A stretch of 64,000 nucleotides of DNA from an uncultured archaeon (GTDB lineage: Archaea; Asgardarchaeota; Lokiarchaeia; Sigyniarchaeales; SOKP01), in assembly GCA_964632315.1 (NCBI GenBank), contig CAZWEM010000004.1, positions 64,001 to 128,000 on the forward strand. The letters are read 5' to 3'. Within the stretch, counting starts at the first letter, position 1. The number at the start of each line of letters is the position of its first letter. The notes beneath the pieces were generated by a model. That model was given only the letters and a program-made list of their open reading frames with translations, ran no database searches and was not told where the DNA came from. The position numbers and the translations under genes were made by a program. Positions 1-64,000 of this stretch are shown piece after piece.

Positions 1-240
1 TATTAACTGTAATTAAGCCTTAACTATATAATTTTAGGGCAGTTTTAACAATTATCGAAAAAAGTTATTCATAGAAATCTAAAGTTTTGGTTTGTAAGCA
101 TCAATTTTTTAATAGTTTTTTACCGTGAAATGTTTTTTAATCTCCAAACGTTATTTATATTAAACTTACTTCTATGGGTGTAGCTAATTCCACGACTAAA
201 ATTAACTAGTGTCAAACTCAAGGATTTTGCACCCATAATC

Positions 241-2457
241 TTGGTAATGCTTTTACTCTTTGTTAGTATCGCATGCGCAACTATGTTAATCCCCTCTTAT
301 TCTGCTGTTAAAGAGGAGTTTGAAGTACCAGAATCTTTACTTGCCATCCCTGATGCGCTTTTTGTATTAATTAGTGCTTTTTTTTCTTTAATATGGGGAT
401 ATTATACGGATCGAATAGATAGAACAAAAGTTATAATGGCTGGAGCCTTTTCCTGGACTTTTGGCATGCTATTGACTGCTTTTTCATTAAATTATCTCAT
501 GCTAATTAGTTCTCGAATGTTAAGTGGAGCGGGGCTTGGATGCGTTCTTCCAGTAGGGTATTCAATAATTGCAGATGCAATTCCTCCAGATGAAAGATCC
601 GGATGGTTTGGAATCTTAGCTATACTTAGCTCAATATCCAACGGAGTAGGTCAAGCACTTTCTTCCTTTATAGGTCCCATTCTTGGTTGGCGATTTCCCT
701 TTTTATTGCTCTCGGGAATAAGTATCTTTATAGTATTCTTCCTTTTTTTTATAAAAATCCCCAAACGAGGCGCAAGCGAGGACGAACTGTTAGATTTAAC
801 AGAATTAAATTTAGAGTATAGTTATAGAATTGCTAAAAAAGATCTCTCAAAAATAATTAAAAAAAGAACTAATCGGTATCTAATAGCACAGAATTTCTTT
901 TCGATTATTCCAGGGACTATAATTATATATTTTTTAACTTCAATGTTAAATTTACACTACTTAAATGAACTTCCTTCAGAAATTAGGCTTCAAACAGCAA
1001 CTATATTAGCAGGTATTTTAGGAATAGGCTATATTTTGGGAAATTTAATACTCTCTCGTTTAGGGGATATTCTCTATCGCAAAAACAAAAAAAATAGAAC
1101 TAGGTTAGCAACGATTTGTTTAATTTTATCAGTACCTTTCTTTATAGTTACTCTTTTAATGGTTAAACCTGTACATGTGAGCACATTAGATATCACTTAT
1201 CCTGATCCAATTGCAACATCGGAGATTACTAAATACATATTTACAACTATATTAGGTATTTTCTCTAAGTATCCGAATTTCATTTTTTATTTCATATTCG
1301 GTTTAGTGGGTACCATTTTAAGTGCGGGTCCAGTTTCAAATCGAAATGCAGTAATGATTGATATTAATTTACCCGAGCACCGAGGAACCTCGGTATCATT
1401 TCTTAATTTATCAGAACAGGTTGGAAAGGGTTTAACTTTACTTATTTCATATTTTTTAATCACATTATTGGGAAGTATATATAACATGATGATGTTTTCA
1501 GCATTTTTATGGATCCCCGCAATAGTTTTTTGGATCTTCGCCAATAAAACTGTTGGTAAGGATATATCATTGAAATCAATGTTACTTTCTGAAAGAATGC
1601 AGGTAGGATTGATTGATTATATATTCGAGTTAGAAATCCAGATGGATCGAGCAATACAAAAAATCCAAGATTCTAAGTATTACTTATACAGTAACCCAGC
1701 AAAATTTGATAAATTAGTTGGAGAAGCCATAAGGATATTCAGTAAAATAGAACGTGCGAGTGAATTCAGGAGTATTACCAACATTATTGAAAAAGCTAAA
1801 GAACTTAATGTTAAAGCTTCAGCTATTAAAAAAATGGCAAAACAAATTTTTAAAATTATAAAGGAAGAAAATGATATTTCAAATCAAGAAAGAGAGTTAC
1901 TTGAACAAGATTTAAAACAAATAGAGTTAATGATTAGTGAGGGTGAAAAAAGTACTTTTGGTCAATTACAAATATATTATGAAGATGCTTACTTAAAAAT
2001 CATAGAAGCACGCCTCCTTCGGAAGACAGATATCTCCCAAAGTTTTGGTAAGATATTAGAAGCAATTAAAATCTATGAGAGGGTCAAGAACCTTTTAAAT
2101 GAAAGAATTGATGAGACATTGGATGAGTCTAAATTTACAGAAGAAGACAAAAGGGTATTAGAAAAGGAAAAAGCTTTATATAATAAAAGCTCTAATGCCC
2201 TTCTGGCTACGGAGAAGCTAAAAAGTGAGTTTGAGGAAATAATGACTCAACTTAAAGAAAAAGGAATTCAGGAAGAGGATTTAATCAGAATAACTGAACT
2301 TACAAATGAATATAGTCTAGATTTCAATAAAATATTAATGGAAACATTTGGTGAAGAAGTCAAAATAAAAAAAGAGTTCATTAAAATTATAGATAAAATT
2401 GACAAGATTTTTGAGGAATATGATAAGTGGCAAGAAACCGATTTAACTGTTTTTTAA
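241..2457 (+). CDS. MFS transporter fused to a ~290-aa C-terminal helical/coiled-coil domain
   Basis: About 12 hydrophobic segments with MFS motif A (GYYTDRIDRT; RLGDILYRK), followed by a charged helical tail. The start is uncertain because the frame is open from 184. Confidence 0.8.
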   Translation: MVMLLLFVSIACATMLIPSYSAVKEEFEVPESLLAIPDALFVLISAFFSLIWGYYTDRIDRTKVIMAGAFSWTFGMLLTAFSLNYLMLISSRMLSGAGLGCVLPVGYSIIADAIPPDERSGWFGILAILSSISNGVGQALSSFIGPILGWRFPFLLLSGISIFIVFFLFFIKIPKRGASEDELLDLTELNLEYSYRIAKKDLSKIIKKRTNRYLIAQNFFSIIPGTIIIYFLTSMLNLHYLNELPSEIRLQTATILAGILGIGYILGNLILSRLGDILYRKNKKNRTRLATICLILSVPFFIVTLLMVKPVHVSTLDITYPDPIATSEITKYIFTTILGIFSKYPNFIFYFIFGLVGTILSAGPVSNRNAVMIDINLPEHRGTSVSFLNLSEQVGKGLTLLISYFLITLLGSIYNMMMFSAFLWIPAIVFWIFANKTVGKDISLKSMLLSERMQVGLIDYIFELEIQMDRAIQKIQDSKYYLYSNPAKFDKLVGEAIRIFSKIERASEFRSITNIIEKAKELNVKASAIKKMAKQIFKIIKEENDISNQERELLEQDLKQIELMISEGEKSTFGQLQIYYEDAYLKIIEARLLRKTDISQSFGKILEAIKIYERVKNLLNERIDETLDESKFTEEDKRVLEKEKALYNKSSNALLATEKLKSEFEEIMTQLKEKGIQEEDLIRITELTNEYSLDFNKILMETFGEEVKIKKEFIKIIDKIDKIFEEYDKWQETDLTVF

Positions 2458-2476
2458 ATTTAAACTAAAGTATTAT

Positions 2477-2782
2477 TTAATTATTTCCGAACTCACCAAG
2501 CAATATTTCTTTAAAATGGACTTTTTCCTCAATTGGGAGATTCTGAGCGTTTTTTCCTCGACTGCAATAATTATCTGGCCCTGGAACATTAGAAAAAAGG
2601 TTTACAAGGATTAACAAGCAATTTCTTAATTCAGATGAATTAATTCGCTCTTCTGAGAAACAACTCATAACTCGTATTAATAACTTACTTAGATACAGGC
2701 TTTTCTTGTCTCTATCCTCAATTTCTTTAGTACAGACTTTGCTATTATAGAATTCTAAAACTTGACTCACGCAATCCATCAA
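2477..2782 (-). CDS. Hypothetical protein
   Basis: 101-aa ORF filling intergenic space; no recognised motif. Confidence 0.55.
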   Translation of the reverse strand: MMDCVSQVLEFYNSKVCTKEIEDRDKKSLYLSKLLIRVMSCFSEERINSSELRNCLLILVNLFSNVPGPDNYCSRGKNAQNLPIEEKVHFKEILLGEFGNN

Positions 2783-2997
2783 TAGAGACCTCGATTCGGT
2801 TATTAACCTGATAACCCTAAAAATTTATATTTCCTAAAAGTAACCTTCTTTCTAACTATACATGATATTTCAAATATAAAAATATATTTGAGGAGAACCC
2901 AAAAGACTAGTCTAAAATCTTAATACTAAATTTTCTATTTAATAAAAGACATATTTAGATTATAAAATAAAATTTAGAATAATCCAATAAAAAAATC

Positions 2998-3552
2998 TTA
3001 AAGTTCTACTTCAATACTTTGGACAAAGCTATCAATAGTTTGCTCAAGATCAACAAGATCTTCTACTTCTTTAATATCTGAACTTGCGAGCTTACCAAGA
3101 AACTCTTTGAGTAATTTTTCTTTGTGTTTATCATGAGGAAATATCAAACTACTTCTATAATGCTCATAATCAAGTATATTAGTAAAAATTAGGAATAATA
3201 TCTCAATATGACTATATTCAATTAATCCACGTAGCTTTTCTTTAGAGATAAGCGTTTTTGTATGGTCCTTATAAAAACCAGAAAGATCATTGTAGTAATT
3301 TGTTATACGAGCAACATTATCTAACTGTATTGCTAAAGCAGATTGGTTAATTGGGCTTCCTTCATCCTTGTACATTATATCAAAATAACTATTGATAAAA
3401 TCTTTTAACTTTTGGAGCTTTTGCTGAAACACGCGGGTTTTAACAATTCGCTCGAACATGGGACTCTCTTTATGCGTGTAGAACTTTAATTCGAATTTTA
3501 AGATCGCCAAAATATCCAAAAAAAGCTCACGAATATCTATTTCTTCCTCCAT
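2998..3552 (-). CDS. Hypothetical helical protein
   Basis: 184-aa ORF with ATG start, co-oriented with neighbours. Confidence 0.7.
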   Translation of the reverse strand: MEEEIDIRELFLDILAILKFELKFYTHKESPMFERIVKTRVFQQKLQKLKDFINSYFDIMYKDEGSPINQSALAIQLDNVARITNYYNDLSGFYKDHTKTLISKEKLRGLIEYSHIEILFLIFTNILDYEHYRSSLIFPHDKHKEKLLKEFLGKLASSDIKEVEDLVDLEQTIDSFVQSIEVEL

Positions 3553-3602
3553 AGCAATTAAAAATAAATCATTAAGATTTTAAAAATTTTTTATTTTCCT
3601 AA

Positions 3603-4613
3603 TTAAAATTGTAATGGAAATCTATTACCAACATTTAAAGTATCTGGAGGCTCGTTGGGAATCTGAAGTTCCTTTCTTTTAATCATTCTTCTGTAAAGAA
3701 TGGCTTTTATGTGTATTTTCAATATTCTTACTGGACTACGTAATAAAAAATCTAAGTCTATTTGGGAAGATTTCCTGAATTTCATGAATTTAGACAAAAA
3801 TTTTTGAGCTTTTTCGATTTTATGCGGTTTTTCAAAGGCGATAAATCTATCAATGACTTTGATAAGAGGAGCTGTGTCTCCAAAGCAATAAAAATTTGAA
3901 GCTCTTAAAGACCATTTAATTGCCTCTAGTTGATACTTCATTGGATTTAATTTCTCTATTGGTCCAATTATAATTGAAAAAAAGGAGATCACAAGATTCA
4001 TTACCATACTACGAAAGATTTCCTTTATTGAAACCTTTATTTTAGGTTTGATATCTCCTCTGAGATCTTTACCATAGAGGATGGTACTATTTTGAATAAC
4101 ATTTCCTAACACTATGTTCCTAGGAGCAAATATCGCGGAAAATAATCTATTTACTCGAAAGATTTTATAAAATGTTGCCTGTTCCCAAAATTTTTGTTTA
4201 GTTAGAAAATGGCTTACAAACATTCCGGTTGTTTGTTGCAATACTAACATTATAGAATGAAATAAGTTAGACCGTAATTCTCTAAAATTATGTTTAATCT
4301 CTAGTGCGATAAAATATTTCTCGATTTCTCGAATATGTGAATTTGTAACTCGATCTTTAAAGATAAATAATAGATCACAATCAGATACCGGTGCATTTTC
4401 CTCACCCCTTCTCTGACTTCCAAAAATAATTAATGATATAATTTTGTTAATACCGATTTCCTTATTTATTAAATTTACGATATCTTTAATGTAATTTCTA
4501 GATTTCTCATTAATACCTTCTAAATTTGACGAAATCGTTTTTTTAATATATTCATTTTCTTGGTTGGTATCTGATTCAATCATTCTATTTTTCAAAATTT
4601 TAATTTTAAGCAT
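3603..4613 (-). CDS. Pol-beta-superfamily nucleotidyltransferase domain protein
   Basis: hG[S]x9-13DxD motif: IIFGSQRRGEENAPVSDCDLLFIF; helical C-terminal half. Confidence 0.75.
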   Translation of the reverse strand: MLKIKILKNRMIESDTNQENEYIKKTISSNLEGINEKSRNYIKDIVNLINKEIGINKIISLIIFGSQRRGEENAPVSDCDLLFIFKDRVTNSHIREIEKYFIALEIKHNFRELRSNLFHSIMLVLQQTTGMFVSHFLTKQKFWEQATFYKIFRVNRLFSAIFAPRNIVLGNVIQNSTILYGKDLRGDIKPKIKVSIKEIFRSMVMNLVISFFSIIIGPIEKLNPMKYQLEAIKWSLRASNFYCFGDTAPLIKVIDRFIAFEKPHKIEKAQKFLSKFMKFRKSSQIDLDFLLRSPVRILKIHIKAILYRRMIKRKELQIPNEPPDTLNVGNRFPLQF

Positions 4614-4695
4614 TCCAAGTTAACTTATAATTCATATTAATTAATTGATATTTAATTACTTAGAAGATAAGTGTTTATCTTTGGATTTGTATTTT

Positions 4696-5487
4696 TTATC
4701 TAAAATATGAATCTGGACCTTTATCGTTATCAATTCCCCTCATCAAATGCTCGGCTTGTTGTTTATATTTTTCGACAACTTCTTCCATTTCCTCAATTTT
4801 CTTGTCGAGTTCTTTAAAATTCATGTTAATGCTAAAATACTCTTTTATTAAACTTACTAATGCCTTGGAGGAACGCGGATCTAAACTCATCATTGGTAAG
4901 GGGAGCGTTTCTGCTAATAAACACACTCCGGGAGCAAATCCTTTAGCACCTGCCCACGCAGGTAGAATTCCATTAGCACCTGCTATCACTCCTGTTTCCA
5001 TTAATTTTGTGTTCTTTATTTTTAAAAAGGTTTTAACTAAATTTTCATCAGTCCCACATATGTGCACATTTGGGGGATCGCGAATTCTTTCTGTCACTAA
5101 CGCACCAGTGCTTACATACATTTTTACTTTATCATGAGTGATTTTCTGCATTTCCTCACAAAAAAGTTGAGAAAATTCAAAAACCCCTGTTGATGTCTGA
5201 GGTTGATAATTTGCAGTTAAAAAGAAAAAATCATAATCATCTTTTTGATCATTAGATTTATAATACACTTTCGCCATCGGAATTTCTAAATCCCCCTTCT
5301 CAACATTCGATTTGGGGGGGAAATCATAGGATATAATATTTAGAAACTCTTCTGCTTTTACTGAATCTTTAATAGAACTAACAGCTAATTTGGCTACTAG
5401 AGCTATTCCTGGCCATCCAATCAGCACGATAGAATGTTTAATCTCGTCGGGATTTAATTCAAATTTTTTAATAAATTCTATTTTCAT
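4696..5487 (-). CDS. PAC2-family proteasome assembly chaperone
   Basis: GWPGIALVAKLA, GVIAGANGIL, CLLAET, DPRSSK motifs; aromatic C-terminus (SYFR). Confidence 0.85.
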   Translation of the reverse strand: MKIEFIKKFELNPDEIKHSIVLIGWPGIALVAKLAVSSIKDSVKAEEFLNIISYDFPPKSNVEKGDLEIPMAKVYYKSNDQKDDYDFFFLTANYQPQTSTGVFEFSQLFCEEMQKITHDKVKMYVSTGALVTERIRDPPNVHICGTDENLVKTFLKIKNTKLMETGVIAGANGILPAWAGAKGFAPGVCLLAETLPLPMMSLDPRSSKALVSLIKEYFSINMNFKELDKKIEEMEEVVEKYKQQAEHLMRGIDNDKGPDSYFR

Positions 5488-5501
5488 TTAACTTCACCTA
5501 T

Positions 5502-6521
5502 TTACACTTCAAAGTTCAATTTTTCACCGCAATTAGGACAAAAGTTTAGCTTAAATTCCATATAATTTCCACAAAATGGACAATAGATTCCTTTATCGCT
5601 AATTTGAGGTTCTTTTAAAGATCTATTCATCGGAGAGTATCTTATATGAGGTTCTGCAGTTATTCCATAACTTAATTGATTTTTAACATACGCTGAAGTA
5701 AAAACCGGAGTAAGCAAGCATATAAAAAGGGGTTCTAGTAAGAGAGGGATTAAATTTTGAGCTATTCCATACAAGATAAGAAGATCGAGTCTTCTTGATG
5801 AAGGATTGTACCAACTCGTTAGTGTCAATGAATTTACGGGCCAAGCAAAACTAAAAATAAACTGATATATGAAATTGATTATATATGTGATTAGAGAACT
5901 TATTACTAAAACTCCTATTATCCTCCAAAATGCTCCTTTAGAATATGCACGAGCACTTTTTAATGGATTTTCGTTATCTTTTAACTGATAAGTATATATT
6001 GAGAAAATAAAAAATCCGAAAATGATTATTGATACTATAAAAAGGGTGAATATTCCAAGGGGAATTCCTAAACCAAGTAAAAGCAAGATTGGAATCATTT
6101 TTTTATTAAACGCCCCTTTAATTTCTTCTCGGAGTGAAGTATCTTGATAATTGTAATACTTAAACAAGAAAGCAGCCACAGCACATAATCCTAATACTGT
6201 AAAAATGTTAGAGATTAATAACTCCAAAACAATTAATCCTAATGAAGACATTAAATAATTCATCATTAATTGTAGGGCTTCAGGAGTTATTGATGAGGGA
6301 TCGGAATTTAAAATCGGCGCAATGCGAACCTCTAATACGCTTAAATCCCATCGTAGGTCAACTAGTAAGATCTCCCTTAAAATGATGGAGATTATAAAAA
6401 ATAAACCAATTGGTATGATAATCGATTTGTAGGTCTTCATAAATAACGAAAAACCATCTGATATTAAATTACCATAACTTTTATGTGCAATTCTGTGCAA
6501 TTCTACTGGATCTTTTGACAT
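5502..6521 (-). CDS. Multi-pass membrane protein with C-terminal zinc ribbon
   Basis: Several TM segments; CPFCG-x8-FCPNCG at the C-terminus. Confidence 0.75.
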   Translation of the reverse strand: MSKDPVELHRIAHKSYGNLISDGFSLFMKTYKSIIIPIGLFFIISIILREILLVDLRWDLSVLEVRIAPILNSDPSSITPEALQLMMNYLMSSLGLIVLELLISNIFTVLGLCAVAAFLFKYYNYQDTSLREEIKGAFNKKMIPILLLLGLGIPLGIFTLFIVSIIIFGFFIFSIYTYQLKDNENPLKSARAYSKGAFWRIIGVLVISSLITYIINFIYQFIFSFAWPVNSLTLTSWYNPSSRRLDLLILYGIAQNLIPLLLEPLFICLLTPVFTSAYVKNQLSYGITAEPHIRYSPMNRSLKEPQISDKGIYCPFCGNYMEFKLNFCPNCGEKLNFEV

Positions 6522-6660
6522 AAATCTTAATATTTTTTAAATTATTTAAATCTAATAAAATATAATAAAAAATATAATTATAATCTTTCTTTCATTAGCT
6601 GTAGATGAGAATTTTATCCATAAAAAAGTAAATTCTCCGTAAAATTTAGCGATCTCACTC

Positions 6661-8577
6661 ATGTATTCCCAAAAACCTTCAAGTAGGCAAATTCCCGGAA
6701 TAATCTCTTACATGGATTTATTTTCAACCCAAAAATTGGCTTATTCTATCTTCTTTACTACTCCGGGATTAATTGCTTTACTATCAATGATGCTAAATGC
6801 AATCTTTACTGGGATATGGAATTTTATTTACCTTTTTGTAACATTTTCTTCATTTTTAACCATAACTGGATTGGGAGCAATATTAGCTATTTATTATTAC
6901 TCAAAAAAGGCTCCTATTTTAGGTAGACCTCCAAAAGGTTGGGCTTTACAGATGAATGCATTTATCACGGGAATAATGGGGATATCGCTCTTAATTGGAC
7001 AAATTTTAACTATAGTTCTTCGATTAACCACGTTCCAGGATGCCTTGTTCATGTTAGGGACTGTAATTGCCTATATTATAGCATACGTAATATATTTTTC
7101 TTTTACTACCGTTGGTACTTACGGGACATTGATACTTTCACTAATCCAACCAATCACAGGAATCTTTCTCTATGGCTTTCTTACAGCTCAAATTTCAATC
7201 TTATTCTTTATAAGAGCTGTCATTTTTTTCTGCTCATGCGCGTTTATATTCGCAATACCCTATGCTCGGAGTATGGCAAGAGTAAGTAATATCTACCGAG
7301 AACTCACAGGTATCGGAGGATACCCATTTATAAGAGCTTTTGTCCTTTCAATGATGACCGATGGTAATGATGATCTTGTTGAGGAATTTTTTGATAAAAT
7401 AGGAATTGAGTCTGAAGTAAAAATCCAATATATTTTTATTAGATCTAAAAAGAATAATAAACTAAAAAGCATGTTTATTGTCCCAAATGTTCATTTTGGA
7501 CCGTTTAAGACATGTGGATCATCAGATCTACCAGCTCACATCTATCATAATTTTTTAGATATACCTGGAACAACAGTTTATCACACTACAAATGATCACT
7601 CCCAAAATCTAACCACTCAACGAGAGGTAAATAAAATTATTACTCAAATACAAGAGGATGTTAAAGATATAGAAAACAATCCTAATGTTATTTGGATAGC
7701 AGAAATTAACACTTTGATTCGTAAAATGTCAAATTCAGCTAAAGTAATTGGTACTAAAATAGGGGATATACCAATAATCTATTTAACACGACATCCCCTT
7801 CCATCAGATGATATACAATATGAGATTGGAGAGACAATAAGACAAGATGCCAAATCAAAGGGCTTTAGTGATGTGATTATAATAGATTCTCATAATTCGA
7901 TAATAGATGACGAGCACTTAATCAGAATGGGATCATTGGAGTCGAAGGATCTAATCAAAGTAGCAAGTAACTTTTTTAAAGCATTAAATAACGAAGAAGA
8001 AGTCAGCCAAAATCCAGTTCTATATGGTGTAGCAAAAGATCCTTTGGTGGAATTTTCAGAAAAGGATGGAATTGGCCCAGGAGGCTTGGTTGTTCATCTT
8101 TTTAAAAATGCTATCACTGGTCAGAAGACAGCAATGATTCATTTTGATGCAAATAATGCTTTTGTCGATATCAGATCTTATATCTTAAATACTCTGCAAA
8201 ATAGGGGAATTGAAAGGGGGGAAATAACCACTAGTGATGCTCATATAGTTGCCAGAAAATTTACTAAGCGAGGTTATTCTCCGATTGGAGAGAAAATAAA
8301 ATTAGACTACATTTTGAATAAACTTGATATATTATTAGCCGAAGCTGAAAGAAACTTAGAACCCGTAGATTTCACATATCGTGATTCGATAGTCAAAAAT
8401 GTTAGGATTTGGGGAGATCCTAAATATTTTGATGTTATAATGCGAACTTTGCAGGAATGCATTCGAATATCTCAACGTTTGCTGACGTTTGGTTTAATCG
8501 CACCAACTTTGATATCCTTAATTATTTTGATTTTCTTTTATAATGTTGAACTCCCGGATATTTTCAACCTCTTTTAA
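6661..8577 (+). CDS. DUF2070-family archaeal membrane protein
   Basis: N-terminal TM bundle, then VPNVHFGPF, GSSDLP, IDSHNS, DANN and TSDAH motifs. Confidence 0.8.
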   Translation: MYSQKPSSRQIPGIISYMDLFSTQKLAYSIFFTTPGLIALLSMMLNAIFTGIWNFIYLFVTFSSFLTITGLGAILAIYYYSKKAPILGRPPKGWALQMNAFITGIMGISLLIGQILTIVLRLTTFQDALFMLGTVIAYIIAYVIYFSFTTVGTYGTLILSLIQPITGIFLYGFLTAQISILFFIRAVIFFCSCAFIFAIPYARSMARVSNIYRELTGIGGYPFIRAFVLSMMTDGNDDLVEEFFDKIGIESEVKIQYIFIRSKKNNKLKSMFIVPNVHFGPFKTCGSSDLPAHIYHNFLDIPGTTVYHTTNDHSQNLTTQREVNKIITQIQEDVKDIENNPNVIWIAEINTLIRKMSNSAKVIGTKIGDIPIIYLTRHPLPSDDIQYEIGETIRQDAKSKGFSDVIIIDSHNSIIDDEHLIRMGSLESKDLIKVASNFFKALNNEEEVSQNPVLYGVAKDPLVEFSEKDGIGPGGLVVHLFKNAITGQKTAMIHFDANNAFVDIRSYILNTLQNRGIERGEITTSDAHIVARKFTKRGYSPIGEKIKLDYILNKLDILLAEAERNLEPVDFTYRDSIVKNVRIWGDPKYFDVIMRTLQECIRISQRLLTFGLIAPTLISLIILIFFYNVELPDIFNLF

Positions 8578-8678
8578 TCTCAATAAATATGATCTACATA
8601 ATACGACGATATTATGGAGATTCATATAATAATCTGAACCTATTTTTTATATAAATTCTTTTCAAAACGGTCAAATAC

Positions 8679-9212
8679 ATGCTTAGATCGGAATTAGACA
8701 GACTCTGTAAAGTTAGCTTGATCGGCCAACCTGCCGTAGGAAAAACAACCATGTTGAAACTTCTTTCACAAAATGTAATTGATCGAATTTACCTTCCAAC
8801 ACATGGTTTGGATTTAAAAACTGTTAAGTTTGACAAATACATACTGAAGATATGGGACTTTGGTGGTCAAGGGGCATATTTCAAGTGTTCTCGTGATCAT
8901 CTATTGGGTTCTGACTTGCTTTTTGTAGTAACTGATTCATCACCCAGAAATGTATTAAATTCGAGGGAATTGATTAATTACGCAACACATTTCATAGGTA
9001 AAGATTGCCCCATAGTTGCAATTGCTAATAAGCAAGATTTGGTTAAGAAAGATGGGCGGATGACTCCTGATAGGGTTGAAGATTTATTACAAGTCAAAAC
9101 TATTGGACTTACTGCTATTGATCCAGAAGAGAGAATGAGGTTAGTCGAGATAATTAGAAAAGAATTGAACCATATAGCAATTAGGAGGAGACTTAAAGAA
9201 GTTGAACTTTAA
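8679..9212 (+). CDS. Small Ras-superfamily (Arf/Rab/Roc-like) GTPase
   Basis: G1 GQPAVGKT, G2 PTHG, G3 WDFGGQ, G4 NKQD, G5-like TAI. Confidence 0.92.
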   Translation: MLRSELDRLCKVSLIGQPAVGKTTMLKLLSQNVIDRIYLPTHGLDLKTVKFDKYILKIWDFGGQGAYFKCSRDHLLGSDLLFVVTDSSPRNVLNSRELINYATHFIGKDCPIVAIANKQDLVKKDGRMTPDRVEDLLQVKTIGLTAIDPEERMRLVEIIRKELNHIAIRRRLKEVEL

Positions 9213-9756
9213 TGAAAATGAAATCTTGAGTGCTGCACTCATAGGCTTCGATATGATAGATGGCCCATTCTTAAAATGGAAAAAACCTTTTACTCAAGCT
9301 CAAGATATAATTGATTTAAATGACTTTGCAATGAATTTTTATTTAGCATTTAGAGGAGGAAATGCTGGTAAAAAGCCACGTGCGATTCTATATGACGATT
9401 TCTATATTGTTGCATTTCCTAAGGATTTAGAGTTATGTTGCTTGTTCATGAAACCACAGGGGATAGAAAACAATATCAAGCAATTAAATAAAATAGCATA
9501 TCGTATTATTGATGAAATGGAAGTGGATGATGCTAAAGAAATTGATGATAGTAATTCTTCAGATGAGGAATTTGAAGAAATAGAACGTTTGATTTTAAAT
9601 TTACTTAATGAAACTGAAATGTCCACCCCAGAATTAAGAAGATATTTCAAATTGAGCAATGCTGAAATTTGGAAGTTAATGTCTAATCTCGAAAATAATG
9701 AAAAAGTCAAAAGAACCGATAAGAAAGGACGAGCAGTTTATTGGACTGCAAATTAA
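9202..9756 (+). CDS. uDENN/longin-like domain fused to C-terminal winged-helix HTH
   Basis: LIGFDMIDGP (FDxxxGP uDENN-like start), acidic linker, then MSTPELRRYFKLSNAEIWKLMSNLE...VYW wHTH. Confidence 0.6.
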   Translation: MNFNENEILSAALIGFDMIDGPFLKWKKPFTQAQDIIDLNDFAMNFYLAFRGGNAGKKPRAILYDDFYIVAFPKDLELCCLFMKPQGIENNIKQLNKIAYRIIDEMEVDDAKEIDDSNSSDEEFEEIERLILNLLNETEMSTPELRRYFKLSNAEIWKLMSNLENNEKVKRTDKKGRAVYWTAN

Positions 9757-9774
9757 ATAATTTAATCCTATTTT

Positions 9775-10584
9775 TTAACGTCTTCTATGGTCCCAATCCT
9801 TTTCTTTTGTGAACAATCTTGAAAACATGATATAACAAATATCTGGAAGGCTTTTATCTTCATTATGAATCGTGATAAACCTTAGAACGTGATTTATCAA
9901 GAAAATGGCTATAAATTCGGCGTGATAGCTGCTCATTTTATTTAAATTCTTTCCTGAAAAATCAATATCGAGCCCACTTTCTTTATTCCATATAATTTCA
10001 ACAAAGAATTCGGGGAAGAATTCTCTTTTAATCCTCCACCCTTCAGTAGTGATCCAAACTTTACCTCCGATAAAATTCGATAATTCATCTTTATCATCTT
10101 CCTTGAGAAATTTAAAAGGTTCATCCCTTTGTACTAAGACTTTTTCCATTAATTCTGTTTTTTTGTTATACTCTTTCTCAAAAGGTTCTTCTCCTTTAAT
10201 CAACCTTTCGATAAGATCAAAGATAATTCCAATAAATGTAGCGCTGTCTTCTCCCGGAACCCAAGTAGCATGTTTACCTGAAAAGTAAAATTTAAATTCC
10301 GCTTCCACCCCATCGCCAAATTCATCTCCAAAGTAAGAATATGCCATATGTATGTTGACATCAGGAAACATTTCGATAGTGATCGTCCAATCTTCATTAA
10401 ATCCAATAGTTCCTAACTTGCCTCCTAAATATGACTTCACTAACTGCTTCAATTCTCCCATATCTATCTTAGTAAATAGTGAAAATTTCGCATTACTGGT
10501 ATCCTCAAGCTCTTTTTCATGAGGTCCTCTCACGCCAGTAGCATCAATTTGGCCAATAGTCCAATAATTTATTCCTTCTTTCAT
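9775..10584 (-). CDS. Protein with an internally duplicated DUF3786-like domain
   Basis: Two similar halves: WTITIEMFPDVNIH...FYFSG and WRIKREFFPEFFVE...IDFSG; GDEF motif. Confidence 0.55.
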   Translation of the reverse strand: MKEGINYWTIGQIDATGVRGPHEKELEDTSNAKFSLFTKIDMGELKQLVKSYLGGKLGTIGFNEDWTITIEMFPDVNIHMAYSYFGDEFGDGVEAEFKFYFSGKHATWVPGEDSATFIGIIFDLIERLIKGEEPFEKEYNKKTELMEKVLVQRDEPFKFLKEDDKDELSNFIGGKVWITTEGWRIKREFFPEFFVEIIWNKESGLDIDFSGKNLNKMSSYHAEFIAIFLINHVLRFITIHNEDKSLPDICYIMFSRLFTKEKDWDHRRR

Positions 10585-10615
10585 TTATAATCATCTAGAT
10601 AGTCAAGATTTAATT

Positions 10616-11947
10616 TTAATTTGTATAATCATCCTTTTTTTTGAATTTACCTATAAAAAATCCTTTAGTATTGTGAACTGAAGGAAAAAGTCGTCCAGTT
10701 CCTTCAATAAACTTATCATTAATCTTATAACTATTCGATATCCATTCTGGAAGAGACAATGGATCTAATTTATCAAAGAATTTGAGAATTTGCAATTCCC
10801 CTTCTTCTGCATATAAACTACAAGTCGAATATACTAAAATACCATTTGGTTTTAAAAATTGTATTCCAGAATTTAGTAATTTAGTCTGAAGAACAAGATT
10901 TTGCTTTAAAAAGTTAGAATTTTGACGCCATTTCAATTCGGGGTTACTAAGTAAGGTTCCACTTCCAGTACAAGGAGCATCGATCAAGATACGATCAAAC
11001 TTTACATGCGGTCTTATTGGTGGTATAATGTTGTCAGAATTCAAGATAAAAACGGAAAGGGCATGATTTTTTTGGAGGAAGGTGTTCATTTGGGCAGTTC
11101 TTTTGTGAGAAAAATCACTTGCGATTATTTTAGATTCATTGTTTGTAAATTGAGCTAATAATGTTGTTTTAATTCCTGGTGCAGCACAATAATCGTTAAG
11201 TATTTCGCCTTTTTCTGATCCTAATACGCTCGCTACGGTAATAGACGCCTTATCAGCTAATATTATTTTACTAGATTTATACCAATGACTACTAATTATT
11301 TTATTCTTGTTTTCTAATAATGTATTAAATATGAATGAAAAATGTTTGTCAGGAAACACTTTAATCTTATTATCCTTCAACTTATCTAATATTTTATTTT
11401 GTTCTTCATTATTTTTTATACGTAAAGTGTTGAAGAAGAAAGAAAATAAATCTTTTTTAGGATCATATCTATTCATATGCATCAAATTTGCTTCTAACAG
11501 TGCTTCCCTCATAAATGGCTTTAAAAGATTAATCAAAAAAGTAGGGTAAGCGCAATTTAAACTGAATTTTTCAATTCTTGGTCTCCTTGCAAGAGATTTT
11601 TTATAAGAAAAACGTTTAAGTTTCGAAACAAATCTTAAATCTCGAGAGTTAATCTTAATTTCATCAGAGATATCATCGATTGAAGCCTTTTCTTCGTGAT
11701 AACGAAAAATAATGTATAAATATTTAGCAGTAGTAAGTGAATTGATTACTGAAAAGCTCTTATCATAATTGGTTAATTTTTTAAGTATAAAATTTAACCG
11801 ATTCCAGTATCGTATAATTTCTATATAATAATGGATTACAAATGAGTCTGTTCTGTCGATATCCTCCTTAATTCCCGATTTTCCCTCTACGAATTGGGAT
11901 AATAGATTGATTAAATTACCAACTTGAAATCCTATTCTATTGTTCAT
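10616..11947 (-). CDS. RsmB/NOP2 (Fmu)-family RNA m5C methyltransferase
   Basis: DYCAAPGIKT, ILIDAPCTGSG and VYSTCS motifs. Confidence 0.92.
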   Translation of the reverse strand: MNNRIGFQVGNLINLLSQFVEGKSGIKEDIDRTDSFVIHYYIEIIRYWNRLNFILKKLTNYDKSFSVINSLTTAKYLYIIFRYHEEKASIDDISDEIKINSRDLRFVSKLKRFSYKKSLARRPRIEKFSLNCAYPTFLINLLKPFMREALLEANLMHMNRYDPKKDLFSFFFNTLRIKNNEEQNKILDKLKDNKIKVFPDKHFSFIFNTLLENKNKIISSHWYKSSKIILADKASITVASVLGSEKGEILNDYCAAPGIKTTLLAQFTNNESKIIASDFSHKRTAQMNTFLQKNHALSVFILNSDNIIPPIRPHVKFDRILIDAPCTGSGTLLSNPELKWRQNSNFLKQNLVLQTKLLNSGIQFLKPNGILVYSTCSLYAEEGELQILKFFDKLDPLSLPEWISNSYKINDKFIEGTGRLFPSVHNTKGFFIGKFKKKDDYTN

Positions 11948-12093
11948 TTATTCACTTTCTTGAAAATCCGATATTAATTAAATGATAATTAATCAAAAGA
12001 AATTAGACTTATGATAAATCGCTATAATTTTAAGAGGAAATTAAGAGGATTTTTAAAAAATTAGTAATTTGGACATTTTAAATTCCATTCAAA

Positions 12094-12621
12094 TCACATT
12101 TCTAACCTTACTTTTATTATGGTGAATAAAAGAATTCCTAAAGATGCTAAAATTACTTCAGAAATAAACACTTGTATAAAAGTTATCCAAATCGGTGCAG
12201 ATGCCATAAAATATATAAGTATTGCCACATAGAGCGAGATAATGATTGCGTATAACACGCCACCGAGATACTTTAAAACTATTTTGTTTCGAAATATAAT
12301 TATGCAATATAACGCGGGCACATTTACTATTGTGCTTAAGAGGTCAAAAGGTACAAACGGGGAAGATAAATTTACAAAGAACACTCCAATCACCTTTCCA
12401 AGCATACCTTCCATCGGAAAAAGGAGACACATGCCTACAATTAATTCAGCTACTCGAAATTGTATTCCGTAAAAATTGATTGGCTGAAACACATAACCTA
12501 ACGCCACATAAAGTGCTGCTGTTATCGCTGTAAGGGCTACTTTTAAGCTTAAACTTCTATTCTCTATAAATGTTCCTCGGGGCACCTGACTTTCTTCATT
12601 TTTTTCGTCATTCAAATTCAA
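12094..12621 (-). CDS. queT: QueT-family ECF-type S component (queuosine precursor)
   Basis: AALYVAL...PINFYGIQFRVAE signature, hydrophobic. Confidence 0.8.
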   Translation of the reverse strand: MNLNDEKNEESQVPRGTFIENRSLSLKVALTAITAALYVALGYVFQPINFYGIQFRVAELIVGMCLLFPMEGMLGKVIGVFFVNLSSPFVPFDLLSTIVNVPALYCIIIFRNKIVLKYLGGVLYAIIISLYVAILIYFMASAPIWITFIQVFISEVILASLGILLFTIIKVRLEM

Positions 12622-12715
12622 TTACTTCCGTTAATTAATAAATTATGTTATACAGGACAAGTAATAATAATTTGTCTTATTTCCAGCTTAACAAAGTTTT
12701 CCCTTCTTTTTAACC

Positions 12716-12765
12716 AAAGAAAAAAAAAGAATTAAAATAAAAATAAACAAAAAAAAAGAATTAAA
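12716..12765 (-). terminator. Oligo-T terminator region after the 12768-13598 gene
   Basis: Several long T runs on the minus strand directly after the stop codon. Confidence 0.45.
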
Positions 12766-12767
12766 TC

Positions 12768-13598
12768 CTATTTTCTTTTTTTCATGATGTATATTATTCC
12801 TATCGTTGTCGCTCCTAATAAAATGGGAATTTCAAAACCAGGAATGGCTGGAAGTGTGGGCAATTCTATGGAGAATTCATAAATTGTAGTATCGTTAGCT
12901 ACTACCTTATATCCAATCCAAGCTCCATATGTCGTATCCCATGTCCATGTTTCTGTGCAATTATGATAATACGCAAATAACTCAAGGGTAGGTAAAACTC
13001 CAATGTCACCTTGTTCGGCACTATGAACTACAGTATTATCTACATTTTGCCATTTTGGTGCCCAGACAATTTCAGCAAGATAATTTGCAACAGGAGTAGG
13101 TAATTGGGCAAAATAGGCCGCAGCATTCTGAATCGTAACGTTACTTGTTCCAAAAGTGAGAAAATTTACGATTTGTGTAATATTATTAGGATCGTATAAC
13201 GCATAGACCATATCGCCTTCAGAATCGGGTGTTTCACTGAATGAACCAGTAGTCCATAACCAATTACTCGTATTATATGATGCTGCATCATATATTCCCA
13301 AAAAATAAGCAGTTAAATCGAGGCTATAGCTAAGATTTACACTATTCACTATTGATTTCCTTTTTGCTCCTACTTCAAGAGCTCCCACTCCAAAGGATGT
13401 TTCTAATACGTCTGTGTAATTTTCTCCAAAAACAATCTCTAAACTACCATCATTAGCTGTTCTTACAACCAAAACTTTTTCATTACCTGGCGCTCCATGA
13501 AATGTATATGTTCCTACTTGAGGTGTAGCTGCTGGTGTTAAAGATAACGCAATTGTCAAGAGTACGAATAAGGAGAGAATACTTTTAGTATATTTCAT
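12768..13598 (-). CDS. Secreted/surface protein with PGF/Loki-CTERM-like sorting tail
   Basis: N-terminal signal peptide, several NxS/T sequons, C-terminal IPGFEIPILLGATTIGIIYIMKKRK. Confidence 0.8.
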   Translation of the reverse strand: MKYTKSILSLFVLLTIALSLTPAATPQVGTYTFHGAPGNEKVLVVRTANDGSLEIVFGENYTDVLETSFGVGALEVGAKRKSIVNSVNLSYSLDLTAYFLGIYDAASYNTSNWLWTTGSFSETPDSEGDMVYALYDPNNITQIVNFLTFGTSNVTIQNAAAYFAQLPTPVANYLAEIVWAPKWQNVDNTVVHSAEQGDIGVLPTLELFAYYHNCTETWTWDTTYGAWIGYKVVANDTTIYEFSIELPTLPAIPGFEIPILLGATTIGIIYIMKKRK

Positions 13599-13770
13599 CT
13601 TAAATCCTCTTTTTGTTTTGTTATGAATGATTTCTGAATTAATTATTATTTAGCAAATTTCTTTATAAAGATTTCTAAATTATCGTAGCATTATGTATTA
13701 AAGGTTATAAAGGAAAAAAAAGATATTATCATATTGTTTTAATTAAAAAATTCATCTTTTTAAAATTATC

Positions 13771-14547
13771 ATGGAATATTTTTCTATAAAAAAAGATATC
13801 GACATTGCATATGAAATAAGTGGTAATAATGCTGGACCAAAAATGATTTTAATCCATGGACTTTTCTTGAACGCTGATTGCTGGAAGTTTCAATTGGAGG
13901 AATTTGAAAAAGATTTCAATATTCTACGTTTTGATTTGAGAGGTCATGGAAGAACAACCAAACCAAAAAAGAGATTTACGATTAGAAATTATGTAGATGA
14001 TATGAAAGAATTGATTGATCATTTGGGGTGGACAGAAGAGTTATACATCGTTGGTCATTCATTAGGTGGTATGATAGCATTAGTTTATACCCTTGAAAAC
14101 CCATCTCAAGTAAAAAAGTTAGTAGTTGCTGATAGTTTTTGTTTTATCAGCCAAGAGGCCATAACAGATGTTCTGGGAAGGGTAAACAATAACAAGATAG
14201 AAAATTTTGCAATTGGAATTAGCGTGAGGGGCCTCATTCCCTATGACGAAGAAGTAGCTCAATTTGTAGCTAAATTAGTGACTGATCACATGACAAAAAA
14301 GGATTGCTTGACTGCTACTGCAGCCTCAGCTGGTTTTAATATATGTGAAAATCTAAAAAATTTACAGCAACCAACTCTAATTTTAGTTGGTAAAAAAGAC
14401 ATCACTACTCCAGTTTGGGCTAGCGAGATGATACATGAATGGTTACCTAATTCTGAATTAATAATTATTCCCGAAGCAGGTCATTTAACCATATTAGACC
14501 ATCCTAAAGAATTTAATGAACTGGTACTAAATTTTTGGAAAAAATAA
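13771..14547 (+). CDS. Alpha/beta hydrolase (enol-lactonase/esterase-like)
   Basis: LIHG, DLRGHG, GHSLGG nucleophile elbow, GKKD and AGH. Confidence 0.9.
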   Translation: MEYFSIKKDIDIAYEISGNNAGPKMILIHGLFLNADCWKFQLEEFEKDFNILRFDLRGHGRTTKPKKRFTIRNYVDDMKELIDHLGWTEELYIVGHSLGGMIALVYTLENPSQVKKLVVADSFCFISQEAITDVLGRVNNNKIENFAIGISVRGLIPYDEEVAQFVAKLVTDHMTKKDCLTATAASAGFNICENLKNLQQPTLILVGKKDITTPVWASEMIHEWLPNSELIIIPEAGHLTILDHPKEFNELVLNFWKK

Positions 14548-14559
14548 ATTAAAAAAAAA

Positions 14560-15582
14560 TTAAGATCCCCATTTAATTACTCCTGCATTCCAAGCCCATC
14601 CAATTCCAGCTGCGGTAAGTACTACAATATTTCCATTCTTGATTTTCCCAGATTTTATTCCATAATCTAATGAGATTATTCCATCATTTTGACCATTATG
14701 TCCTATCTCTTCTAAGTAAGTTGCTTGTTTGTATGGGTCTACCCCTACAGCCTTTGCAACATATTCATAAGCGCTTCTTTTCATGTGAAGCAATCCCAAA
14801 TAATCTATGTCCTTTTGAGTGTATCCTGATCTCGCTAATGCATCGTTAATGACTTTCACAAAAGAATCCATCGAATATGCATCTAATCTTTCTTTTAAAC
14901 CTTCAGGGTCGGGAACATCCAGATAAATTCTTTCCTTATCAATTGCTTCATGAGATATTGGTTCAACGGTTCCACCTGCGGGAACATAGACATCGTCAGC
15001 AAAACGACCGTCAGAAATAACTGATATTCCTAAAATTTCATTAACTTTACTATCAGCTTTAATAATTCCTGCTACTCCACTAGCAGCTAAACTCGTCATG
15101 AACCTAGATCTTTCATTTTTATAGTTAATTAGATCTGTATTTCGATAACCACTTGCCACTAAAATACGGTTGACTTCAGGTCGAATTTGAATTAAAGCTT
15201 TTGCGAGTAGCATTCCTACTAAAAACGTTCCGCAACGCTGGTTTATATCAAAAGCCCATGCAGAAAGAGGATTTCCTAAAAGTTTTTGTAATTTAATGCC
15301 ATATGTCATCATAGGCCTCTCTGCATATACTTCACCCGCCCAGATGATTATATCAATATCCTCTGGCTTTAAGTTTGCTCTTTCAAGTGCTTCAAAACTA
15401 GCATTTGCACCCATAGCAACCGTGTGATCTTTTGGTCCCGGAACTGATTTACTCATTAATCCGAATTTTTCTTCAATAATATTTTTTGGTATCCCCGTTT
15501 CTTGCGCTATATATTCACTTGTATGCCTTTTTTGAGGAATATATACCCCCCAAGATTCCAATCCTACGTGACGATATTCCAT
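14560..15582 (-). CDS. FabH-like 3-oxoacyl synthase III family condensing enzyme
   Basis: Catalytic Cys (NQRCGT), LLHMKRS, GHNGQND, AAGIGWAW. Confidence 0.85.
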   Translation of the reverse strand: MEYRHVGLESWGVYIPQKRHTSEYIAQETGIPKNIIEEKFGLMSKSVPGPKDHTVAMGANASFEALERANLKPEDIDIIIWAGEVYAERPMMTYGIKLQKLLGNPLSAWAFDINQRCGTFLVGMLLAKALIQIRPEVNRILVASGYRNTDLINYKNERSRFMTSLAASGVAGIIKADSKVNEILGISVISDGRFADDVYVPAGGTVEPISHEAIDKERIYLDVPDPEGLKERLDAYSMDSFVKVINDALARSGYTQKDIDYLGLLHMKRSAYEYVAKAVGVDPYKQATYLEEIGHNGQNDGIISLDYGIKSGKIKNGNIVVLTAAGIGWAWNAGVIKWGS

Positions 15583-15590
15583 ATTAATTT

Positions 15591-17144
15591 TTACTCCAAT
15601 TCTCTTTTTAAAATTTTACCTGTTGCACTTGTGGGTAATGAATCTCTTATTTCATAATATTTTGGCACTTTATATTTTCCCAATCTCTCGGTCAAGTATT
15701 CGCGTATTTCTTCAACCTTTAATTCTTTTCCTGGTTTTAATGTAAGAAAAGCTTTTCCAACTTCCCCCCATTTCTCATCAGGAACACCAATAACAGCTGC
15801 TAAATCGATTGCTGGATGTTTGAATAGAATTTCTTCGATTTCGACGGGATAGACATTCTCTCCACCACTAATATACATTTCCTTTCGCCGACCAACTATA
15901 TAATAAAATCCATCTTCATCTTGCATAACCAAATCACCCGTATGGACCCAGCCATCTGGTTCAATAGTTTTTTTAGTTTCTTCTGGTTCATCCCAATACC
16001 CACTAAAAATATGAGGTCCTCTTAATAATAATTCCCCTACCTCTCCTTGATTAACAATTTTATTCGTTTCTGTATTGATTATTCTGGTATCACAATGAAA
16101 TACAGGTAAACCTACTGAGGTAGGTTTTTCTTTAATATATTCTTCAGGAAGATAAAAATTATTTGGACCGACTTCTGTTAGACCATAACCCATCTTAAAA
16201 AAGTTCCCTTTTTCCCAATAAGGTTCCATTATCGCTACTGGACATGGAGCACCACCTGAAATAAAGACTCGCACTGAATTGAAATTCGACTTACCAAATT
16301 GCGGGAGATTCGTCATCATGTGAAACATAGTAGGAACTCCAATCACTATGGTGCATTTCTCTTCCTCAATTATTTTCAACGTCTCCTTAGGGTCAAAATC
16401 ACCCATCAAAATCGTCTTAGCACCTAAATGGTAAAAAGGAACTAGCAAGACATTCCAGCCACCAGTATGAAATAAAGGAAACATTAAGGGTTGCACATCA
16501 TCAGATCTTAAACCCCACGAAACAATAGTGTTTATTGAATTCCAGAAGAGTAATCTATGAGGAAGTACAGCACCTTTTGGAAGCCCCGTAGTTCCTCCAG
16601 TAAAAAGAATTAAATGTGGATCTTCAGACTTTAATTTAGGACGATCAACATTCGTAGATGACTCTTTTCTCATTAAATTCGTTGTATTCGGATCATCCGT
16701 TAAATTACTTTCCCCCATTAAGAGATTAGTTCGAATCAAATCCAAGTTTTTTATTTCTAAGACTTTTTCTAGTAATTTTTCCTCATAGAAAAATACTGAA
16801 GGGCTTGTTTTTTGTATCAAGTAATCCAATTCATTTAAAGATAATCTTATATTGAACGGAACAAGGATTGCACCAATCTTAGCAGTCGCTAAAAATAGAT
16901 CCACGCATTCAATGCGATTAGAAGAAAACATTCCAACTCTATCACCTTTAGAAATGCCTTCATTCAGTAAAACCCGAGCTAACTGATTTGCCCTGAAATT
17001 CAACTCTTCATAAGAATAACGCTTATTTGATATGTTGTCAAAAATAGCCTCCTTTTTAGGGGCTAGTAACGCTCTTCTTCCTGCCCAATCCCCAATCCAA
17101 GAAAAATCTCGATCAAAGTCTGTATCTCGTGCCTTAAACGTCAT
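15591..17144 (-). CDS. Acyl-CoA synthetase (AMP-forming; long-chain/MenE-like)
   Basis: FTGGTTGLPKG, GYGLTE, HTGD, SGGENVYP and TGKI motifs. Confidence 0.92.
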   Translation of the reverse strand: MTFKARDTDFDRDFSWIGDWAGRRALLAPKKEAIFDNISNKRYSYEELNFRANQLARVLLNEGISKGDRVGMFSSNRIECVDLFLATAKIGAILVPFNIRLSLNELDYLIQKTSPSVFFYEEKLLEKVLEIKNLDLIRTNLLMGESNLTDDPNTTNLMRKESSTNVDRPKLKSEDPHLILFTGGTTGLPKGAVLPHRLLFWNSINTIVSWGLRSDDVQPLMFPLFHTGGWNVLLVPFYHLGAKTILMGDFDPKETLKIIEEEKCTIVIGVPTMFHMMTNLPQFGKSNFNSVRVFISGGAPCPVAIMEPYWEKGNFFKMGYGLTEVGPNNFYLPEEYIKEKPTSVGLPVFHCDTRIINTETNKIVNQGEVGELLLRGPHIFSGYWDEPEETKKTIEPDGWVHTGDLVMQDEDGFYYIVGRRKEMYISGGENVYPVEIEEILFKHPAIDLAAVIGVPDEKWGEVGKAFLTLKPGKELKVEEIREYLTERLGKYKVPKYYEIRDSLPTSATGKILKRELE

Positions 17145-17153
17145 ATTAGCACC

Positions 17154-18374
17154 TCAAACTGCCCTGTATATTGGCCATTTTCTCCACACATATGCAAACA
17201 AGATTTCAATCCATAAGAACCATAGCACGAACGGAGTGGGATTCATTCTCCAGTAATTGGTGGTGTCTCCAAACAAGAGAGGTGAGAACACGTAGTATGC
17301 AAGAAAGCTTAGAGTTCCGATGACGATGACTAAAATAAGTCTAAATAGAAAATTCTTCCATTGTGAATATTTCTTAGGCCAATTATCAAAAAACAGTGAA
17401 ACCAAGACAACAGCACATATGAGGAAAATAGCCAAGGTTATGCTCATCATATACCATCCCTTATATCTTGTCACCGCATCTGGAGGTGTCCCACCGATCG
17501 CTATGAAAAAAGGATCGAAAATATACTGGGCGATTTGTGGACCAATTAGACTGAAAACTAACCCTAATACAGTACAAGATACGAATGCTATCATTCCTAT
17601 AAAGGGTTGCTTTCGCCCTAATTTGCTCCAAGGCCAATATTCAAAAACCATCAAGGTGAGAAGGGAAAAGAAGATCAACCATTGAGTCCATCCTAGCGAA
17701 AAAGCATAACTAGGAAAATGAGTAACCGGTTGAACGGCATCAGCTTCAGTAGAAGCAAACCGATTACCAGCAGGTATGAAAAGTAAAAACCAAACTAAGA
17801 GTGTTATAGCGTTTCCTATTAACCAAATAATTATACCCCGTTTCGGTTGTTTTATTTTGAAGAAAGGCCAATACATCGTCCCTGCAACCCATAAAACAGC
17901 AAACGAAAAGCAGGATCCACTTAATGCTCCAAAAATAGATGCCCCAAGATACCAACTAATATATTCACTAAAGGGCCCTGTGGTTTCAGTTCCGTAAAAT
18001 GAATTAAATAATGGAAGAAAAACCAGTGTAAATAAGAGAATTATCCCTGCATTAATAATTGTTCCCACCACACCAACCTTCCAAGGGGTTCGGAACCAAT
18101 TATAATATGGCCAATTCTCAAACCAGATTGCCCATACTACTCCAATTAATCCAAAACCTCCAATTACAGTTGCCCATGCTGTTACCTCCATCTCTTGACT
18201 GGGTAACGGATTATGCCACCGTGGATCAAAGAAAATTAGCCACGTCACAAAACTAATAGCAAATACGATCAATATTGAATACAATCCAGCTAAAGGCTGC
18301 TTGAATCGAGCCATTACAATTAAAGGAGCTTCCTCAGAACTAGGAATTCCTACTTTTTCTCCAGCTAAAGCCAT
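17154..18374 (-). CDS. Multi-pass membrane protein with repeated FxxWP motifs, probable transporter
   Basis: About 10 TM segments; FENWP, TMYWP, FEYWP, FDNWP and WRKWP repeats. Confidence 0.6.
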   Translation of the reverse strand: MALAGEKVGIPSSEEAPLIVMARFKQPLAGLYSILIVFAISFVTWLIFFDPRWHNPLPSQEMEVTAWATVIGGFGLIGVVWAIWFENWPYYNWFRTPWKVGVVGTIINAGIILLFTLVFLPLFNSFYGTETTGPFSEYISWYLGASIFGALSGSCFSFAVLWVAGTMYWPFFKIKQPKRGIIIWLIGNAITLLVWFLLFIPAGNRFASTEADAVQPVTHFPSYAFSLGWTQWLIFFSLLTLMVFEYWPWSKLGRKQPFIGMIAFVSCTVLGLVFSLIGPQIAQYIFDPFFIAIGGTPPDAVTRYKGWYMMSITLAIFLICAVVLVSLFFDNWPKKYSQWKNFLFRLILVIVIGTLSFLAYYVFSPLLFGDTTNYWRMNPTPFVLWFLWIEILFAYVWRKWPIYRAV

Positions 18375-18560
18375 TTTTTTTACCTTTGTTCTTTTAATTT
18401 ATGTTTTAATTTGATTCAAATTATTTAATAATTAACATTTACAGTGTTCTAGTTTAAAAACATTTTTAAAGGGGAAAATAGATTGTTTTTTAAATTTTTA
18501 AATATTAGTCTTAACTAATAAGCTATTTAATATTTAATTTATTAAATAAGGGAGAGTAAG

Positions 18561-18905
18561 ATGCCTTCAGAAAAAGAACTTGAGTATTTCATCAAACAAT
18601 CAAAACTTAGTGATCAGGAATTAAAGGAATTTCTCAAAGCAAGTGAAAATATGAATCCAAAATTAGATCACAGTTTAGCCTATCGAATAATGATGAGTGA
18701 GATTCGGAGAGATCTGTTAAAATATATTGGAAATGAAATACGAGACATTGAGGATATGCAAAAGGAATTTCAATTAGATCGAGATCAACTTGAGTATCAT
18801 CTATCCATGTTAAGACAAGGACTATATGTAATCGCATCTAACAGCAAGTGGAAAGCTACTCCAAGAGGACTTGGATTTTTAGCTAATGCTATAATGGGAG
18901 AATAA
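18561..18905 (+). CDS. ArsR-like winged-helix protein
   Basis: EIRRDLLKYI...QLEYHLSMLRQG...ATPRG. Confidence 0.75.
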   Translation: MPSEKELEYFIKQSKLSDQELKEFLKASENMNPKLDHSLAYRIMMSEIRRDLLKYIGNEIRDIEDMQKEFQLDRDQLEYHLSMLRQGLYVIASNSKWKATPRGLGFLANAIMGE

Positions 18906-18908
18906 GTA

Positions 18909-19649
18909 GTGGAGGTGAAAAATATTCAAAAAGCAAAAGTAAAAATAATTTATGATGATTTAGATGGAGCGGAAATCGGATTTCTTAAATCTTTTGGTTT
19001 TTCTGCTCTAATTGAAATTGAAGATAAAAAAATTTTATTTGATGCGGGTACTAAGGAAGATGTATTAAAGAACAATCTTTCTGCATCAAAAGTTTCTCCA
19101 AGTCAAATTGATGCCGTTATCCTCAGTCATAACCATTATGATCATGCAAATGGGCTTTCAGCTATTACACGAGAGAATCTGAGTGTTCCCGTCTACGTTC
19201 ATAAATATTGGAATAACCCAGTCCGACATATAGGCGAACCGGTTCCTCCAAAAAATATAAGAATGATTCAAGAAGGGAAAAAACTTGATGAATTAGGTGC
19301 TCCAATTTACGTGACAAATTGTTATCAATCACAAGACTATGGAGGGATTTACGAACAAGCTTGTTATATTGATGCAGGGGATTCTTTTATCTTGGTCTGT
19401 GGTTGTTCACATCCAGGATTGAATGTTTTTTTAGATGATAGAGCAAATTTAGACATATCAATTAAAAAGCCATTGCATATTATGGGAGGATTTCATGGAT
19501 TTAAGTTTGATGACGAAAAAGTTAAGCAGTTAAATCCTTACATTAAATCTATAGTCATTTTTCATTGTACAAGAAACATCAAGACGTTTCAATCACAATT
19601 TCATGATAAATGCACGATAGGCATTGTTGGAAAATCCTATAATTTCTAA
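18909..19649 (+). CDS. Metallo-beta-lactamase-fold hydrolase (MJ0301/dihydropteroate-synthase-like group)
   Basis: LFDAG, SHNHYDH, GCSHPG, GGFH and HCT motifs. Confidence 0.85.
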   Translation: MEVKNIQKAKVKIIYDDLDGAEIGFLKSFGFSALIEIEDKKILFDAGTKEDVLKNNLSASKVSPSQIDAVILSHNHYDHANGLSAITRENLSVPVYVHKYWNNPVRHIGEPVPPKNIRMIQEGKKLDELGAPIYVTNCYQSQDYGGIYEQACYIDAGDSFILVCGCSHPGLNVFLDDRANLDISIKKPLHIMGGFHGFKFDDEKVKQLNPYIKSIVIFHCTRNIKTFQSQFHDKCTIGIVGKSYNF

Positions 19650-19657
19650 ATTATCAT

Positions 19658-20542
19658 TTAAATTTGCATTTCTTGGTCGTTAAATTTCCACGACTTCAAA
19701 ATTGATTCTGCTTCACTCATCAAATTTTCGATAAATTCACTTAAAGGTTTAATTTCTTTTTGAAAAGTTATTGCAGGAGATGGAACCCTTGTACCTTTCA
19801 AAGAAAAATGATAAAGAGATTTATGATATTCTTTACTCAATACATTAGTGTGTAGCCATTGTTCTTTCATGATGGGTAGTAAAGGGCTTTCTTTCGTTGT
19901 CAATATGGCAGTCCCTAAACATACGGCATCTGCACCCATTGCTAAAACCCCTAAGAATCCTCTCGCATCTCCAATACCACCCGCAGCGATAAGGGGAATC
20001 TTTAACATTCTTTTTGCTATTGTTAAATTTATTAAGGTTGTATGTTGATAAGGATTCTTAAATCCTGCGGCTTCCATCCCAATGATAGTAATCGCATCTA
20101 CTCCATTTTTTTCAGCAGATAAAGCGTGACGAATCAAGGCACATTTATGAAACCAATGACATCCCGCTTCTTTAACCCTTTTTCCGATGAAATTTGCTTG
20201 AAATGCAGATGTGGTTATTATATTAATTCCTTGATCGATAGCTACTTCTATATATTTTAAATAATCTTCTTGCGAAAGTTTATTATGAACGCTAGAGACT
20301 TCTGGAGGAACTACCGTTATATTAATACCAAATGGTTTATCTGTCAGTTGTTTCATCTTTATTAAAGTTGCCTTGAATCCTTGGAGATCATAATTCATTG
20401 CTGTAATTATTCCTAAACCGCCAGCATTCGAAAATGCAGCAGCTAATTCAATTGAATTCAATCGGGCGAATGCTGCCATTATTAAGGGAAATTTAGTTTT
20501 AGTTAAATTAGTTATCTTAGTATTCCAAATCAAATGAATCAA
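19658..20542 (-). CDS. Nitronate monooxygenase/FabK-like FMN enzyme
   Basis: SNAGGLG, TDKPFGIN, IAAGGIGD, GADAVCLGT. Confidence 0.85.
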   Translation of the reverse strand: MIHLIWNTKITNLTKTKFPLIMAAFARLNSIELAAAFSNAGGLGIITAMNYDLQGFKATLIKMKQLTDKPFGINITVVPPEVSSVHNKLSQEDYLKYIEVAIDQGINIITTSAFQANFIGKRVKEAGCHWFHKCALIRHALSAEKNGVDAITIIGMEAAGFKNPYQHTTLINLTIAKRMLKIPLIAAGGIGDARGFLGVLAMGADAVCLGTAILTTKESPLLPIMKEQWLHTNVLSKEYHKSLYHFSLKGTRVPSPAITFQKEIKPLSEFIENLMSEAESILKSWKFNDQEMQI

Positions 20543-20565
20543 CTCAATATTATCAATAGCGATAA

Positions 20566-21420
20566 TTATATTCCTAAAAATTTTTGAGCATTTTCACCTA
20601 AAATGGCTTTTTTAAAGCCATCAGATATCTCCAAGCTGTGTATTGCGGGAAGGATATTGTTCCAATGAATTAAAGGATGATCGGATGCAAATAGTACTTT
20701 ATGAGTGATGTTATAACTTACATAAGCGTCCCATGGGAAATAAGAATATAATTCATAATGAGCTGAAATATCAATATATACATTGGGATGCCTTAAAACC
20801 ACGGAATATGCTTCCCAAAACCAAGGAACTGCCATATGACCAATTACGATTTTAAGATCCTCATGGCGCATTGCTACTTCGTCGATTAGAAGTGGATGTC
20901 CATATTTTGCTACTGAACCAGCTGTTGATACTTGGTGTCCCCCATGAGTCCATAAGGGAATGTCTAGATCTATCAGTTTTTTCCATATAGGTTCATACTT
21001 TTTATCTGAAATGTCAATTTTCTGAACTGGAGGGACTAGTTTCAATCCTCTTAGACCTAGTGATGAAATGGCATATTCAAGTTGATCTACTGCCTCATTA
21101 GAGGGCATATCAATTCCCGCAAAACCAATTAATCTATCTGGATACTTTTCTACGAAATTAGCAATATCTTCATTAGTCACTAAAACAATATCATAGGCAG
21201 TTTTAGCATTGAAACTTACTATAACTATCTTGTCAATGTTAAACTTATCCATTAATTCGATATATTGATCAATTGAAACGTTTGCTGTGAGATTTTTTAG
21301 CATTTTATGCATGAATCTTTTTTTGTGGGGATCTAAACTCCACATAGCATCAGCAATTTTTTTTAAATCATCCCATGTTGCTTCCTTACAGAAAGGATGC
21401 ACGTGCATATCAATTATCAT
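20566..21420 (-). CDS. Amidohydrolase_2 family metallohydrolase
   Basis: IDMHVH, GLKL, WTHGG, IGHM and FASDHP motifs. Confidence 0.88.
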   Translation of the reverse strand: MIIDMHVHPFCKEATWDDLKKIADAMWSLDPHKKRFMHKMLKNLTANVSIDQYIELMDKFNIDKIVIVSFNAKTAYDIVLVTNEDIANFVEKYPDRLIGFAGIDMPSNEAVDQLEYAISSLGLRGLKLVPPVQKIDISDKKYEPIWKKLIDLDIPLWTHGGHQVSTAGSVAKYGHPLLIDEVAMRHEDLKIVIGHMAVPWFWEAYSVVLRHPNVYIDISAHYELYSYFPWDAYVSYNITHKVLFASDHPLIHWNNILPAIHSLEISDGFKKAILGENAQKFLGI

Positions 21421-21477
21421 TATAAATGAACCATTTAACTAAATGTCATTGAGAATTAATCAAAAGAAGAGGAGAAG

Positions 21478-22815
21478 TTATAAAAAATTATAGATGGTTT
21501 TTTGATGAGTGATAAAATCAATCATAGTACTATTATGCTTCCAATACTCTAAATCTACCATAAAACCTTCAGAAAGCTGTGAAATTGATGTATTGAAATT
21601 ATCGAATCTTTTAGTTGGACCGAGAGCCATTGCGTTCCGTACTGTTTCCCTGATTACCCACACCCCGAGCGGAACAAGATATCCTCCACGTACTTCGCGA
21701 AATATAAGGACTCTTGCTTGTCTTTTTATGTTATAGAGATATTCGCAAACCTCCTTCCTTGCCGCATAATAAGCTCCAGTGATATTACTGGCATACTTCT
21801 TTCTTCCTTCATATGGTTCAAAATCAGTCATAATTTGGGGTTTAACTTCCCGGTTATCACCATTTAACGAGAGATTCCATAAAGTATTTGGCGCCCAGCA
21901 CTCGGACATCTCAAACATGAATTTCCCGGGGAATAATAAAATACGGAAGTGATTATCAAGATAATCTCCCTCAAACATTCTATAGTCATTAATTTCTGGA
22001 AATTTTTTAATTTCTTTAATTAATGCTTTTGAAATGATATCGTCTACCGCTGTAATAGTCCATCTTGTTGGTACCAGTCTTCGATTATCTTTTTGTCCTA
22101 AAAGTCCTGCAGAAAACACTCTCTTTATTGTTGATTGTGGAACATGTCCCTTGAAATATAGATATTCAGAAACTGCTTGAGCGGCTTTTAAATCAGTATC
22201 TGAAACACAATACTCCACTTTTGGATGGACTTTTACGTTTTCAGTGATTCTTATCTTTTCTGTCATTCCTGTTGGGCCGAGTGGGGGTGCGTGATTATCC
22301 ATCATCATCCTCAAGTTCATTTTAGCTAATTTGGTTTCAGTATCGACTGGTCTTGCGGCCATTGATAGTTCTTGAGAAGTTTCAAGTAACTTTTGAACTT
22401 TAAGAGGGGGAGAATTTTTCTGATTATTTGCTAGTTGAGCTATTTTAACGTTAGTAACAAAATTGTTTCTTACTAAACTACTCCGATATTTTACAATTTC
22501 TTCTAAACCTTTTCCAAACCATAATTCTGGAGCATCAAGTATATAGTAGTCATTAAGATTCAAATCAAGCTTGAACTCTTGAAACGGTACTAAAGGTCCT
22601 AAATATACATTGGGATAATTAAAATGCCCTACAAAAAATCCGGGAGGACTTGCACCAAAGATCTCAACATCACGCTTGGTTTTCTCAAATTCAAATGGTA
22701 CTAATGATTTCATTATCGATTGCTTGAGAAGTATGGGGCAACTTTCCTTACCACACAATAATCTTGATCCCTTGCATCGAAGGCATACATTGCCTCCTAC
22801 ATTAGGTTTAACCAC
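21478..22815 (-). CDS. nreA: Nre archaeal DNA repair protein
   Basis: CLRCKGSRLLCGKESCP, LVPTRWTITAVD, GAYYAAR, PLGVWVIRE and a C-terminal PIP box QKTIYNFL. Confidence 0.92.
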   Translation of the reverse strand: MVKPNVGGNVCLRCKGSRLLCGKESCPILLKQSIMKSLVPFEFEKTKRDVEIFGASPPGFFVGHFNYPNVYLGPLVPFQEFKLDLNLNDYYILDAPELWFGKGLEEIVKYRSSLVRNNFVTNVKIAQLANNQKNSPPLKVQKLLETSQELSMAARPVDTETKLAKMNLRMMMDNHAPPLGPTGMTEKIRITENVKVHPKVEYCVSDTDLKAAQAVSEYLYFKGHVPQSTIKRVFSAGLLGQKDNRRLVPTRWTITAVDDIISKALIKEIKKFPEINDYRMFEGDYLDNHFRILLFPGKFMFEMSECWAPNTLWNLSLNGDNREVKPQIMTDFEPYEGRKKYASNITGAYYAARKEVCEYLYNIKRQARVLIFREVRGGYLVPLGVWVIRETVRNAMALGPTKRFDNFNTSISQLSEGFMVDLEYWKHNSTMIDFITHQKTIYNFL

Positions 22816-22943
22816 TTATCCTTCGCAACGCTTATGTAGTAATCTTTATTGAATTAAAGTTGTACAATTATATAAAATTAAGAAGAGTATAAATTTTTAA
22901 TATTTATAGTAAATTAATCGACAATTATTTAAATACAAATAAC

Positions 22944-23387
22944 TTATTCGAGTATGAGTTCTGTTGTAACTTTTGATTTTACTGAATTCGCGATGATACA
23001 ATTTTCTATGGATTTTTCTACAACCCTTTTTGCTTTCTTCTCAAATTTTGAGTCTGTTAATTGAAGATAGAATTTTTCACGAATTTCCGTGATCACAGTT
23101 CGATCCACGCCTTCTATTTCAACTGAATCTGCGATGGCTGTCGATTCTATACGATATTTCTCGATTTTCAAATTAGAATTTTGTGCAATATGAAGAAAGG
23201 TGGTAGACAAGCAAATACTTGCTGCTGCCACAAAAAGGTGCTCAGGAGACCAATAACCCGCGAATCCTCCTCGATTCTCTGGAGTGGTTGCAATGATTTC
23301 AGGAAATCCCCCTGAGGTGAGTCTTACCATTCGCTTATAGGGGACTTCTTGTTTTTCCCATTGGACTTGGATATTGTATTCCCACAT
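22944..23387 (-). CDS. OsmC/Ohr-family protein
   Basis: WSPEHLFVAAASICL and CIIANSV (two conserved Cys). Confidence 0.88.
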   Translation of the reverse strand: MWEYNIQVQWEKQEVPYKRMVRLTSGGFPEIIATTPENRGGFAGYWSPEHLFVAAASICLSTTFLHIAQNSNLKIEKYRIESTAIADSVEIEGVDRTVITEIREKFYLQLTDSKFEKKAKRVVEKSIENCIIANSVKSKVTTELILE

Positions 23388-23699
23388 AGACAGACAGTGA
23401 GTTTTTTTTTCTAATTATATATTATACATAAAAAATGATCTTTTTCACAAAAATTCGAACTTTTCTTTAAAAACATATATCACTTAAGCTGACAATGAAT
23501 AATCTCACTTAAAAAGTTAACAATTATAGATTAAAGAAAGATGAGAATTATAAGCATTTAGAAACATTTGAAAAGACCCCTATTATAAATCATTTTCATT
23601 AATAATGCATCTTAAGCTTTGCATTATGACCATTTAAGTCTTTCATTTTGAAATATTTAGATCAATAATTTTATTACTATCTAACATTGATCTTTAATA

Positions 23700-26045
23700 A
23701 TGAAAAAAGTGGATTTAGACCTTACCGCTATCTTAAATAATGACCCCTTAACTTTTTTAGTAGGGGCTGGATGTTCAGTAGACACTCCTTCTTGTCTTCC
23801 TGCTGGTAGAACCATGATGGATGCGATAATTGAACACGTATCGAATAGAGACGATGGTAATCAGCTTAAAAAGTTGGAGGAACTAAGATTCGAATCTTTA
23901 GTAGAAATCGTCCGAGATAACTTAGATCCCGAATTGATAACTATTGATTATTATCTTCAGTGTGATAAACCTAATCTTCAGCATTTTTTTCTCGCACAGA
24001 TGATTAAAGCGGGAAATTTCGTTATGACAACCAATTTTGACTTGTTAATAGAGCATGCACTGCTGAATTTAGGAACACCTATTGAAAAAATAAAACTCGC
24101 AATTTCTAAAGCTGATTTTGAAAATTATAAAGATCCAAAAAGTTTACACGATGATGGTTTTCACGTTCTTTATAAAATTCACGGATCTGGTAAAAATTTG
24201 ATCACGAATGAATCCACAAAAGAAAGCTTGATTGCTACCATTCAAGCATTTGGCTCGAATAAAGAAGGAATGAGCGTATTTCAAGTCGAACCTTTTAAGC
24301 GAGCATTATTTGAAAACATTTCTAAAGGTCGCACGTTGGTTATAATGGGTTATTCTGGCAGTGATGATTTTGATGTCGTCCCGACACTTAAAGTTTTACC
24401 TGAATTGAAATCTGTAATCTGGGCTGATCATAGCTCTTCACAAGAACCAAGAGTATTTGAAATAGAGAGTTCTGATAAGCAGAGTAAAAAGAAAGTAGAT
24501 CAAATATTGACTGAAATTAAAGAGGTAGGAAATGTATCGGAAGTATATAAAGTTGAGATCAACACGACGCAATTTGTTAAGATGTCTTTATCTAACGATT
24601 TTCCAATTTCAAGCTCTGATTTTGAACTAACTCCTCAACAATGGTTAAATGAAAAGGTAGAAGTAGATGACGAAAGCATAAGGTTCTTGATACCACAGCA
24701 ATTATATTATGATTATAATCATTATGAAGATTCTTTAAGATGTGCAACTCAACTTAGAGACTTTGCTCTTAAAAGTAAAAGGCGTTTACTTGAAGTTCGA
24801 GCAAGGCTCTTGGAGGGAAAAGTACTAGTTTCCTTAGGAGAACATAAAAAAGCGCTTAGTATATTTTTAGATACTCTCAAAATGGCAAAATCACTAAATA
24901 GTGATGAATGGTTGGCAGCATCTTTCAATAGTATTGCTACGGTGTATAATGAACAAGCAAATTATACTGAAGCTCTATCTTATTACCAAAAAGCATTACC
25001 TATTTTTCAATCACTTGGAGATTCACATGAAGTATCAATAGTGTTAAGGAACATGAGTTCAATGCTTAAAAATTTAAATAGGAACTCTGAAGCATTGCAA
25101 TACTCACTTAAAGCCCTTGAAATTTCTGAAAGCGTGGGAAAATTATCGGACAGAGGGGACATCTTGATGATTATAGGAATGGTTGAAGTTAGTATGGGGA
25201 AAATTGAAAATGCAATAAGACACTATGAAGAATCCTTGATGATTAATAAGCAACTTCACGATTATGATGCAGTTATTAGTAATTTAATTGTTTTAGGAGA
25301 TCTTATGATTAAATTAGGAAACTTTAATAAAGCTTTGAGTTATTTAAATGAAGCTCTTAATTTATCTGAAAAGTTTGGGGAGTTGTCCAAGAAAGCTGCA
25401 GCTTTAAATAACCTGGGGTTGTTGTATACTAATCTTTCTAATTTTACAGAAGCAACTGAAAATTTGATCAATGCTCGAGATTTGGCTAAAAAAATTGGTG
25501 ATTCTCTCGTAGAGGCAAATAGTTCAGTAAATTTAGGTCTTGTATACTATTATCAAGGGAAACAAGATGATGCTCTAAAAATATGGGAAAGATCTCTCAA
25601 AATATACGAAAAAACTGGATATCTATATGGAAAAGCAAGTACTTTAATTAATATGGGAGATGTGTATTATCAAAAAGGCAAATATAAAAAAAGTTTTCAA
25701 TTACTTATCGAATCTTTAGAAATTGGGAAGAGTTCTGGCGATTTGTCGTTACAATCAAATTCTCTCCAGAAATTAGGGATGGTATTACAAGACCAGAAAG
25801 ACTTTAAAGGTGCGACTCAACTTTACAATCAGGGATTACAATTAAGTAGACAAATCGGTGATCTAGTTGGAACTGCTAGTTTCATTAATAATTTAGGCAC
25901 TGTTGACTTTTATAGTAAAAATTATGAATCTGCCTTGCAGAAATATAATGAGGCCCTAACGATCCTAAACCAAATAGGGCTTAGACATATTCCGCTTGCC
26001 CAGACAATCTTAAATAATATTGAACACATTAAACTAGTGAAATAG
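23700..26045 (+). CDS. SIR2-like domain fused to TPR array
   Basis: FLVGAGCS, TTNFD, KIHGS and GYSGSDD motifs, followed by roughly ten TPR-like repeats. Confidence 0.88.
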   Translation: MKKVDLDLTAILNNDPLTFLVGAGCSVDTPSCLPAGRTMMDAIIEHVSNRDDGNQLKKLEELRFESLVEIVRDNLDPELITIDYYLQCDKPNLQHFFLAQMIKAGNFVMTTNFDLLIEHALLNLGTPIEKIKLAISKADFENYKDPKSLHDDGFHVLYKIHGSGKNLITNESTKESLIATIQAFGSNKEGMSVFQVEPFKRALFENISKGRTLVIMGYSGSDDFDVVPTLKVLPELKSVIWADHSSSQEPRVFEIESSDKQSKKKVDQILTEIKEVGNVSEVYKVEINTTQFVKMSLSNDFPISSSDFELTPQQWLNEKVEVDDESIRFLIPQQLYYDYNHYEDSLRCATQLRDFALKSKRRLLEVRARLLEGKVLVSLGEHKKALSIFLDTLKMAKSLNSDEWLAASFNSIATVYNEQANYTEALSYYQKALPIFQSLGDSHEVSIVLRNMSSMLKNLNRNSEALQYSLKALEISESVGKLSDRGDILMIIGMVEVSMGKIENAIRHYEESLMINKQLHDYDAVISNLIVLGDLMIKLGNFNKALSYLNEALNLSEKFGELSKKAAALNNLGLLYTNLSNFTEATENLINARDLAKKIGDSLVEANSSVNLGLVYYYQGKQDDALKIWERSLKIYEKTGYLYGKASTLINMGDVYYQKGKYKKSFQLLIESLEIGKSSGDLSLQSNSLQKLGMVLQDQKDFKGATQLYNQGLQLSRQIGDLVGTASFINNLGTVDFYSKNYESALQKYNEALTILNQIGLRHIPLAQTILNNIEHIKLVK

Positions 26046-26102
26046 TGTTTTATCATCTAATAAAAATCATAATTTAATTCGTTAAAAAAGTTGAACTAGT
26101 TT

Positions 26103-26957
26103 ATGGATTCGAGAGAAATATATAAAAAGTTAGAAATTGATTTTGGATTGGCATTTTGTTATGATGATTGGTCAGAGATGGATTTCAATGAGTTTATTAG
26201 CGATAATTTTAAAAAACGCTATATGGGGGTTCTCCTTGACAATTCCAATGAAATTACGAAAGTTTTTACAGCTGTTTTCCCATCTGATTTGATTCTCAAT
26301 AAAATACTGGAATTGAATTCCCGAAATAGCCTGTTGTTTACACATCATCCTATGGTATGGGATCTTACAAAAGAAAGAGTATTTCAAGATATCAATGCAA
26401 AATTATTACCAAAACTAAAGGCAAAGGAGATCTCGATTTATACACTTCATGTTCCCTTAGATAAGAATGGCGATTATTCAACAACAGTAAATTTAGCAAA
26501 AAAACTGGAAATTGACATAGAAGGAGAATTTTACAATTATCGTGGAGTTAAAGTAGGAATATACGGGCAAACTGGTGCTACAACACCTGAAGATTTGAAT
26601 TTGAAATTAACTAATGTTGTGGGGCATAAGACAAAGTTATGGAAGTATGGATCAGATCTAATAGAAAATCAAAGAGTTGCCCTTATAGCAGGAGGAGGAA
26701 ATGAAATTGAAATCATTCAAGAAATAATGGAACTTGGAATCAATACACATGTAACTGGCGTGGTTGCCATCAATAATTATAGTAAGAATACTCATAAATT
26801 TGAAAAAGAAAACAGGATTAACTTGATCGGGGGAACACATTATTCCACAGAGAAGTTCGCTTGCATTGCTTTATGTGAATATTTCGAAAATCTAGGTTTA
26901 AATTGTGAATTTATTGAAGACCACCCTTGTATGGCAGATTTAGAAGTTTTAATATAA
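26103..26957 (+). CDS. NIF3/YbgI-family dinuclear metal protein
   Basis: THHP, LHVPLD and GTHYSTE motifs. Confidence 0.88.
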   Translation: MDSREIYKKLEIDFGLAFCYDDWSEMDFNEFISDNFKKRYMGVLLDNSNEITKVFTAVFPSDLILNKILELNSRNSLLFTHHPMVWDLTKERVFQDINAKLLPKLKAKEISIYTLHVPLDKNGDYSTTVNLAKKLEIDIEGEFYNYRGVKVGIYGQTGATTPEDLNLKLTNVVGHKTKLWKYGSDLIENQRVALIAGGGNEIEIIQEIMELGINTHVTGVVAINNYSKNTHKFEKENRINLIGGTHYSTEKFACIALCEYFENLGLNCEFIEDHPCMADLEVLI

Positions 26958-26964
26958 ATTTTCT

Positions 26965-27396
26965 TTAATACCTTAATACTCCAGTTTGGGCAATCATTTT
27001 CCATTCATTATTAATCTTGGTATAAATTTTGCACGTTCTTCCCTTCCAATGATTTTTATTTCCTTGTTTATCGTTCCATAGAGTGTCAATATCCACTACA
27101 GCAAATGCTCCATCCATTTCTTTAGAAATCGCTATCTTCTGAATTACTCTATGATTTTGTATCAACTCATGTGTATCAAAAAGATCCAACCAGCCTTTTC
27201 TCCAGCGATCATAATTATATCTCCCCCAATCTATTACCCAGTCCATTGGATCATGCGATTGGGGTGATTTAGGCCAAGGCCAAACCATATCATGGTGGAA
27301 CACCGTCATTAAAAGGTCAACATCCTTATTATCCCAAGCTTTGGTTTCTCTATCAATTATTTCCTTTATTTCAGTAATAACTTTTTCTTTTGACAT
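26965..27396 (-). CDS. NTF2/SnoaL-like fold protein
   Basis: AWDNKDVDLL start, EWKMIAQ end, 143 aa. Confidence 0.8.
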   Translation of the reverse strand: MSKEKVITEIKEIIDRETKAWDNKDVDLLMTVFHHDMVWPWPKSPQSHDPMDWVIDWGRYNYDRWRKGWLDLFDTHELIQNHRVIQKIAISKEMDGAFAVVDIDTLWNDKQGNKNHWKGRTCKIYTKINNEWKMIAQTGVLRY

Positions 27397-27516
27397 GAAT
27401 TGTGCTCTGATAATTATTTTAAGAAGACTAATAACAGCAAAATCGCATTTTGTATATATGTCCCATATTTGTAAAAAATATAAATATTTTTTAATAAAAT
27501 CTTAGACCATATATTC

Positions 27517-28281
27517 ATGATAAATCAAATATTTCAAGTTGAGTTAGATCCATTAAGCCAACTTTCGGGATTATTAGCATTTATCTCTTTAATTGTCGCA
27601 TGGTTCTATGGAGCATTAATTTTAATTAAAGCAGTTCAGCTTAAATATAAGACGTTTTATTACCTCTTTTTAGCGGTTACTTTCACGATGTCTCCTTGGT
27701 ATCCTAGCGGTATTGGGTATGTATATTGGGTAATTACCTCTGAGGCTTTACCGTATACTACTTACATATTATTAGGTACATTAGGAGTTCCAATTGCTCT
27801 CTTCTCATGGTTTCAAATATATATTCCGGGATTACATCCAAAAGCAAAAAAACCCTTATTGATAACAACAACCATTCTTTCAATTGCCTTTTATATTTAC
27901 GTAATATACTTCTTATTTTTAGCTCCTGGTGCACCTATAATAGAGTTAATTGCATTAAGACCTACTGCCGTCGATACTGAATACAAAGTTTATGCTTTAA
28001 TTTTTCTTGCTTATTCACTACTAATTAGTACGGTGACTGGTAATGACTTCTCCATAAATTCAATAAAAAATGAAGATAAACTTCTCAAATGGAAAGGAAT
28101 ATTCCTAATTTTATCATTTAACTTGTATGCAATTGGGGCAATAGGTGATGGATTTTTACCCTTAACACCGGTGACCTTGATCATTTTTCGAATTTTTATG
28201 GTATTATCAAGTACTTTCTATTATATCGGATTCATTCTGCCAAGATGGATGAGAAAACTCCTTTCAATTAATGAATCCTAA
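27517..28281 (+). CDS. Seven-TM membrane protein
   Basis: About 7 hydrophobic segments, C-terminal LPRW plus basic tail. Confidence 0.7.
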   Translation: MINQIFQVELDPLSQLSGLLAFISLIVAWFYGALILIKAVQLKYKTFYYLFLAVTFTMSPWYPSGIGYVYWVITSEALPYTTYILLGTLGVPIALFSWFQIYIPGLHPKAKKPLLITTTILSIAFYIYVIYFLFLAPGAPIIELIALRPTAVDTEYKVYALIFLAYSLLISTVTGNDFSINSIKNEDKLLKWKGIFLILSFNLYAIGAIGDGFLPLTPVTLIIFRIFMVLSSTFYYIGFILPRWMRKLLSINES

Positions 28282-28356
28282 CTTTATTTTTTCCTTAAAT
28301 TTCAATTGATTCTTATTAGGCTTTTTTGATTTATTGGAAAGTTCAATTTAATAATT

Positions 28357-28899
28357 TCAATTTAAAAATTCCTTAAAAAGCCGATTTACTCCATTAAAGA
28401 GTAGTGGAAGAGCTATTATTATAGCTACAAGAGTAAAACCAACTGTGGGGATAACTAAGATGAAAATCCCGAAAATCATCGTTATTAAACCTATTATCAG
28501 TAATATATATCGGTATTCTTTGCTATAATCATAGTTCATCGATCCTACATATAACATTGCTAATCCAATAAGAAGAATTACGAGTCCAAGCAATCGGATA
28601 ACAAATACTGCAGTAGCAATTGGATCAATTGATAAACTAACAATGATAATAATTCCAATAATTAATTCAAATACGCCGATTAAATATTTTACAACTAGAT
28701 TTGTTCCCTCGAGATTAATATCTGATTTTGTATTAAATATTTGAGTGGCCCCTATAAAAATCATCAGAATTGCCAAAATGACCAAAATTAAAATAATTGT
28801 AGCAGTAGAGTAGACTAAGAGGATGATAGAAAGGACAATAATTATTATGCCAGAAATGATGTTAAAGTTTTTCGAACTTAAAAAAACCATAAAAATCAA
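28357..28899 (-). CDS. HdeD/DUF308-family membrane protein
   Basis: Six TM segments in two repeats with GxxxIxxG patterns. Confidence 0.7.
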   Translation of the reverse strand: MIFMVFLSSKNFNIISGIIIIVLSIILLVYSTATIILILVILAILMIFIGATQIFNTKSDINLEGTNLVVKYLIGVFELIIGIIIIVSLSIDPIATAVFVIRLLGLVILLIGLAMLYVGSMNYDYSKEYRYILLIIGLITMIFGIFILVIPTVGFTLVAIIIALPLLFNGVNRLFKEFLN

Positions 28900-28939
28900 T
28901 AAAAAATTTAATTTTAAAATTATATATATTTTAATGAAA

Positions 28940-29620
28940 TCACGAATCTATTTGAACATTTTGTATTTCGGGTCTTAATTTTTGTCTTTCAGCGAGTTTT
29001 AGAGAGAGTTCTTTCTTAAAATCAGATAATTCATTATGTATTTTCATGATTTCTCTATTTCGATCTATTAATTCTTTTTCTGCTTTCTTGAGATCTTTAC
29101 TTAGCCTAAGATATGCTTCCTTAGCCTTGTCAATTTTTTCTTTAGCAGCTGAAGACTTAAACAAGTTAATGTAAGTTTCTTGCTTTTTAGCGAGATTTTC
29201 TCTTATTTTTGCTACTTTCAACCTATTATTAACCAATTTTAATCCGTTTTCTGCGATCTCTATCTCTACTTTTGCAATTTTTTTATGATTTTCTGCTATA
29301 TTTTTTTGCATTTCCGATTCTCGTTCATTGAATTTTGCATGATTTAATTCAATTCCTAAACCTTTTTCTGAATAGCCTAATTCTTCTTTGATTTCAATTT
29401 TTTTTTCAATATACTTTTTAGTTTTCTGATGGAGTTTATCTTTTATTTGGGCTAATTCATATTCACTTTTTACGAGATCTTCTCGAATTTTAGCCCTTTT
29501 AATCTCCTGTTTAACCGCCTTTTTCAGTTCTTTAGCAATGATTTTTTCTGTCTTGGCTAATTCAAACTCATTTTGGGAGACTTTCTCTAATTTTTTTATT
29601 TCTTCCATTATTTTAACCAC
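28940..29620 (-). CDS. Coiled-coil protein
   Basis: K/E-rich heptad pattern throughout. Confidence 0.7.
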   Translation of the reverse strand: MVKIMEEIKKLEKVSQNEFELAKTEKIIAKELKKAVKQEIKRAKIREDLVKSEYELAQIKDKLHQKTKKYIEKKIEIKEELGYSEKGLGIELNHAKFNERESEMQKNIAENHKKIAKVEIEIAENGLKLVNNRLKVAKIRENLAKKQETYINLFKSSAAKEKIDKAKEAYLRLSKDLKKAEKELIDRNREIMKIHNELSDFKKELSLKLAERQKLRPEIQNVQIDS

Positions 29621-29716
29621 TCAACTATGTAGATGTTAAGATTTCAAAATCTATTCTAGATTGGTAAGCTTTTAAATGTTTGCGCATTATTTTAAAAACA
29701 AATCATAATACAAAAA

Positions 29717-30799
29717 TTGGTTTTAAAGATTCCAAAAAATATTTTCAAAATTAAAAAAAAACAAAAAATTGGAGAACCTCCGGGAACTTTAATATATACT
29801 GGAAAAATAAGGAGACAAAAATCGAAGTTAAGAATTATTACTTATACCAAAGATGATTTTGAGATTAAAGAGATAGAAGATCTTAAAATTGAGTCAAATA
29901 TGTTAGAAAAGAATAAGAACAACTGGATGAATGTTACCGGATTAGCTAATGTGGATTTAATAGAAAATATTGGGAATCTATTTGACCTACATCCACTTGT
30001 ACTCGAGGATATTCTAAATACTCTACAAAGACCAAAATTAGAAGAATTTGAAAAATATATTTTCATAGTCCTTAAAAATCTATTATGGAATGAAGAAAGA
30101 GGAGAATTTGATCAAGAACAAATTAGTCTTATATTAGGGGAGAATTTTGTGTTATCTTTTCAAGAGGAAGAATCAGATATTTTTCAGCCAATAATTGATA
30201 GGATAAAGATTCCAAAGGGAAAAGTTCGTACGATGGAGGCTGATTATTTACTCTATGCTTTAGTTGATTTAATTGTTGATAATTACTTTATTGTTATGGA
30301 ATACATTAGTGAGAAAATAGAAAATATTGAAGATGAACTCGTTAGTGAACCAGAAGTAGAAACTCTGAGGAAAATATATCGAATAAAAAGAACGATCATA
30401 GATCTAAGAAAATTTGTATGGCCTCTTAGAGAATTAGTAAATAAATTGCAGCGTGAACAATCAAAGTTGATATCTTTTTCACTTCAGATTTACATCAGAG
30501 ATGTATATGATCATATTTTTAGAATTACAGAGACGATAGATAATTATCGTGAAATTATATTTGGAATGCTCGATATGTATCTTTCGAGTGTTAGCAACAA
30601 AATGAATGATATCATGAAGGTTTTAACGATAATATCAACGGTTTTCATACCATTATCATTTCTTGCTGGATTTTATGGTATGAATTTTCCAAACATGCCG
30701 GAATTTTCATATCCTTTCTCATATCAAATTTTGATATTTGTAATGATAGGTATATTTGTTATAATGATATTGTATTTTAAAAGCAGAAAATGGATTTAG
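29717..30799 (+). CDS. corA: Magnesium/cobalt transporter CorA
   Basis: GEPPGTL, LHPLVLEDI, QRPK and the YGMNF signature. Confidence 0.95.
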   Translation: MVLKIPKNIFKIKKKQKIGEPPGTLIYTGKIRRQKSKLRIITYTKDDFEIKEIEDLKIESNMLEKNKNNWMNVTGLANVDLIENIGNLFDLHPLVLEDILNTLQRPKLEEFEKYIFIVLKNLLWNEERGEFDQEQISLILGENFVLSFQEEESDIFQPIIDRIKIPKGKVRTMEADYLLYALVDLIVDNYFIVMEYISEKIENIEDELVSEPEVETLRKIYRIKRTIIDLRKFVWPLRELVNKLQREQSKLISFSLQIYIRDVYDHIFRITETIDNYREIIFGMLDMYLSSVSNKMNDIMKVLTIISTVFIPLSFLAGFYGMNFPNMPEFSYPFSYQILIFVMIGIFVIMILYFKSRKWI

Positions 30800-30811
30800 T
30801 GATTTAATAAG

Positions 30812-31453
30812 ATGGGAACAGAAAACTTTATCGTATATATAAACATTTTAATCTCCTCAGCAGTTTTAATTTTTATTATCTGGGATCATCTTAAGGATGA
30901 TCGTTTATTAACAAAACAAGTAAAAGAATTTTATACCGATATTGAAATGTTAATCTACACCTATATTCAAGTAAAATACTATAATATTATTGAAAAGAAA
31001 GAAATCGAAGTTTCTGACGTAAGTGCGTTAAATAAAACACGAAATCGCGATATAATTCAAAAGTCTTATCTTAAAACTAAGATTAGCCACAATTTCGAAG
31101 CTTATGGTAATTACATTGGTCTAACGATAGATGATGAAGAAAAGCTTTATTTAAATAACACGATTTATGTTTTATCTTTTGATGGACTTCTAAAAAACAG
31201 GATCTTCGAAGATAATTCTTTGGTTGAGATCATAAAATCTTATGTCGACATCCAAATTGAAGAGATATCAGAAATTAATAAATACTTAACGAGTTTAAGA
31301 TTCTATTGGAATAAAAATTATAAAAAACTTTTTTTCAGACCGAAACTAGTTCAGCAACTTAATTTCAATGATTTACTGGGGTCTTCTATTCCTTTAGAAA
31401 AGAGGCGAGGTAGAATAATAGCTAAATTTAAAAAAAAAAGTATTGAGCGCTAA
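30812..31453 (+). CDS. Hypothetical protein with N-terminal membrane anchor
   Basis: 213-aa ORF with one N-terminal hydrophobic helix. Confidence 0.65.
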   Translation: MGTENFIVYINILISSAVLIFIIWDHLKDDRLLTKQVKEFYTDIEMLIYTYIQVKYYNIIEKKEIEVSDVSALNKTRNRDIIQKSYLKTKISHNFEAYGNYIGLTIDDEEKLYLNNTIYVLSFDGLLKNRIFEDNSLVEIIKSYVDIQIEEISEINKYLTSLRFYWNKNYKKLFFRPKLVQQLNFNDLLGSSIPLEKRRGRIIAKFKKKSIER

Positions 31454-31455
31454 GA

Positions 31456-32280
31456 TTAACTTACCTGTTCTATTAGCGTTGGAGTACGAATATCGATATT
31501 GTGTCTATTACAAACGTCCAATACTGCTTTATGTAATTCTGAGTCAATATAAGGGAGATTCTTTATATCAGAAATAAAAACATATAATGTATATTGAACA
31601 GCATAATTTTGGAATTCTGTTATCCAAACATATGGTTTAGGATCATTTAAAACTTGTGATACACTTTCTGGTACTTCTAATAGGGCTTTTTCAATCTTTA
31701 TTCTATCTTCTTTAAAGCTTGGGGTAATTGAAACACTTCTTCTAATAATTTTATCTTTTCCTAAATCTATAATCTCCGAATTCATTAATTGTTGATTAGG
31801 TACGGAGATTTGTATTTTATCTAGAGTAATCATAATGGTATAAATTAATTTTATTTCAGTAATATCCGCAATTTGATCGTTAAAAATTATTCTGTCTCCG
31901 ACGGAAAACGGTTTACTTACCATAATAATTATACCAGCGATCATATTTCCGATTGTACTCATAGAAGCAAAACCAATAACTGTTCCCCCCATAACAGTGA
32001 TCAGTGCAGTAAGCAACCCTAAACTTTGTGCAAATTGCATGAAAATAACAGTTAGTATGATCAAAATAATAAGATATTTCACTAAAGTCGATATATTAAT
32101 TGCAGTATTTCGTGCCAACTTTTCATTCTTCGCTAGTTTTAATAATTGCCTTTTAATTATGAGATTGATTATATAACCTATTAACACTGCTGCTAGTGAT
32201 ATTATTATCGGAAAGAAGTTTAAGAAAAACCAATTAAACATTAATGAGAATACGTCTTGATAAAGCAAAATTTTCCACAT
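31456..32280 (-). CDS. mscS: Small-conductance mechanosensitive channel family
   Basis: Three TM segments, NMIAGIII..KPFSVGDRI, VPN. Confidence 0.9.
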   Translation of the reverse strand: MWKILLYQDVFSLMFNWFFLNFFPIIISLAAVLIGYIINLIIKRQLLKLAKNEKLARNTAINISTLVKYLIILIILTVIFMQFAQSLGLLTALITVMGGTVIGFASMSTIGNMIAGIIIMVSKPFSVGDRIIFNDQIADITEIKLIYTIMITLDKIQISVPNQQLMNSEIIDLGKDKIIRRSVSITPSFKEDRIKIEKALLEVPESVSQVLNDPKPYVWITEFQNYAVQYTLYVFISDIKNLPYIDSELHKAVLDVCNRHNIDIRTPTLIEQVS

Positions 32281-32563
32281 TTTTAGTTATTTTAAATATT
32301 ATATCCATAAGCTATATTAAGATTATATTTCAAAAATATATAGAAAATGATTATAATTTATTAAAATAGGGAATTATCAACAGGTAAAGTATTATTTTCT
32401 TAAGATTTAAAGGATATTAACCTTGATGAGATAAAGAGTTCATTAATCTTTCTCGTTCAAGACTTAAATCATTTTCTTTTCAAAGTGGTTTTTTTTATTA
32501 ATTTGATTAATAATCTAGAACAAATGCTATTAAAATATATTTCTAACTTTAATAGATTACAGA

Positions 32564-34351
32564 TCAGACGAAAATTTGATGTTCAAAATATTGTCGGTAT
32601 AATTTTGCGTATTTTCCTCTTTCCTTCAGAAGAGAATGATGAGTCCCTTCTTCCACAAGTTTTCCATGATCTAATACAATAATTCGATCAGCATTGATAA
32701 CAGTAGACAATCTGTGAGCAATTATAATAGATGTTCGATTTTTTAAGAGTTCTTCTAATGCTTCTTGAATTATAGCCTCTGTATATGCATCAACACTAGA
32801 AGTAGCTTCATCTAATATAAGGATCTTTGGATCACTTAAAATAGCTCGAGCAAAGCTAATAATTTGTTTTTGTCCCATCGAAAGTCCTTTTCCTCTTTCG
32901 CCAATATATGTATTCAATCCTTCTGGTAAATAATTCATTATTTCTTCAGCATGAACAGTTTTAATGGCATTCCATAGGTCCTCCTCAGTAGCTTTTGGTT
33001 TTCCATATCGTATGTTTTCATCTATGGATCCGGAAAATAAAAACACATCTTGTTGAACGGTGCCGATTTGATCTCTATAAGTCTTTAAAGGAAGGTTTCT
33101 AATATCAATTCCGTCAACTTTTATTGATCCCTCTTGAAACTCATAAAATCTATTGATAAGTGAAATAATTGAAGTCTTACCAGCGCCTGTATGTCCTACG
33201 ATTGCCAATTTTTCACCGCTCTTTATTTTTAAATTAAAATTTCTCAAAACCCATTCATTTTCTTTATAATAAAAACCAACGTCATCAAATAATACTTCTC
33301 CCCTAATGTTGGCAATCTTTTCTGGTTTTGGAGTTTGCTTAAGCTCTGGTTCTGAATCTATCACCTCTAATATACGCTCATAGGCAGCCATACCAGTACT
33401 TAACTGAGGAAAAAAAGTAGCGAGTGTAATAATCGGTCTAAAGAATCCTTGTAAGTAAAGAATAAAAGTTACTATAACTCCTGGAGTAATTTCTCCTTGA
33501 ATCACAAGTAATCCACTATAATATATGATGATTAAAATAGTAATTGATGCGATTATATTTAGTAAATGCCTCCAGAGATGAGTAACAGCAGTTAATCTAA
33601 AATTAGCTTTAAAATATGTCTTATTGACCTCAAGAAATTTATTTGAGATTGTAGTTTCTTGCCCATAACTTTTTGCGACGTGAATTCCCTCTACAGATTC
33701 AATCATTGCATCATTAACTCCCTCAATGGCCTTTCTATAAATCCTACTTACCGATCTTGCAATTTTTCTTAAAGAAAACATTAAAAGCAAAACAATTGGT
33801 ACGGCTGCTAGCGCGATTAAAGCAAGAAATAAATTTAAGTAAGCTAAAATAAAAAATGTTAGGATGCTAATTAAGAAATTACCACCTGTTTCTGCGATTA
33901 ATGAGGTGGTGTCTCCAAAATCAAGAGCATCGTTAGTAACTCTCGTGTTTAACGCTCCACTTTGATAATAATCAAAAAAACTCATATCTTGTTCTTGAAT
34001 TTTATCAAATATATCCATGCGAAGGTCTTCTAAAAAATAGGGTACAAATTTGCCGTATTCCCTTCTTCTTAAATGAAACATTAGCCATACAACACCAGAG
34101 AAAAATACATAGCTCATAGTTATTAACAGAATCAGTAATAGATTTGGTTTACCAGAGGATAATTCATCTACCCCCCATCCAACTAAAAGAGGATTGAAGG
34201 TATCTGAAACCGTTGAGATCACAATAAAGAGTGAAATTAAGTATATGCTTTTTTTATAGGGTGCTAAACGCTTTATATAACGAAGAAATAGTTCACGATC
34301 GGAGTAATTCTTTGTTCTCTTTTGCTTAACTACTCCTGAATAAAGCCCCAT
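32564..34351 (-). CDS. ABC exporter half-transporter (TMD+NBD), TM288-like subunit
   Basis: GHTGAGKT, LSMGQ, ILDEATS, AHRL. Confidence 0.92.
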   Translation of the reverse strand: MGLYSGVVKQKRTKNYSDRELFLRYIKRLAPYKKSIYLISLFIVISTVSDTFNPLLVGWGVDELSSGKPNLLLILLITMSYVFFSGVVWLMFHLRRREYGKFVPYFLEDLRMDIFDKIQEQDMSFFDYYQSGALNTRVTNDALDFGDTTSLIAETGGNFLISILTFFILAYLNLFLALIALAAVPIVLLLMFSLRKIARSVSRIYRKAIEGVNDAMIESVEGIHVAKSYGQETTISNKFLEVNKTYFKANFRLTAVTHLWRHLLNIIASITILIIIYYSGLLVIQGEITPGVIVTFILYLQGFFRPIITLATFFPQLSTGMAAYERILEVIDSEPELKQTPKPEKIANIRGEVLFDDVGFYYKENEWVLRNFNLKIKSGEKLAIVGHTGAGKTSIISLINRFYEFQEGSIKVDGIDIRNLPLKTYRDQIGTVQQDVFLFSGSIDENIRYGKPKATEEDLWNAIKTVHAEEIMNYLPEGLNTYIGERGKGLSMGQKQIISFARAILSDPKILILDEATSSVDAYTEAIIQEALEELLKNRTSIIIAHRLSTVINADRIIVLDHGKLVEEGTHHSLLKERGKYAKLYRQYFEHQIFV

Positions 34352-34354
34352 TTA

Positions 34355-36157
34355 TCAAATCACACCCTCTTCTCGTTTAATTGGAGGTAAATCTAAATGT
34401 TTTCCAAATATCCGCCTGTAGTCTTGTGATCTTGTGATAAGAGCATTATGATTTCCTTCTGCCACAATTCTCCCGTTCTTTAGAACTAAAACCTTATCCG
34501 AATTTCTAATCGCATTTAAACGGTGAGTTATAATTATCGTGGTTCTTCCTTTCAAGACATTCTCAATAGCCTTCCCGATTTTCTCTTCAGTTTCACTATC
34601 TACTGCAGATACAGAATCATCAAGGATTACGATAGCGGGTTTGGTTAGTAAGGCACGTGCGATAGCAATTCTTTGCCTCTCTCCTCCAGAAAGTCTAGTT
34701 CCTCTTTCTCCTACTATTGTATCATATTTTTCTGGAAATAGCTCAGCGAAATCTTCAACTTGGGCTAATCGTGCAGCTTCAAGGATCTCATCATCTCCAG
34801 CCTCTGGTTTTCCAAACGAAATATTTTCTTTAATTGAACGTGGAAATAGGTAAATATCTTGCTCTACGTATCCTATATGTTTTCTTAATATTTCTAGTGG
34901 ATAATTTTGTATGTCAATTCCATCTAAAAGTATAGTTCCACTGCTTGGCTTATAAAGCGACAATATCAATTTAGCTAATGTAGTTTTACCACATCCAGTA
35001 GGTCCCACTAATGCAACAGTTTGATTGGGCTCAATAGAGAAGGTCAAATTCTCAAAAACTGGAGTGACATTATTAGATTCATCTTCATAATCAAAACTGA
35101 CATTTTTAAATTCAATATGACCTTGAAAATTTTCTGGCCATCTATTTAGAGTAGTTGCAGAATCATTTTCGCTTTCCCCTTTTGATAAGGCCTTAAAAAG
35201 CCTTTTACATGCTGCAAAACCACTCATCATATCGTTAGTTGCCCAGAAAATTGTATTTGTGGGATCGATTAATGTTGTTAATAATAGATTGACAGAAACT
35301 AATACTCCAATCGTAAGTGTATTAAAATATACAAAAATACAGCTTAACATGAACATTGTACTAATCGCTAAATACAAAATTAATAAGGGATAAAATCTAG
35401 ATTGTACTCTGTTTTCTCCGATCCAATTATCCCTAAATGCTCGAACCGCTGAAAGGAATTTTTTACGCTCTCTTTTTTCAGCCGTGAAAGTCTTAATTAC
35501 CGATGTACCACTAATGTCATCTTGAAGGGTTATTGCGATATTGGAATGCTTTTTCATTCTTGCGGTAACAAATGGCGAAAGTGCTTTTCGATAATGCAGA
35601 ATAAAATATAGGTAGAAAATAAGGAATGGAATGAAAAATAAAGCAAGTTTAAAATCAAGTAGGTCAAATAAAATAATAGCGGTTATAGCTACTTGAATAA
35701 ATGGATAAATATAAAAAGCACCGTGAGAGACCATCGTATTAATAATTCTCAGATCATAAGTAGCTAATGCTTGCAAATCTCCCGTTCTTGCACTATCATG
35801 ATATTTAAGTGATTTTGATTGAATTACATCAAAAAATTCAGTTCGCATATCTTTTTCAATTTTTAGCCCTAAATAGTGACCCAACATCATTGAACTATAA
35901 TCCATAGAGATGTTTATTAGGTATAAAGATAAAGCCAAAAAAATGAAAGGAAGAATTTCTGTTATAGTGCTAATCTGTATCGTCTTATCAACAATATCTC
36001 CCAATACGAGAGGAATTAGTGTTCTTGTAAACAGAACAAAAACTATGGTAATACCAACTAACAAAACAAATATTTTTTGCCTAAACAGATGGTGTAAAAG
36101 CCAAGATAAGTGGCTTTTATATCTTCTAATTTCTGAGTTCATAAATTTTTCATCCAA
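34355..36157 (-). CDS. ABC exporter half-transporter (TMD+NBD), degenerate-Walker-B subunit
   Basis: GPTGCGKT, LSGGE, ILDDSVS (E to D substitution). Confidence 0.92.
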   Translation of the reverse strand: MDEKFMNSEIRRYKSHLSWLLHHLFRQKIFVLLVGITIVFVLFTRTLIPLVLGDIVDKTIQISTITEILPFIFLALSLYLINISMDYSSMMLGHYLGLKIEKDMRTEFFDVIQSKSLKYHDSARTGDLQALATYDLRIINTMVSHGAFYIYPFIQVAITAIILFDLLDFKLALFFIPFLIFYLYFILHYRKALSPFVTARMKKHSNIAITLQDDISGTSVIKTFTAEKRERKKFLSAVRAFRDNWIGENRVQSRFYPLLILYLAISTMFMLSCIFVYFNTLTIGVLVSVNLLLTTLIDPTNTIFWATNDMMSGFAACKRLFKALSKGESENDSATTLNRWPENFQGHIEFKNVSFDYEDESNNVTPVFENLTFSIEPNQTVALVGPTGCGKTTLAKLILSLYKPSSGTILLDGIDIQNYPLEILRKHIGYVEQDIYLFPRSIKENISFGKPEAGDDEILEAARLAQVEDFAELFPEKYDTIVGERGTRLSGGERQRIAIARALLTKPAIVILDDSVSAVDSETEEKIGKAIENVLKGRTTIIITHRLNAIRNSDKVLVLKNGRIVAEGNHNALITRSQDYRRIFGKHLDLPPIKREEGVI

Positions 36158-36231
36158 TCTATTAACTTAAAAATTTCCCAAATCATAAAAGATTACTGAT
36201 AATCACACTTAATGAAAATCATTAGATTGAA

Positions 36232-37284
36232 CTAGGTTTGAGAAAGTAGTTCTATCAGAGCTCGTGGAATTTCCTTATAATTCTTTACTGCAAAAAACTT
36301 TCCTCTCCCGGCATTAGCAATTTCGCGACATGTGTCAATTCCCCGATCAGCATCATTATTAGCGGGCATTCCTATAACGTGTAATTTAGGAAAGTTTTTG
36401 GCTAATCCTATGGGATCCTTTCCACGATTATAATTCCCATCTGTAATTAATATCCCGAATTTTTGATGAGTCTTTTCTTTGATTTTGTTAAGTTCTTTTA
36501 AACCTTTTTCAAGACCAATAGAAATATTAGTAAACCCTACTGCTTCCGAATCCAAAATTTCATCAATAATAGTAAATACGGGTTTTTTCTGATCTATTTT
36601 TTTGAGAGTCATCGCTGTAGAATTAAATAGAATGATGGCGAATTCCTCCTTTTCCATATTATAAGCAAGGACAGATGTAGTCAATGCAGCATTCAGTAAT
36701 AATCGTCCATACATGCTACCGCTCGTGTCAAGGATCAAAACAACCTTCCTTTTTTGTCTTTGTCGCTTAATTCCATGTATATCATTATATGCGAGTGTTT
36801 TATTAGCAACTTTTAAAGGGTGGTGTTGCAGAGTCTCATCCAAATCAAACTCGGGTTCTCCTATTTGATAAAAAGGTATGACCTTCTTGAATGAACCCCT
36901 TATTCCTTTACTTGTAATTCTTAAGGAAGTTTTTATTATACTTTGACGAGCTAATCTTCGAAAAATATATTTATACTTTTTAGAGATGGGTCTTCTTATG
37001 AAAAAGTAAACTTCTGCCATAGATTCAGCTGACTCTTTGGCTTTCTCTGTGAAGAATTTTACTCCTTCATCAGAATCTAATGCATCAGTTGCTGCATATA
37101 CGTTTGACTTCAATAATCCCATTATTGCTTCCAAATTTTTATAACTTATAGCTAAATAAGTCAACTCTTTAATTTGTTTATAATCTAAAGAATTTGCTAA
37201 ATGTAGATAATAATCTGGCTTTCTCTTTTTCTTTCGAATTATCTCATACCTCAAAATTTCATTATCAGGGATCCTTTCAGTCAT
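36232..37284 (-). CDS. VWA-domain protein (MoxR partner)
   Basis: MIDAS motif DTSGSM, GFTNI, ITDG; the frame stays open upstream to 37356. Confidence 0.88.
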   Translation of the reverse strand: MTERIPDNEILRYEIIRKKKRKPDYYLHLANSLDYKQIKELTYLAISYKNLEAIMGLLKSNVYAATDALDSDEGVKFFTEKAKESAESMAEVYFFIRRPISKKYKYIFRRLARQSIIKTSLRITSKGIRGSFKKVIPFYQIGEPEFDLDETLQHHPLKVANKTLAYNDIHGIKRQRQKRKVVLILDTSGSMYGRLLLNAALTTSVLAYNMEKEEFAIILFNSTAMTLKKIDQKKPVFTIIDEILDSEAVGFTNISIGLEKGLKELNKIKEKTHQKFGILITDGNYNRGKDPIGLAKNFPKLHVIGMPANNDADRGIDTCREIANAGRGKFFAVKNYKEIPRALIELLSQT

Positions 37285-37340
37285 CCTAACATGGAGACGC
37301 TGCTTCTCCTTCTCCTCTTCTCTAGGGGAAAAATCATCGA

Positions 37341-38213
37341 TTATTGAAAATCCGTCTTATTTAGCACTGTAAGGACTAGATCAGTTATAACTTCAGATTT
37401 GTTTCGAGTAATTCCATCTTCTAATTCAATTTTATTATGTAAAGACATAATTGAATTTTCAATCCACTCTTTTGTGCTTTTTGAATTACCTGTTCTTGAA
37501 ATGATATCTGCTAAGTCAATTGCTCCTCTTATTGAACTTCCACGTCTGAGAGAACTACTCCCCCTTGAAAGTTGAACAATTTTTTGAGCAATTTGTGCTA
37601 TTTTTTCTCCTTCCGAATCATTTAGACTCGCTTCTTTCTTAATTATTAAGACTTCTTCGTCAGGATTTTGATAATCCAATTTTATCCAGATAAATCTGTC
37701 TTTTAATGCTTCTCCAAGTATAGTAACTCCAATATGAGCTGCTGGATTTTGGGTAGCTATAACAAAAAAGTTATCCTTAGCTTCAATTAGCCCTAGTTTA
37801 GGAATATCAATAATCCGTTCATCTAAGGAAGTTAAAAGAGAGTTTTGAGTGTTTTCTGGCATTCTGTTAATCTCGTTGATGAATAAACAACCACCATTTT
37901 GCATTGCTTTGGTTAATGGACCATAAATATAGGAATCTTTAGTATAACCATTTGAAATGGCGAGTGGCGGATCAAAATATCCAATAAGATTATGCGGCAA
38001 AGTTTCCTCAGAACAATCTATCCTATAGAAATTAGAATCAAAATAAGATGCTAAAGCTTTAGCTATTGTAGTTTTTCCCACTCCTACATCTCCCTCAATA
38101 AGGATATTTTTCCCTACTGAACGTGCTAAAATCATTTTTCGTAATTCTTCTGACCTACCAATAATAGCATACTTCTGTTGTATTTCTTTGACAGTTTCAG
38201 ACACATCTACCAT
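37341..38213 (-). CDS. MoxR-family AAA+ ATPase
   Basis: GDVGVGKT, FINEINR, ATQNP, ALKDRF. Confidence 0.9.
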   Translation of the reverse strand: MVDVSETVKEIQQKYAIIGRSEELRKMILARSVGKNILIEGDVGVGKTTIAKALASYFDSNFYRIDCSEETLPHNLIGYFDPPLAISNGYTKDSYIYGPLTKAMQNGGCLFINEINRMPENTQNSLLTSLDERIIDIPKLGLIEAKDNFFVIATQNPAAHIGVTILGEALKDRFIWIKLDYQNPDEEVLIIKKEASLNDSEGEKIAQIAQKIVQLSRGSSSLRRGSSIRGAIDLADIISRTGNSKSTKEWIENSIMSLHNKIELEDGITRNKSEVITDLVLTVLNKTDFQ

Positions 38214-38342
38214 AAGTTCTAAAATTTATCATTTCTAAAAAACTAGTCTGCTAGATTTTATTCCTCTTAAGAATTTGAAGAAACCTGTAATGATAATATT
38301 TTGAGAAAGGTTTTCTTTCAGAATTCATTTTAATTTTGCATA

Positions 38343-39194
38343 ATGCCGATATCTTCCGAATTTATCAAGCTGGTCGAAGAAGTATCAAATGAAATTAATT
38401 TACCAACAATAAAAGATATTATTGTACCACCCTACAATAATGAGTCAAAGAAAGCAAACTTTTCTGCAATTGTATTAGAGGATTCTACAATAGGTTTAAT
38501 TTTTATCAATCTTAATCCAACAATTAAACAAAAATTTAAAACAGAGGACTTTTCGAAATTAAAAAAGAGGGGATTATTGCAATTATCAAGATCATTTAAA
38601 TCTAAGGACTTATTTGAAAAATCACTGGGTTTAGGTTGTATTAATGCGATTAGCCAATTCATTTTTAAAAAAGCAAACTTTAATCTTAATTTCACATCTG
38701 ATTCCCTTGGCTTGCTAAATATTAAACATAATGATATAATTGGCATGGTAGGTTTTTTTCCACCCTTGGTAAAATTAATTGAAAAAATCGGATCTAAATT
38801 GATTATCATTGAAAAAAAACAAGAATTAGTTCAAGAGACAAATTCATGGACAGTAACCCTTGAACCAAGTAAGTTAAAAGATTGTAATAAAATTTTAATT
38901 ACAGGAACTACAGTTTTAAATGAAACAATCGATAATATTTTACAGTATTGTACAAATGCAACACACGCATCTATTATAGGGCCTTCTGCTAGCTTTCTGC
39001 CGGATCCTATATTTGAGCGAGGTATTAATATTATAGGGGGTGCCTTCGTTATTGATTCAGATTATTTAATCAGATCGATACAAGGAAATATAAAATGGGG
39101 TAAATCTGTTGAGAAATATGTTATTCATAGGGAAAATTATCCAGGATATGAGGATTTTATTTCTCATATACTCAAAAACAATTCACAATTATAA
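38343..39194 (+). CDS. DUF364/DUF4213-family protein
   Basis: LGCINAISQ, MVGFFPPL, ITGTTVLNETI and GPSASFLPD motifs. Confidence 0.82.
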   Translation: MPISSEFIKLVEEVSNEINLPTIKDIIVPPYNNESKKANFSAIVLEDSTIGLIFINLNPTIKQKFKTEDFSKLKKRGLLQLSRSFKSKDLFEKSLGLGCINAISQFIFKKANFNLNFTSDSLGLLNIKHNDIIGMVGFFPPLVKLIEKIGSKLIIIEKKQELVQETNSWTVTLEPSKLKDCNKILITGTTVLNETIDNILQYCTNATHASIIGPSASFLPDPIFERGINIIGGAFVIDSDYLIRSIQGNIKWGKSVEKYVIHRENYPGYEDFISHILKNNSQL

Positions 39195-39197
39195 GCT

Positions 39198-40076
39198 TCA
39201 ATTAAAAAAAATGTGATATAACGAGGGCATATTAGGAATTGGAAGAAAATTAAATACATAAAGAAATAGGAATGCAAATCCAAGTAATGTAAGAACTATA
39301 AAAATCATATCTAACAAATTAAACCGAATTTTAATTAAGTTTGTCCTTGTTTTATAGATCCCAAAACATCGATTCTCCATAGAAAGAGAGGTTATTTGTC
39401 CTTTTCTCAAAGTAGATACCAAGGTCCCAATCATTCTCTCAGTGATAAATGAATATGCTTTACGAAACGTTTTAACTTGATCCATGCTAAAGCCACGTGC
39501 TTTTTGAGCTAATGCAATTGTTTTAGCCTCTTCTTCAATTGAAGGAATGAATCGAAGACCCACCATAAAAGCAAAACAAAATTTATATGGAATTCTCATT
39601 TTGATTAGCGCGTACACAAAATCTTTAGGAGAAGTTGTATTAGTAAACAATATCGCTGAAGTGTAAAGAGTTAATATAATAAAGAAAGCTTTTAAAGCAA
39701 AGTATACTGCTAATCTTCTAATTGGTAAAAATCGTAAGTTAAACAAATAAAATAGAATGATTTCATTCTCAGTTGGCAGGGCATTAAAAAAGATATTTAA
39801 AACAACACTAATTAGCAAAATTATTACCATAAAACGTAATTTTTTAAAAATAAACTTTGGTGTAATTTTGGCTATAAACAACATAATGATAACAGATAAA
39901 GATAATAAGGATTGTAAAATAATGCTACCAATAAGGAAGGTTTCGATTGTTAGAAATAAAAGAAATAATAATTTTGAAATTGGTGTTAATTTGTGAAAAA
40001 AAGAATTGTTTGAAATATATGCAAATAGATAATCTCTATTATCTAATATTCGGTTTTTATGTGCCAGATAATTCAC
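39198..40076 (-). CDS. ecfT: ECF transporter T component
   Basis: HKLTPISKL, LRFIP, AQKARG, SMENRCF. Confidence 0.92.
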   Translation of the reverse strand: MNYLAHKNRILDNRDYLFAYISNNSFFHKLTPISKLLFLLFLTIETFLIGSIILQSLLSLSVIIMLFIAKITPKFIFKKLRFMVIILLISVVLNIFFNALPTENEIILFYLFNLRFLPIRRLAVYFALKAFFIILTLYTSAILFTNTTSPKDFVYALIKMRIPYKFCFAFMVGLRFIPSIEEEAKTIALAQKARGFSMDQVKTFRKAYSFITERMIGTLVSTLRKGQITSLSMENRCFGIYKTRTNLIKIRFNLLDMIFIVLTLLGFAFLFLYVFNFLPIPNMPSLYHIFFN

Positions 40077-41866
40077 ATCCCTTGTATGAGTTTATTTATT
40101 TTATTTAATAATAATATTGGTCCAAGATTTTGATGTTTATTGAAATAGTTCTCTTTGGTGTCATAATCAATTAATGTACCATTTTTATTCAATTCTAAAA
40201 TTCGCTTGGTATATTTTAATAGGAGATGATAATCATGTGAGGAGATTATAATTGTTTTGCCTCTTTTATTTTCTAAATAAAGCGTCTCAATTAGAAAATC
40301 TATTGTCCTTTGGTCTTGCCCTATAAAAGGTTCATCTAATAAAATAATTTCTGGATTATAAATGAAGATTGAACTTAAATTCAATCTTCTTTTCTGGCCC
40401 CAGCTTAATTGGAAAGGATTTCGATTCTGATCTACAATACCTATTAATCTAATTAGTTTGTTTAAGTATTGATCTGAAATTTTATCTGCTATATTAAAGT
40501 TTATGGGAGCATATAATATTTCATCTTTTAAAGTTTGTTTAAAGATCATATTTTCTGGATTCTGAAATATAAATCCGATTTTTTGAGCATATTCAATTGG
40601 ATCAATGCTGCTTAAATTCATTCCGTTAAAAAAAATCTTTCCTTTGGTTGGTTGGTATAGATTAGCTAATAAATACAACAAAGTTGTTTTTCCCGAACCG
40701 TTTGCTCCAATTACCCCTATAAAATCGCCTTTCTCAATCTTTATGCTTAAATTCTCGATTGCTTTGATTCCACTATTAGGGTATTTAAAACCTAACTCTT
40801 TAGTTTCTAAAATTACATTTTTTTCAGTAATTTTATTATTTCTGACTGAATCTTCAGGTATTTTACCTTTTAGCGATTCAATGTACAAATCTGAAAAAAG
40901 AATTTTTAAATCATTAGGATTGTAAAATTCTTCAGTTTTAGGATTAATTTCGGAATCAAGAGTAATTTTCTTTAATAAGATAAGATCTTTTTTGTTTAAA
41001 TCTCCGATAAGGTCAAAGATCTGCTCGAAATGAATTGGTTTTGGTGTATTCGGATGATTTTGCTTATTTAATTGATTAAAAACATCACTGAACCATGGAA
41101 CCCTAAGATTACACTTTTTTAACACATTATAATCATTTGTAAAAACTTCTCCTATTTTCCCCTTTACTTGAGATTCTCCGTTCTCATTTAAAACAAGAAT
41201 TTTATCTGCAATATCCAATACCCTAGCTAATCGATGTTCAATTATTATGAGTGTAAGGGAATATCTCTCTGATTGTTTTAATTTTTTTAATTGATTTAAT
41301 AATAAACTCTCTGAATTTTGATCTAAATAAGCAATTGGTTCGTCTAAAATTAAAATTTTAGGTTCCATTGCCAAAAATGAACTAAGTACGGTAAGTTGTT
41401 TTTGACCCCCACTCAATTGATTTATATCTCTATTTAGTAGATGTTTAATTTGCATAAATTCGGCAATCTCATCTACTTTTTTTACTATATCTTCTTCTGG
41501 ATATTGTAAATTTTCTAAACCGAAAGCTATTTCATCCCTAACTGTAAATGTAGTTAATTGATCTAATGGGTTCTGGTTAACTAGGCCAACTATTTTACTT
41601 AATTCCGAAAATTTATAATCCCATACATCTTTACCAAAAATCTTTACAGACCCTTTCATATAACCCTTTAATCGCCATGGAATAATACCATTCATCGCAT
41701 AAGAGAGGGTAGATTTTCCGCTTCCACTTGGTCCAGCTATGATTAACGTTTCTCCATCTCTAAGCTCAAAAGTAATATTTGAAACTGCAGGAGTTTTATT
41801 TTTTTCCTTTCCATAAATAAAAGAGAAGTTATCATAAGAAAGGGCGGCATTATTAATTAGGATCAC
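40073..41866 (-). CDS. ECF transporter fused tandem ATPase (A-A')
   Basis: Two NBDs: GPSGSGKS/LSGGQ/LDEP and GANGSGKT/LSWGQ/LDEP; QNP Q-loops. Confidence 0.92.
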   Translation of the reverse strand: MILINNAALSYDNFSFIYGKEKNKTPAVSNITFELRDGETLIIAGPSGSGKSTLSYAMNGIIPWRLKGYMKGSVKIFGKDVWDYKFSELSKIVGLVNQNPLDQLTTFTVRDEIAFGLENLQYPEEDIVKKVDEIAEFMQIKHLLNRDINQLSGGQKQLTVLSSFLAMEPKILILDEPIAYLDQNSESLLLNQLKKLKQSERYSLTLIIIEHRLARVLDIADKILVLNENGESQVKGKIGEVFTNDYNVLKKCNLRVPWFSDVFNQLNKQNHPNTPKPIHFEQIFDLIGDLNKKDLILLKKITLDSEINPKTEEFYNPNDLKILFSDLYIESLKGKIPEDSVRNNKITEKNVILETKELGFKYPNSGIKAIENLSIKIEKGDFIGVIGANGSGKTTLLYLLANLYQPTKGKIFFNGMNLSSIDPIEYAQKIGFIFQNPENMIFKQTLKDEILYAPINFNIADKISDQYLNKLIRLIGIVDQNRNPFQLSWGQKRRLNLSSIFIYNPEIILLDEPFIGQDQRTIDFLIETLYLENKRGKTIIISSHDYHLLLKYTKRILELNKNGTLIDYDTKENYFNKHQNLGPILLLNKINKLIQGM

Positions 41867-41872
41867 CCTCTA

Positions 41873-42478
41873 TTAAAATGTAGTTGGTACGCCAGCTTTT
41901 ATAAGACTACTTTTTACCACTTTACCCAATAATCCAACAATTAACATGCCTGAGATAAAAGCAAACATGAAAGCAAGGACCCATAAAGACCAGTGGAGAG
42001 CCCATCTCTGATTTACTATCCAGAAAAAAGGAGCTTGAAAAAAGTTGCCAAATCCCCCTGCAATAGCCCATCCTAATTTCGTTTCACCTTCCCCAATTTT
42101 TTCCATTAACCAGAATCCGCCTGCCAAACATAATCCTTCCATTACATTCACAAAAATGATTAGTAAACCCCAAGGATCACCAAATAAAAACTCAAGTAAT
42201 CCTTTAGAAAACATAGTGATTAATATATTAGGTTTTTTTTTAGTTAAACCGTAAATTATTGACGCCCATATGACATGATGCCCACTTATTAATTGCGTGC
42301 CCCCTGTTAAAGGATACCAAACTTTAATTAGTATACTAAAAGGTATTAAGCTAGATATAATCCCTCCCAATACCCCAATTATTGTAGAATAGAGTAAATC
42401 TAAATTAGTTATCTTCTTTGACTCAACTTTATACCCTGTTTCTCTATATGTTTCATTAGTTTTTTCTTGGGTTTCCAT
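41873..42478 (-). CDS. ECF transporter substrate-specific S component (YkoE-like)
   Basis: ~200 aa, about 6 TM segments, directly upstream of the A and T genes; C-terminal LIKAGV. Confidence 0.8.
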   Translation of the reverse strand: METQEKTNETYRETGYKVESKKITNLDLLYSTIIGVLGGIISSLIPFSILIKVWYPLTGGTQLISGHHVIWASIIYGLTKKKPNILITMFSKGLLEFLFGDPWGLLIIFVNVMEGLCLAGGFWLMEKIGEGETKLGWAIAGGFGNFFQAPFFWIVNQRWALHWSLWVLAFMFAFISGMLIVGLLGKVVKSSLIKAGVPTTF

Positions 42479-42517
42479 TTTTTTATCTTCCTCAATATTA
42501 TGAATTATTTTGTATTT

Positions 42518-43066
42518 TCATATGATTTCAATCAAAGCTAATTGTTGAACTGAATATTGCGAGCTAACTTCCCCAATAGGCATGACTGATTGATTTAAAG
42601 CAGATCTTAAAGGTCCGTCTCCAAATAACGGGTAACCTCCTTCCGCATACGCAATTATAACCAAGTTAGGATAATTTCTAGCTATTGATAAATTTAAAGG
42701 TTGCGGAGAACGATAAGCATCTCGCCCCCATAAAATAAATGTCAGGGAATTAGGGTTGTCATTTAAAATATCCTCCACTTCTAATATACTCCAAAGAGAT
42801 ACTCCAGAGTATACTTTTTCGTAAGAATTTCCCACTCTATTTTCAAAAAAGAATTTTTGATCGATGACTTGGATATACTTACTTGATTTTAATTCGTTTA
42901 AATTGATCGTTATATCTCCTTTTACTCCAGATCCATTAATTTTTATGGTATTTGGATTCTGAAATAAATTGATATCTAAAGTGATCACCGCATAAATCGT
43001 AAGCCAAAATGCAGTTAATGCGATACATATAGACGCTACTAAAATATAAAAGTTCCTTCTATTCAT
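42518..43066 (-). CDS. Membrane-anchored protein with sulfite-oxidase-like Moco-binding fold
   Basis: N-terminal TM; YSGVSLWSIL, GRDAY, IIAYAEGGYPL.GDGPLR. Confidence 0.7.
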   Translation of the reverse strand: MNRRNFYILVASICIALTAFWLTIYAVITLDINLFQNPNTIKINGSGVKGDITINLNELKSSKYIQVIDQKFFFENRVGNSYEKVYSGVSLWSILEVEDILNDNPNSLTFILWGRDAYRSPQPLNLSIARNYPNLVIIAYAEGGYPLFGDGPLRSALNQSVMPIGEVSSQYSVQQLALIEII

Positions 43067-43079
43067 AGAATTCTCAATT

Positions 43080-43943
43080 TTAATAATTTTTGGTATAATA
43101 TTTTTTTTTATAATAATAGATTATTGATATAAGGCTAATCCCTAGCAATAAGTTAATTATTGGAAATCCATCTATGCTTTCACTCTGGAATATCAAATTA
43201 AGAGAATGAGTATATGATACGGAATGATCCTGACTAAATGCAGAATCATTAATTACTCCTATATTAAATTCATATAATTTGGTTCTATCAAATTGAATGT
43301 CAAAATCCTTATCAGATGTGGATAGTTTTCTAGAAATCTCTAATGTATAATGGGAATTAAAGGCTGTTGTATATCCAAGTCCTATTGTTGAGAGATCATT
43401 TTCATTGGTATGACCGTTAGGACCAAAACTTTGGTCTATCCCAAAGCCATTTGAGTTATTAATCGGCGAAAGCTCATTGATGTACCAAACCCATGAATCA
43501 ATATATCCACCGCCCATATGAGAAGTATCCATCCCACCTGGGTAATATGCGGTAAAATTAGGCACGTTTATATTCCAACACATATAAAACCCATCTCTAG
43601 TACTTGGATGAGTGGTATGATCTGGCCAAACACATAAAATAAAGAGATTATTATCATTTCTTATAAATGACATGTTAAGAGTAGTGATAATGGCATGGTC
43701 TATAGTGGAGACATTAATTTGAGCATGACCTTCATTATTTTCTTGCCAAAAAGTCTCATTTGTAATACCATCTAATCGTATATTAGCATTTGGATAATAA
43801 GGAACGTTTATTATTTGTCCTGTATGATGTTCTCTACAATCTCCAGAGAAAGCTTTTGAAATTGGGATGATAAATAGAATTATAAGGAAAAAAAACAATA
43901 AAGAGACATTTAATAGTTCTTTAAGTTTCAATTTTACTCTCAC
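43080..43943 (-). CDS. Secreted DOMON/EB_dh-like protein with Loki-CTERM-like anchor
   Basis: Signal peptide, IRLDGITNETFW, LCVWPD, IDSWVW, YTLEISRKLSTSD..DIQF, C-terminal IDGFP-TM-KKK. Confidence 0.7.
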   Translation of the reverse strand: MRVKLKLKELLNVSLLFFFLIILFIIPISKAFSGDCREHHTGQIINVPYYPNANIRLDGITNETFWQENNEGHAQINVSTIDHAIITTLNMSFIRNDNNLFILCVWPDHTTHPSTRDGFYMCWNINVPNFTAYYPGGMDTSHMGGGYIDSWVWYINELSPINNSNGFGIDQSFGPNGHTNENDLSTIGLGYTTAFNSHYTLEISRKLSTSDKDFDIQFDRTKLYEFNIGVINDSAFSQDHSVSYTHSLNLIFQSESIDGFPIINLLLGISLISIIYYYKKKYYTKNY

Positions 43944-45091
43944 GAACTTGTGATTGTGACGTTTATTAAATAAAGGTATTTAATATATTGAGCTCTTGGC
44001 CGACCAGGAACTAATATACTAAAAGGTCCACTATCGTATCCTAATTCTCTAGCATAAGGCCAAACTGGATCAGTTACACCAAAACCTGTTTCTCCCCATT
44101 CTCTTTGTTTATTTACTAAACACATAAGGAGATTCGTATCTGGTAGGGGGACTCCTGTAAGATCTTGTTGAGATTTATTGACTCTATCTGCAGCAATATA
44201 GGGAGGGACAATACCATCTTCAACATCTGATTGATCATATGCAGCGACATCTTCACTTGGACTAACAACCCCATCCACAGCATATAGTCTCAATGAATAA
44301 TTCTTTCCGTTAGCAGAAGTATGTGATATTATTTCGGAGATATTCCGACCCCAGTACTGTCTATTAAAATTCCAATCATCAAATCTGTTATAGGAATAAT
44401 TTGCAGTAAATTCATTAAGATTCTTATTTTGTGGAGTTATCTCATACTCCTCTACTCCATCAACTTGTACTGAGACTGTCCAGTTATCTTGTACTGCTAT
44501 CTTTTCTAAATTAAGGCATTGAACATTCCAGTTTTTACCTATTATTGAAAAATTACCATAAGTATCACCTAATGGAGAATCTGCTAACCATTTGTTATCC
44601 GCTGCTATAACAATTACTAATGGATCCTGCGGACCTTTATACATTTTTTGCACTATATTTTGAGAAGAAACTTGTTCTTGTACCGTTTGTCCTTTAGCAG
44701 TTAAATTCATAGTATTTGCGTAAAAGGTATCAAATTTTTCGAGTACATTTAATAAATCTACTCCTGTTACTAAATGATCATCATAATAAAATTGATAACA
44801 AAATATCACGTCTTTATATTCATTGATTCTTGAACCAGACGTGTCTTCATCTTCCTCCATAGCTAATTGAATCCCTTCTAAAATGTCTGATAGAGTTATC
44901 TTTATTGTATTTGTTTGATTGTCAAGCATAAAGTAGGCACCATTAGGAGCAGTACTCCAATCAGCGGGTAGCCCTTTATATCCTTCTTCTTGAGGTTGAG
45001 GTTGATTCAGAATGAATATTAATCCAATTCCACCAGCAATCGCTACTATTGCAATTAAGCTTATTCCAATGTAGATATCTTTTTTCTTCAT
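43940..45091 (-). CDS. Membrane-anchored protein with two divergent Moco-binding-like domains
   Basis: N-terminal TM; TGVDLLNVL, YWGRNISEII, YAVDG, GPFSILVPG...YIKYL. Confidence 0.6.
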   Translation of the reverse strand: MKKKDIYIGISLIAIVAIAGGIGLIFILNQPQPQEEGYKGLPADWSTAPNGAYFMLDNQTNTIKITLSDILEGIQLAMEEDEDTSGSRINEYKDVIFCYQFYYDDHLVTGVDLLNVLEKFDTFYANTMNLTAKGQTVQEQVSSQNIVQKMYKGPQDPLVIVIAADNKWLADSPLGDTYGNFSIIGKNWNVQCLNLEKIAVQDNWTVSVQVDGVEEYEITPQNKNLNEFTANYSYNRFDDWNFNRQYWGRNISEIISHTSANGKNYSLRLYAVDGVVSPSEDVAAYDQSDVEDGIVPPYIAADRVNKSQQDLTGVPLPDTNLLMCLVNKQREWGETGFGVTDPVWPYARELGYDSGPFSILVPGRPRAQYIKYLYLINVTITSS

Positions 45092-45127
45092 TTTTTATGA
45101 AACTGAGTTTAATTGATTTAGATAATT

Positions 45128-45151
45128 CGATATAAATTATTAAACATAACG
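45128..45151 (-). promoter_or_regulatory. ModE-box-like operator overlapping a TATA-like element
   Basis: CGATATAAA-TTATTA-AACATAACG fits CGNTATATA-N6-TATATANCG and lies 37 nt from the 45091 start. Confidence 0.55.
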
Positions 45152-45253
45152 TTTTTAATTCGACTAATTTAACATTTGTTATATTATTTATTTAATTGAG
45201 GGAATCTAATATCCTCATTAATTGTTAAAAAGAAAAAAAAAAAGACTTATATG

Positions 45254-46678
45254 TTATACCAAAATTAGCATTTCTATACAATTTCTATTCCAATACGGCC
45301 CTAGATTGATATCTGATTGTACCGTCATGTTGATTATGGATCGGAAAGGACCATCATCCAAGGGATCAAAATCAGTTCCACCGTAGGCAAAAATGCATTC
45401 AGCATAACCAGCGTTCATAAGTTTAGTGATGTTCAAATAACCTTCTGCATGTTCCACAGAATTATACCCATCAGCTGCGATGAACGTATAATTTACGGCT
45501 CCACCTGTTAGTAAAGATTCTTTTTCGAGAATATCCCTGATGGAAACGCCTGAATATGTCCCATTTCTATCTATGCTTCGGGCATAAAATTGATTCGTAA
45601 ATTGCTGGTATTTACTTGATGTTAATTGTGTCATTGTCAATGATATACTACCCGTAGTTCCGCTACCATCAAAAGTGATAAAGGGTTCCCCTATAATTTG
45701 CATCTCCGTACAATTTCTATTCCAAAACTTGCCAAGATTAGGATCTGGATTTACTGTCATATTGATGATTGATCGAACAAGTCCATCACTTTCAGGATCA
45801 AAATCTGTACCACCGTAGGCAAAAATGCATTCAGCATAGCCAGCATTCATCAATTTAGTGATGTTAAAATAACCACCAGCAGCTACCGCAGAATTATAGC
45901 CATCAGCTGCGATGAATGTATAATTTACGGCTCCACCATTCAATAATGATTCTTTTTCGAGAATATCCCTGATGGAAACGCCTGAATATGTCCCATTTCT
46001 ATCTATGCTTCGGGCATAAAATTGATTCGTAAATTGTTGGTATTCACTTGATTGCAAATCAGACATGGTTAGTGATAAAGCACTTGTCGTTCCACTACCC
46101 CATATCGTCATTACTACATCTTCTGGTTCAACTCCTGCTATGATTTGCATCTCAGTACAATTCTTATTCCAAAACTTGCCAAGATTTTCATCTGGAAATA
46201 CGGTTATGTTGACGATTGATCGAATAAGACCATCTACTTCTGGAATAAAATCAGTTCCACCATATGCAAAGATGCATTCATCATAATCAGCATTAATCAA
46301 ATCATTGATATTAAAGAAGTAGCCAGCAGCTACAGCAGAATCATACCCATCGGCTGCAATAAATGTAAAATTTAATGCATCACCAGTCAATAGGGATTCT
46401 TTTTCGAGAATATCTCGAATGGAAACACCGGAGTAAGTTGCATTTCTATCTATACTTCGGGCATAAAATAGATTCGTAAATTGACGATATTTACTCGATT
46501 TTAGCTCGGACATGGTTAATGTGAAATCATTCGTGGTCCCACTGCCCTTTATAGTCAATACTACATCTTCTTCTTGACTTGGAGGTTGATTCATAACAAA
46601 ATAAACACCAATGCCAATTCCAGCTCCTACTAAGACAATTATTAAAACTATAATTCCAATTTGAGCACTTTTTTTCAT
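45254..46678 (-). CDS. Membrane-anchored surface protein with three tandem Moco-binding-like domains
   Basis: N-terminal TM; three repeats of YSGVSIRDILEKE..FIAADGY..CIFAYGG..DG.(I/V/F)RSI..WN.NC. Confidence 0.75.
   Translation of the reverse strand: MKKSAQIGIIVLIIVLVGAGIGIGVYFVMNQPPSQEEDVVLTIKGSGTTNDFTLTMSELKSSKYRQFTNLFYARSIDRNATYSGVSIRDILEKESLLTGDALNFTFIAADGYDSAVAAGYFFNINDLINADYDECIFAYGGTDFIPEVDGLIRSIVNITVFPDENLGKFWNKNCTEMQIIAGVEPEDVVMTIWGSGTTSALSLTMSDLQSSEYQQFTNQFYARSIDRNGTYSGVSIRDILEKESLLNGGAVNYTFIAADGYNSAVAAGGYFNITKLMNAGYAECIFAYGGTDFDPESDGLVRSIINMTVNPDPNLGKFWNRNCTEMQIIGEPFITFDGSGTTGSISLTMTQLTSSKYQQFTNQFYARSIDRNGTYSGVSIRDILEKESLLTGGAVNYTFIAADGYNSVEHAEGYLNITKLMNAGYAECIFAYGGTDFDPLDDGPFRSIINMTVQSDINLGPYWNRNCIEMLILV
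45257..46567 (-). repeat. Three intragenic tandem repeats (spacings of 447 and 432 nt)
   Basis: gattctttttcgagaatatc occurs at 45516, 45948 and 46395; 45516-45604 is identical to 45948-46036. Outer boundaries are approximate. Confidence 0.9.
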
Positions 46679-46737
46679 ATTTATCAGTTAGGTTTTTTAA
46701 AAGATTTATGTCTAATTTGTAATTAGTGTTATTTAAG

Positions 46738-46761
46738 TGTTATGTATGGACAGTCATAACG
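46738..46761 (-). promoter_or_regulatory. ModE-box-like palindrome upstream of the operon
   Basis: TGTTATGTA-TGGACA-GTCATAACG (GTTATG-N10-CATAAC), adjacent to a minus-strand TTAAATAA TATA-like box. Confidence 0.55.
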
Positions 46762-47030
46762 TAGAAAACAAGTTGTTAACACGTAAGAGAACTTTAGAAT
46801 AAATTTTGGTAATAACATTTAATACGCTTTTTCGAATCAAGTTTACGTGTACAAGTCTATTTTCAGCCAACCTAAGTGGATAGAGAGGATATTTATCGTA
46901 AGTGTACCAAATCTCGTTTATTATCATTTAAAATTAGTATTTAATGATTTGAAATGAATCTTTTTAATTTTGATATGAAAAAAGAATAATCTTACGATTT
47001 TTATGATAAAATTAAGTGAGATAAAAATAA

Positions 47031-47768
47031 TTAAGGTAAAGTAATTATATTTGTGCTCTCATCAAGATTGATAATACTCTTTACAGCTAATTGTTTTATA
47101 GTTCTAACAGCCATTATCGGGGGAACATCTAATAATTTCTTTAACTCATCAAGATTACAACTCCCTTGATCCATTATGGTTGCAATGATATCTACTTCAG
47201 GGATTTCCTGCTCAGAATTTTCAATTAAGAAAGATGTAAAGAAGTTATTCCGTTTTAAATAGGTCATTTTTTTATTTAATTCTTCCATTTTATCTTGTGT
47301 ATAAAGAGTTTTTAATTGAGCTTCTCGTGCTTCATTATCAATCTTTTGTTGTTCTAACTGGCTTTTTTCTTTTTCCTCAGCTAAAATTTTGTCATTTAGG
47401 ACTGACAAATTCGATTGAACATCATTTAACTCCATAGTTGGAGTGTTGAGTTCATTTTGTAGTCTTTCAAGAGTGGTAGTTAATTCTGTTGATTTTTTTG
47501 TTAACTCCAGTTTTGATGCTTTTAAATCATTTAATTTTGAATCAAAATCCCCAAATTTCGTTTTTAGTTCAGTTAGTTCTGAATTTTGAATCTCCAAGTT
47601 GGATTCAAGCTTTTTAATCTCTTCTTGTTCAGTTTTTAACATCTTCCACGAATTTCCAATATTTTGAATTGCATCTTCAGTATTTTTTTTAAATGATTGA
47701 ACGTACTCATCAAAGTTCGATTCTAACTGTTCAATAGCAGCAAGTACATCTTTTAAGTTTGAGCTCAT
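47031..47768 (-). CDS. Long coiled-coil protein with C-terminal winged helix
   Basis: ~170 aa of heptads, then IIATIMDQGSCNLDELKKLLDVPPIMAVRTIKQLAVKSII. Confidence 0.75.
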   Translation of the reverse strand: MSSNLKDVLAAIEQLESNFDEYVQSFKKNTEDAIQNIGNSWKMLKTEQEEIKKLESNLEIQNSELTELKTKFGDFDSKLNDLKASKLELTKKSTELTTTLERLQNELNTPTMELNDVQSNLSVLNDKILAEEKEKSQLEQQKIDNEAREAQLKTLYTQDKMEELNKKMTYLKRNNFFTSFLIENSEQEIPEVDIIATIMDQGSCNLDELKKLLDVPPIMAVRTIKQLAVKSIINLDESTNIITLP

Positions 47769-48536
47769 TTAAAAATCAACCTCTTCTTTTAATTTTATAG
47801 TTTCAGATTGTTCATCATAGATAATGGGTCCATTTTCTTCAAGCATTTTAGCTATGAATCTTTTCGCTTTATCTTCTCGCATATCAATTGCAACTAATAT
47901 GTTTTTTAAATCAAGCGTACTACCTACTTGGAGAGTTTTTATAAGTTGTAATAAAGAAGAGTTAAGATATTTCTTATTTATCAAAATTTTCATAGCAGCG
48001 ACTCTATTTTCGTATGACTGCACATATCTTTCCTTCTTGAGAAAGGTTTTTTCAAGTTCATCTTCAAGATCTTTTAGTTTTGAAGAAAAAATTTCATTTT
48101 CTCGGGAAAGTTCCATGAGAACATTTTCCAATTCTTTCAATCTTTTGTTTCGATTCTCAAATTCTTCTCTCTTTGATTTGATCGCCAAATTTGTTGATTC
48201 TATAGCTTTGTGATTTTCATCTATCTCATTTAGCAATTTTTGTCTTTTTTCTGATAATAATTTATTATCCTCTTCAAAATTCCCGATATCTCGCTGAGTT
48301 TGAGATATCTTATTTTTAAGATTGTTGATCTCCTCGTAGTTTTCTTCGATTTGTTTTATTAACTTATTTTTTTCTTTTTCATAATTTTCAATAGCTTCTA
48401 AAACAAGTTCGGGTTGCGCCCTTAATTTCGGGATATAATCACTATTTACCCCGCTTATATTAACAATTGTTGAAACTATTTTTTTTAAAGATGTTTTGGC
48501 ATCTAGAAGTGGAACTTCACTCATCCTTATCTCCAA
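47769..48536 (-). CDS. Long coiled-coil protein with C-terminal winged helix (similar architecture to neighbour)
   Basis: Heptad region, then LDLKNILVAIDMREDKAKRFIAKML...IIYDEQSETIKL; stop abuts the next ATG. Confidence 0.72.
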   Translation of the reverse strand: MEIRMSEVPLLDAKTSLKKIVSTIVNISGVNSDYIPKLRAQPELVLEAIENYEKEKNKLIKQIEENYEEINNLKNKISQTQRDIGNFEEDNKLLSEKRQKLLNEIDENHKAIESTNLAIKSKREEFENRNKRLKELENVLMELSRENEIFSSKLKDLEDELEKTFLKKERYVQSYENRVAAMKILINKKYLNSSLLQLIKTLQVGSTLDLKNILVAIDMREDKAKRFIAKMLEENGPIIYDEQSETIKLKEEVDF

Positions 48537-48613
48537 TTTAAAATTATTTTTACCTATAAGATAGGTTTCATGTTATTAAATTTGCATTTTTAGAAACCTA
48601 TAGAATTTTAAGT

Positions 48614-49441
48614 TCAAATATTACGTGAGATTTGTTTAATAAAATTAGTTTTATTTAAACTCATTTGAAGATTTCTTCTTCTCATAACCTCGTTTAAGTC
48701 TTCAATTAACCTTTCTGCAAAATATGTAAAATTGAATTCAAATCCCGGATTTGTTTCATAATAACTTTTCAAGAAATAGTTAAGTAGGTCAATTTTAAGT
48801 TTTGGATCATTCATTTCAAAAACTCCGGGTTTAGTATCTAGCAATGAACAACTTACCCAGGCAAGATCATCAATAGGATTTCCAATGTAAGCTTCCTCAA
48901 AATCAGTTCCATAAATTTCTCTTGTTTCAGTATTGAAGATAAAGTCTCTTAACCGCGTATCCCCTTTATTTAAAACGATAATATCTTCTTTACTAACTAA
49001 ATTATTAATGTGGAGATTACCAAGCCATTCTGCTAATTTAAAGAGAGCATCCTCTATTTTTTTTCTATAACTATTATCTAAGGAAGATATATCTTCTACA
49101 TCAATTAATTTATCATTTATAAAGTCACATAAATTCTCTCCTTGGATATAGTTGAGAATAAGAAATGGACTTTTAAAAAATAGAACATCTGGAACCCTTA
49201 ATTCTTGATTTTTCAACTTGACTAACTCAGAATATTCCTTTTGAGCGTTTGTCGTCCGAAATATTTTTACTACTATATTTTTCGGGAAATGTTTTGTTGG
49301 TCTGTTAAAAATAAGTTTAGCGACGGAATTTTTTCTGCTATTTAATTTTTGGATGATAAAATAATTTAATCTATCAACGAAATCAGGAAGATCGCCCTTG
49401 AGATTACTCACAATTTCCTTTCGGATCTCTAAGAGTTCCAT
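48614..49441 (-). CDS. Atypical kinase-like (Bud32/RIO/APH fold) protein
   Basis: VVKIF, aC Glu, VPDVL, YIQGENL, catalytic loop NKGDTRLRD, GTDFEE. Confidence 0.75.
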   Translation of the reverse strand: MELLEIRKEIVSNLKGDLPDFVDRLNYFIIQKLNSRKNSVAKLIFNRPTKHFPKNIVVKIFRTTNAQKEYSELVKLKNQELRVPDVLFFKSPFLILNYIQGENLCDFINDKLIDVEDISSLDNSYRKKIEDALFKLAEWLGNLHINNLVSKEDIIVLNKGDTRLRDFIFNTETREIYGTDFEEAYIGNPIDDLAWVSCSLLDTKPGVFEMNDPKLKIDLLNYFLKSYYETNPGFEFNFTYFAERLIEDLNEVMRRRNLQMSLNKTNFIKQISRNI

Positions 49442-49651
49442 TTTTACAAAATATAAGATATTTCATATATTAAATGCTATACTATGTGTGATTTATAAAA
49501 TCATTATTATAATAATTTTTTTCTTTAAAAAATGAATTATATTTATTTTGGGCATCATCTCTTAATTAGGCGAACATCTTCGACTAAAAAATTAAATCAT
49601 TTTTAGGATATTAAAATAATAAATAAATGCGATACACAAGTTTGTTTCCTA

Positions 49652-50533
49652 ATGAACAACTATAAATATAAATTAGGGGTATTTTATGGAATTGACCCTG
49701 AAACAGAGATGCTTTCTAAAAAGTTCGTTGGAAATCTCATAAATGATGAAGAATTTTGTAAAGCATGTGAACTTCTTGAGCAAAAGGTTAAATGCGATCA
49801 CTGTCGAGAAGATAAGAAAGGTCATGCTAGTTCCATTTATTACTTTGAACAAATTGGAGAAAATGTACCAGACTTTATTGACGAACCTGCAAAATATTTT
49901 CCTAAGAGTTTACCGGAAGTTGACTTTTTATTAGTCATTGGAATTCATCAAGATTTATTGGCTGGACTTCCAGAATATCTGAAAGATAAACACTTATTAG
50001 CAGTCATCATCCCTATTGAAAATCCAAAATGGATTCCACCTGGTTTACAAGTCCAAGTTTTGGAAGAATTTGAAAAATTTGGAATTCAAGCAGCATTTCC
50101 TAAACCCTTCTGTGCATTAAGCAAAAATTTAAACCAATATAATGTAGAAGGATTCAATATCACCCATAAAAGAGATCAAATTATAAAGTTCATTGATTAT
50201 TTTAAAATTGGGGAACCAATTGTTGAATTCCTTCTTACAAAAGACGGAAGAGCTATCGAAGATACTTGTGTTCTTCAAACGGCTCCCTGTGGATCCACTT
50301 TTTTTATAATGCAACAACTTCATGGGAAATATATTGAGAATGATAAAACCAGTTTAAATGAAAAAATTAGTAAAGCACATCATTCGTATCCATGTAATGC
50401 TTCAATGGATCAAGATTCTGTTTTAAAAGAATCCATACTTCATGTTGGGGGGTATTTAATAAGAAATGAAATAAGAAAGAAACTAAACCTACCAATTGAA
50501 GAGGAGAGGAAATTAGTTTATATCATTAAATAA
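49652..50533 (+). CDS. DUF166-family protein
   Basis: FPKPFCAL, APCGST, HHSYPCNASM; additional CxxC..CxxC near the N-terminus. Confidence 0.78.
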   Translation: MNNYKYKLGVFYGIDPETEMLSKKFVGNLINDEEFCKACELLEQKVKCDHCREDKKGHASSIYYFEQIGENVPDFIDEPAKYFPKSLPEVDFLLVIGIHQDLLAGLPEYLKDKHLLAVIIPIENPKWIPPGLQVQVLEEFEKFGIQAAFPKPFCALSKNLNQYNVEGFNITHKRDQIIKFIDYFKIGEPIVEFLLTKDGRAIEDTCVLQTAPCGSTFFIMQQLHGKYIENDKTSLNEKISKAHHSYPCNASMDQDSVLKESILHVGGYLIRNEIRKKLNLPIEEERKLVYIIK

Positions 50534-50690
50534 AAAATCTAATTAGTACATTCTAAAGATTTTGTAATAATAAATAACTATTCTACAGAAATCACTTTTC
50601 ATTATCACAATAAAATATTTGAGATCTTTATGAGAAATAGGTAGAAAATTTTTAAATTTTGTTCAGTATTGAAAATTAGGTGAATTTAAT

Positions 50691-52844
50691 TTGCAAGTTG
50701 AATGTTCAAGTCCAGTATGTAAGATTGATGATGAAGAAATCGAGGAAAGGGAATCGTTATTTGAAGTAAATTTCTGGAGGTTTATCATACCTTCCGTGAT
50801 TATACTGGCTATTTCAATCTTTTTAGAATTTTTTACTAATCAAACTTTATTGAGCCAAATTTTGGCAATTATATCAATATTTCTTTCAAGTTATGACATT
50901 GTTAAAGAAGCAATTGAAGATCTTATCAAGAAAAAGATTACAGCAAATACTTTAATGGTAGTCGCCGCAGTTGCATCCTTTTTTATATTTCATGGACAAG
51001 AGGGCGCAACAGCAATTCTTTTATATGCGATTGCTGAACATTTGGAAGTAATTACTACTGAACGTTCAAGAAATGCAATTAAAGAATTATATGAACTAAC
51101 ACCAGATGAAGCATTACTCAAAGTTAATGATTCATATAAGAATGTGAGTACTGATCAAATAGAGATTGGAGATATCATTGGAATTAAACCAGGAATGAAA
51201 GCACCTTTAGATGGAACTGTAATTGCTGGGCAATCATATTTTGATGAAAGTGCGATTACAGGAGAATCAGTACCAGTTTATAAGGAAGAGGGTGATGAAG
51301 TATATGCTGCAAGCATTAATAGTGATAGTTTTATAGATTTGAAGGTTACTACTGTAAGCTCTAATACTGTAGTGGCTCAAATTGCTGAAAGTATAAAGCT
51401 TGCTCAACAAAATAAATCAGAGGGAGAAAAATTTATCGAAAAATTCGCACGTTATTATACTCCTACTATTCTAATTGCATCAATAATGGTAATGATCATT
51501 CCAACAATAGTATTTCACTTAAATTTTAATGATTGGTTTTATCGAGGACTTGTTCTATTAGTAGTTTCTTGTCCTTGTGCTTTAACTTTATCCACACCGA
51601 TAGCAAATATTACAGCTTTAACAAAATTAGCAAAAGAAGGAATTTTAGTCAAAGGTAATAAGTATATTGAGAAGGTGAATAAAATTAATGCATTTGCTTT
51701 TGATAAAACGGGAACTCTCACTGAAGGAAATTTAAAGGTTTTCGAAGTCCAGTCCTACGGAATCGAAAAAGAGGAAGTTCTTTCTATTGCTGCAAGCCTT
51801 GAATCCCTCTCAGAGCATCCTATAGGAAGAGCAATTGTTAACCAAGTTTCTCAAATGGATATAGATACTTCCCCCGTTCAAAATTTCGAAATTATCAGGG
51901 GTAAGGGAATCAAGGGTGAGATTGACAATAATTTATATTATGTAGGAAGTAAGAGATTCTTTCAAGATTTAGGAATTAAATTACCTAGAGAAGATTTAGA
52001 TGCAATCGAAATTGCTGGAACAATTGCTATATTATTGGGTACAGAAAGTTCCATCTTAGGAATTATTTCGATTAGAGACGTTCTACGGGTTACTGCGCCT
52101 ATATTAATCGATGGTTTGAAAAAAAGAGGTTTTGAAGCTGCACTTATTTCAGGCGATAGTCAAAATGTTTGCAATGAAATTGGCGCTTGTCTTGATATTG
52201 ATAGTGCTCGAGGTGAATTATTACCCAATCAAAAGATTGAGGAAATTGATAATTTAAAATCACAATATAATGAAGTTGCCATGGTGGGAGATGGCATAAA
52301 TGATGCACCTTCTCTGGCTAGATCTGACTTAGGAATCGCTATTGGAGCTTCAGCTACAGACTTAACACTTGAAACTGCCGATGTTATTATTATGAATGAT
52401 GATCTAAAAAAAATTCTGACCTTTATTGATATCTCAACAAATACAAATAAAATTATAAAGCAAAATATTTGGACATCAATAATAGTAAAAGTTTTATTCG
52501 CTGTTTTAACGGTATTTGGATTGATGACTTTGTGGTTAGCAGTAGGTGTTGGTGATATGGGAGTTTCTCTTTTAGTTTTGTTCAATGGTTTGACAATTCT
52601 AAGATATAGGAATAAATTTAAACAATTGAATATTGAAAAAGTTGAATCTAAAGCAAAAATGTTAATTTGTGAGAATTGTAAAACTAAGAGGTTGATCCCT
52701 CAACATCATGGCAGAGATATGCTAAAATCTCAGAATAAGTTAATTTGTTGGAGAAAGATGCTTGATAGCGATGAAATAGAACCATGCGACGAAGAACTTC
52801 CATTATACTGTCCGAATTGTGAAAATAAGTTGCAAGTTGTGTAA
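50691..52844 (+). CDS. P1B-type heavy-metal ATPase (Zn/Cd-type, P1B-2-like)
   Basis: TGES, SCPC, DKTGT, SEHP, GDGINDAP, QN-x7-K and DMG. Confidence 0.93.
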   Translation: MQVECSSPVCKIDDEEIEERESLFEVNFWRFIIPSVIILAISIFLEFFTNQTLLSQILAIISIFLSSYDIVKEAIEDLIKKKITANTLMVVAAVASFFIFHGQEGATAILLYAIAEHLEVITTERSRNAIKELYELTPDEALLKVNDSYKNVSTDQIEIGDIIGIKPGMKAPLDGTVIAGQSYFDESAITGESVPVYKEEGDEVYAASINSDSFIDLKVTTVSSNTVVAQIAESIKLAQQNKSEGEKFIEKFARYYTPTILIASIMVMIIPTIVFHLNFNDWFYRGLVLLVVSCPCALTLSTPIANITALTKLAKEGILVKGNKYIEKVNKINAFAFDKTGTLTEGNLKVFEVQSYGIEKEEVLSIAASLESLSEHPIGRAIVNQVSQMDIDTSPVQNFEIIRGKGIKGEIDNNLYYVGSKRFFQDLGIKLPREDLDAIEIAGTIAILLGTESSILGIISIRDVLRVTAPILIDGLKKRGFEAALISGDSQNVCNEIGACLDIDSARGELLPNQKIEEIDNLKSQYNEVAMVGDGINDAPSLARSDLGIAIGASATDLTLETADVIIMNDDLKKILTFIDISTNTNKIIKQNIWTSIIVKVLFAVLTVFGLMTLWLAVGVGDMGVSLLVLFNGLTILRYRNKFKQLNIEKVESKAKMLICENCKTKRLIPQHHGRDMLKSQNKLICWRKMLDSDEIEPCDEELPLYCPNCENKLQVV

Positions 52845-52868
52845 TGAATTTAAAGTTAGAAAAATCAG

Positions 52869-52953
52869 TGCGGGAAGGGAGATTTGAACTCCCGTACTCC
52901 TACGAGACTGGATTCTGAGTCCAGCGCCTTTGACCAAACTTGGCAATTCCCGC
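52869..52953 (-). tRNA. tRNA-Leu(CAG), no intron, CCA not encoded
   Basis: Reverse complement GCGGGAATTGCCAAGTTTGGTCAAAGGCGCTGGACTCAGAATCCAGTCTCGTAGGAGTACGGGAGTTCAAATCTCCCTTCCCGCA; anticodon arm CTGGA-CTCAGAA-TCCAG; long variable arm. Confidence 0.95.
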
Positions 52954-53087
52954 TATTTTTGTATTTGTCTTCTAATTTGTATGAAAATAATTACATGGAG
53001 TTTTTATACCTTATGAAGTTATTTAAGGTAAATGTTTTATTATAAGTAATAGATATTATGTATTAAGAATAAATAAATCCTCTAAAA

Positions 53088-53828
53088 ATGACAGTAGATC
53101 AAAATATTCCAAAAAGAGTGGATCAATCCATCATTGTGTATCAATTTAATGATCAAATCGGTGATTTCGAAGAATTAATTATCGATCCAGATGTGAATTT
53201 AACTGATTTATTAGATGACGATTTCATTCTATTATTCATCGATCCTAAACATTATCGGGTTTGGCTTTGGCATGGTTGGAATACAACAACCCGAATGAAG
53301 TTTATTGCTGCGAAAATGGCTCAACCAATTAGAGACAAGCATGGAATAGCATATAAGATTACTGCTGTTGATCAAGATAATGAAACACGCCCTTTTAATG
53401 TAATGATTGGTAAGGAAGAAGAAATTGATTATGAAAAGGAACAAACTGGTCCAGCCTATGAAGGGAGTGAGGAGGATTTAGAACTATTACAAAGCCTCTC
53501 GAGAGAAAAAATTTTGCTTATTCTTGAGAAAGCAGGGATTCCTGAAGGATATGAAAGGAAAATGGTCATCGTTAAGAATAAAATATTTGGTTATAAAGAA
53601 TATGAGAAGAATTACAGGGGATCAGTAATCATGGAGCCACAACTATTCCCCTTGAAAGAAGAAGTTGAAGATGGAGCATATTTAGCGGAAGATTATGTAC
53701 CTCGAATGCTTTTTTCATATAACAATGTTGTTCTCACGGAATTACTTCAAAAAATAGAAGGAAATCAAGAAAAGGAATCTAATACAGACGTTATTGAAAA
53801 GACATCATTAAAAGAAAACAATGCATGA
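53088..53828 (+). CDS. Asgard gelsolin-domain protein (one gelsolin domain plus C-terminal extra domain, 1DGelX-like)
   Basis: LLDDDFILLFID...VWLWHG..TT.RMKFIA...AVDQDNETRPF gelsolin-repeat pattern. Confidence 0.75.
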   Translation: MTVDQNIPKRVDQSIIVYQFNDQIGDFEELIIDPDVNLTDLLDDDFILLFIDPKHYRVWLWHGWNTTTRMKFIAAKMAQPIRDKHGIAYKITAVDQDNETRPFNVMIGKEEEIDYEKEQTGPAYEGSEEDLELLQSLSREKILLILEKAGIPEGYERKMVIVKNKIFGYKEYEKNYRGSVIMEPQLFPLKEEVEDGAYLAEDYVPRMLFSYNNVVLTELLQKIEGNQEKESNTDVIEKTSLKENNA

Positions 53829-53835
53829 CAGTATC

Positions 53836-53973
53836 ATGTCTAACAGAAGAAGATATGTTAAAAAAAAGAAGTTTAAAACGTCACATAAAGCTATTTTAAT
53901 ACTTCTTATATTCATAATTAGTGCTTTAGCAAGCATTTTTCTTTTTCTTGCTTCGGCTCCTTGGTTACATTAG
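53836..53973 (+). CDS. Small single-pass membrane protein (45 aa, not in the ORF track)
   Basis: MSNRRRYVKKKKFKTSHKAILILLIFIISALASIFLFLASAPWLH*; ATG 7 nt after the gelsolin stop. Confidence 0.55.
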   Translation: MSNRRRYVKKKKFKTSHKAILILLIFIISALASIFLFLASAPWLH

Positions 53974-54034
53974 ATAATCAAACATTTAATCAAAATGATT
54001 TTATTTAGTCTAAACTTAATTAAAGATCATTAGT

Positions 54035-54742
54035 ATGAAGCTTAAAAAAATAGATTACGTCTTTATTGTGTTAATTTTTATTATTACATTGGTTTCAATC
54101 GATCTCTTGATTAATAAATCACATAGAGTTATAATTGAAGATATATCGAAGTTTCCACCATTTCAAAATTTAATTTCGGGTCTATTAATCACTTTTTTTG
54201 TAACTTTAATCGGAAATTTATTGCCATTCCCCACACCATACACCTTTGTAGTATGTTATAGTACTTTGCCTTTTTTAAGCCTAAACCTTTTCGTACCTCT
54301 ATTAGTTGGTTTTATAGCAAGCTTGGGTTGTTTAATAGGTGAAATGGGAGGTTATCTTACTGGAAGAGCTGCTTCTACAATGATTTCGGAAAAAGGCTTA
54401 GTTAAACTTTCTCGTTACCAAAAGATCCTTATAGATCATCCTAAATTTGCGCCCTTTATGGTATTTATCGCGGCCCTTACTCCTATAAATGATGATATGA
54501 TTACAGTTCCGCTAGGAATTTTAAAATATTCGTTCAAGAAAACTGTTTTTTGGTGTTGGCTTGGTAAATTAGGTTTAATGTTAATTTTTGCATATAACAC
54601 AATCAATATCTGTAGTTTATTGGGGGGAGGAAATTGGATATTGAGTATCCTAACAATATATGCTATTACTATTTTTGTATATCTAATGATAAAAATTGAT
54701 TTAATTGAATTATATAATAAAATTTTTAAGAAAAAGAGATAG
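54035..54742 (+). CDS. DedA/VTT-domain membrane protein
   Basis: LPFPTP, GEMGGYLTGR, AALTPINDD, LGK motifs. Confidence 0.8.
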   Translation: MKLKKIDYVFIVLIFIITLVSIDLLINKSHRVIIEDISKFPPFQNLISGLLITFFVTLIGNLLPFPTPYTFVVCYSTLPFLSLNLFVPLLVGFIASLGCLIGEMGGYLTGRAASTMISEKGLVKLSRYQKILIDHPKFAPFMVFIAALTPINDDMITVPLGILKYSFKKTVFWCWLGKLGLMLIFAYNTINICSLLGGGNWILSILTIYAITIFVYLMIKIDLIELYNKIFKKKR

Positions 54743-54743
54743 A

Positions 54744-56270
54744 TTAATCTTTATTCTTAATCTCTATACCATCCGGTAAAGTTATGCTATCAGTCATTAA
54801 TCCTTCAGCTTTCTTATAATCATCAAAAGTTCTACCTTTAACCATGTTCATGTAATCTTTTAGCCTTTGATCAATTTCTGGATCTAATTTGATGATTGGG
54901 GGTGAATTAAGAATTTCCTCTACTTTTTCTCGTGCCCTCGTGATGATATTTTTAGCTCCTTTTTTATACCAAGTAGATCTTCTTGCCCTATCTGCTAATT
55001 TTGGCATGTATAATTCAGATTTCATGTGATTCCGAGTATGAGCTTCTGCTAAATAATTCACACCTTTTGTTTCGCTCGTAGATACTTTTTTAATCACATC
55101 TAATCCAATGGTATCTTCGTTGACAATTATCCCTTCCATCATTCTCTTAATCATTCCAATTAAATCATCATCTATCACGAGTAATTCTAATGACTCTACT
55201 AAAGTGGCTTCATAGGTACCCGCACAAGTGATATAATTAATCCCTGCTTGAGCAGCTAACATTAACGTTTGTAATCTTTCATAGCCATTTTGCAGGTCTA
55301 GCAATTTAGAATCGGTACCTGCCCCCGGTCCACGAGAGGGAATATTGTAATATCTAGCTAATTGTGCAATACCAGCAGTTATTAATCCCATTTCGATGGA
55401 ACCCATAGCAGAATTACCAGTTCTCATATCTGTGATATGTGAAACAGTTCCAAAAAAGATAGGAGCACCTGGATTGAAAATTTGAGACACAACAACACTA
55501 CCTATTATTTCAGCATTTGTTTGTGTCAATAAACCAGCTAAGGTTACTGGAGCTGAGGCACCTGCCAGAGCTTCAGGTGCGATGATGGTTGGTTGCTTGT
55601 ATTTTGCAAATACCGAAAAACCATTAGTCATTATCTGAGGCAAATGAAGCGGTGAAGTAGGATTCATAAAACCAATTAATCTCGGTCTTTTTATGAGTTC
55701 TTCATCCCCACCCACTATGATAGATGCCATATTCATCATATCTTGGGAAGCTAACCTTCCCAAACAGCCAAGACCATAAGGCTTTTTAGTATTTTTTACC
55801 CATTGATAAATACATTCCGAATGAATAGTTATATATGAAATATCATTCGGCCAGACATCAATATGGGAACAAACTAAATTTTCTAATCGATCAACGATGC
55901 GTATTTGTTGGATAGTATCATCAAGAACAGTCTTTCTTACTCCTTTTTTACTATTCTTATCATAAATCTTCACAGGAGTTCCAATTGTAGCGAATTGACT
56001 GGTTTCAGTATTCACCTCAAAAGAGAATGATCCATCTGGACCATATAGCTTAAAATTACTTGGTACAGTTTTAAGCTTTTCCTTAATTAAAGATTCCGAA
56101 AATTTTACGAAATCAGTATTGTCATCAATTATTGCCCCGTTATCTTTCAGAAGTTGTTTAACTTCATTAGAATCTATTTTGATCCCTACTTCGGTAAGGA
56201 GGGATATGGTGGCTGAATGGATTGCTTCAACTTCATCTTTCGAAAAGACTGCTAATTTTTCTAATTTCAA
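54744..56270 (-). CDS. MttB-superfamily methyltransferase, non-pyrrolysine (paralogue 1)
   Basis: SPL, GASAPVTLAGLL, NAE, PGAP, DMRTG, TDSKLLDLQNGYE; no in-frame amber codon. Confidence 0.9.
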   Translation of the reverse strand: MKLEKLAVFSKDEVEAIHSATISLLTEVGIKIDSNEVKQLLKDNGAIIDDNTDFVKFSESLIKEKLKTVPSNFKLYGPDGSFSFEVNTETSQFATIGTPVKIYDKNSKKGVRKTVLDDTIQQIRIVDRLENLVCSHIDVWPNDISYITIHSECIYQWVKNTKKPYGLGCLGRLASQDMMNMASIIVGGDEELIKRPRLIGFMNPTSPLHLPQIMTNGFSVFAKYKQPTIIAPEALAGASAPVTLAGLLTQTNAEIIGSVVVSQIFNPGAPIFFGTVSHITDMRTGNSAMGSIEMGLITAGIAQLARYYNIPSRGPGAGTDSKLLDLQNGYERLQTLMLAAQAGINYITCAGTYEATLVESLELLVIDDDLIGMIKRMMEGIIVNEDTIGLDVIKKVSTSETKGVNYLAEAHTRNHMKSELYMPKLADRARRSTWYKKGAKNIITRAREKVEEILNSPPIIKLDPEIDQRLKDYMNMVKGRTFDDYKKAEGLMTDSITLPDGIEIKNKD

Positions 56271-56284
56271 TTAAACATCACTCC

Positions 56285-56932
56285 CTACTTATCAGCAAGA
56301 ATTTTTTTTATTTTATCTACTGCTTCAATAGCATCATCAGCATGGGCATCTGCTCCGATTTGATCGGCCCAATCCTCAGAAGTAGGAGCACCTCCGACAA
56401 TGACTTTATATTTATCTCGTAAACCTCGCTTTTTCAGCTCTTCTATTACTTCTTTCTGAAAATCCATAGACATCGTTAAAAGCGATGATAAGCCAATGAC
56501 ATCAGCACCTACTTCCTCTGCCTTAGATATGAATTGATCAGCGGTTACTTCTACTCCTAAGTTATATACCTCAAATCCGTTTGAAAACAAGAATGATCCT
56601 ACAAGATCCTTACCAATGCTATGCACATCACTTTCCACCGTCCCTATTACAACTTTGCCTTGTGATTCTTTCTTTTCTCCAGCTGCTCGAATAGCAGGGT
56701 CTAAAACATTGTCAATAGCACCTTTCACCGTTTCAGCGGATCCAATAAGTTCGGGGAGAAATATTTCCTCTTCTTCAAATTGATCACCAATAAATTTCAT
56801 AATTTCTCCTATGATTTTAAGAAGCTCTGATGCTGTCGCTTCTTTATTAGTCAAAATTGTCTTACAATACTCAATCAATCCTTCTGTGTCCCATTCTGAA
56901 ACCAGATCTTTGATTTTTTCCTTAATATTCAA
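56285..56932 (-). CDS. Methyltransferase cognate corrinoid protein
   Basis: FLPEL cap domain, DVHSIGKDLV (DxHxxG), SSLLT, VGGAP. Confidence 0.92.
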   Translation of the reverse strand: MNIKEKIKDLVSEWDTEGLIEYCKTILTNKEATASELLKIIGEIMKFIGDQFEEEEIFLPELIGSAETVKGAIDNVLDPAIRAAGEKKESQGKVVIGTVESDVHSIGKDLVGSFLFSNGFEVYNLGVEVTADQFISKAEEVGADVIGLSSLLTMSMDFQKEVIEELKKRGLRDKYKVIVGGAPTSEDWADQIGADAHADDAIEAVDKIKKILADK

Positions 56933-56980
56933 TTTTTTTCCCGCTCAAATATAATAGATTTTTTGATTTAAGATAAGTTC

Positions 56981-57004
56981 TTTTCAAAAAAAACTTTTTG
57001 AAAA
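56981..57004. promoter_or_regulatory. Inverted repeat in the divergent promoter
   Basis: TTTTCAAAAA-AAAC-TTTTTGAAAA, perfect 10-bp arms but low complexity. Confidence 0.35.
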
Positions 57005-57064
57005 ACCTTATTTTATTATCATAAATTATTAAGCTCAAAATCTTTATTCCTAGATTGAATTCTC

Positions 57065-58573
57065 ATGAAGATGAATAAAATTGAAGTATTAGAAAAAGAT
57101 GAGATAGAATTAATTCATAATAAAACTTTAGAATTATTAGAAAAGCTTGGAGTGAAAGTGGAATCGGAAGAAGCACGTAAACTACTTAAGAATAGTGGAG
57201 CTATTGTCAATGAAAGAACTCAAAATGTGAAATTTCCAGCGGATTTAGTATTAGAGCAGTTAAAAAAGGTTCCAGATCATTTCACACTATGGGGCACTGA
57301 TAAATCCTTTAATTTTGAAGTGAATACTAAAACGGTGAATTTTGCGACAGTCGGGACACCAGTAAAAATTTATGATCCAACAAAGAAGAAAGGAATAAGA
57401 AAGACAAAATTAGCAGATACTATCAACCAGATTAGAATTGTAGATTCATCAAAAAACATAATGTGTTCCCACGTGGATGTTTGGCCTAATGATGTTCCCT
57501 ATTTAGAGTTACATTATCATGCTATTAAAGCTTGGGCTACTCATAGTAAAAAGCCTTATGGTTTAGGTTGTTTAGGTCGCGTTGCAAGCCAAGATATGAT
57601 GGATCTTACTTCAACCATCGTTGGAGGTCATGAAGAACTGGTGAGATTTCCGCGTTTAATTGGATTTTTCAATCCAGTAAGCCCTCTAATTTTAAACAAA
57701 CTCCAGCTCAATGGATTATTTATCTTTGCGAAAAATAAGCAACCGACCATCATCGCTCCTGCGGCAAGTGCAGGTTCGACCGCTCCAGTCACGCTAGCAG
57801 GATTATTGATTCAATCTAATATGGAAACTTTGTCTTCAATAACTTTAACTCAATTAATAAATCCTGGATGTCCCGTGTTCTATTCTACCATGAATGCTCC
57901 AATGGATCCCCCTACTGGGAATGTAGCTTGGGGTTCAATCGAGACAGGGTTAATAACCATTGGAGCCGCACAAATGGGACGTTTTTATAATATTCCCTCA
58001 AGAGGACCAGGATTAGTTACTGAATCAAAATGTTTTGATATTCAAAATGGATTTGAGAGGCTAATGACTCTTTTTTGCTCTGCTAATGCAGGCATTAATT
58101 ACATAACTTGTGCCGGCACCTATGAGTCTTCACTTGCTGAAGCGTTGGAATTATTGGTCATAGATGATGAGTTAATTGATATAGTGAAAAGAGGTTTTAA
58201 TGGCATACGAGTCGATGACGAAAGTATCGCGGTTGATCAGATCTCCCGAGTTGCTACTGAAGGAAAGAATTATCTCATGTTAAAACATACGGTAAAAAAT
58301 ACCCGAAAAGAGTTATTCGTACCAAAATTGGTAGATCGTGATAGAAGAGGAATCTGGCAAAGAAATGGGGCAAAAGACATCATCACGAGGGCACGAGAAA
58401 AAGTGGATGAAATTCTTAAAACGCAAAAGGGTCTTGGAATTTCGCAAGAAATAGAAGGAAAATTACAAGAGATTTATAAAAAGATTTCCTCTCGCACCTA
58501 TGATGATTTTAGAAAGGCAGAAGGAATGGATGATGATTCTCAACCAAAAGAATTACCTCAATTGGAGGATTAA
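57065..58573 (+). CDS. MttB-superfamily methyltransferase, non-pyrrolysine (paralogue 2)
   Basis: SPL, GSTAPVTLAGLL, PGCP, TESKCFDIQNGFE; no in-frame amber codon. Confidence 0.9.
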   Translation: MKMNKIEVLEKDEIELIHNKTLELLEKLGVKVESEEARKLLKNSGAIVNERTQNVKFPADLVLEQLKKVPDHFTLWGTDKSFNFEVNTKTVNFATVGTPVKIYDPTKKKGIRKTKLADTINQIRIVDSSKNIMCSHVDVWPNDVPYLELHYHAIKAWATHSKKPYGLGCLGRVASQDMMDLTSTIVGGHEELVRFPRLIGFFNPVSPLILNKLQLNGLFIFAKNKQPTIIAPAASAGSTAPVTLAGLLIQSNMETLSSITLTQLINPGCPVFYSTMNAPMDPPTGNVAWGSIETGLITIGAAQMGRFYNIPSRGPGLVTESKCFDIQNGFERLMTLFCSANAGINYITCAGTYESSLAEALELLVIDDELIDIVKRGFNGIRVDDESIAVDQISRVATEGKNYLMLKHTVKNTRKELFVPKLVDRDRRGIWQRNGAKDIITRAREKVDEILKTQKGLGISQEIEGKLQEIYKKISSRTYDDFRKAEGMDDDSQPKELPQLED

Positions 58574-58576
58574 ACC

Positions 58577-59860
58577 GTGGCTGAAGAAAAGAGAAAAAAA
58601 ACAGCAGATCAAGTAAATAAAGAATTAAGGGATAGATGGGATAAATTACACTTTGATACTCAACAAGGAAGAGCTGGAGAAGATCCTTATCCCACAGCTA
58701 CAGGAAGTTTAAGAATTCCTTTGTATGCGACTAAATCATATGCATACTCCACATTAGATGAGTTATTAAAAAACCACTATAATTATTCTAGAACTGAAAA
58801 CCCAACTTTATATGCTCTTGATCAAAAATTAGCTACCCTTCATGGAGGAGAAGCGGCGCTGTCAGTTGCATCTGGAATGTCAGCGGTCCATTTAGCGCTT
58901 TCAAGTATTATCCAAACTCGCGTTGAAAGAAAAAGGGAGAAAAAGATTAGAGAGTTACTTCCGCAAAATGATCCAGAAAAGATTCCAAATGTTCTGATTC
59001 ATAACAATCAATATACTGGAGTTTATCGGTTACTTACCAAAATATATCCTCAAACTGGAGTTATGGCTAAAATTATCGATATGAGAAATTTGGATGAGGT
59101 CAAAAATGCAATAGATATTAATACAAGAGGAATGTTTATTGAAACACCCTCAAATCCAAACTTAGATGTATTAGATATAAAATCATGTACTGATATAATT
59201 CATGAAGCGGGAGGAAAATGTATTGTAGATAACACATTCGCATCACCCGCTTTACAAAAACCATTAAATTTAGGAGTGGATTTGGTTGTAGAAAGCTTGA
59301 CGAAATTTATTAATGGTCATGGAGATACTCTAGGAGGAGCCATTATCGGGCCTAAAAATGAATTACAAAACATACGTTATTTTTGGTTAGAAACGTTTGG
59401 TCCTGTAATGCATCCCTTTAGTGCATGGTTGATTTTAAGGGGTTGCCGTACACTTAGCATGAGGATGGAACGCCATTGTTCAAATGCCAAAAAGATTGCG
59501 CAATTCTTAGAAAAGCATCCTAAAATAGAGAAAGTAATTTATCCCGGATTAAAATCACATCCAAATCATGAAATCGCAAAAAAACAGATGAAAGATTTCG
59601 GGGGAATGATCGGATTCGAACTGAAAACCGTTGAAGCATGCTATAAATTCATAAACTCTTTAAAATTGATTAAAGTAGGAGTTTCATTGGGAGACACGAC
59701 TTCTTTAATAGAATATACTTCCGTTATGACGGGGATTGATTTGGCTTCTTGGGAAAAGAGGAGGATGAGAATGTCAGACACGCATTTTCGTTTTTCTGTC
59801 GGTTTAGAGGATCCAGAGGACTTAATTAACGATTTAGCACACGCATTAGAAAAAATATAA
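58577..59860 (+). CDS. Cys/Met-metabolism PLP enzyme (methionine gamma-lyase/cystathionine lyase family)
   Basis: YSRTENPT, SGMSA, ETPSNP, DNTFASP, SLTKFINGHGD, SLG, RFSVGLE. Confidence 0.9.
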   Translation: MAEEKRKKTADQVNKELRDRWDKLHFDTQQGRAGEDPYPTATGSLRIPLYATKSYAYSTLDELLKNHYNYSRTENPTLYALDQKLATLHGGEAALSVASGMSAVHLALSSIIQTRVERKREKKIRELLPQNDPEKIPNVLIHNNQYTGVYRLLTKIYPQTGVMAKIIDMRNLDEVKNAIDINTRGMFIETPSNPNLDVLDIKSCTDIIHEAGGKCIVDNTFASPALQKPLNLGVDLVVESLTKFINGHGDTLGGAIIGPKNELQNIRYFWLETFGPVMHPFSAWLILRGCRTLSMRMERHCSNAKKIAQFLEKHPKIEKVIYPGLKSHPNHEIAKKQMKDFGGMIGFELKTVEACYKFINSLKLIKVGVSLGDTTSLIEYTSVMTGIDLASWEKRRMRMSDTHFRFSVGLEDPEDLINDLAHALEKI

Positions 59861-59877
59861 ATATAAAAAAAATTGAT

Positions 59878-61251
59878 TTAAGTTGTTTTTACTTTATCCA
59901 TTTTTTCTTGATGGAGTTCACTGAGTTTAATCTTCATCCCTATGACTTTTTTCTTAGTGAATGGGAAGAAATATAGACAGATTAACGAAATTCCCAAAGC
60001 CATACCGGGAACTATTACAAAAAGGAAACGTAACCCAAAATCTACATCAACATTCGGATTTGGAATATATTCTTCCCAGCCTGTTTGAATGAAGACTAAA
60101 CTCACTACAGATATAGAAAGAACCATGGATAATCGCATGAAGAAGTTGGCGATACCAAAAAAGATGCCCTCTCGTCGAACTCCCGTTTTTAACTCGTCAT
60201 CATCTATCACATCTGCAACAATGTACCATATAAAGTAAAGCATCCCTCCGAAACCGATTCCCATAAAAATTACGATGATAATTCCTTCCATGTAAGAAGA
60301 AATGAATAACATTGGTATCGAAGCAATAAAATATAAAATTATGGAAATACCATATCCGATCCTACTACCAAGCTTGACATCTAAACCTTTCCATACATAC
60401 ATGAAGGCTATGCCCACAATGTATAGAAGTCCCATTAAAATGGAGGTTTCAAACGCAGTTGTAGTTCCTAATATTCTCCTTGAAAATAAAGGTACGATTG
60501 TAGCTAATAATAGAAGAATGAACTCATACAAAAAGAACATAATAATATAAAGAACAAAACCTAAGTTTTTAAACGCATATTTTATTCCTTGGAACAGTGA
60601 GAAATGTTGCTGGTAGTCAAGCGTGAATTCCTCTCGTTCTTTAGCTCCCCATTTTAAGAAAATTATCAGTGAAACCCCAACTATAATTGAAGTTACAATA
60701 CCGTTCATTAAATACCCGTCTCGAGTGCTAGTATCTCCGATAAAAATTCCGGGTATGATTGCCGCTAAGATCAATCCAACAGCGGCGAAAATCTGTCGTA
60801 TTGTATTCACTTGCGTTCGCTCTTCAACAGAAGTGTAAAGTTCTGGGAAAAGAGAGTCCGTAGGAAGCGCAATGAGAGTATAAGCGGTATCATAAAGTAA
60901 TAACATCATTAAAAGGTAAAAGAATTGGGACATTTGACCTGCTAAAGGAGGAAGCCAAATTAAGATTTCTAAAGCCAATACAGGAAGGAAACCAATCATA
61001 ATGTATATTCGGCGACGACCATATCTGCTATGAGTCCTATCTGAGAGATACCCAATGAGAGGATCATTAAAGGCGTTCCAGATTGTCCAGATAATGTATG
61101 CGGTCCATATTAGATTCATTGCTAATCCCACAGCGGAAAAGTAGAATGTAAATACCCAGAGATTAAACGCAGAGTTGATGAACCATTCAACACCATTTCC
61201 AAGCGAGAAGCTTACTTTCTGACCTAAACTAAATCTTTGACTCATGATCAT
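59878..61251 (-). CDS. GPH (MelB-like) family MFS transporter
   Basis: NDPLIGYLSDRTHSRYGRRR and DDDELKTGVRREG motifs. Confidence 0.9.
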   Translation of the reverse strand: MIMSQRFSLGQKVSFSLGNGVEWFINSAFNLWVFTFYFSAVGLAMNLIWTAYIIWTIWNAFNDPLIGYLSDRTHSRYGRRRIYIMIGFLPVLALEILIWLPPLAGQMSQFFYLLMMLLLYDTAYTLIALPTDSLFPELYTSVEERTQVNTIRQIFAAVGLILAAIIPGIFIGDTSTRDGYLMNGIVTSIIVGVSLIIFLKWGAKEREEFTLDYQQHFSLFQGIKYAFKNLGFVLYIIMFFLYEFILLLLATIVPLFSRRILGTTTAFETSILMGLLYIVGIAFMYVWKGLDVKLGSRIGYGISIILYFIASIPMLFISSYMEGIIIVIFMGIGFGGMLYFIWYIVADVIDDDELKTGVRREGIFFGIANFFMRLSMVLSISVVSLVFIQTGWEEYIPNPNVDVDFGLRFLFVIVPGMALGISLICLYFFPFTKKKVIGMKIKLSELHQEKMDKVKTT

Positions 61252-61350
61252 TCATGTAAAAAATATTTATAAAAGGAGATTAGGATGAACAAAATTTAAC
61301 CTTAATGATTTTATGAGATTGCTAGAAAAACAAGTAATATTCAGACGGTA

Positions 61351-61563
61351 TCAAAGATTAGAATATTTATCTATAATGTACTCCTGTAATGAAAATGCGT
61401 ATTTTTGTAAATTTAAAATCAAGATTTTCTGCTGAATCTCCCTTAGATAACTGACATCAAGCTTTTTGAATTGTTTTTCTAGTTTACCAATAGTATTGAA
61501 AATTGAAACGATTACTTGCCAATCAGAAGCCCATTCATCATCTTGTATAGAAATTTGCTTCAA
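61351..61563 (-). CDS. Small hypothetical protein
   Basis: 70-aa ORF with an AGGAGG ribosome-binding-like site upstream. Confidence 0.6.
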   Translation of the reverse strand: MKQISIQDDEWASDWQVIVSIFNTIGKLEKQFKKLDVSYLREIQQKILILNLQKYAFSLQEYIIDKYSNL

Positions 61564-61672
61564 AATTTTAAGTCCTCCTTAATGTTATTTAAAAGCGTTT
61601 TATACTAAGAAAGACATAACTGATTACATTAAAAAATGTTTACATGATTAAAATTTAGTGATTTTTAACTTC

Positions 61673-62197
61673 TTACTTATCTAATTTAATAACACTGATT
61701 TCTGAGAGATTTTGGGTTATTCTAAAGTGCTTTTTAAAAATATTGTTTGAATTATGGTTCACAAATATTCCTAATAATAAATCTATAAGAATGAAAGGCG
61801 TGGCTTTGGAAACATTATTTAGAAAATATTGAGTAAATTTTGCTTTTTTGAAGCTTTTTTCATCAACAGATCTGATTTTTAATAAAAATTTTCCGATTGT
61901 TTGACCTTGGTTAAAATATTCAAATAAGAAAAAGTAAAAAAAGCCAATAATAAAGAGGTATACATTCGTATAGATATAAAAATATCCAAAATTAATGTAC
62001 AGCGAAAGTGGAATAACGATTAAAATGATTATCATCATATCAATGAACCAAGAAAAAGATCTTTGAGTAAAATCGGCAAGTATTAATCTTTTATTAACAT
62101 CTTTAACCCGTAAAGATAGATCATATCCACAATGAATGCAAATTCGTGAATCAGATTCTAAATTCTTACCACATTTCGGACAAAAATTAATGTTCAT
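61673..62197 (-). CDS. Zinc-ribbon plus RDD-family membrane protein
   Basis: CPKCG..CIHCG; RSFSWFID and GQTIGK. Confidence 0.82.
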   Translation of the reverse strand: MNINFCPKCGKNLESDSRICIHCGYDLSLRVKDVNKRLILADFTQRSFSWFIDMMIIILIVIPLSLYINFGYFYIYTNVYLFIIGFFYFFLFEYFNQGQTIGKFLLKIRSVDEKSFKKAKFTQYFLNNVSKATPFILIDLLLGIFVNHNSNNIFKKHFRITQNLSEISVIKLDK

Positions 62198-62232
62198 TGG
62201 GAAGAATGAGTTGTTTCTGAAATTTATAATTT

Positions 62233-63381
62233 TTATAAATAAAGTTGAAAATATTGTTCAATTATATTTTTTGTATCTAAAAAATCCGAAACATCAATGA
62301 TACGGTTGAGATCTTGAATATCCATTAATTCAAGCCGATACCGTTCTTTAAAAGCATTCAAAAAATTATCCATTAAATTCTCGATTATAGAATTTTTTCG
62401 ACTCGTATTAATGACGAGGGCAAACCCAAGCTCGACGTCATATTTTACAACTACATCCGATCTTTGAGTTTGAATAACATCTATTTTATCCGTTTTATCT
62501 AAAAATTCACTTAAAATGTGATTTATTCCAATTAAAACGCTTCCCCAAATAGTTGAATCAATATTCCTAGCTTTCTTTTTATCCATTTTATAAGAATATA
62601 ACAGAATTCCTGATTTATGGAAAATGTTTATCCCAAATATTTGGTTTGGTAAAATAAAAAACATTTCGGGATTCCTAATAAGCATAAAATCTACAGCAAA
62701 ACTAGCAATCCAATATAAAATAATAAATAATTCTCTAAAAATTGAATTTCCTATAAAAACGTATAAGAGATATATCATAATTGGGATGATCGAAATTAGA
62801 GTGTTTAGAAAAAGTGGATAACTTTCATCAATTTTACTAGAGGAAAATGCAATTGATAATGATCTATAAAGTAAGTAAACACTGATAGATAATAATAAAA
62901 GAACCACTAATACTAGCGTAAAAGGGCTATATTCATAGTTTATCAATGAAATGTCAGAGATTATAAATTCAAGAGGAATAGAGCTTTTAGTATTAAAAAG
63001 GATTGAACTACCTCTGAATAGATCCCCTATTAATAATCCAAAAAGCATCGTAAAATAAATATTGGGGAGAACATGAAGTTTCCCATAATCTTTGAAAAAA
63101 GAATATATAAAGGTACTTATGATTAAAACAGTGATATAAGCAATTAGAGAGTGTTTCCAAAGGAGTATGTTAATTTCATATGAATAATAGAAGAAAACAG
63201 AAAAAACATAAAATGAAGAAAAAATTATTCCTCCAGTCAGTACCGAAATAGCATTGAGAAAGGCGATTATATTAGTTCCATATTCATTTCTATTTTTAAG
63301 TATGTGAATTACCGTATAAAGTGAACAGAAAAGTATAAAAAGATATCCTATAAGAAATGAAAGAGAAGATACATTTATCAT
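62233..63381 (-). CDS. Seven-TM protein with C-terminal longin-like domain
   Basis: About 7 TM segments, then IFHKSGILLYSY...LIGINHILSEF...FLNAFKERY. Confidence 0.68.
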   Translation of the reverse strand: MINVSSLSFLIGYLFILFCSLYTVIHILKNRNEYGTNIIAFLNAISVLTGGIIFSSFYVFSVFFYYSYEINILLWKHSLIAYITVLIISTFIYSFFKDYGKLHVLPNIYFTMLFGLLIGDLFRGSSILFNTKSSIPLEFIISDISLINYEYSPFTLVLVVLLLLSISVYLLYRSLSIAFSSSKIDESYPLFLNTLISIIPIMIYLLYVFIGNSIFRELFIILYWIASFAVDFMLIRNPEMFFILPNQIFGINIFHKSGILLYSYKMDKKKARNIDSTIWGSVLIGINHILSEFLDKTDKIDVIQTQRSDVVVKYDVELGFALVINTSRKNSIIENLMDNFLNAFKERYRLELMDIQDLNRIIDVSDFLDTKNIIEQYFQLYL

Positions 63382-63495
63382 GTTGAATTTTAATTTTTTT
63401 TGAGCTGATTTCGTTCTATATCTTATTGTATAATGAAGATATGTTCCTAAATATTTATTTATGATTATACTTGTAAGAACTTTTTCCTCCCATAA

Positions 63496-63999
63496 CTACA
63501 AATAAGATCCAAATTCGTCCTTTAAAAGATCAATCGTTTGATTAAATTTAGAAACATCGATTAAACCATTTAAATTCTCTAATGTATCTCTATGTTTCTC
63601 TGAAAACTTTTGGTTAAACTTATCGAGAGATTGCTCCAATAAAGCGCTTCTATGCTTGGCAATCAATAGTGTGGCATACCCTAAATTGTTATTAAAGCGG
63701 AAAAGAATTCCATGATCTCTCAGATTAATTGTATTTATTTGATCCTCAATATTTGAAAAATTAGATAAAATGTGATTAATTCCAATTAGTATACTTCCCT
63801 TTAAAACAGATTCCTCTAATTCTTGACGTTTTTCAAAATCATAGGAGTATAACAAGATTCCTGATTTATGGAAAATAATAAAATTAAATAACTTATTTGT
63901 GAAAACAACAAATAGGGAGGGTTTTTTTAAAATAACATAAAAGTAGAAAAGAGTATTTATTAAATTCAGGATGAGATTAGCATGCTTTAGAAGATCACT
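63496..63999 (-). CDS. Partial CDS running off the window: paralogue of the TM-longin-like protein
   Basis: Frame is open to the window edge (..KPSLFVVFTNKLFNFIIFHKSGILLYSY..LIGINHILSNF) and shares motifs with 62233-63381. Confidence 0.72.
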   Translation of the reverse strand, partial: SDLLKHANLILNLINTLFYFYVILKKPSLFVVFTNKLFNFIIFHKSGILLYSYDFEKRQELEESVLKGSILIGINHILSNFSNIEDQINTINLRDHGILFRFNNNLGYATLLIAKHRSALLEQSLDKFNQKFSEKHRDTLENLNGLIDVSKFNQTIDLLKDEFGSYL

Positions 64000-64000
64000 T

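Follow-up and report, generated by a model that had tools for sequence, protein, structure and literature searches.

A candidate ECF-type salvage system for the tungsten/molybdenum pyranopterin cofactor in an uncultured Asgard archaeon

YkoEDC of B. subtilis (structure of its S component, 5EDL) is a group I ECF transporter that resembles the locus studied here in its operon of S, A, A', and T components, in a weak PF09819 relationship, and in the architecture of an ATP-driven micronutrient importer. Thiamine is contacted in YkoE by Y46, W49, E77, Q95, and D131 (PMC5037267). PruR (7KOM, 7KP2, 7KOS, and 7RKB) is a Cys-less SUOX-fold protein in which small pterins are bound by a hairpin that is truncated and bears a PW motif; its operon also encodes a GGDEF-EAL protein of the DcpA type, and PruR acts as a regulator of DcpA, a diguanylate cyclase; in A. 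tumefaciens PruR the pterin is stacked by Y104 and W160 and hydrogen-bonded by N102 (PMC11194511). Several hundred "orphan molybdoprotein" genomes encode the enzymes without the cofactor pathway and often without a metal transporter (PMC6147048). Our literature search found no prokaryotic Moco uptake system (ECF or other) and no Moco auxotrophy in Asgard archaea. To our knowledge, no organism is known to have a transporter for the Mo/W cofactor, nor are ECF systems known to work with binding proteins outside the cell. C. elegans reportedly acquires dietary Moco that is made externally and probably protein-bound, and eukaryotic Moco carrier proteins are said to exist. The source of the cofactor is likewise external in that case, but the organism is a eukaryote, and no transporter was identified there.

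The locus was analyzed in a window of 64,000 nt (the whole stretch of DNA that was analyzed). Genes were called from ORFs together with Pfam and NCBIfam scans, and the calls agreed with the preliminary description of seven co-oriented minus-strand genes (39198–46678), some of them overlapping. Three of them encode the T, A-A', and S components of an ECF transporter, as had been proposed: ecfT of the CbiQ family (39198–40076; PF02361, 83.7 bits), a fused ecfA-A' ATPase (40073–41866; two PF00005 domains, TIGR04521 at 353 bits against a cut-off of 330, and TIGR04520 above its cut-off), and an S component from a small PF09819 subfamily (41873–42478; 30.4 bits against a cut-off of 25.2). With a CbiQ-type T component, two ABC ATPase domains, and an S component in abutting or overlapping genes (ecfT and ecfA-A' share 4 nt), the module is of the group I (dedicated) type.

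The other four minus-strand genes encode a 182-aa TM-anchored protein with a single SUOX/PruR-like domain (42518–43066), a 287-aa DOMON/EB_dh-like protein with a Loki-CTERM-like anchor (43080–43943), a 383-aa anchored protein with an N-terminal TM helix, one SUOX/PruR-like domain, and a C-terminal β-sandwich (43940–45091, likewise overlapping the 287-aa gene by 4 nt), and a 474-aa N-terminally TM-anchored protein with three tandem Cys-less SUOX/PruR-like domains (45254–46678). The three anchored SUOX-like proteins described previously were recovered; the domain total that can be demonstrated is five (3 + 1 + 1), not six. The gene assignment was corrected: the protein with a single domain is the 182-aa product, and the DOMON-like one is the 287-aa product. 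The latter assignment is weak, as both family matches were below threshold (PF09459 (EB_dh), E 0.033, 14.7 bits against 33.3; NF033507 (Loki-CTERM), 18.1 bits against 19.9). Its nearest Atlas cluster is from Promethearchaeota, with EB_dh in 16% of the members, and its position is conserved in relatives; beyond co-location, nothing was found in favor of a role for it in the system.

The operon is flanked by a convergent DUF364/DUF4213 gene (38343–39194, plus strand; PF04016, 108 bits), which ends 3 nt from ecfT as described, and by minus-strand genes for a MoxR AAA+ ATPase (37341–38213) and a VWA protein (36232–37284), which form a pair (36232–38213). The DUF364 gene was rejected as a part of the system because the loci of relatives lack a homologue; it sits in the slot that holds Moa/Moe genes in relatives. 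The DNA sequencing runs that matched came from salt-marsh and marsh metagenomes, and no RNA run was listed.

The surface domains had been proposed to have a Moco-binding fold, and structural comparison bore this out. A model of the 182-aa protein (pLDDT 93), in which the domain does not include the N-terminal TM helix, gave its best Foldseek matches to PruR (7kom, E 9e-7; then 7kp2, 7kos, and 7rkb, the last with neopterin; TM by target 0.63–0.69), followed by the Moco domains of SUOX enzymes (2blf, 1sox, 2a99, and 1xdq; E 1e-5 to 1e-3, TMq 0.55–0.62), and PF00174 matched the 474-aa protein with 37 bits. The closest solved relatives are the Cys-less PruR proteins. The 383-aa model (pLDDT 90.6) matched 7kom (E 1.6e-4) and SorA-type structures; its orthologues were found at five related loci, and it is the first cassette gene in most relatives. 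The 474-aa protein comprises three repeats of approximately 145 aa each, which gave three internal tblastn matches and 99% in hhalign against the 182-aa family. Alignments of this family by hhalign with the 383-aa protein (E 0.15) and with the fused S component of family f13 (E 0.009) were not significant, and PDB sequences searched with the A1 profile yielded SorA and PruR below threshold only. The kinship of the 182-aa, 383-aa, and fused domains was accepted on the basis of structure, Pfam matches on other fusions, and the A5 profile, not hhalign.

The domains share the fold (TM ~0.6) and the motifs YSG..L..IL, F.G.DGY, and GP.R with SorA, chicken SO, and YedY/MsrP; unlike these enzymes, they are extracellular and anchored and have neither redox partner domains nor the Mo-ligating Cys, and they are predicted to be non-catalytic. 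In the enzymes this Cys sits at the tip of the long β-hairpin; across 31 homologues of the 182-aa protein no Cys is conserved, and the long hairpin of that protein (strands 66–75 and 81–90) reads ENRVGNS; the 383-aa protein has one Cys in a hairpin strand, which is not conserved. In the same 31 homologues, D116 was invariant and Y118 and Y171 were near-invariant, in motifs that would correspond to those of the ligand residues of PruR, and the fused forms have D-G-Y and W in these motifs. PruR is likewise a small exported domain, with non-catalytic pterin binding demonstrated. The archaeal domains differ in having a long hairpin, in being tethered to the membrane or joined to a subunit of the transporter, and in occurring in up to three tandem copies; the PW motif was not found in the 182-aa protein or its homologues, and their neighbors are ECF genes with no DcpA-like partner. 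The 182-aa protein, whose gene is always found beside that of the S component, is a candidate cofactor receptor.

The S component belongs to a rare family: a search of 1.84 billion proteins returned only 65 representative clusters at E ≤1e-3, some of them S::SUOX-like or S::A-A' fusions. In every family examined, S adjoins or is fused to a SUOX-like domain, which distinguishes it from YkoEDC; S::SUOX-like fusions were found in P0306, P0301, and P0311, in the Asgard families f8, f13, and f23, and in no fewer than 80 species of Anaerolineae. YkoE was the only PDB sequence match of the S component (24 bits, with marginal PF09819 membership), and some homologues are named thiamin/HMP permease by JGI. 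A weak HMMER alignment with 5EDL covered three of the five thiamine contacts (our own reading of the numbering, with an offset of 2); E77 is kept as E96, while Q95 and D131 are changed to E114 and W153. Thi genes were absent from every neighborhood looked at (this locus and those of relatives). ThiC was present in the genome itself, in 52 of 54 f1 genomes irrespective of the S state, and in none of 59 f8 genomes. The concern that S might be a thiamine-specific YkoE with thi neighbors was thereby set aside; in contrast to YkoEDC, its distribution tracks the loss of Moco rather than thiamine biosynthesis, and the element upstream of it resembles a ModE box, not a THI riboswitch.

In E. coli, the ModE operator is a CGnTAT...ATAnCG inverted repeat of 9-6-9 geometry, located before Mo/W transport and cofactor genes. 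The two ModE-like boxes noted earlier proved to be genuine palindromes of the form CGTTATG-N10-CATAACG. Operator 1 (46738–46761, minus strand; CGTTATG-N10-CATAAC; PWM score 24.9) lies 60–83 nt upstream of the 474-aa gene, and operator 2 (45128–45151, minus strand; CGTTATG-N10-TATATCG; 23.4) lies 37–60 nt upstream of the 383-aa gene. They were the only sites scoring >20 in a PWM scan of the 4.45-Mb genome, and the operator is conserved upstream of orthologous operons at six other loci. The same ModE-type motif precedes tupA and moaC in relatives, at sites outside the PWM training set. The search for a ModE regulator in the genome returned a 137-aa ORF with a ModE-type HTH (51 bits against a cut-off of 98.5), in which no Mop domain was seen.

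In relatives without the S family, the same slot, bordered by a coiled-coil pair on one side and MoxR-VWA on the other, holds TupA-TupB-WtpC-like genes followed by MoaC-MoaA-MoaD-MoaE-MoeA-MoaB-MoeA. The sister genomes have a "make" route of oxyanion uptake and seven biosynthetic genes at the site where the ECF cassette would provide a "take" route with unrelated proteins, both serving cofactor supply. In one genome (G186), which lacks TupA, the Moa cluster comes after the ECF cassette. MoxR-VWA orthologues (66–85% identical) lie directly downstream at seven related loci, two of which retain MoaD-like and MoaB-like remnants. The pair flanks the ECF cassette and the Tup-Moa cassette alike and encodes candidate cofactor-insertion chaperones.

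The genome (99.5% complete, 8.6% contamination) encodes approximately 22 pterin enzymes (15 AOR genes, five PF00384 (DMSOR-type) genes, and two true SUOX genes). MoaC, the MoaA C-terminal domain, MoaE, MoeA, MoaB, and TupA were not found in it, and tblastn with TupA and with the Moa/Moe proteins of a close relative gave only weak, generic radical-SAM matches to MoaA at ~25% identity. A search for MobA returned sub-threshold generic NTP-transferase matches only. The single MoCF_biosynth match was rejected as MogA/MoaB, the protein being CinA-like. An oxyanion-type ABC system, comprising a PF13531 binding protein and a ModB/CysT-like permease, is present and could import tungstate.

Across 251 Asgard genomes, mostly MAGs, the S family was complementary to Moco biosynthesis, in accordance with the co-occurrence expected in the preliminary description. 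It was found in 99 genomes, of which 96 lacked MoaC and 95 lacked both MoaC and MoeA, while MoaC was present in 106 of the 152 S-negative genomes; these raw counts ignore kinship. MoeA tracks MoaC, and AOR was present in 246 of the 251 genomes. Five genera, and likewise families f8, f13, and f23, each include both S-positive and MoaC-positive members, the two states being almost mutually exclusive. Within the order, TupA was found in 20 of 23 MoaC-positive S-negative genomes and in none of the 25 S-positive genomes without MoaC, all 25 of which also lacked detectable MoeA and MoaB/MogA. A closed genome is S-positive and lacks MoaC, MoeA, and TupA. In a second phylum, 17 of 30 fusion-carrying Anaerolineae lacked MoaC, compared with nine of 141 in the class sample; AOR was present in 16 of these 17, and MoeA was missing in 13.

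These results strongly support, by comparative genomics rather than biochemistry, an import reading of the locus, and we assign a probability of roughly 0.7 to a salvage system for the pyranopterin cofactor of W/Mo enzymes; the Mo/W-pyranopterin cofactor is most likely what is imported. Outside the cell, the anchored Cys-less SUOX-fold domains (the 182-aa protein beside S and the 383-aa and multi-domain 474-aa proteins) would capture the cofactor, most likely metal-loaded W- or Mo-molybdopterin shed by other organisms or their proteins, and would hand it to the dedicated PF09819-type S component. ATP-driven import by the T and fused A-A' components would then equip the pterin enzymes, which are otherwise unsupplied, and the conserved downstream MoxR-VWA pair may aid the loading of apo-enzymes. 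The operon would be controlled by the palindromic operator that precedes tupABC and moaC in relatives.

Some observations count against import. The transporter and pathway occur together in three or four Asgard genomes (G186, G192, and G168, and G087 for MoeA) and in 13 of the 30 Anaerolineae fusion carriers, and the surface domains lack the Mo-ligand Cys. Neither transporter nor pathway was found in 46 Asgard genomes, among them 24 of the 26 f6 genomes and one genome that is 100% complete; the system is, therefore, not the sole answer to an absent pathway. Since Moco is labile when free, import presupposes a stable supply from outside, such as anoxic sediment or protein-bound cofactor.

An alternative that we regard as unlikely is the import of a metal-free pterin (molybdopterin or another precursor), with W/Mo entering separately and being inserted by an unrecognized insertase, for example a chelatase-like MoxR-VWA. 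PruR-type domains do bind metal-free pterins (PMC11194511), four MoaC-less Anaerolineae carriers retain MoeA and fit this reading better, the genome has its own oxyanion-type importer, and MoxR-VWA is always adjacent. However, the 25 S-positive genomes of the order without MoaC have no detectable MoeA, MoaB/MogA, or TupA, cPMP is excluded for this genome by the missing MoaE, and MoxR-VWA stands beside MoeA in "make" genomes too and so does not replace it.

An ECF-type tungstate/molybdate importer, with SUOX-like domains binding the oxyanion and the cassette merely replacing TupABC, would explain why the cassette lies exactly at the TupABC site behind the same operator, and why G186 combines it with Moa genes in the absence of TupA. 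We consider it improbable, since an oxyanion would be useless to the 95 of 99 carriers without MoaC and MoeA and since the fold is a pterin-binding one. Import of a pterin other than Moco, whether of the neopterin/monapterin type or a precursor of folate or methanopterin, as a nutrient or as a PruR-like signal, is very improbable: the closest solved structures bind such pterins, but the Moa/Moe complementarity, Tup-Moa swap, and common operator all point specifically to the Mo/W cofactor, and the long β-hairpin, truncated in PruR, is kept here with no DcpA-like partner. A YkoE-type thiamine/HMP importer with unrelated surface proteins, as the automatic annotation and the YkoE match would have it, is scarcely credible, since the sequence similarity is weak (30 bits for the PF09819 family and 24 for YkoE), two aligned contacts are changed, thi neighbors are lacking, ThiC is present whatever the S state in f1, and fusion to a SUOX-like domain has no rationale for thiamine.

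The salvage system would most likely be the first cofactor-import system of its kind proposed for a prokaryote. We lean slightly toward the broader view that the intact W/Mo cofactor is a micronutrient traded among anaerobes, on which auxotrophs, comprising approximately 40% of the Asgard archaea sampled and a considerable number of Anaerolineae, would live by means of a dedicated ECF transporter with PruR-like receptors. If true, this would be the first Moco/Wco transporter in any domain of life and the first ECF system with external receptors, would widen the newly recognized group of PruR-type pterin binders to include archaeal proteins and a transport function, and would give a concrete, testable answer to the "orphan molybdoenzyme" genomes. 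The cofactor would join the goods exchanged in syntrophic communities, which would bear on the partner dependence of Asgard archaea and on their difficult cultivation.

The source genome, a Lokiarchaeia-type Asgard MAG of 4.45 Mb (completeness 99.5%, contamination 8.6%), contains 15 AOR-family, 5 PF00384, and 2 genuine SUOX genes. Profile searches for MoaC, the MoaA C-terminal domain, MoaE, and MoeA, in which the controls matched, yielded no match in this genome. When a relative's proteins were searched against it using tblastn, only weak radical-SAM similarity was obtained for Moa/Moe and no match for TupA. To judge from its gene content, the organism is unable to produce the cofactor itself. 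The lone MoCF_biosynth protein was considered and set aside as CinA-like. One SUOX-family protein (356 aa, SorA-like, 108 bits; G000:C45, L017 2997-6368, minus strand) is encoded in an apparent operon with AOR and polyferredoxin genes, and the second (197 aa, MsrP-like) lies on G000:C8 (L018 3501-4094). An ABC importer at G000:C10:31772-35678 (L016 3773-7678) comprises a PF13531 binding protein without an NCBIfam name, an ATPase, and a 550-aa double permease scoring above the ModB and sulfate-permease cut-offs; it is possibly an oxyanion importer (tungstate, molybdate, or sulfate), in a genome in which MoeA was not found.

The seven co-oriented genes described previously were recovered by ORF calling at 39198-46678 on the minus strand, where they overlap or are separated by short gaps. 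They encode a CbiQ-family EcfT, a fused ATPase (ecfA-A'), a 201-aa S component that passed the PF09819 cut-off narrowly, and four further proteins. Each of the 182-, 383-, and 474-aa proteins has an N-terminal transmembrane helix, and the longest consists of three tandem repeats of ~145 aa; the 287-aa protein gave only sub-threshold matches to EB_dh and Loki-CTERM. The convergent DUF364 gene does end 3 nt from ecfT. MoxR and VWA genes lie downstream of the cassette (36232-38213, minus strand). On its other side, the site is flanked by two abutting coiled-coil proteins of ~250 aa (47031-48536, minus strand), and the same pair was found at this edge of the site in many relatives (L001, L005, L010, L027, and L028), providing a synteny anchor.

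The structure of the 182-aa protein was predicted with 31 homologues (pLDDT 93). Searched against the PDB using Foldseek, the model ranked PruR pterin-binding proteins on top (7kom, 7kp2, 7kos, and 7rkb, the last with neopterin), and Moco domains came next (SorA, chicken sulfite oxidase, nitrate reductase, and YedY), which agrees with the Moco-binding fold that the preliminary description had proposed for the surface domains. PruR is an exported, Cys-less SUOX-fold protein for which pterin binding has been demonstrated (PMC11194511), and it is the precedent for a pterin binder of this fold without catalysis. The archaeal family likewise has no conserved Cys in the alignment with the 31 homologues; unlike PruR, it keeps a long beta-hairpin. 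In the same alignment, D116 is invariant and Y118 and Y171 are near-invariant, and by a reading of motifs rather than a superposition, these residues would fall in the motifs holding the pterin contacts of PruR. Homology between the 182-aa protein and the repeats of the 474-aa protein was found by hhalign (99%), and the repeats match PF00174 weakly. About six such domains had been claimed; the fold held and the number did not, because the 383-aa protein (pLDDT 90.6) was modeled as one SUOX-like domain and a beta-sandwich, leaving five.

For the transporter part, ECF importers and YkoE provide the known frame. When 1.84 billion representatives were searched exhaustively, only 65 clusters of S-component relatives were retrieved; in some of them the relative is joined to A-A', in others to a PF00174-like domain. 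Across Asgard contigs (Loki-, Hod-, and related), the gene order [383 aa]-[EB_dh-like]-[182 aa]-S-AA'-T-...-MoxR-VWA is repeated. The Asgard families f8, f13, and f23 have an S::SUOX-like fusion followed by AA' and T, and in family f28 the S component and the SUOX-like domain are encoded by adjacent genes. A 454-aa S::SUOX-like fusion is present in at least 80 Anaerolineae species. A fusion of this type was also seen on a bacterial-looking metagenome contig (L019 9424-12498), where it is followed by AA' and T; downstream of these are a 308-aa protein without a family assignment, a phosphodiesterase/nucleotide pyrophosphatase of family PF01663, and a pair of small PF00174 proteins (158 and 155 aa). 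Speculatively, dinucleotide cofactor forms might be shortened by the pyrophosphatase.

Phyletic counts were obtained from one 251-genome phylum sample, used for every search, and the S family was defined by PF09819 above its cut-off or by a match to the S component of the window at E <=1e-10. AOR was found in 246, MoaC in 109, and MoeA in 115 of the 251 Asgard genomes. The S family was present in 99, of which 96 had no MoaC, as opposed to MoaC in 106 of the 152 genomes without the S family (odds ratio 0.014, naive and uncorrected for shared ancestry). The association anticipated between S homologues and a missing Moa/Moe pathway was therefore observed. The two states alternate inside genera g1, g2, g3, g6, and g9; the S family and MoaC occur in 36 and 19 genomes of family f8 with none carrying both, in 17 and 2 of f13, and in 12 and 1 of f23. 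The closed 4.4-Mb genome G213, from the same order, carries the transporter and six AOR genes and lacks MoaC, MoeA, and TupA. Exceptions with both the S family and MoaC are G186, G192, and G168. A further 46 of the 251 genomes have AOR and neither MoaC nor the S family, including 24 of the 26 f6 genomes and, at 100% completeness, G141 of the window's own genus, which is also without MoeA and TupA; these genomes imply that another transporter, or another route of supply, has gone unrecognised.

In three sister genomes without the transporter (G113, G204, and G008), the interval between the same coiled-coil and MoxR-VWA pairs is occupied by another gene set, consisting of TupA-, TupB-, and WtpC-like tungstate transporter genes and then MoaC-MoaA-MoaD-MoaE-MoeA-MoaB-MoeA. 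In G186, the ECF cassette is followed by that Moa cluster, and at two other loci (L001 and L003) only MoaD-like or MoaB-like remnants are left; DUF364 fills the slot in the window and is found there in none of the relatives. Within the order, TupA occurred in 20 of 23 MoaC-positive, transporter-negative genomes versus none of 25 transporter-positive, MoaC-negative genomes. The MoxR AAA+/VWA pair, 66-85% identical across genomes (L026, L027, L028, and L010), comes in every case directly after the Moa/Moe cluster or the ECF cassette, and its VWA protein has weak CoxE-type matches. The arrangement is suggestive of a chaperone, for cofactor insertion or maturation, common to both routes.

The two ModE-like boxes noted earlier proved to be copies of the palindrome CGTTATG-N10-CATAACG, which is kept 45-95 nt upstream of the first cassette gene in six other loci. 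In a whole-genome scan of the source genome, the PWM score exceeded 20 at the two window sites only. The palindrome also precedes tupA and moaC in G204 and G008, at sites left out of PWM building, and the operator is therefore common to the synthesis and putative import cassettes. A candidate regulator acting on it is a 137-aa ModE-type HTH protein (G000:C8:79410-79682; L023 1486-1899, minus strand; TIGR00637 at 51 bits, below the cut-off), the ORF of which adjoins a gene for a CBS-domain protein. A weak operator copy (G000:C5:54552, PWM score 16) precedes an AOR gene (AFOR_N match at C5:54641-55249) by ~90 nt.

In a second phylum, MoaC was absent from 17 of the 30 fusion-carrying Anaerolineae genomes, compared with 9 of 141 in a class sample (completeness >=85%); 16 of these 17 carriers have AOR and 13 lack MoeA. 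In that sample, 3 of 9 MoaC-negative and 7 of 132 MoaC-positive genomes carried the fused type. Many Anaerolineae carriers retain the Moco pathway, a common situation in vitamin salvage, and in G259 and G260 MoaC lies no more than a few kb from the fusion gene.

The system most likely imports a pyranopterin cofactor. A metal-free pterin as the cargo would fit some lineages, as four Anaerolineae fusion carriers (G254, G270, G273, and G274) are without MoaC and retain MoeA; however, the Asgard genomes with the ECF cassette in place of the Moa genes lack MoeA, MoaB/MogA, and TupA, from which we infer that the metal arrives with the imported cofactor. Small signalling pterins, an oxyanion, and thiamine are the other rival cargoes. 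Thiamine is opposed by the distribution of ThiC, which is present in the source genome and, whether or not the transporter is there, in 52 of 54 family f1 genomes, and in 0 of 59 of family f8, so that the S family does not follow HMP auxotrophy; the sole PDB sequence match of the S component is YkoE, at 24 bits, and this weak alignment covers three thiamine-contact positions, two of them with a different residue.

Literature searches retrieved no proposal of a prokaryotic Moco/Wco transporter. Among the partner-supplied goods listed in the MK-D1 paper are B12, biotin, lipoate, and TPP, and Moco is not one of them. "Orphan molybdoprotein" organisms were described by Peng et al. and left without explanation (PMC6147048). 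For the organism studied here, import of the pyranopterin cofactor would proceed by capture on the SUOX-like surface domains and transfer to the S component, with MoxR-VWA possibly acting as the chaperone.

Follow-up and report, generated by a model that had tools for sequence, protein, structure and literature searches.

Gene content of the locus

The window (the whole 64,000-nucleotide stretch of DNA analysed here) belongs to the 99.5%-complete, 4.45-Mb genome of a member of the Promethearchaeota (Loki-type Asgard) and contains a cassette of two MttB-superfamily methyltransferase genes, a corrinoid protein gene, a gene for a PLP enzyme of the Cys/Met-metabolism family and a transporter gene (Table 1). 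The initial annotation had described a corrinoid protein-MttB1 pair on the minus strand and an MttB2-lyase pair on the plus strand; the open reading frames, strands and coordinates were confirmed, as was the 3-nt gap that separates the MttB2 stop codon from the PLP gene, which begins with GTG. The corrinoid protein gene lies upstream of MttB1, from which it is separated by 14 nt. The transporter gene, absent from that annotation, is convergent to the PLP gene and is a member of the unit.

Table 1. Features of the MttB/PLP enzyme cassette (positions in the window).
Feature	Position	Strand	Description
MttB1	54744..56270	-	508 aa, non-pyrrolysine MttB-superfamily methyltransferase; PF06253
Corrinoid (B12-binding) protein	56285..56932	-	215 aa, cognate; PF02310 + PF02607
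Divergent promoter region (predicted)	56933..57064		carries the A/T-tract palindrome 56981-57004
MttB2	57065..58573	+	502 aa, second non-pyrrolysine MttB paralogue; PF06253
Cys/Met-metabolism PLP enzyme	58577..59860	+	427 aa, GTG start; PF01053
MFS_2/GPH-family transporter	59878..61251	-	457 aa, presumed importer; PF13347

The PF02310 and PF02607 domains of the corrinoid protein correspond to a B12-binding domain and an N-terminal helical cap, and the DxHxxG (as DVHSIG), SxL (SSLLT) and GG (GGA) motifs are present. The best NCBIfam models were MtgC and MtbC, both below cut-off, and TIGR02370 gave 166 bits versus a cut-off of 215. The use of one corrinoid protein by several MttB paralogues is ordinary in this family, as documented for MtqC of Eubacterium limosum and MtgC of Ruegeria pomeroyi (PMC12155760, PMC12478193). 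Genes for MT2 or RamA were found neither in the cassette nor in its conserved flanks; three MtrH genes, a single RamA gene and URO-D candidates are located on other contigs of the genome. The components of a three-component corrinoid system (MT1, corrinoid protein, MT2 and activase) are thus not encoded together, and the cassette provides two MT1 proteins plus the corrinoid protein.

The transporter matched PF13347 with an E-value of 3.5e-56 (191 bits versus a cut-off of 27) and TIGR00792 (GPH:cation symporters) with 151 bits versus a cut-off of 231. The usual cargo of GPH/MFS_2 transporters is glycosides rather than amino acids and more than 20 of them are encoded in the genome, so that the transporter tells little about the substrate.

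The palindrome in the predicted promoter region, TTTTCAAAAA-AAAC-TTTTTGAAAA, is a putative element. The pattern AAAAA[GC]TTT[TA]T[CG] was present in 16 of the 34 orthologous intergenic regions, which total 5.0 kb, compared with 58 matches on both strands of the whole 4.45-Mb genome. It was rejected as a regulon motif, being absent beside the other MttB, MtrH, RamA and corrinoid protein genes. An Rfam scan of the cassette revealed neither a riboswitch nor any other Rfam element.

Conservation and co-inheritance of the cassette

MttB2 adjoins the PLP gene in 43 of the 62 loci fetched with MttB2, and in seven of these 43 the order is inverted (PLP gene, then MttB2). In 40 related loci MttB1 has the corrinoid protein gene as its neighbour, and in 35 the transporter gene borders on the PLP gene or on MttB2, irrespective of gene order. 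Six genomes from three genera contain the cassette without MttB2. Only five gene families are common to distant loci, and the conserved core consists of MttB1, the corrinoid protein, the PLP enzyme and the transporter, MttB2 being optional. The pairing of the PLP enzyme with MttB2 in the initial annotation has therefore to be revised: its essential partner is MttB1 together with the corrinoid protein, as the six genomes devoid of MttB2 demonstrate. A linkage that is not conserved, together with activity on known betaines only, had been named there as what would refute the proposal; the neighbourhood analysis found the linkage to the lyase kept across 43 loci, two gene orders and the loss of MttB2. 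A 246-aa open reading frame and a DedA/VTT gene were rejected as extra partners, their synteny being confined to closer relatives, and so were the remaining flanking families, which differ from lineage to lineage. Closer relatives also share the synteny of a gelsolin-like open reading frame and DedA/VTT.

Within the genus, the PLP enzyme and MttB2 were both present in 16 genomes and both absent from seven, five of which are 91-100% complete. No Cys/Met-family match at E ≤ 1e-20 was obtained in any of these seven genomes, and the PLP enzyme is therefore not a housekeeping enzyme. This finding bears on the possibility that the methyl-corrinoid feeds methionine synthesis, with the PLP enzyme supplying or removing homocysteine. 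MetE is absent from the genome, which has the PLP enzyme as its only member of the trans-sulfuration family. The only homocysteine S-methyltransferase domain is found on contig C13, where its gene is flanked by those of a distant MttB paralogue and a further corrinoid protein; this set resembles MtgBCDE, a system that links methionine synthesis to the demethylation of betaine (PMC12478193). However, complete sister genomes exist with neither the cassette nor a PLP enzyme of this kind, which means that the latter is dispensable for methionine supply; moreover, the homocysteine methyltransferase is accompanied by a separate MttB and corrinoid protein at another locus, and the dedicated importer within the cassette points to catabolism. 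We consider this explanation unlikely.

Properties of the PLP enzyme

The PLP enzyme matched PF01053 with an E-value of 4e-117 (391 bits versus a cut-off of 27) and reached none of the NCBIfam equivalog cut-offs; the methionine γ-lyase model TIGR01328 gave 351 bits versus a cut-off of 550. ESM Atlas matches comprised γ-synthase, γ-lyase, β-lyase and sulfhydrylase clusters with equal scores. The Schiff-base lysine K243 (SLTKF; S-x-T-K motif) is invariant in 21 orthologues, and D218, Y146, R405 and Y68/R72 are conserved besides. From such intact catalytic and binding residues, the PLP enzyme, the corrinoid protein and the MttB proteins all look functional. The YGC motif (Cys116 of Pseudomonas putida) and the K240-D241 pair serve as sequence filters for recognising methionine γ-lyases (PMC11568061). 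In the PLP enzyme, these are replaced by YTG (Y146-T-G) and E272-T273, respectively, where T273 was read solely in the protein encoded in the window; across the orthologues, Y146 and E272 do not vary, and T147 and G148 hardly do. In addition, YTSVMTG is found where methionine γ-lyase has HPASMTH, and a 25-aa insertion (about residues 113-138) precedes the tyrosine in every orthologue compared. Judged by these motifs, the PLP enzyme is not a canonical methionine γ-lyase and, with the signatures of the latter missing, is not predicted to act on methionine.

More than 120 Asgard orthologues were found at an identity of at least 68%, whereas the nearest Asgard paralogues showed 39-47% identity and had no MttB, corrinoid protein or MFS_2 gene as neighbours. 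Two of these paralogues, listed as open reading frames of 372 and 389 aa, are too short for the 25-aa insertion. The PLP enzyme, which has no second Cys/Met-family member beside it in the genome, thus represents a cassette-specific clade. An AF2 model of the enzyme built from a shallow orthologue alignment had a pLDDT of 60.5 and was excluded from the analysis.

MttB1 and MttB2 diverge around the predicted substrate pocket

MttB1 and MttB2 share 56% identity over 495 residues and matched PF06253 with E-values of 1.6e-102 and 3.4e-94 (343.6 and 316.1 bits versus a cut-off of 25), in alignments that span profile positions 28-493. The initial annotation quoted their shared motifs (FATxGTPVKIYD, CSHxDVWPND and KKPYGLGCLGR) and divergent ones (GPGAGTDSK/GPGLVTESK and SHITDMRTG/NAPMDPPTG) correctly. 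Its placement of the pyrrolysine-equivalent site also proved right: G316 of MttB1 and V316 of MttB2 align with the pyrrolysine (X in 7xcl) of the Methanosarcina barkeri enzyme MttB. Scores for the pyrrolysine MttB model TIGR02369 were 399 and 377 bits versus a cut-off of 525. Pyrrolysine recoding of either gene was rejected since there is no in-frame stop codon, and two PYLIS_3 matches (32 and 29 bits; gathering score 38) inside the coding sequence reflect coding homology only.

The AF2 model of MttB1 (pLDDT 86.6) is a TIM-barrel with eight barrel strands, and a Foldseek comparison with 9yce, 2qne and 7xcl gave TM scores of 0.86-0.92. In the glycine betaine methyltransferase MtgB, Y97 and F356 contribute cation-π interactions, and R312 and H348 bind the substrate carboxylate (PMC13080624). 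Both cassette MttBs retain the arginine as R313, whereas Y97 is replaced by I/V96 and F356 by T/S356 (MttB1/MttB2), and H348 is without a counterpart, falling in a gap beside T348-C349; the substrate-binding residues of MtgB are thus only partly kept. The signature of the MttB1 clade is I96, E233, G274, V276, T280 and M282, that of the MttB2 clade V96, A233, S274, M276, M280, P282, S355 and S356. In the modelled barrel, 10 of 15 clade-discriminating positions, among them the equivalents of MtgB Y97 and F356, are located in the loops after β1, β5, β6, β7 and β8; E233, after β5, is an extra invariant acidic residue of MttB1 only. According to this model, MttB1 and MttB2 diverge where the substrate is expected to bind, in the barrel-top loops lining the pocket. 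The two sequences give no way to tell a sulfonium from an ammonium substrate. A zinc site formed by C134, H136, C169 and C349, which would point to thioether or thiol chemistry, was rejected because several cassette members carry Ala in place of C134 and either Val or Ala in place of C169.

The retention of R313, as in all carboxylate-betaine enzymes, and the synteny of the unrelated gelsolin-like and DedA/VTT genes would also fit the view that the MttBs and the PLP enzyme are not biochemically coupled at all. This is very unlikely, given that they stay adjacent where the gene order is inverted and where MttB2 is missing, that the PLP clade is confined to the cassette context with genes gained and lost jointly, and that the aromatic pair of MtgB is substituted. 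Even less probable is a reading in which the two paralogues pair up as a heterodimer, or in which they serve as the MT1 and the MT2 of one shuttle that carries methyl groups from one small molecule to another. In its favour, MtgB and MttB dimerise such that each pocket is completed by the C-terminal arm of the partner subunit (PMC13080624), and the cassette has no MT2 gene; however, MttB1 is the only MttB in the cassette of six genomes, an MT2 role is known for no MttB-family enzyme, and the MtrH and URO-D candidates are available elsewhere in the genome.

Proposed pathway and substrate

The combination of MttB methyltransferases and a B12 carrier with an atypical lyase and an importer suggests a methylated amino-acid-like compound as the probable food. 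We give about even chances to the cassette being an accessory catabolic unit for an imported methylated onium compound with an amino-acid moiety. We infer the following order and direction of steps, together with the substrate class and an MT2 acting in trans. The compound would be taken up through the MFS_2 transporter, and MttB1 would use it to methylate the corrinoid protein in its Co(I) state, removing a single methyl group; where present, MttB2 would do so with a second, related substrate. The methyl-corrinoid may be unloaded to a Wood-Ljungdahl C1 carrier by an MtrH-type MT2 from another locus, with the single RamA-type activase maintaining the active corrinoid. The PLP enzyme, which requires a free α-amino group, would then cleave the demethylated product by γ- or β-elimination to a 2-oxoacid, ammonia and the leaving group. 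The lack of an MT2 in the cassette itself counts against a catabolic role.

S-methylmethionine is the best concrete substrate candidate, although taken by itself it is more likely wrong than right. This or a similar γ-onium 2-aminobutyrate would give methionine and possibly further homocysteine, to be converted to 2-oxobutyrate. A somewhat bolder and rather doubtful version has MttB1 as the first sulfonium-specific member of its family, an S-methylmethionine:corrinoid methyltransferase, and the PLP enzyme as a new γ-lyase for the product, giving a route to methyl-C1 carrier and 2-oxobutyrate. With MttB2, the route would also take in another onium compound or remove a further methyl group, and the S-methylmethionine would be of plant or algal origin. 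To our knowledge, a sulfonium substrate has been described for no MttB-family enzyme. S-methylmethionine is chiefly a plant metabolite. The isolate names of some cassette-bearing MAGs suggest deep-sea sites, which counts against S-methylmethionine. Literature searches retrieved no report that joins MttB or Asgard archaea with methionine γ-lyase and none on a corrinoid route for S-methylmethionine.

The PLP enzyme might instead act first, making or releasing an acidic onium compound that is then demethylated by MttB1. An example would be the elimination of an onium leaving group from a γ-substituted 2-aminobutyrate, and the conserved linkage fits such an order equally well. The segment Y146-x-G-x-Y-R151 is reminiscent of cystathionine γ-synthase/lyase enzymes that handle bulky γ-substituents. 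However, no natural conjugate of the required type is known to us, and released trimethylamine would require a pyrrolysine MttB, whereas MttB1 and MttB2 are non-pyrrolysine proteins. Accessory enzymes in MttB clusters can prepare the true substrate, as MthK readies phosphocholine for MthB (PMC12155760), but overall we regard this order as improbable.

In the initial annotation, the coupling to a lyase was taken to suggest a methyl-sulfur substrate such as methionine-derived methanethiol, or else sequential demethylation feeding C1 metabolism, and with it a specificity new to the family. The novelty of the specificity is supported: the conserved linkage, with no characterised MttB system having such a partner, makes an undescribed specificity or pathway likely. 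A methionine/methanethiol route is not implied by the sequence of the PLP enzyme, from which the YGC and KD signatures are absent. The co-inherited PLP partner limits the substrate, which must yield, or derive from, an α-amino acid, and this opens the question to testing with a handful of candidate compounds. A sulfonium amino acid as substrate would extend MttB-family chemistry from nitrogen to sulfur and connect methylotrophy in Asgard archaea with organic sulfur cycling in sediments; if it were S-methylmethionine, Asgard archaea would gain a B12-dependent route for this compound.

Comparison with known systems

The very large MttB superfamily has six known substrates, all quaternary amines (PMC12155760), and its Asgard homologues have so far been labelled 'uncharacterised quaternary-amine methyltransferases' (PMC11291895). 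The MtgB/MtgC(/MtgA) glycine betaine:corrinoid methyltransferase system of Desulfitobacterium hafniense (2QNE, 9YCE) is similar in fold and family (30% identity, TM 0.86-0.92), and shares a non-pyrrolysine MT1, a small DxHxxG corrinoid protein and the carboxylate-binding arginine. In contrast to it, and apart from the pocket substitutions, the cassette has an integral PLP lyase-type enzyme and an MFS_2 importer, and no MT2.

The PLP enzyme has its best PDB matches (E 6e-93) in methionine γ-lyases (Citrobacter freundii 2RFV, P. putida 1GC0) and cystathionine γ-synthase/lyase. The PLP-binding lysine, the ring-holding aspartate and tyrosine, the carboxylate-binding arginine and the VSLGD segment of methionine γ-lyase are kept, whereas its YGC, K239-D240 and HPASMTH elements are exchanged and the 25-residue insertion is added.

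In the split methionine synthase/betaine demethylase MtgBCDE of R. pomeroyi (PMC12478193), a modular corrinoid link likewise connects MttB-family donors to sulfur amino acids. A similar set is the one on contig C13 (MttB-like protein, homocysteine methyltransferase and corrinoid protein); the cassette, however, has neither a homocysteine methyltransferase nor a pterin module, and its sulfur-amino-acid-type partner is the PLP enzyme.

In E. limosum, MtpB, MtcB and MtyB share MtqC, as several MttBs per corrinoid protein do here, and the choline cluster MthB/MthC/MthA/MthK offers a parallel for an accessory enzyme of another class beside an MttB, the kinase MthK being encoded with it and needed for the choline pathway (PMC12155760). 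In the cassette, a PLP enzyme of the Cys/Met family takes the place of the kinase, which implies a substrate or product with a free α-amino group, a feature found in none of the six known MttB-superfamily substrates.

Gene organization of the cassette

The AT-rich window (approximately 31% G+C) has MAGs titled Promethearchaeota (Loki-type Asgard archaea) as nearest relatives and belongs to a genome of 4.45 Mb in 119 contigs (99.5% complete, 8.6% contamination). The gene layout in the initial annotation was borne out, including the spacing between MttB2 and the PLP gene, and every motif quoted there was found in MttB1 and MttB2. The four genes are as described there; a convergent transporter gene had been left out. 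MttB1 and MttB2, two non-pyrrolysine MttB-superfamily (PF06253) methyltransferase paralogues, share 56% identity. For the cassette proteins, the family level was unambiguous by Pfam and NCBIfam, and no equivalog-level NCBIfam model scored at or above its cut-off.

Table. Features of the cassette and its neighborhood (positions in the window)
Feature	Position	Strand	Remark
P1B-type ATPase gene	50691–52844		
tRNA-Leu(CAG)	52868–52953	−	
Gelsolin-like ORF, 246 aa	53088–53828	+	no Pfam match
MttB1	54744–56270	−	
Corrinoid protein, 215 aa	56285–56932	−	14 nt upstream of MttB1
Divergent intergenic region			132 nt, between corrinoid protein gene and MttB2
MttB2	57065–58573	+	
Cys/Met-family PLP enzyme, 427 aa	58577–59860	+	3-nt gap after MttB2
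MFS_2/GPH transporter	59878–61251		convergent to PLP gene

The divergent promoter contains a perfect A/T-tract palindrome, TTTTCAAAAA-AAAC-TTTTTGAAAA, at 56981–57004, which in relatives reads TGAAAAA-AAAG-TTTTTCA, with a matching G/C exchange in each arm. Of 34 orthologous intergenic regions, 16 carry the motif, which is rare across the genome; it may serve as an operator or as a bidirectional core promoter. The tRNA gene lies between the ATPase gene and the 246-aa ORF, which showed weak matches (E 0.007–0.05) to the Lokiarchaeota gelsolin-domain proteins 7c2h, 7whg, and 7c2f. In 26 loci this ORF keeps its synteny with the cassette, to which it is probably unrelated.

Conservation of the PLP enzyme linkage

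The coupling of a lyase gene to MttB2, from which the initial annotation had argued, is conserved: the PLP gene adjoins MttB2 in 43 of the 62 loci fetched with MttB2, seven of them in inverted order (PLP then MttB2). Clustering of all ORFs from 46 cassette loci gave five families common to distant lineages (MttB, PLP enzyme, corrinoid protein, MFS_2) and no others; the gelsolin-like ORF and a DedA/VTT gene were syntenic in only part of these loci. Six genomes from three genera carry an MttB1-type gene, the corrinoid protein, the PLP enzyme, and MFS_2 without MttB2, and their lone MttB bears the MttB1 signature. Thus, MttB1 and the corrinoid protein form the cassette core together with the PLP enzyme and the transporter, with MttB2 as an optional extra.

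Among the same-genus genomes sampled, the PLP orthologue and MttB2 occurred together in 16 and were both missing from seven, and two had the four-gene form without MttB2. Five of the seven genomes without the cassette are 91–100% complete, and a search for the PLP family at E ≤ 1e-20 returned nothing from any of the seven. The window's genome has no second member of this family; the nearest paralogues of its PLP gene in other Asgard families (39–47% identity) have no MttB, corrinoid, or MFS_2 neighbor. These distributions count against the rival reading that the PLP and MttB genes are merely co-located. Orthologue-level matches were concentrated in the window's own family (family grouping of the genome collection), with three sporadic ones elsewhere; the 'Thor/Hermod/Hod' labels on some records are not a sign of wide phyletic spread. 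One complete Asgard cassette with approximately 80% protein identity (locus L006, DATKTW010000123.1) is titled 'Candidatus Nanopelagicaceae bacterium', a record that is probably mis-binned or mislabeled.

Active sites of MttB1 and MttB2

The pyrrolysine residue of M. barkeri MttB (7xcl) aligned to Gly316 in MttB1 and Val316 in MttB2, and neither gene contains an in-frame stop. Rfam PYLIS_3 matches in the mttB genes at 55220–55317 (−, 32 bits) and 58016–58115 (+, 29 bits) lie below the gathering score of 38 and were rejected as coding homology; the model in part scores conserved coding sequence. In an MttB paralogue of Loki_b31 (fetched locus L043:8001–9476), a single in-frame stop replaces the codon for Trp140, a residue that is invariant elsewhere; this reflects a pseudogene or sequencing error and is not a pyrrolysine codon position.

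The MttB1 model (pLDDT 86.6) is a TIM barrel of the MtgB/MttB type, with TM scores of 0.86–0.92 and 30% identity to 9yce, 2qne, and 7xcl. The glycine betaine methyltransferase MtgB binds its substrate by four residues, R312 (carboxylate), Y97 and F356 (both cation–π), and H348 (PMC13080624). R312 is retained as R313 in both paralogues, whereas Y97 and F356 are replaced by I/V96 and T/S356, and H348 has no counterpart. Judged by these alignments, MttB1 and MttB2 are neither pyrrolysine enzymes nor MtgB. Residues D138, W140, H150, C349, and E354 are invariant among the Asgard paralogues and missing from MtgB and MttB, and Y353 is nearly invariant; in the model, all six map to the C-terminal ends of barrel strands or to positions following them, where they may make up an alternative site for onium binding.

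Alignment of 44 MttB1 and 44 MttB2 orthologues gave 15 columns that are ≥90% conserved in each group yet differ between the groups. Ten of them (96, 233, 274, 276, 280, 282, 287, 320, 355, and 356), with the equivalents of MtgB Y97 and F356 among them, fall in the loops following β1, β5, β6, β7, and β8 of the MttB1 model. Among these, E233, an additional acidic residue, is invariant in MttB1 and Ala in MttB2. As most of the differences map to modeled substrate-binding loops, MttB1 and MttB2 most likely act on substrates that are related but not the same; a rival reading of the pair is a heterodimer or shuttle.

Identity of the PLP enzyme and proposed reaction

The best solved relatives of the PLP enzyme (Cys/Met-metabolism family, PF01053) are methionine γ-lyases (MGLs; C. 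freundii, E 6e-93), closely followed by cystathionine γ-synthases and γ-lyases. The catalytic residues K243 (Schiff base), D218, Y146, R405, and Y68/R72 are intact and invariant among orthologues. True MGLs are recognized by two signatures, YGC and K-D (PMC11568061), and the PLP enzyme fails both, with Y146-T-G and E272-T273, respectively; HPASMTH is changed to YTSVMTG. A Lys/Arg-rich insertion of approximately 25 residues ahead of Y146 is conserved in 47 of 47 orthologues, and the two outgroup paralogues with ORFs listed (372 and 389 aa) are too short to hold it. More than 120 database clusters with ≥68% identity are all Asgard and carry generic or best-hit names. By sequence, the PLP enzyme is a distinct cassette-bound clade, and 'methionine γ-lyase' is a best-hit annotation only.

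In the proposed mechanism, the substrate would be imported first, and MttB1 (and MttB2) would transfer a methyl group from an onium center to Co(I), from where it would be handed to an MtrH-type MT2, the methyltransferase unloading methyl-corrinoid. The PLP enzyme would then cleave the demethylated product by elimination. We put the chance that the cassette works in this order, with demethylation first and the PLP enzyme then cleaving an amino-acid-like product, at about even. PLP chemistry requires a primary α-amine, and six genomes manage with a single MttB; the α-nitrogen therefore cannot be the onium center, and an amino acid with a sulfonium or ammonium group in its side chain is the more likely substrate. 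Among common natural compounds, S-methylmethionine is the only one we can name that fits; it would be converted to methionine, or by two demethylations to homocysteine, and then to 2-oxobutyrate. This reading would agree with the methyl-sulfur substrate suggested initially. The absent MGL signatures count against it at the sequence level, as does the fact that no MttB is known to use a sulfonium, and we consider S-methylmethionine or a close analogue a rather unlikely substrate. Alternatively, the PLP enzyme may act before MttB, an order paralleling that of MthK acting for choline (PMC12155760).

Methyl-transfer genes outside the cassette

The cassette contains no MT2, and the methyl group must therefore pass on in trans. 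The genome encodes seven MttB-family proteins, three MtrH homologues, and one RamA-type activase, and no MetE. An operon on another contig (C13:37993–40981; L071:5993–8981) contains the only homocysteine S-methyltransferase domain (PF02574) of the genome, between a corrinoid protein gene and the gene for a distant MttB paralogue that shares 29% identity with MttB1. This operon resembles MtgBCDE of marine bacteria (PMC12478193) and appears to encode a split methionine synthase fed by an MttB. A rival reading links the cassette itself to the homocysteine/methionine economy. On two further contigs, MttB paralogues (C2:42468–45037, L068; C17:52678–55285, L070) are each directly adjacent to a gene of the URO-D family (MtaA/CdmB-type methyltransferase). 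Also encoded at the C2 locus are a GH3 glycosidase and a pair of MFS_2 transporters that share 38% identity with the cassette transporter.

Comparison with known systems

Corrinoid proteins that serve several MttB paralogues are already known (PMC12155760, PMC12478193), and this part of the cassette is therefore ordinary. For a dedicated Cys/Met-family PLP enzyme as integral, co-inherited part of a corrinoid methyltransferase system, no description was found in the searchable literature. The analysis adds the dispensability of MttB2, the co-presence and co-absence of PLP enzyme and MttB2 within the genus, and the unlinked outgroup paralogues, and likewise the alignment-checked failure of the MGL signatures, the mapping of pocket loops, and the MT2/RamA gene inventory.
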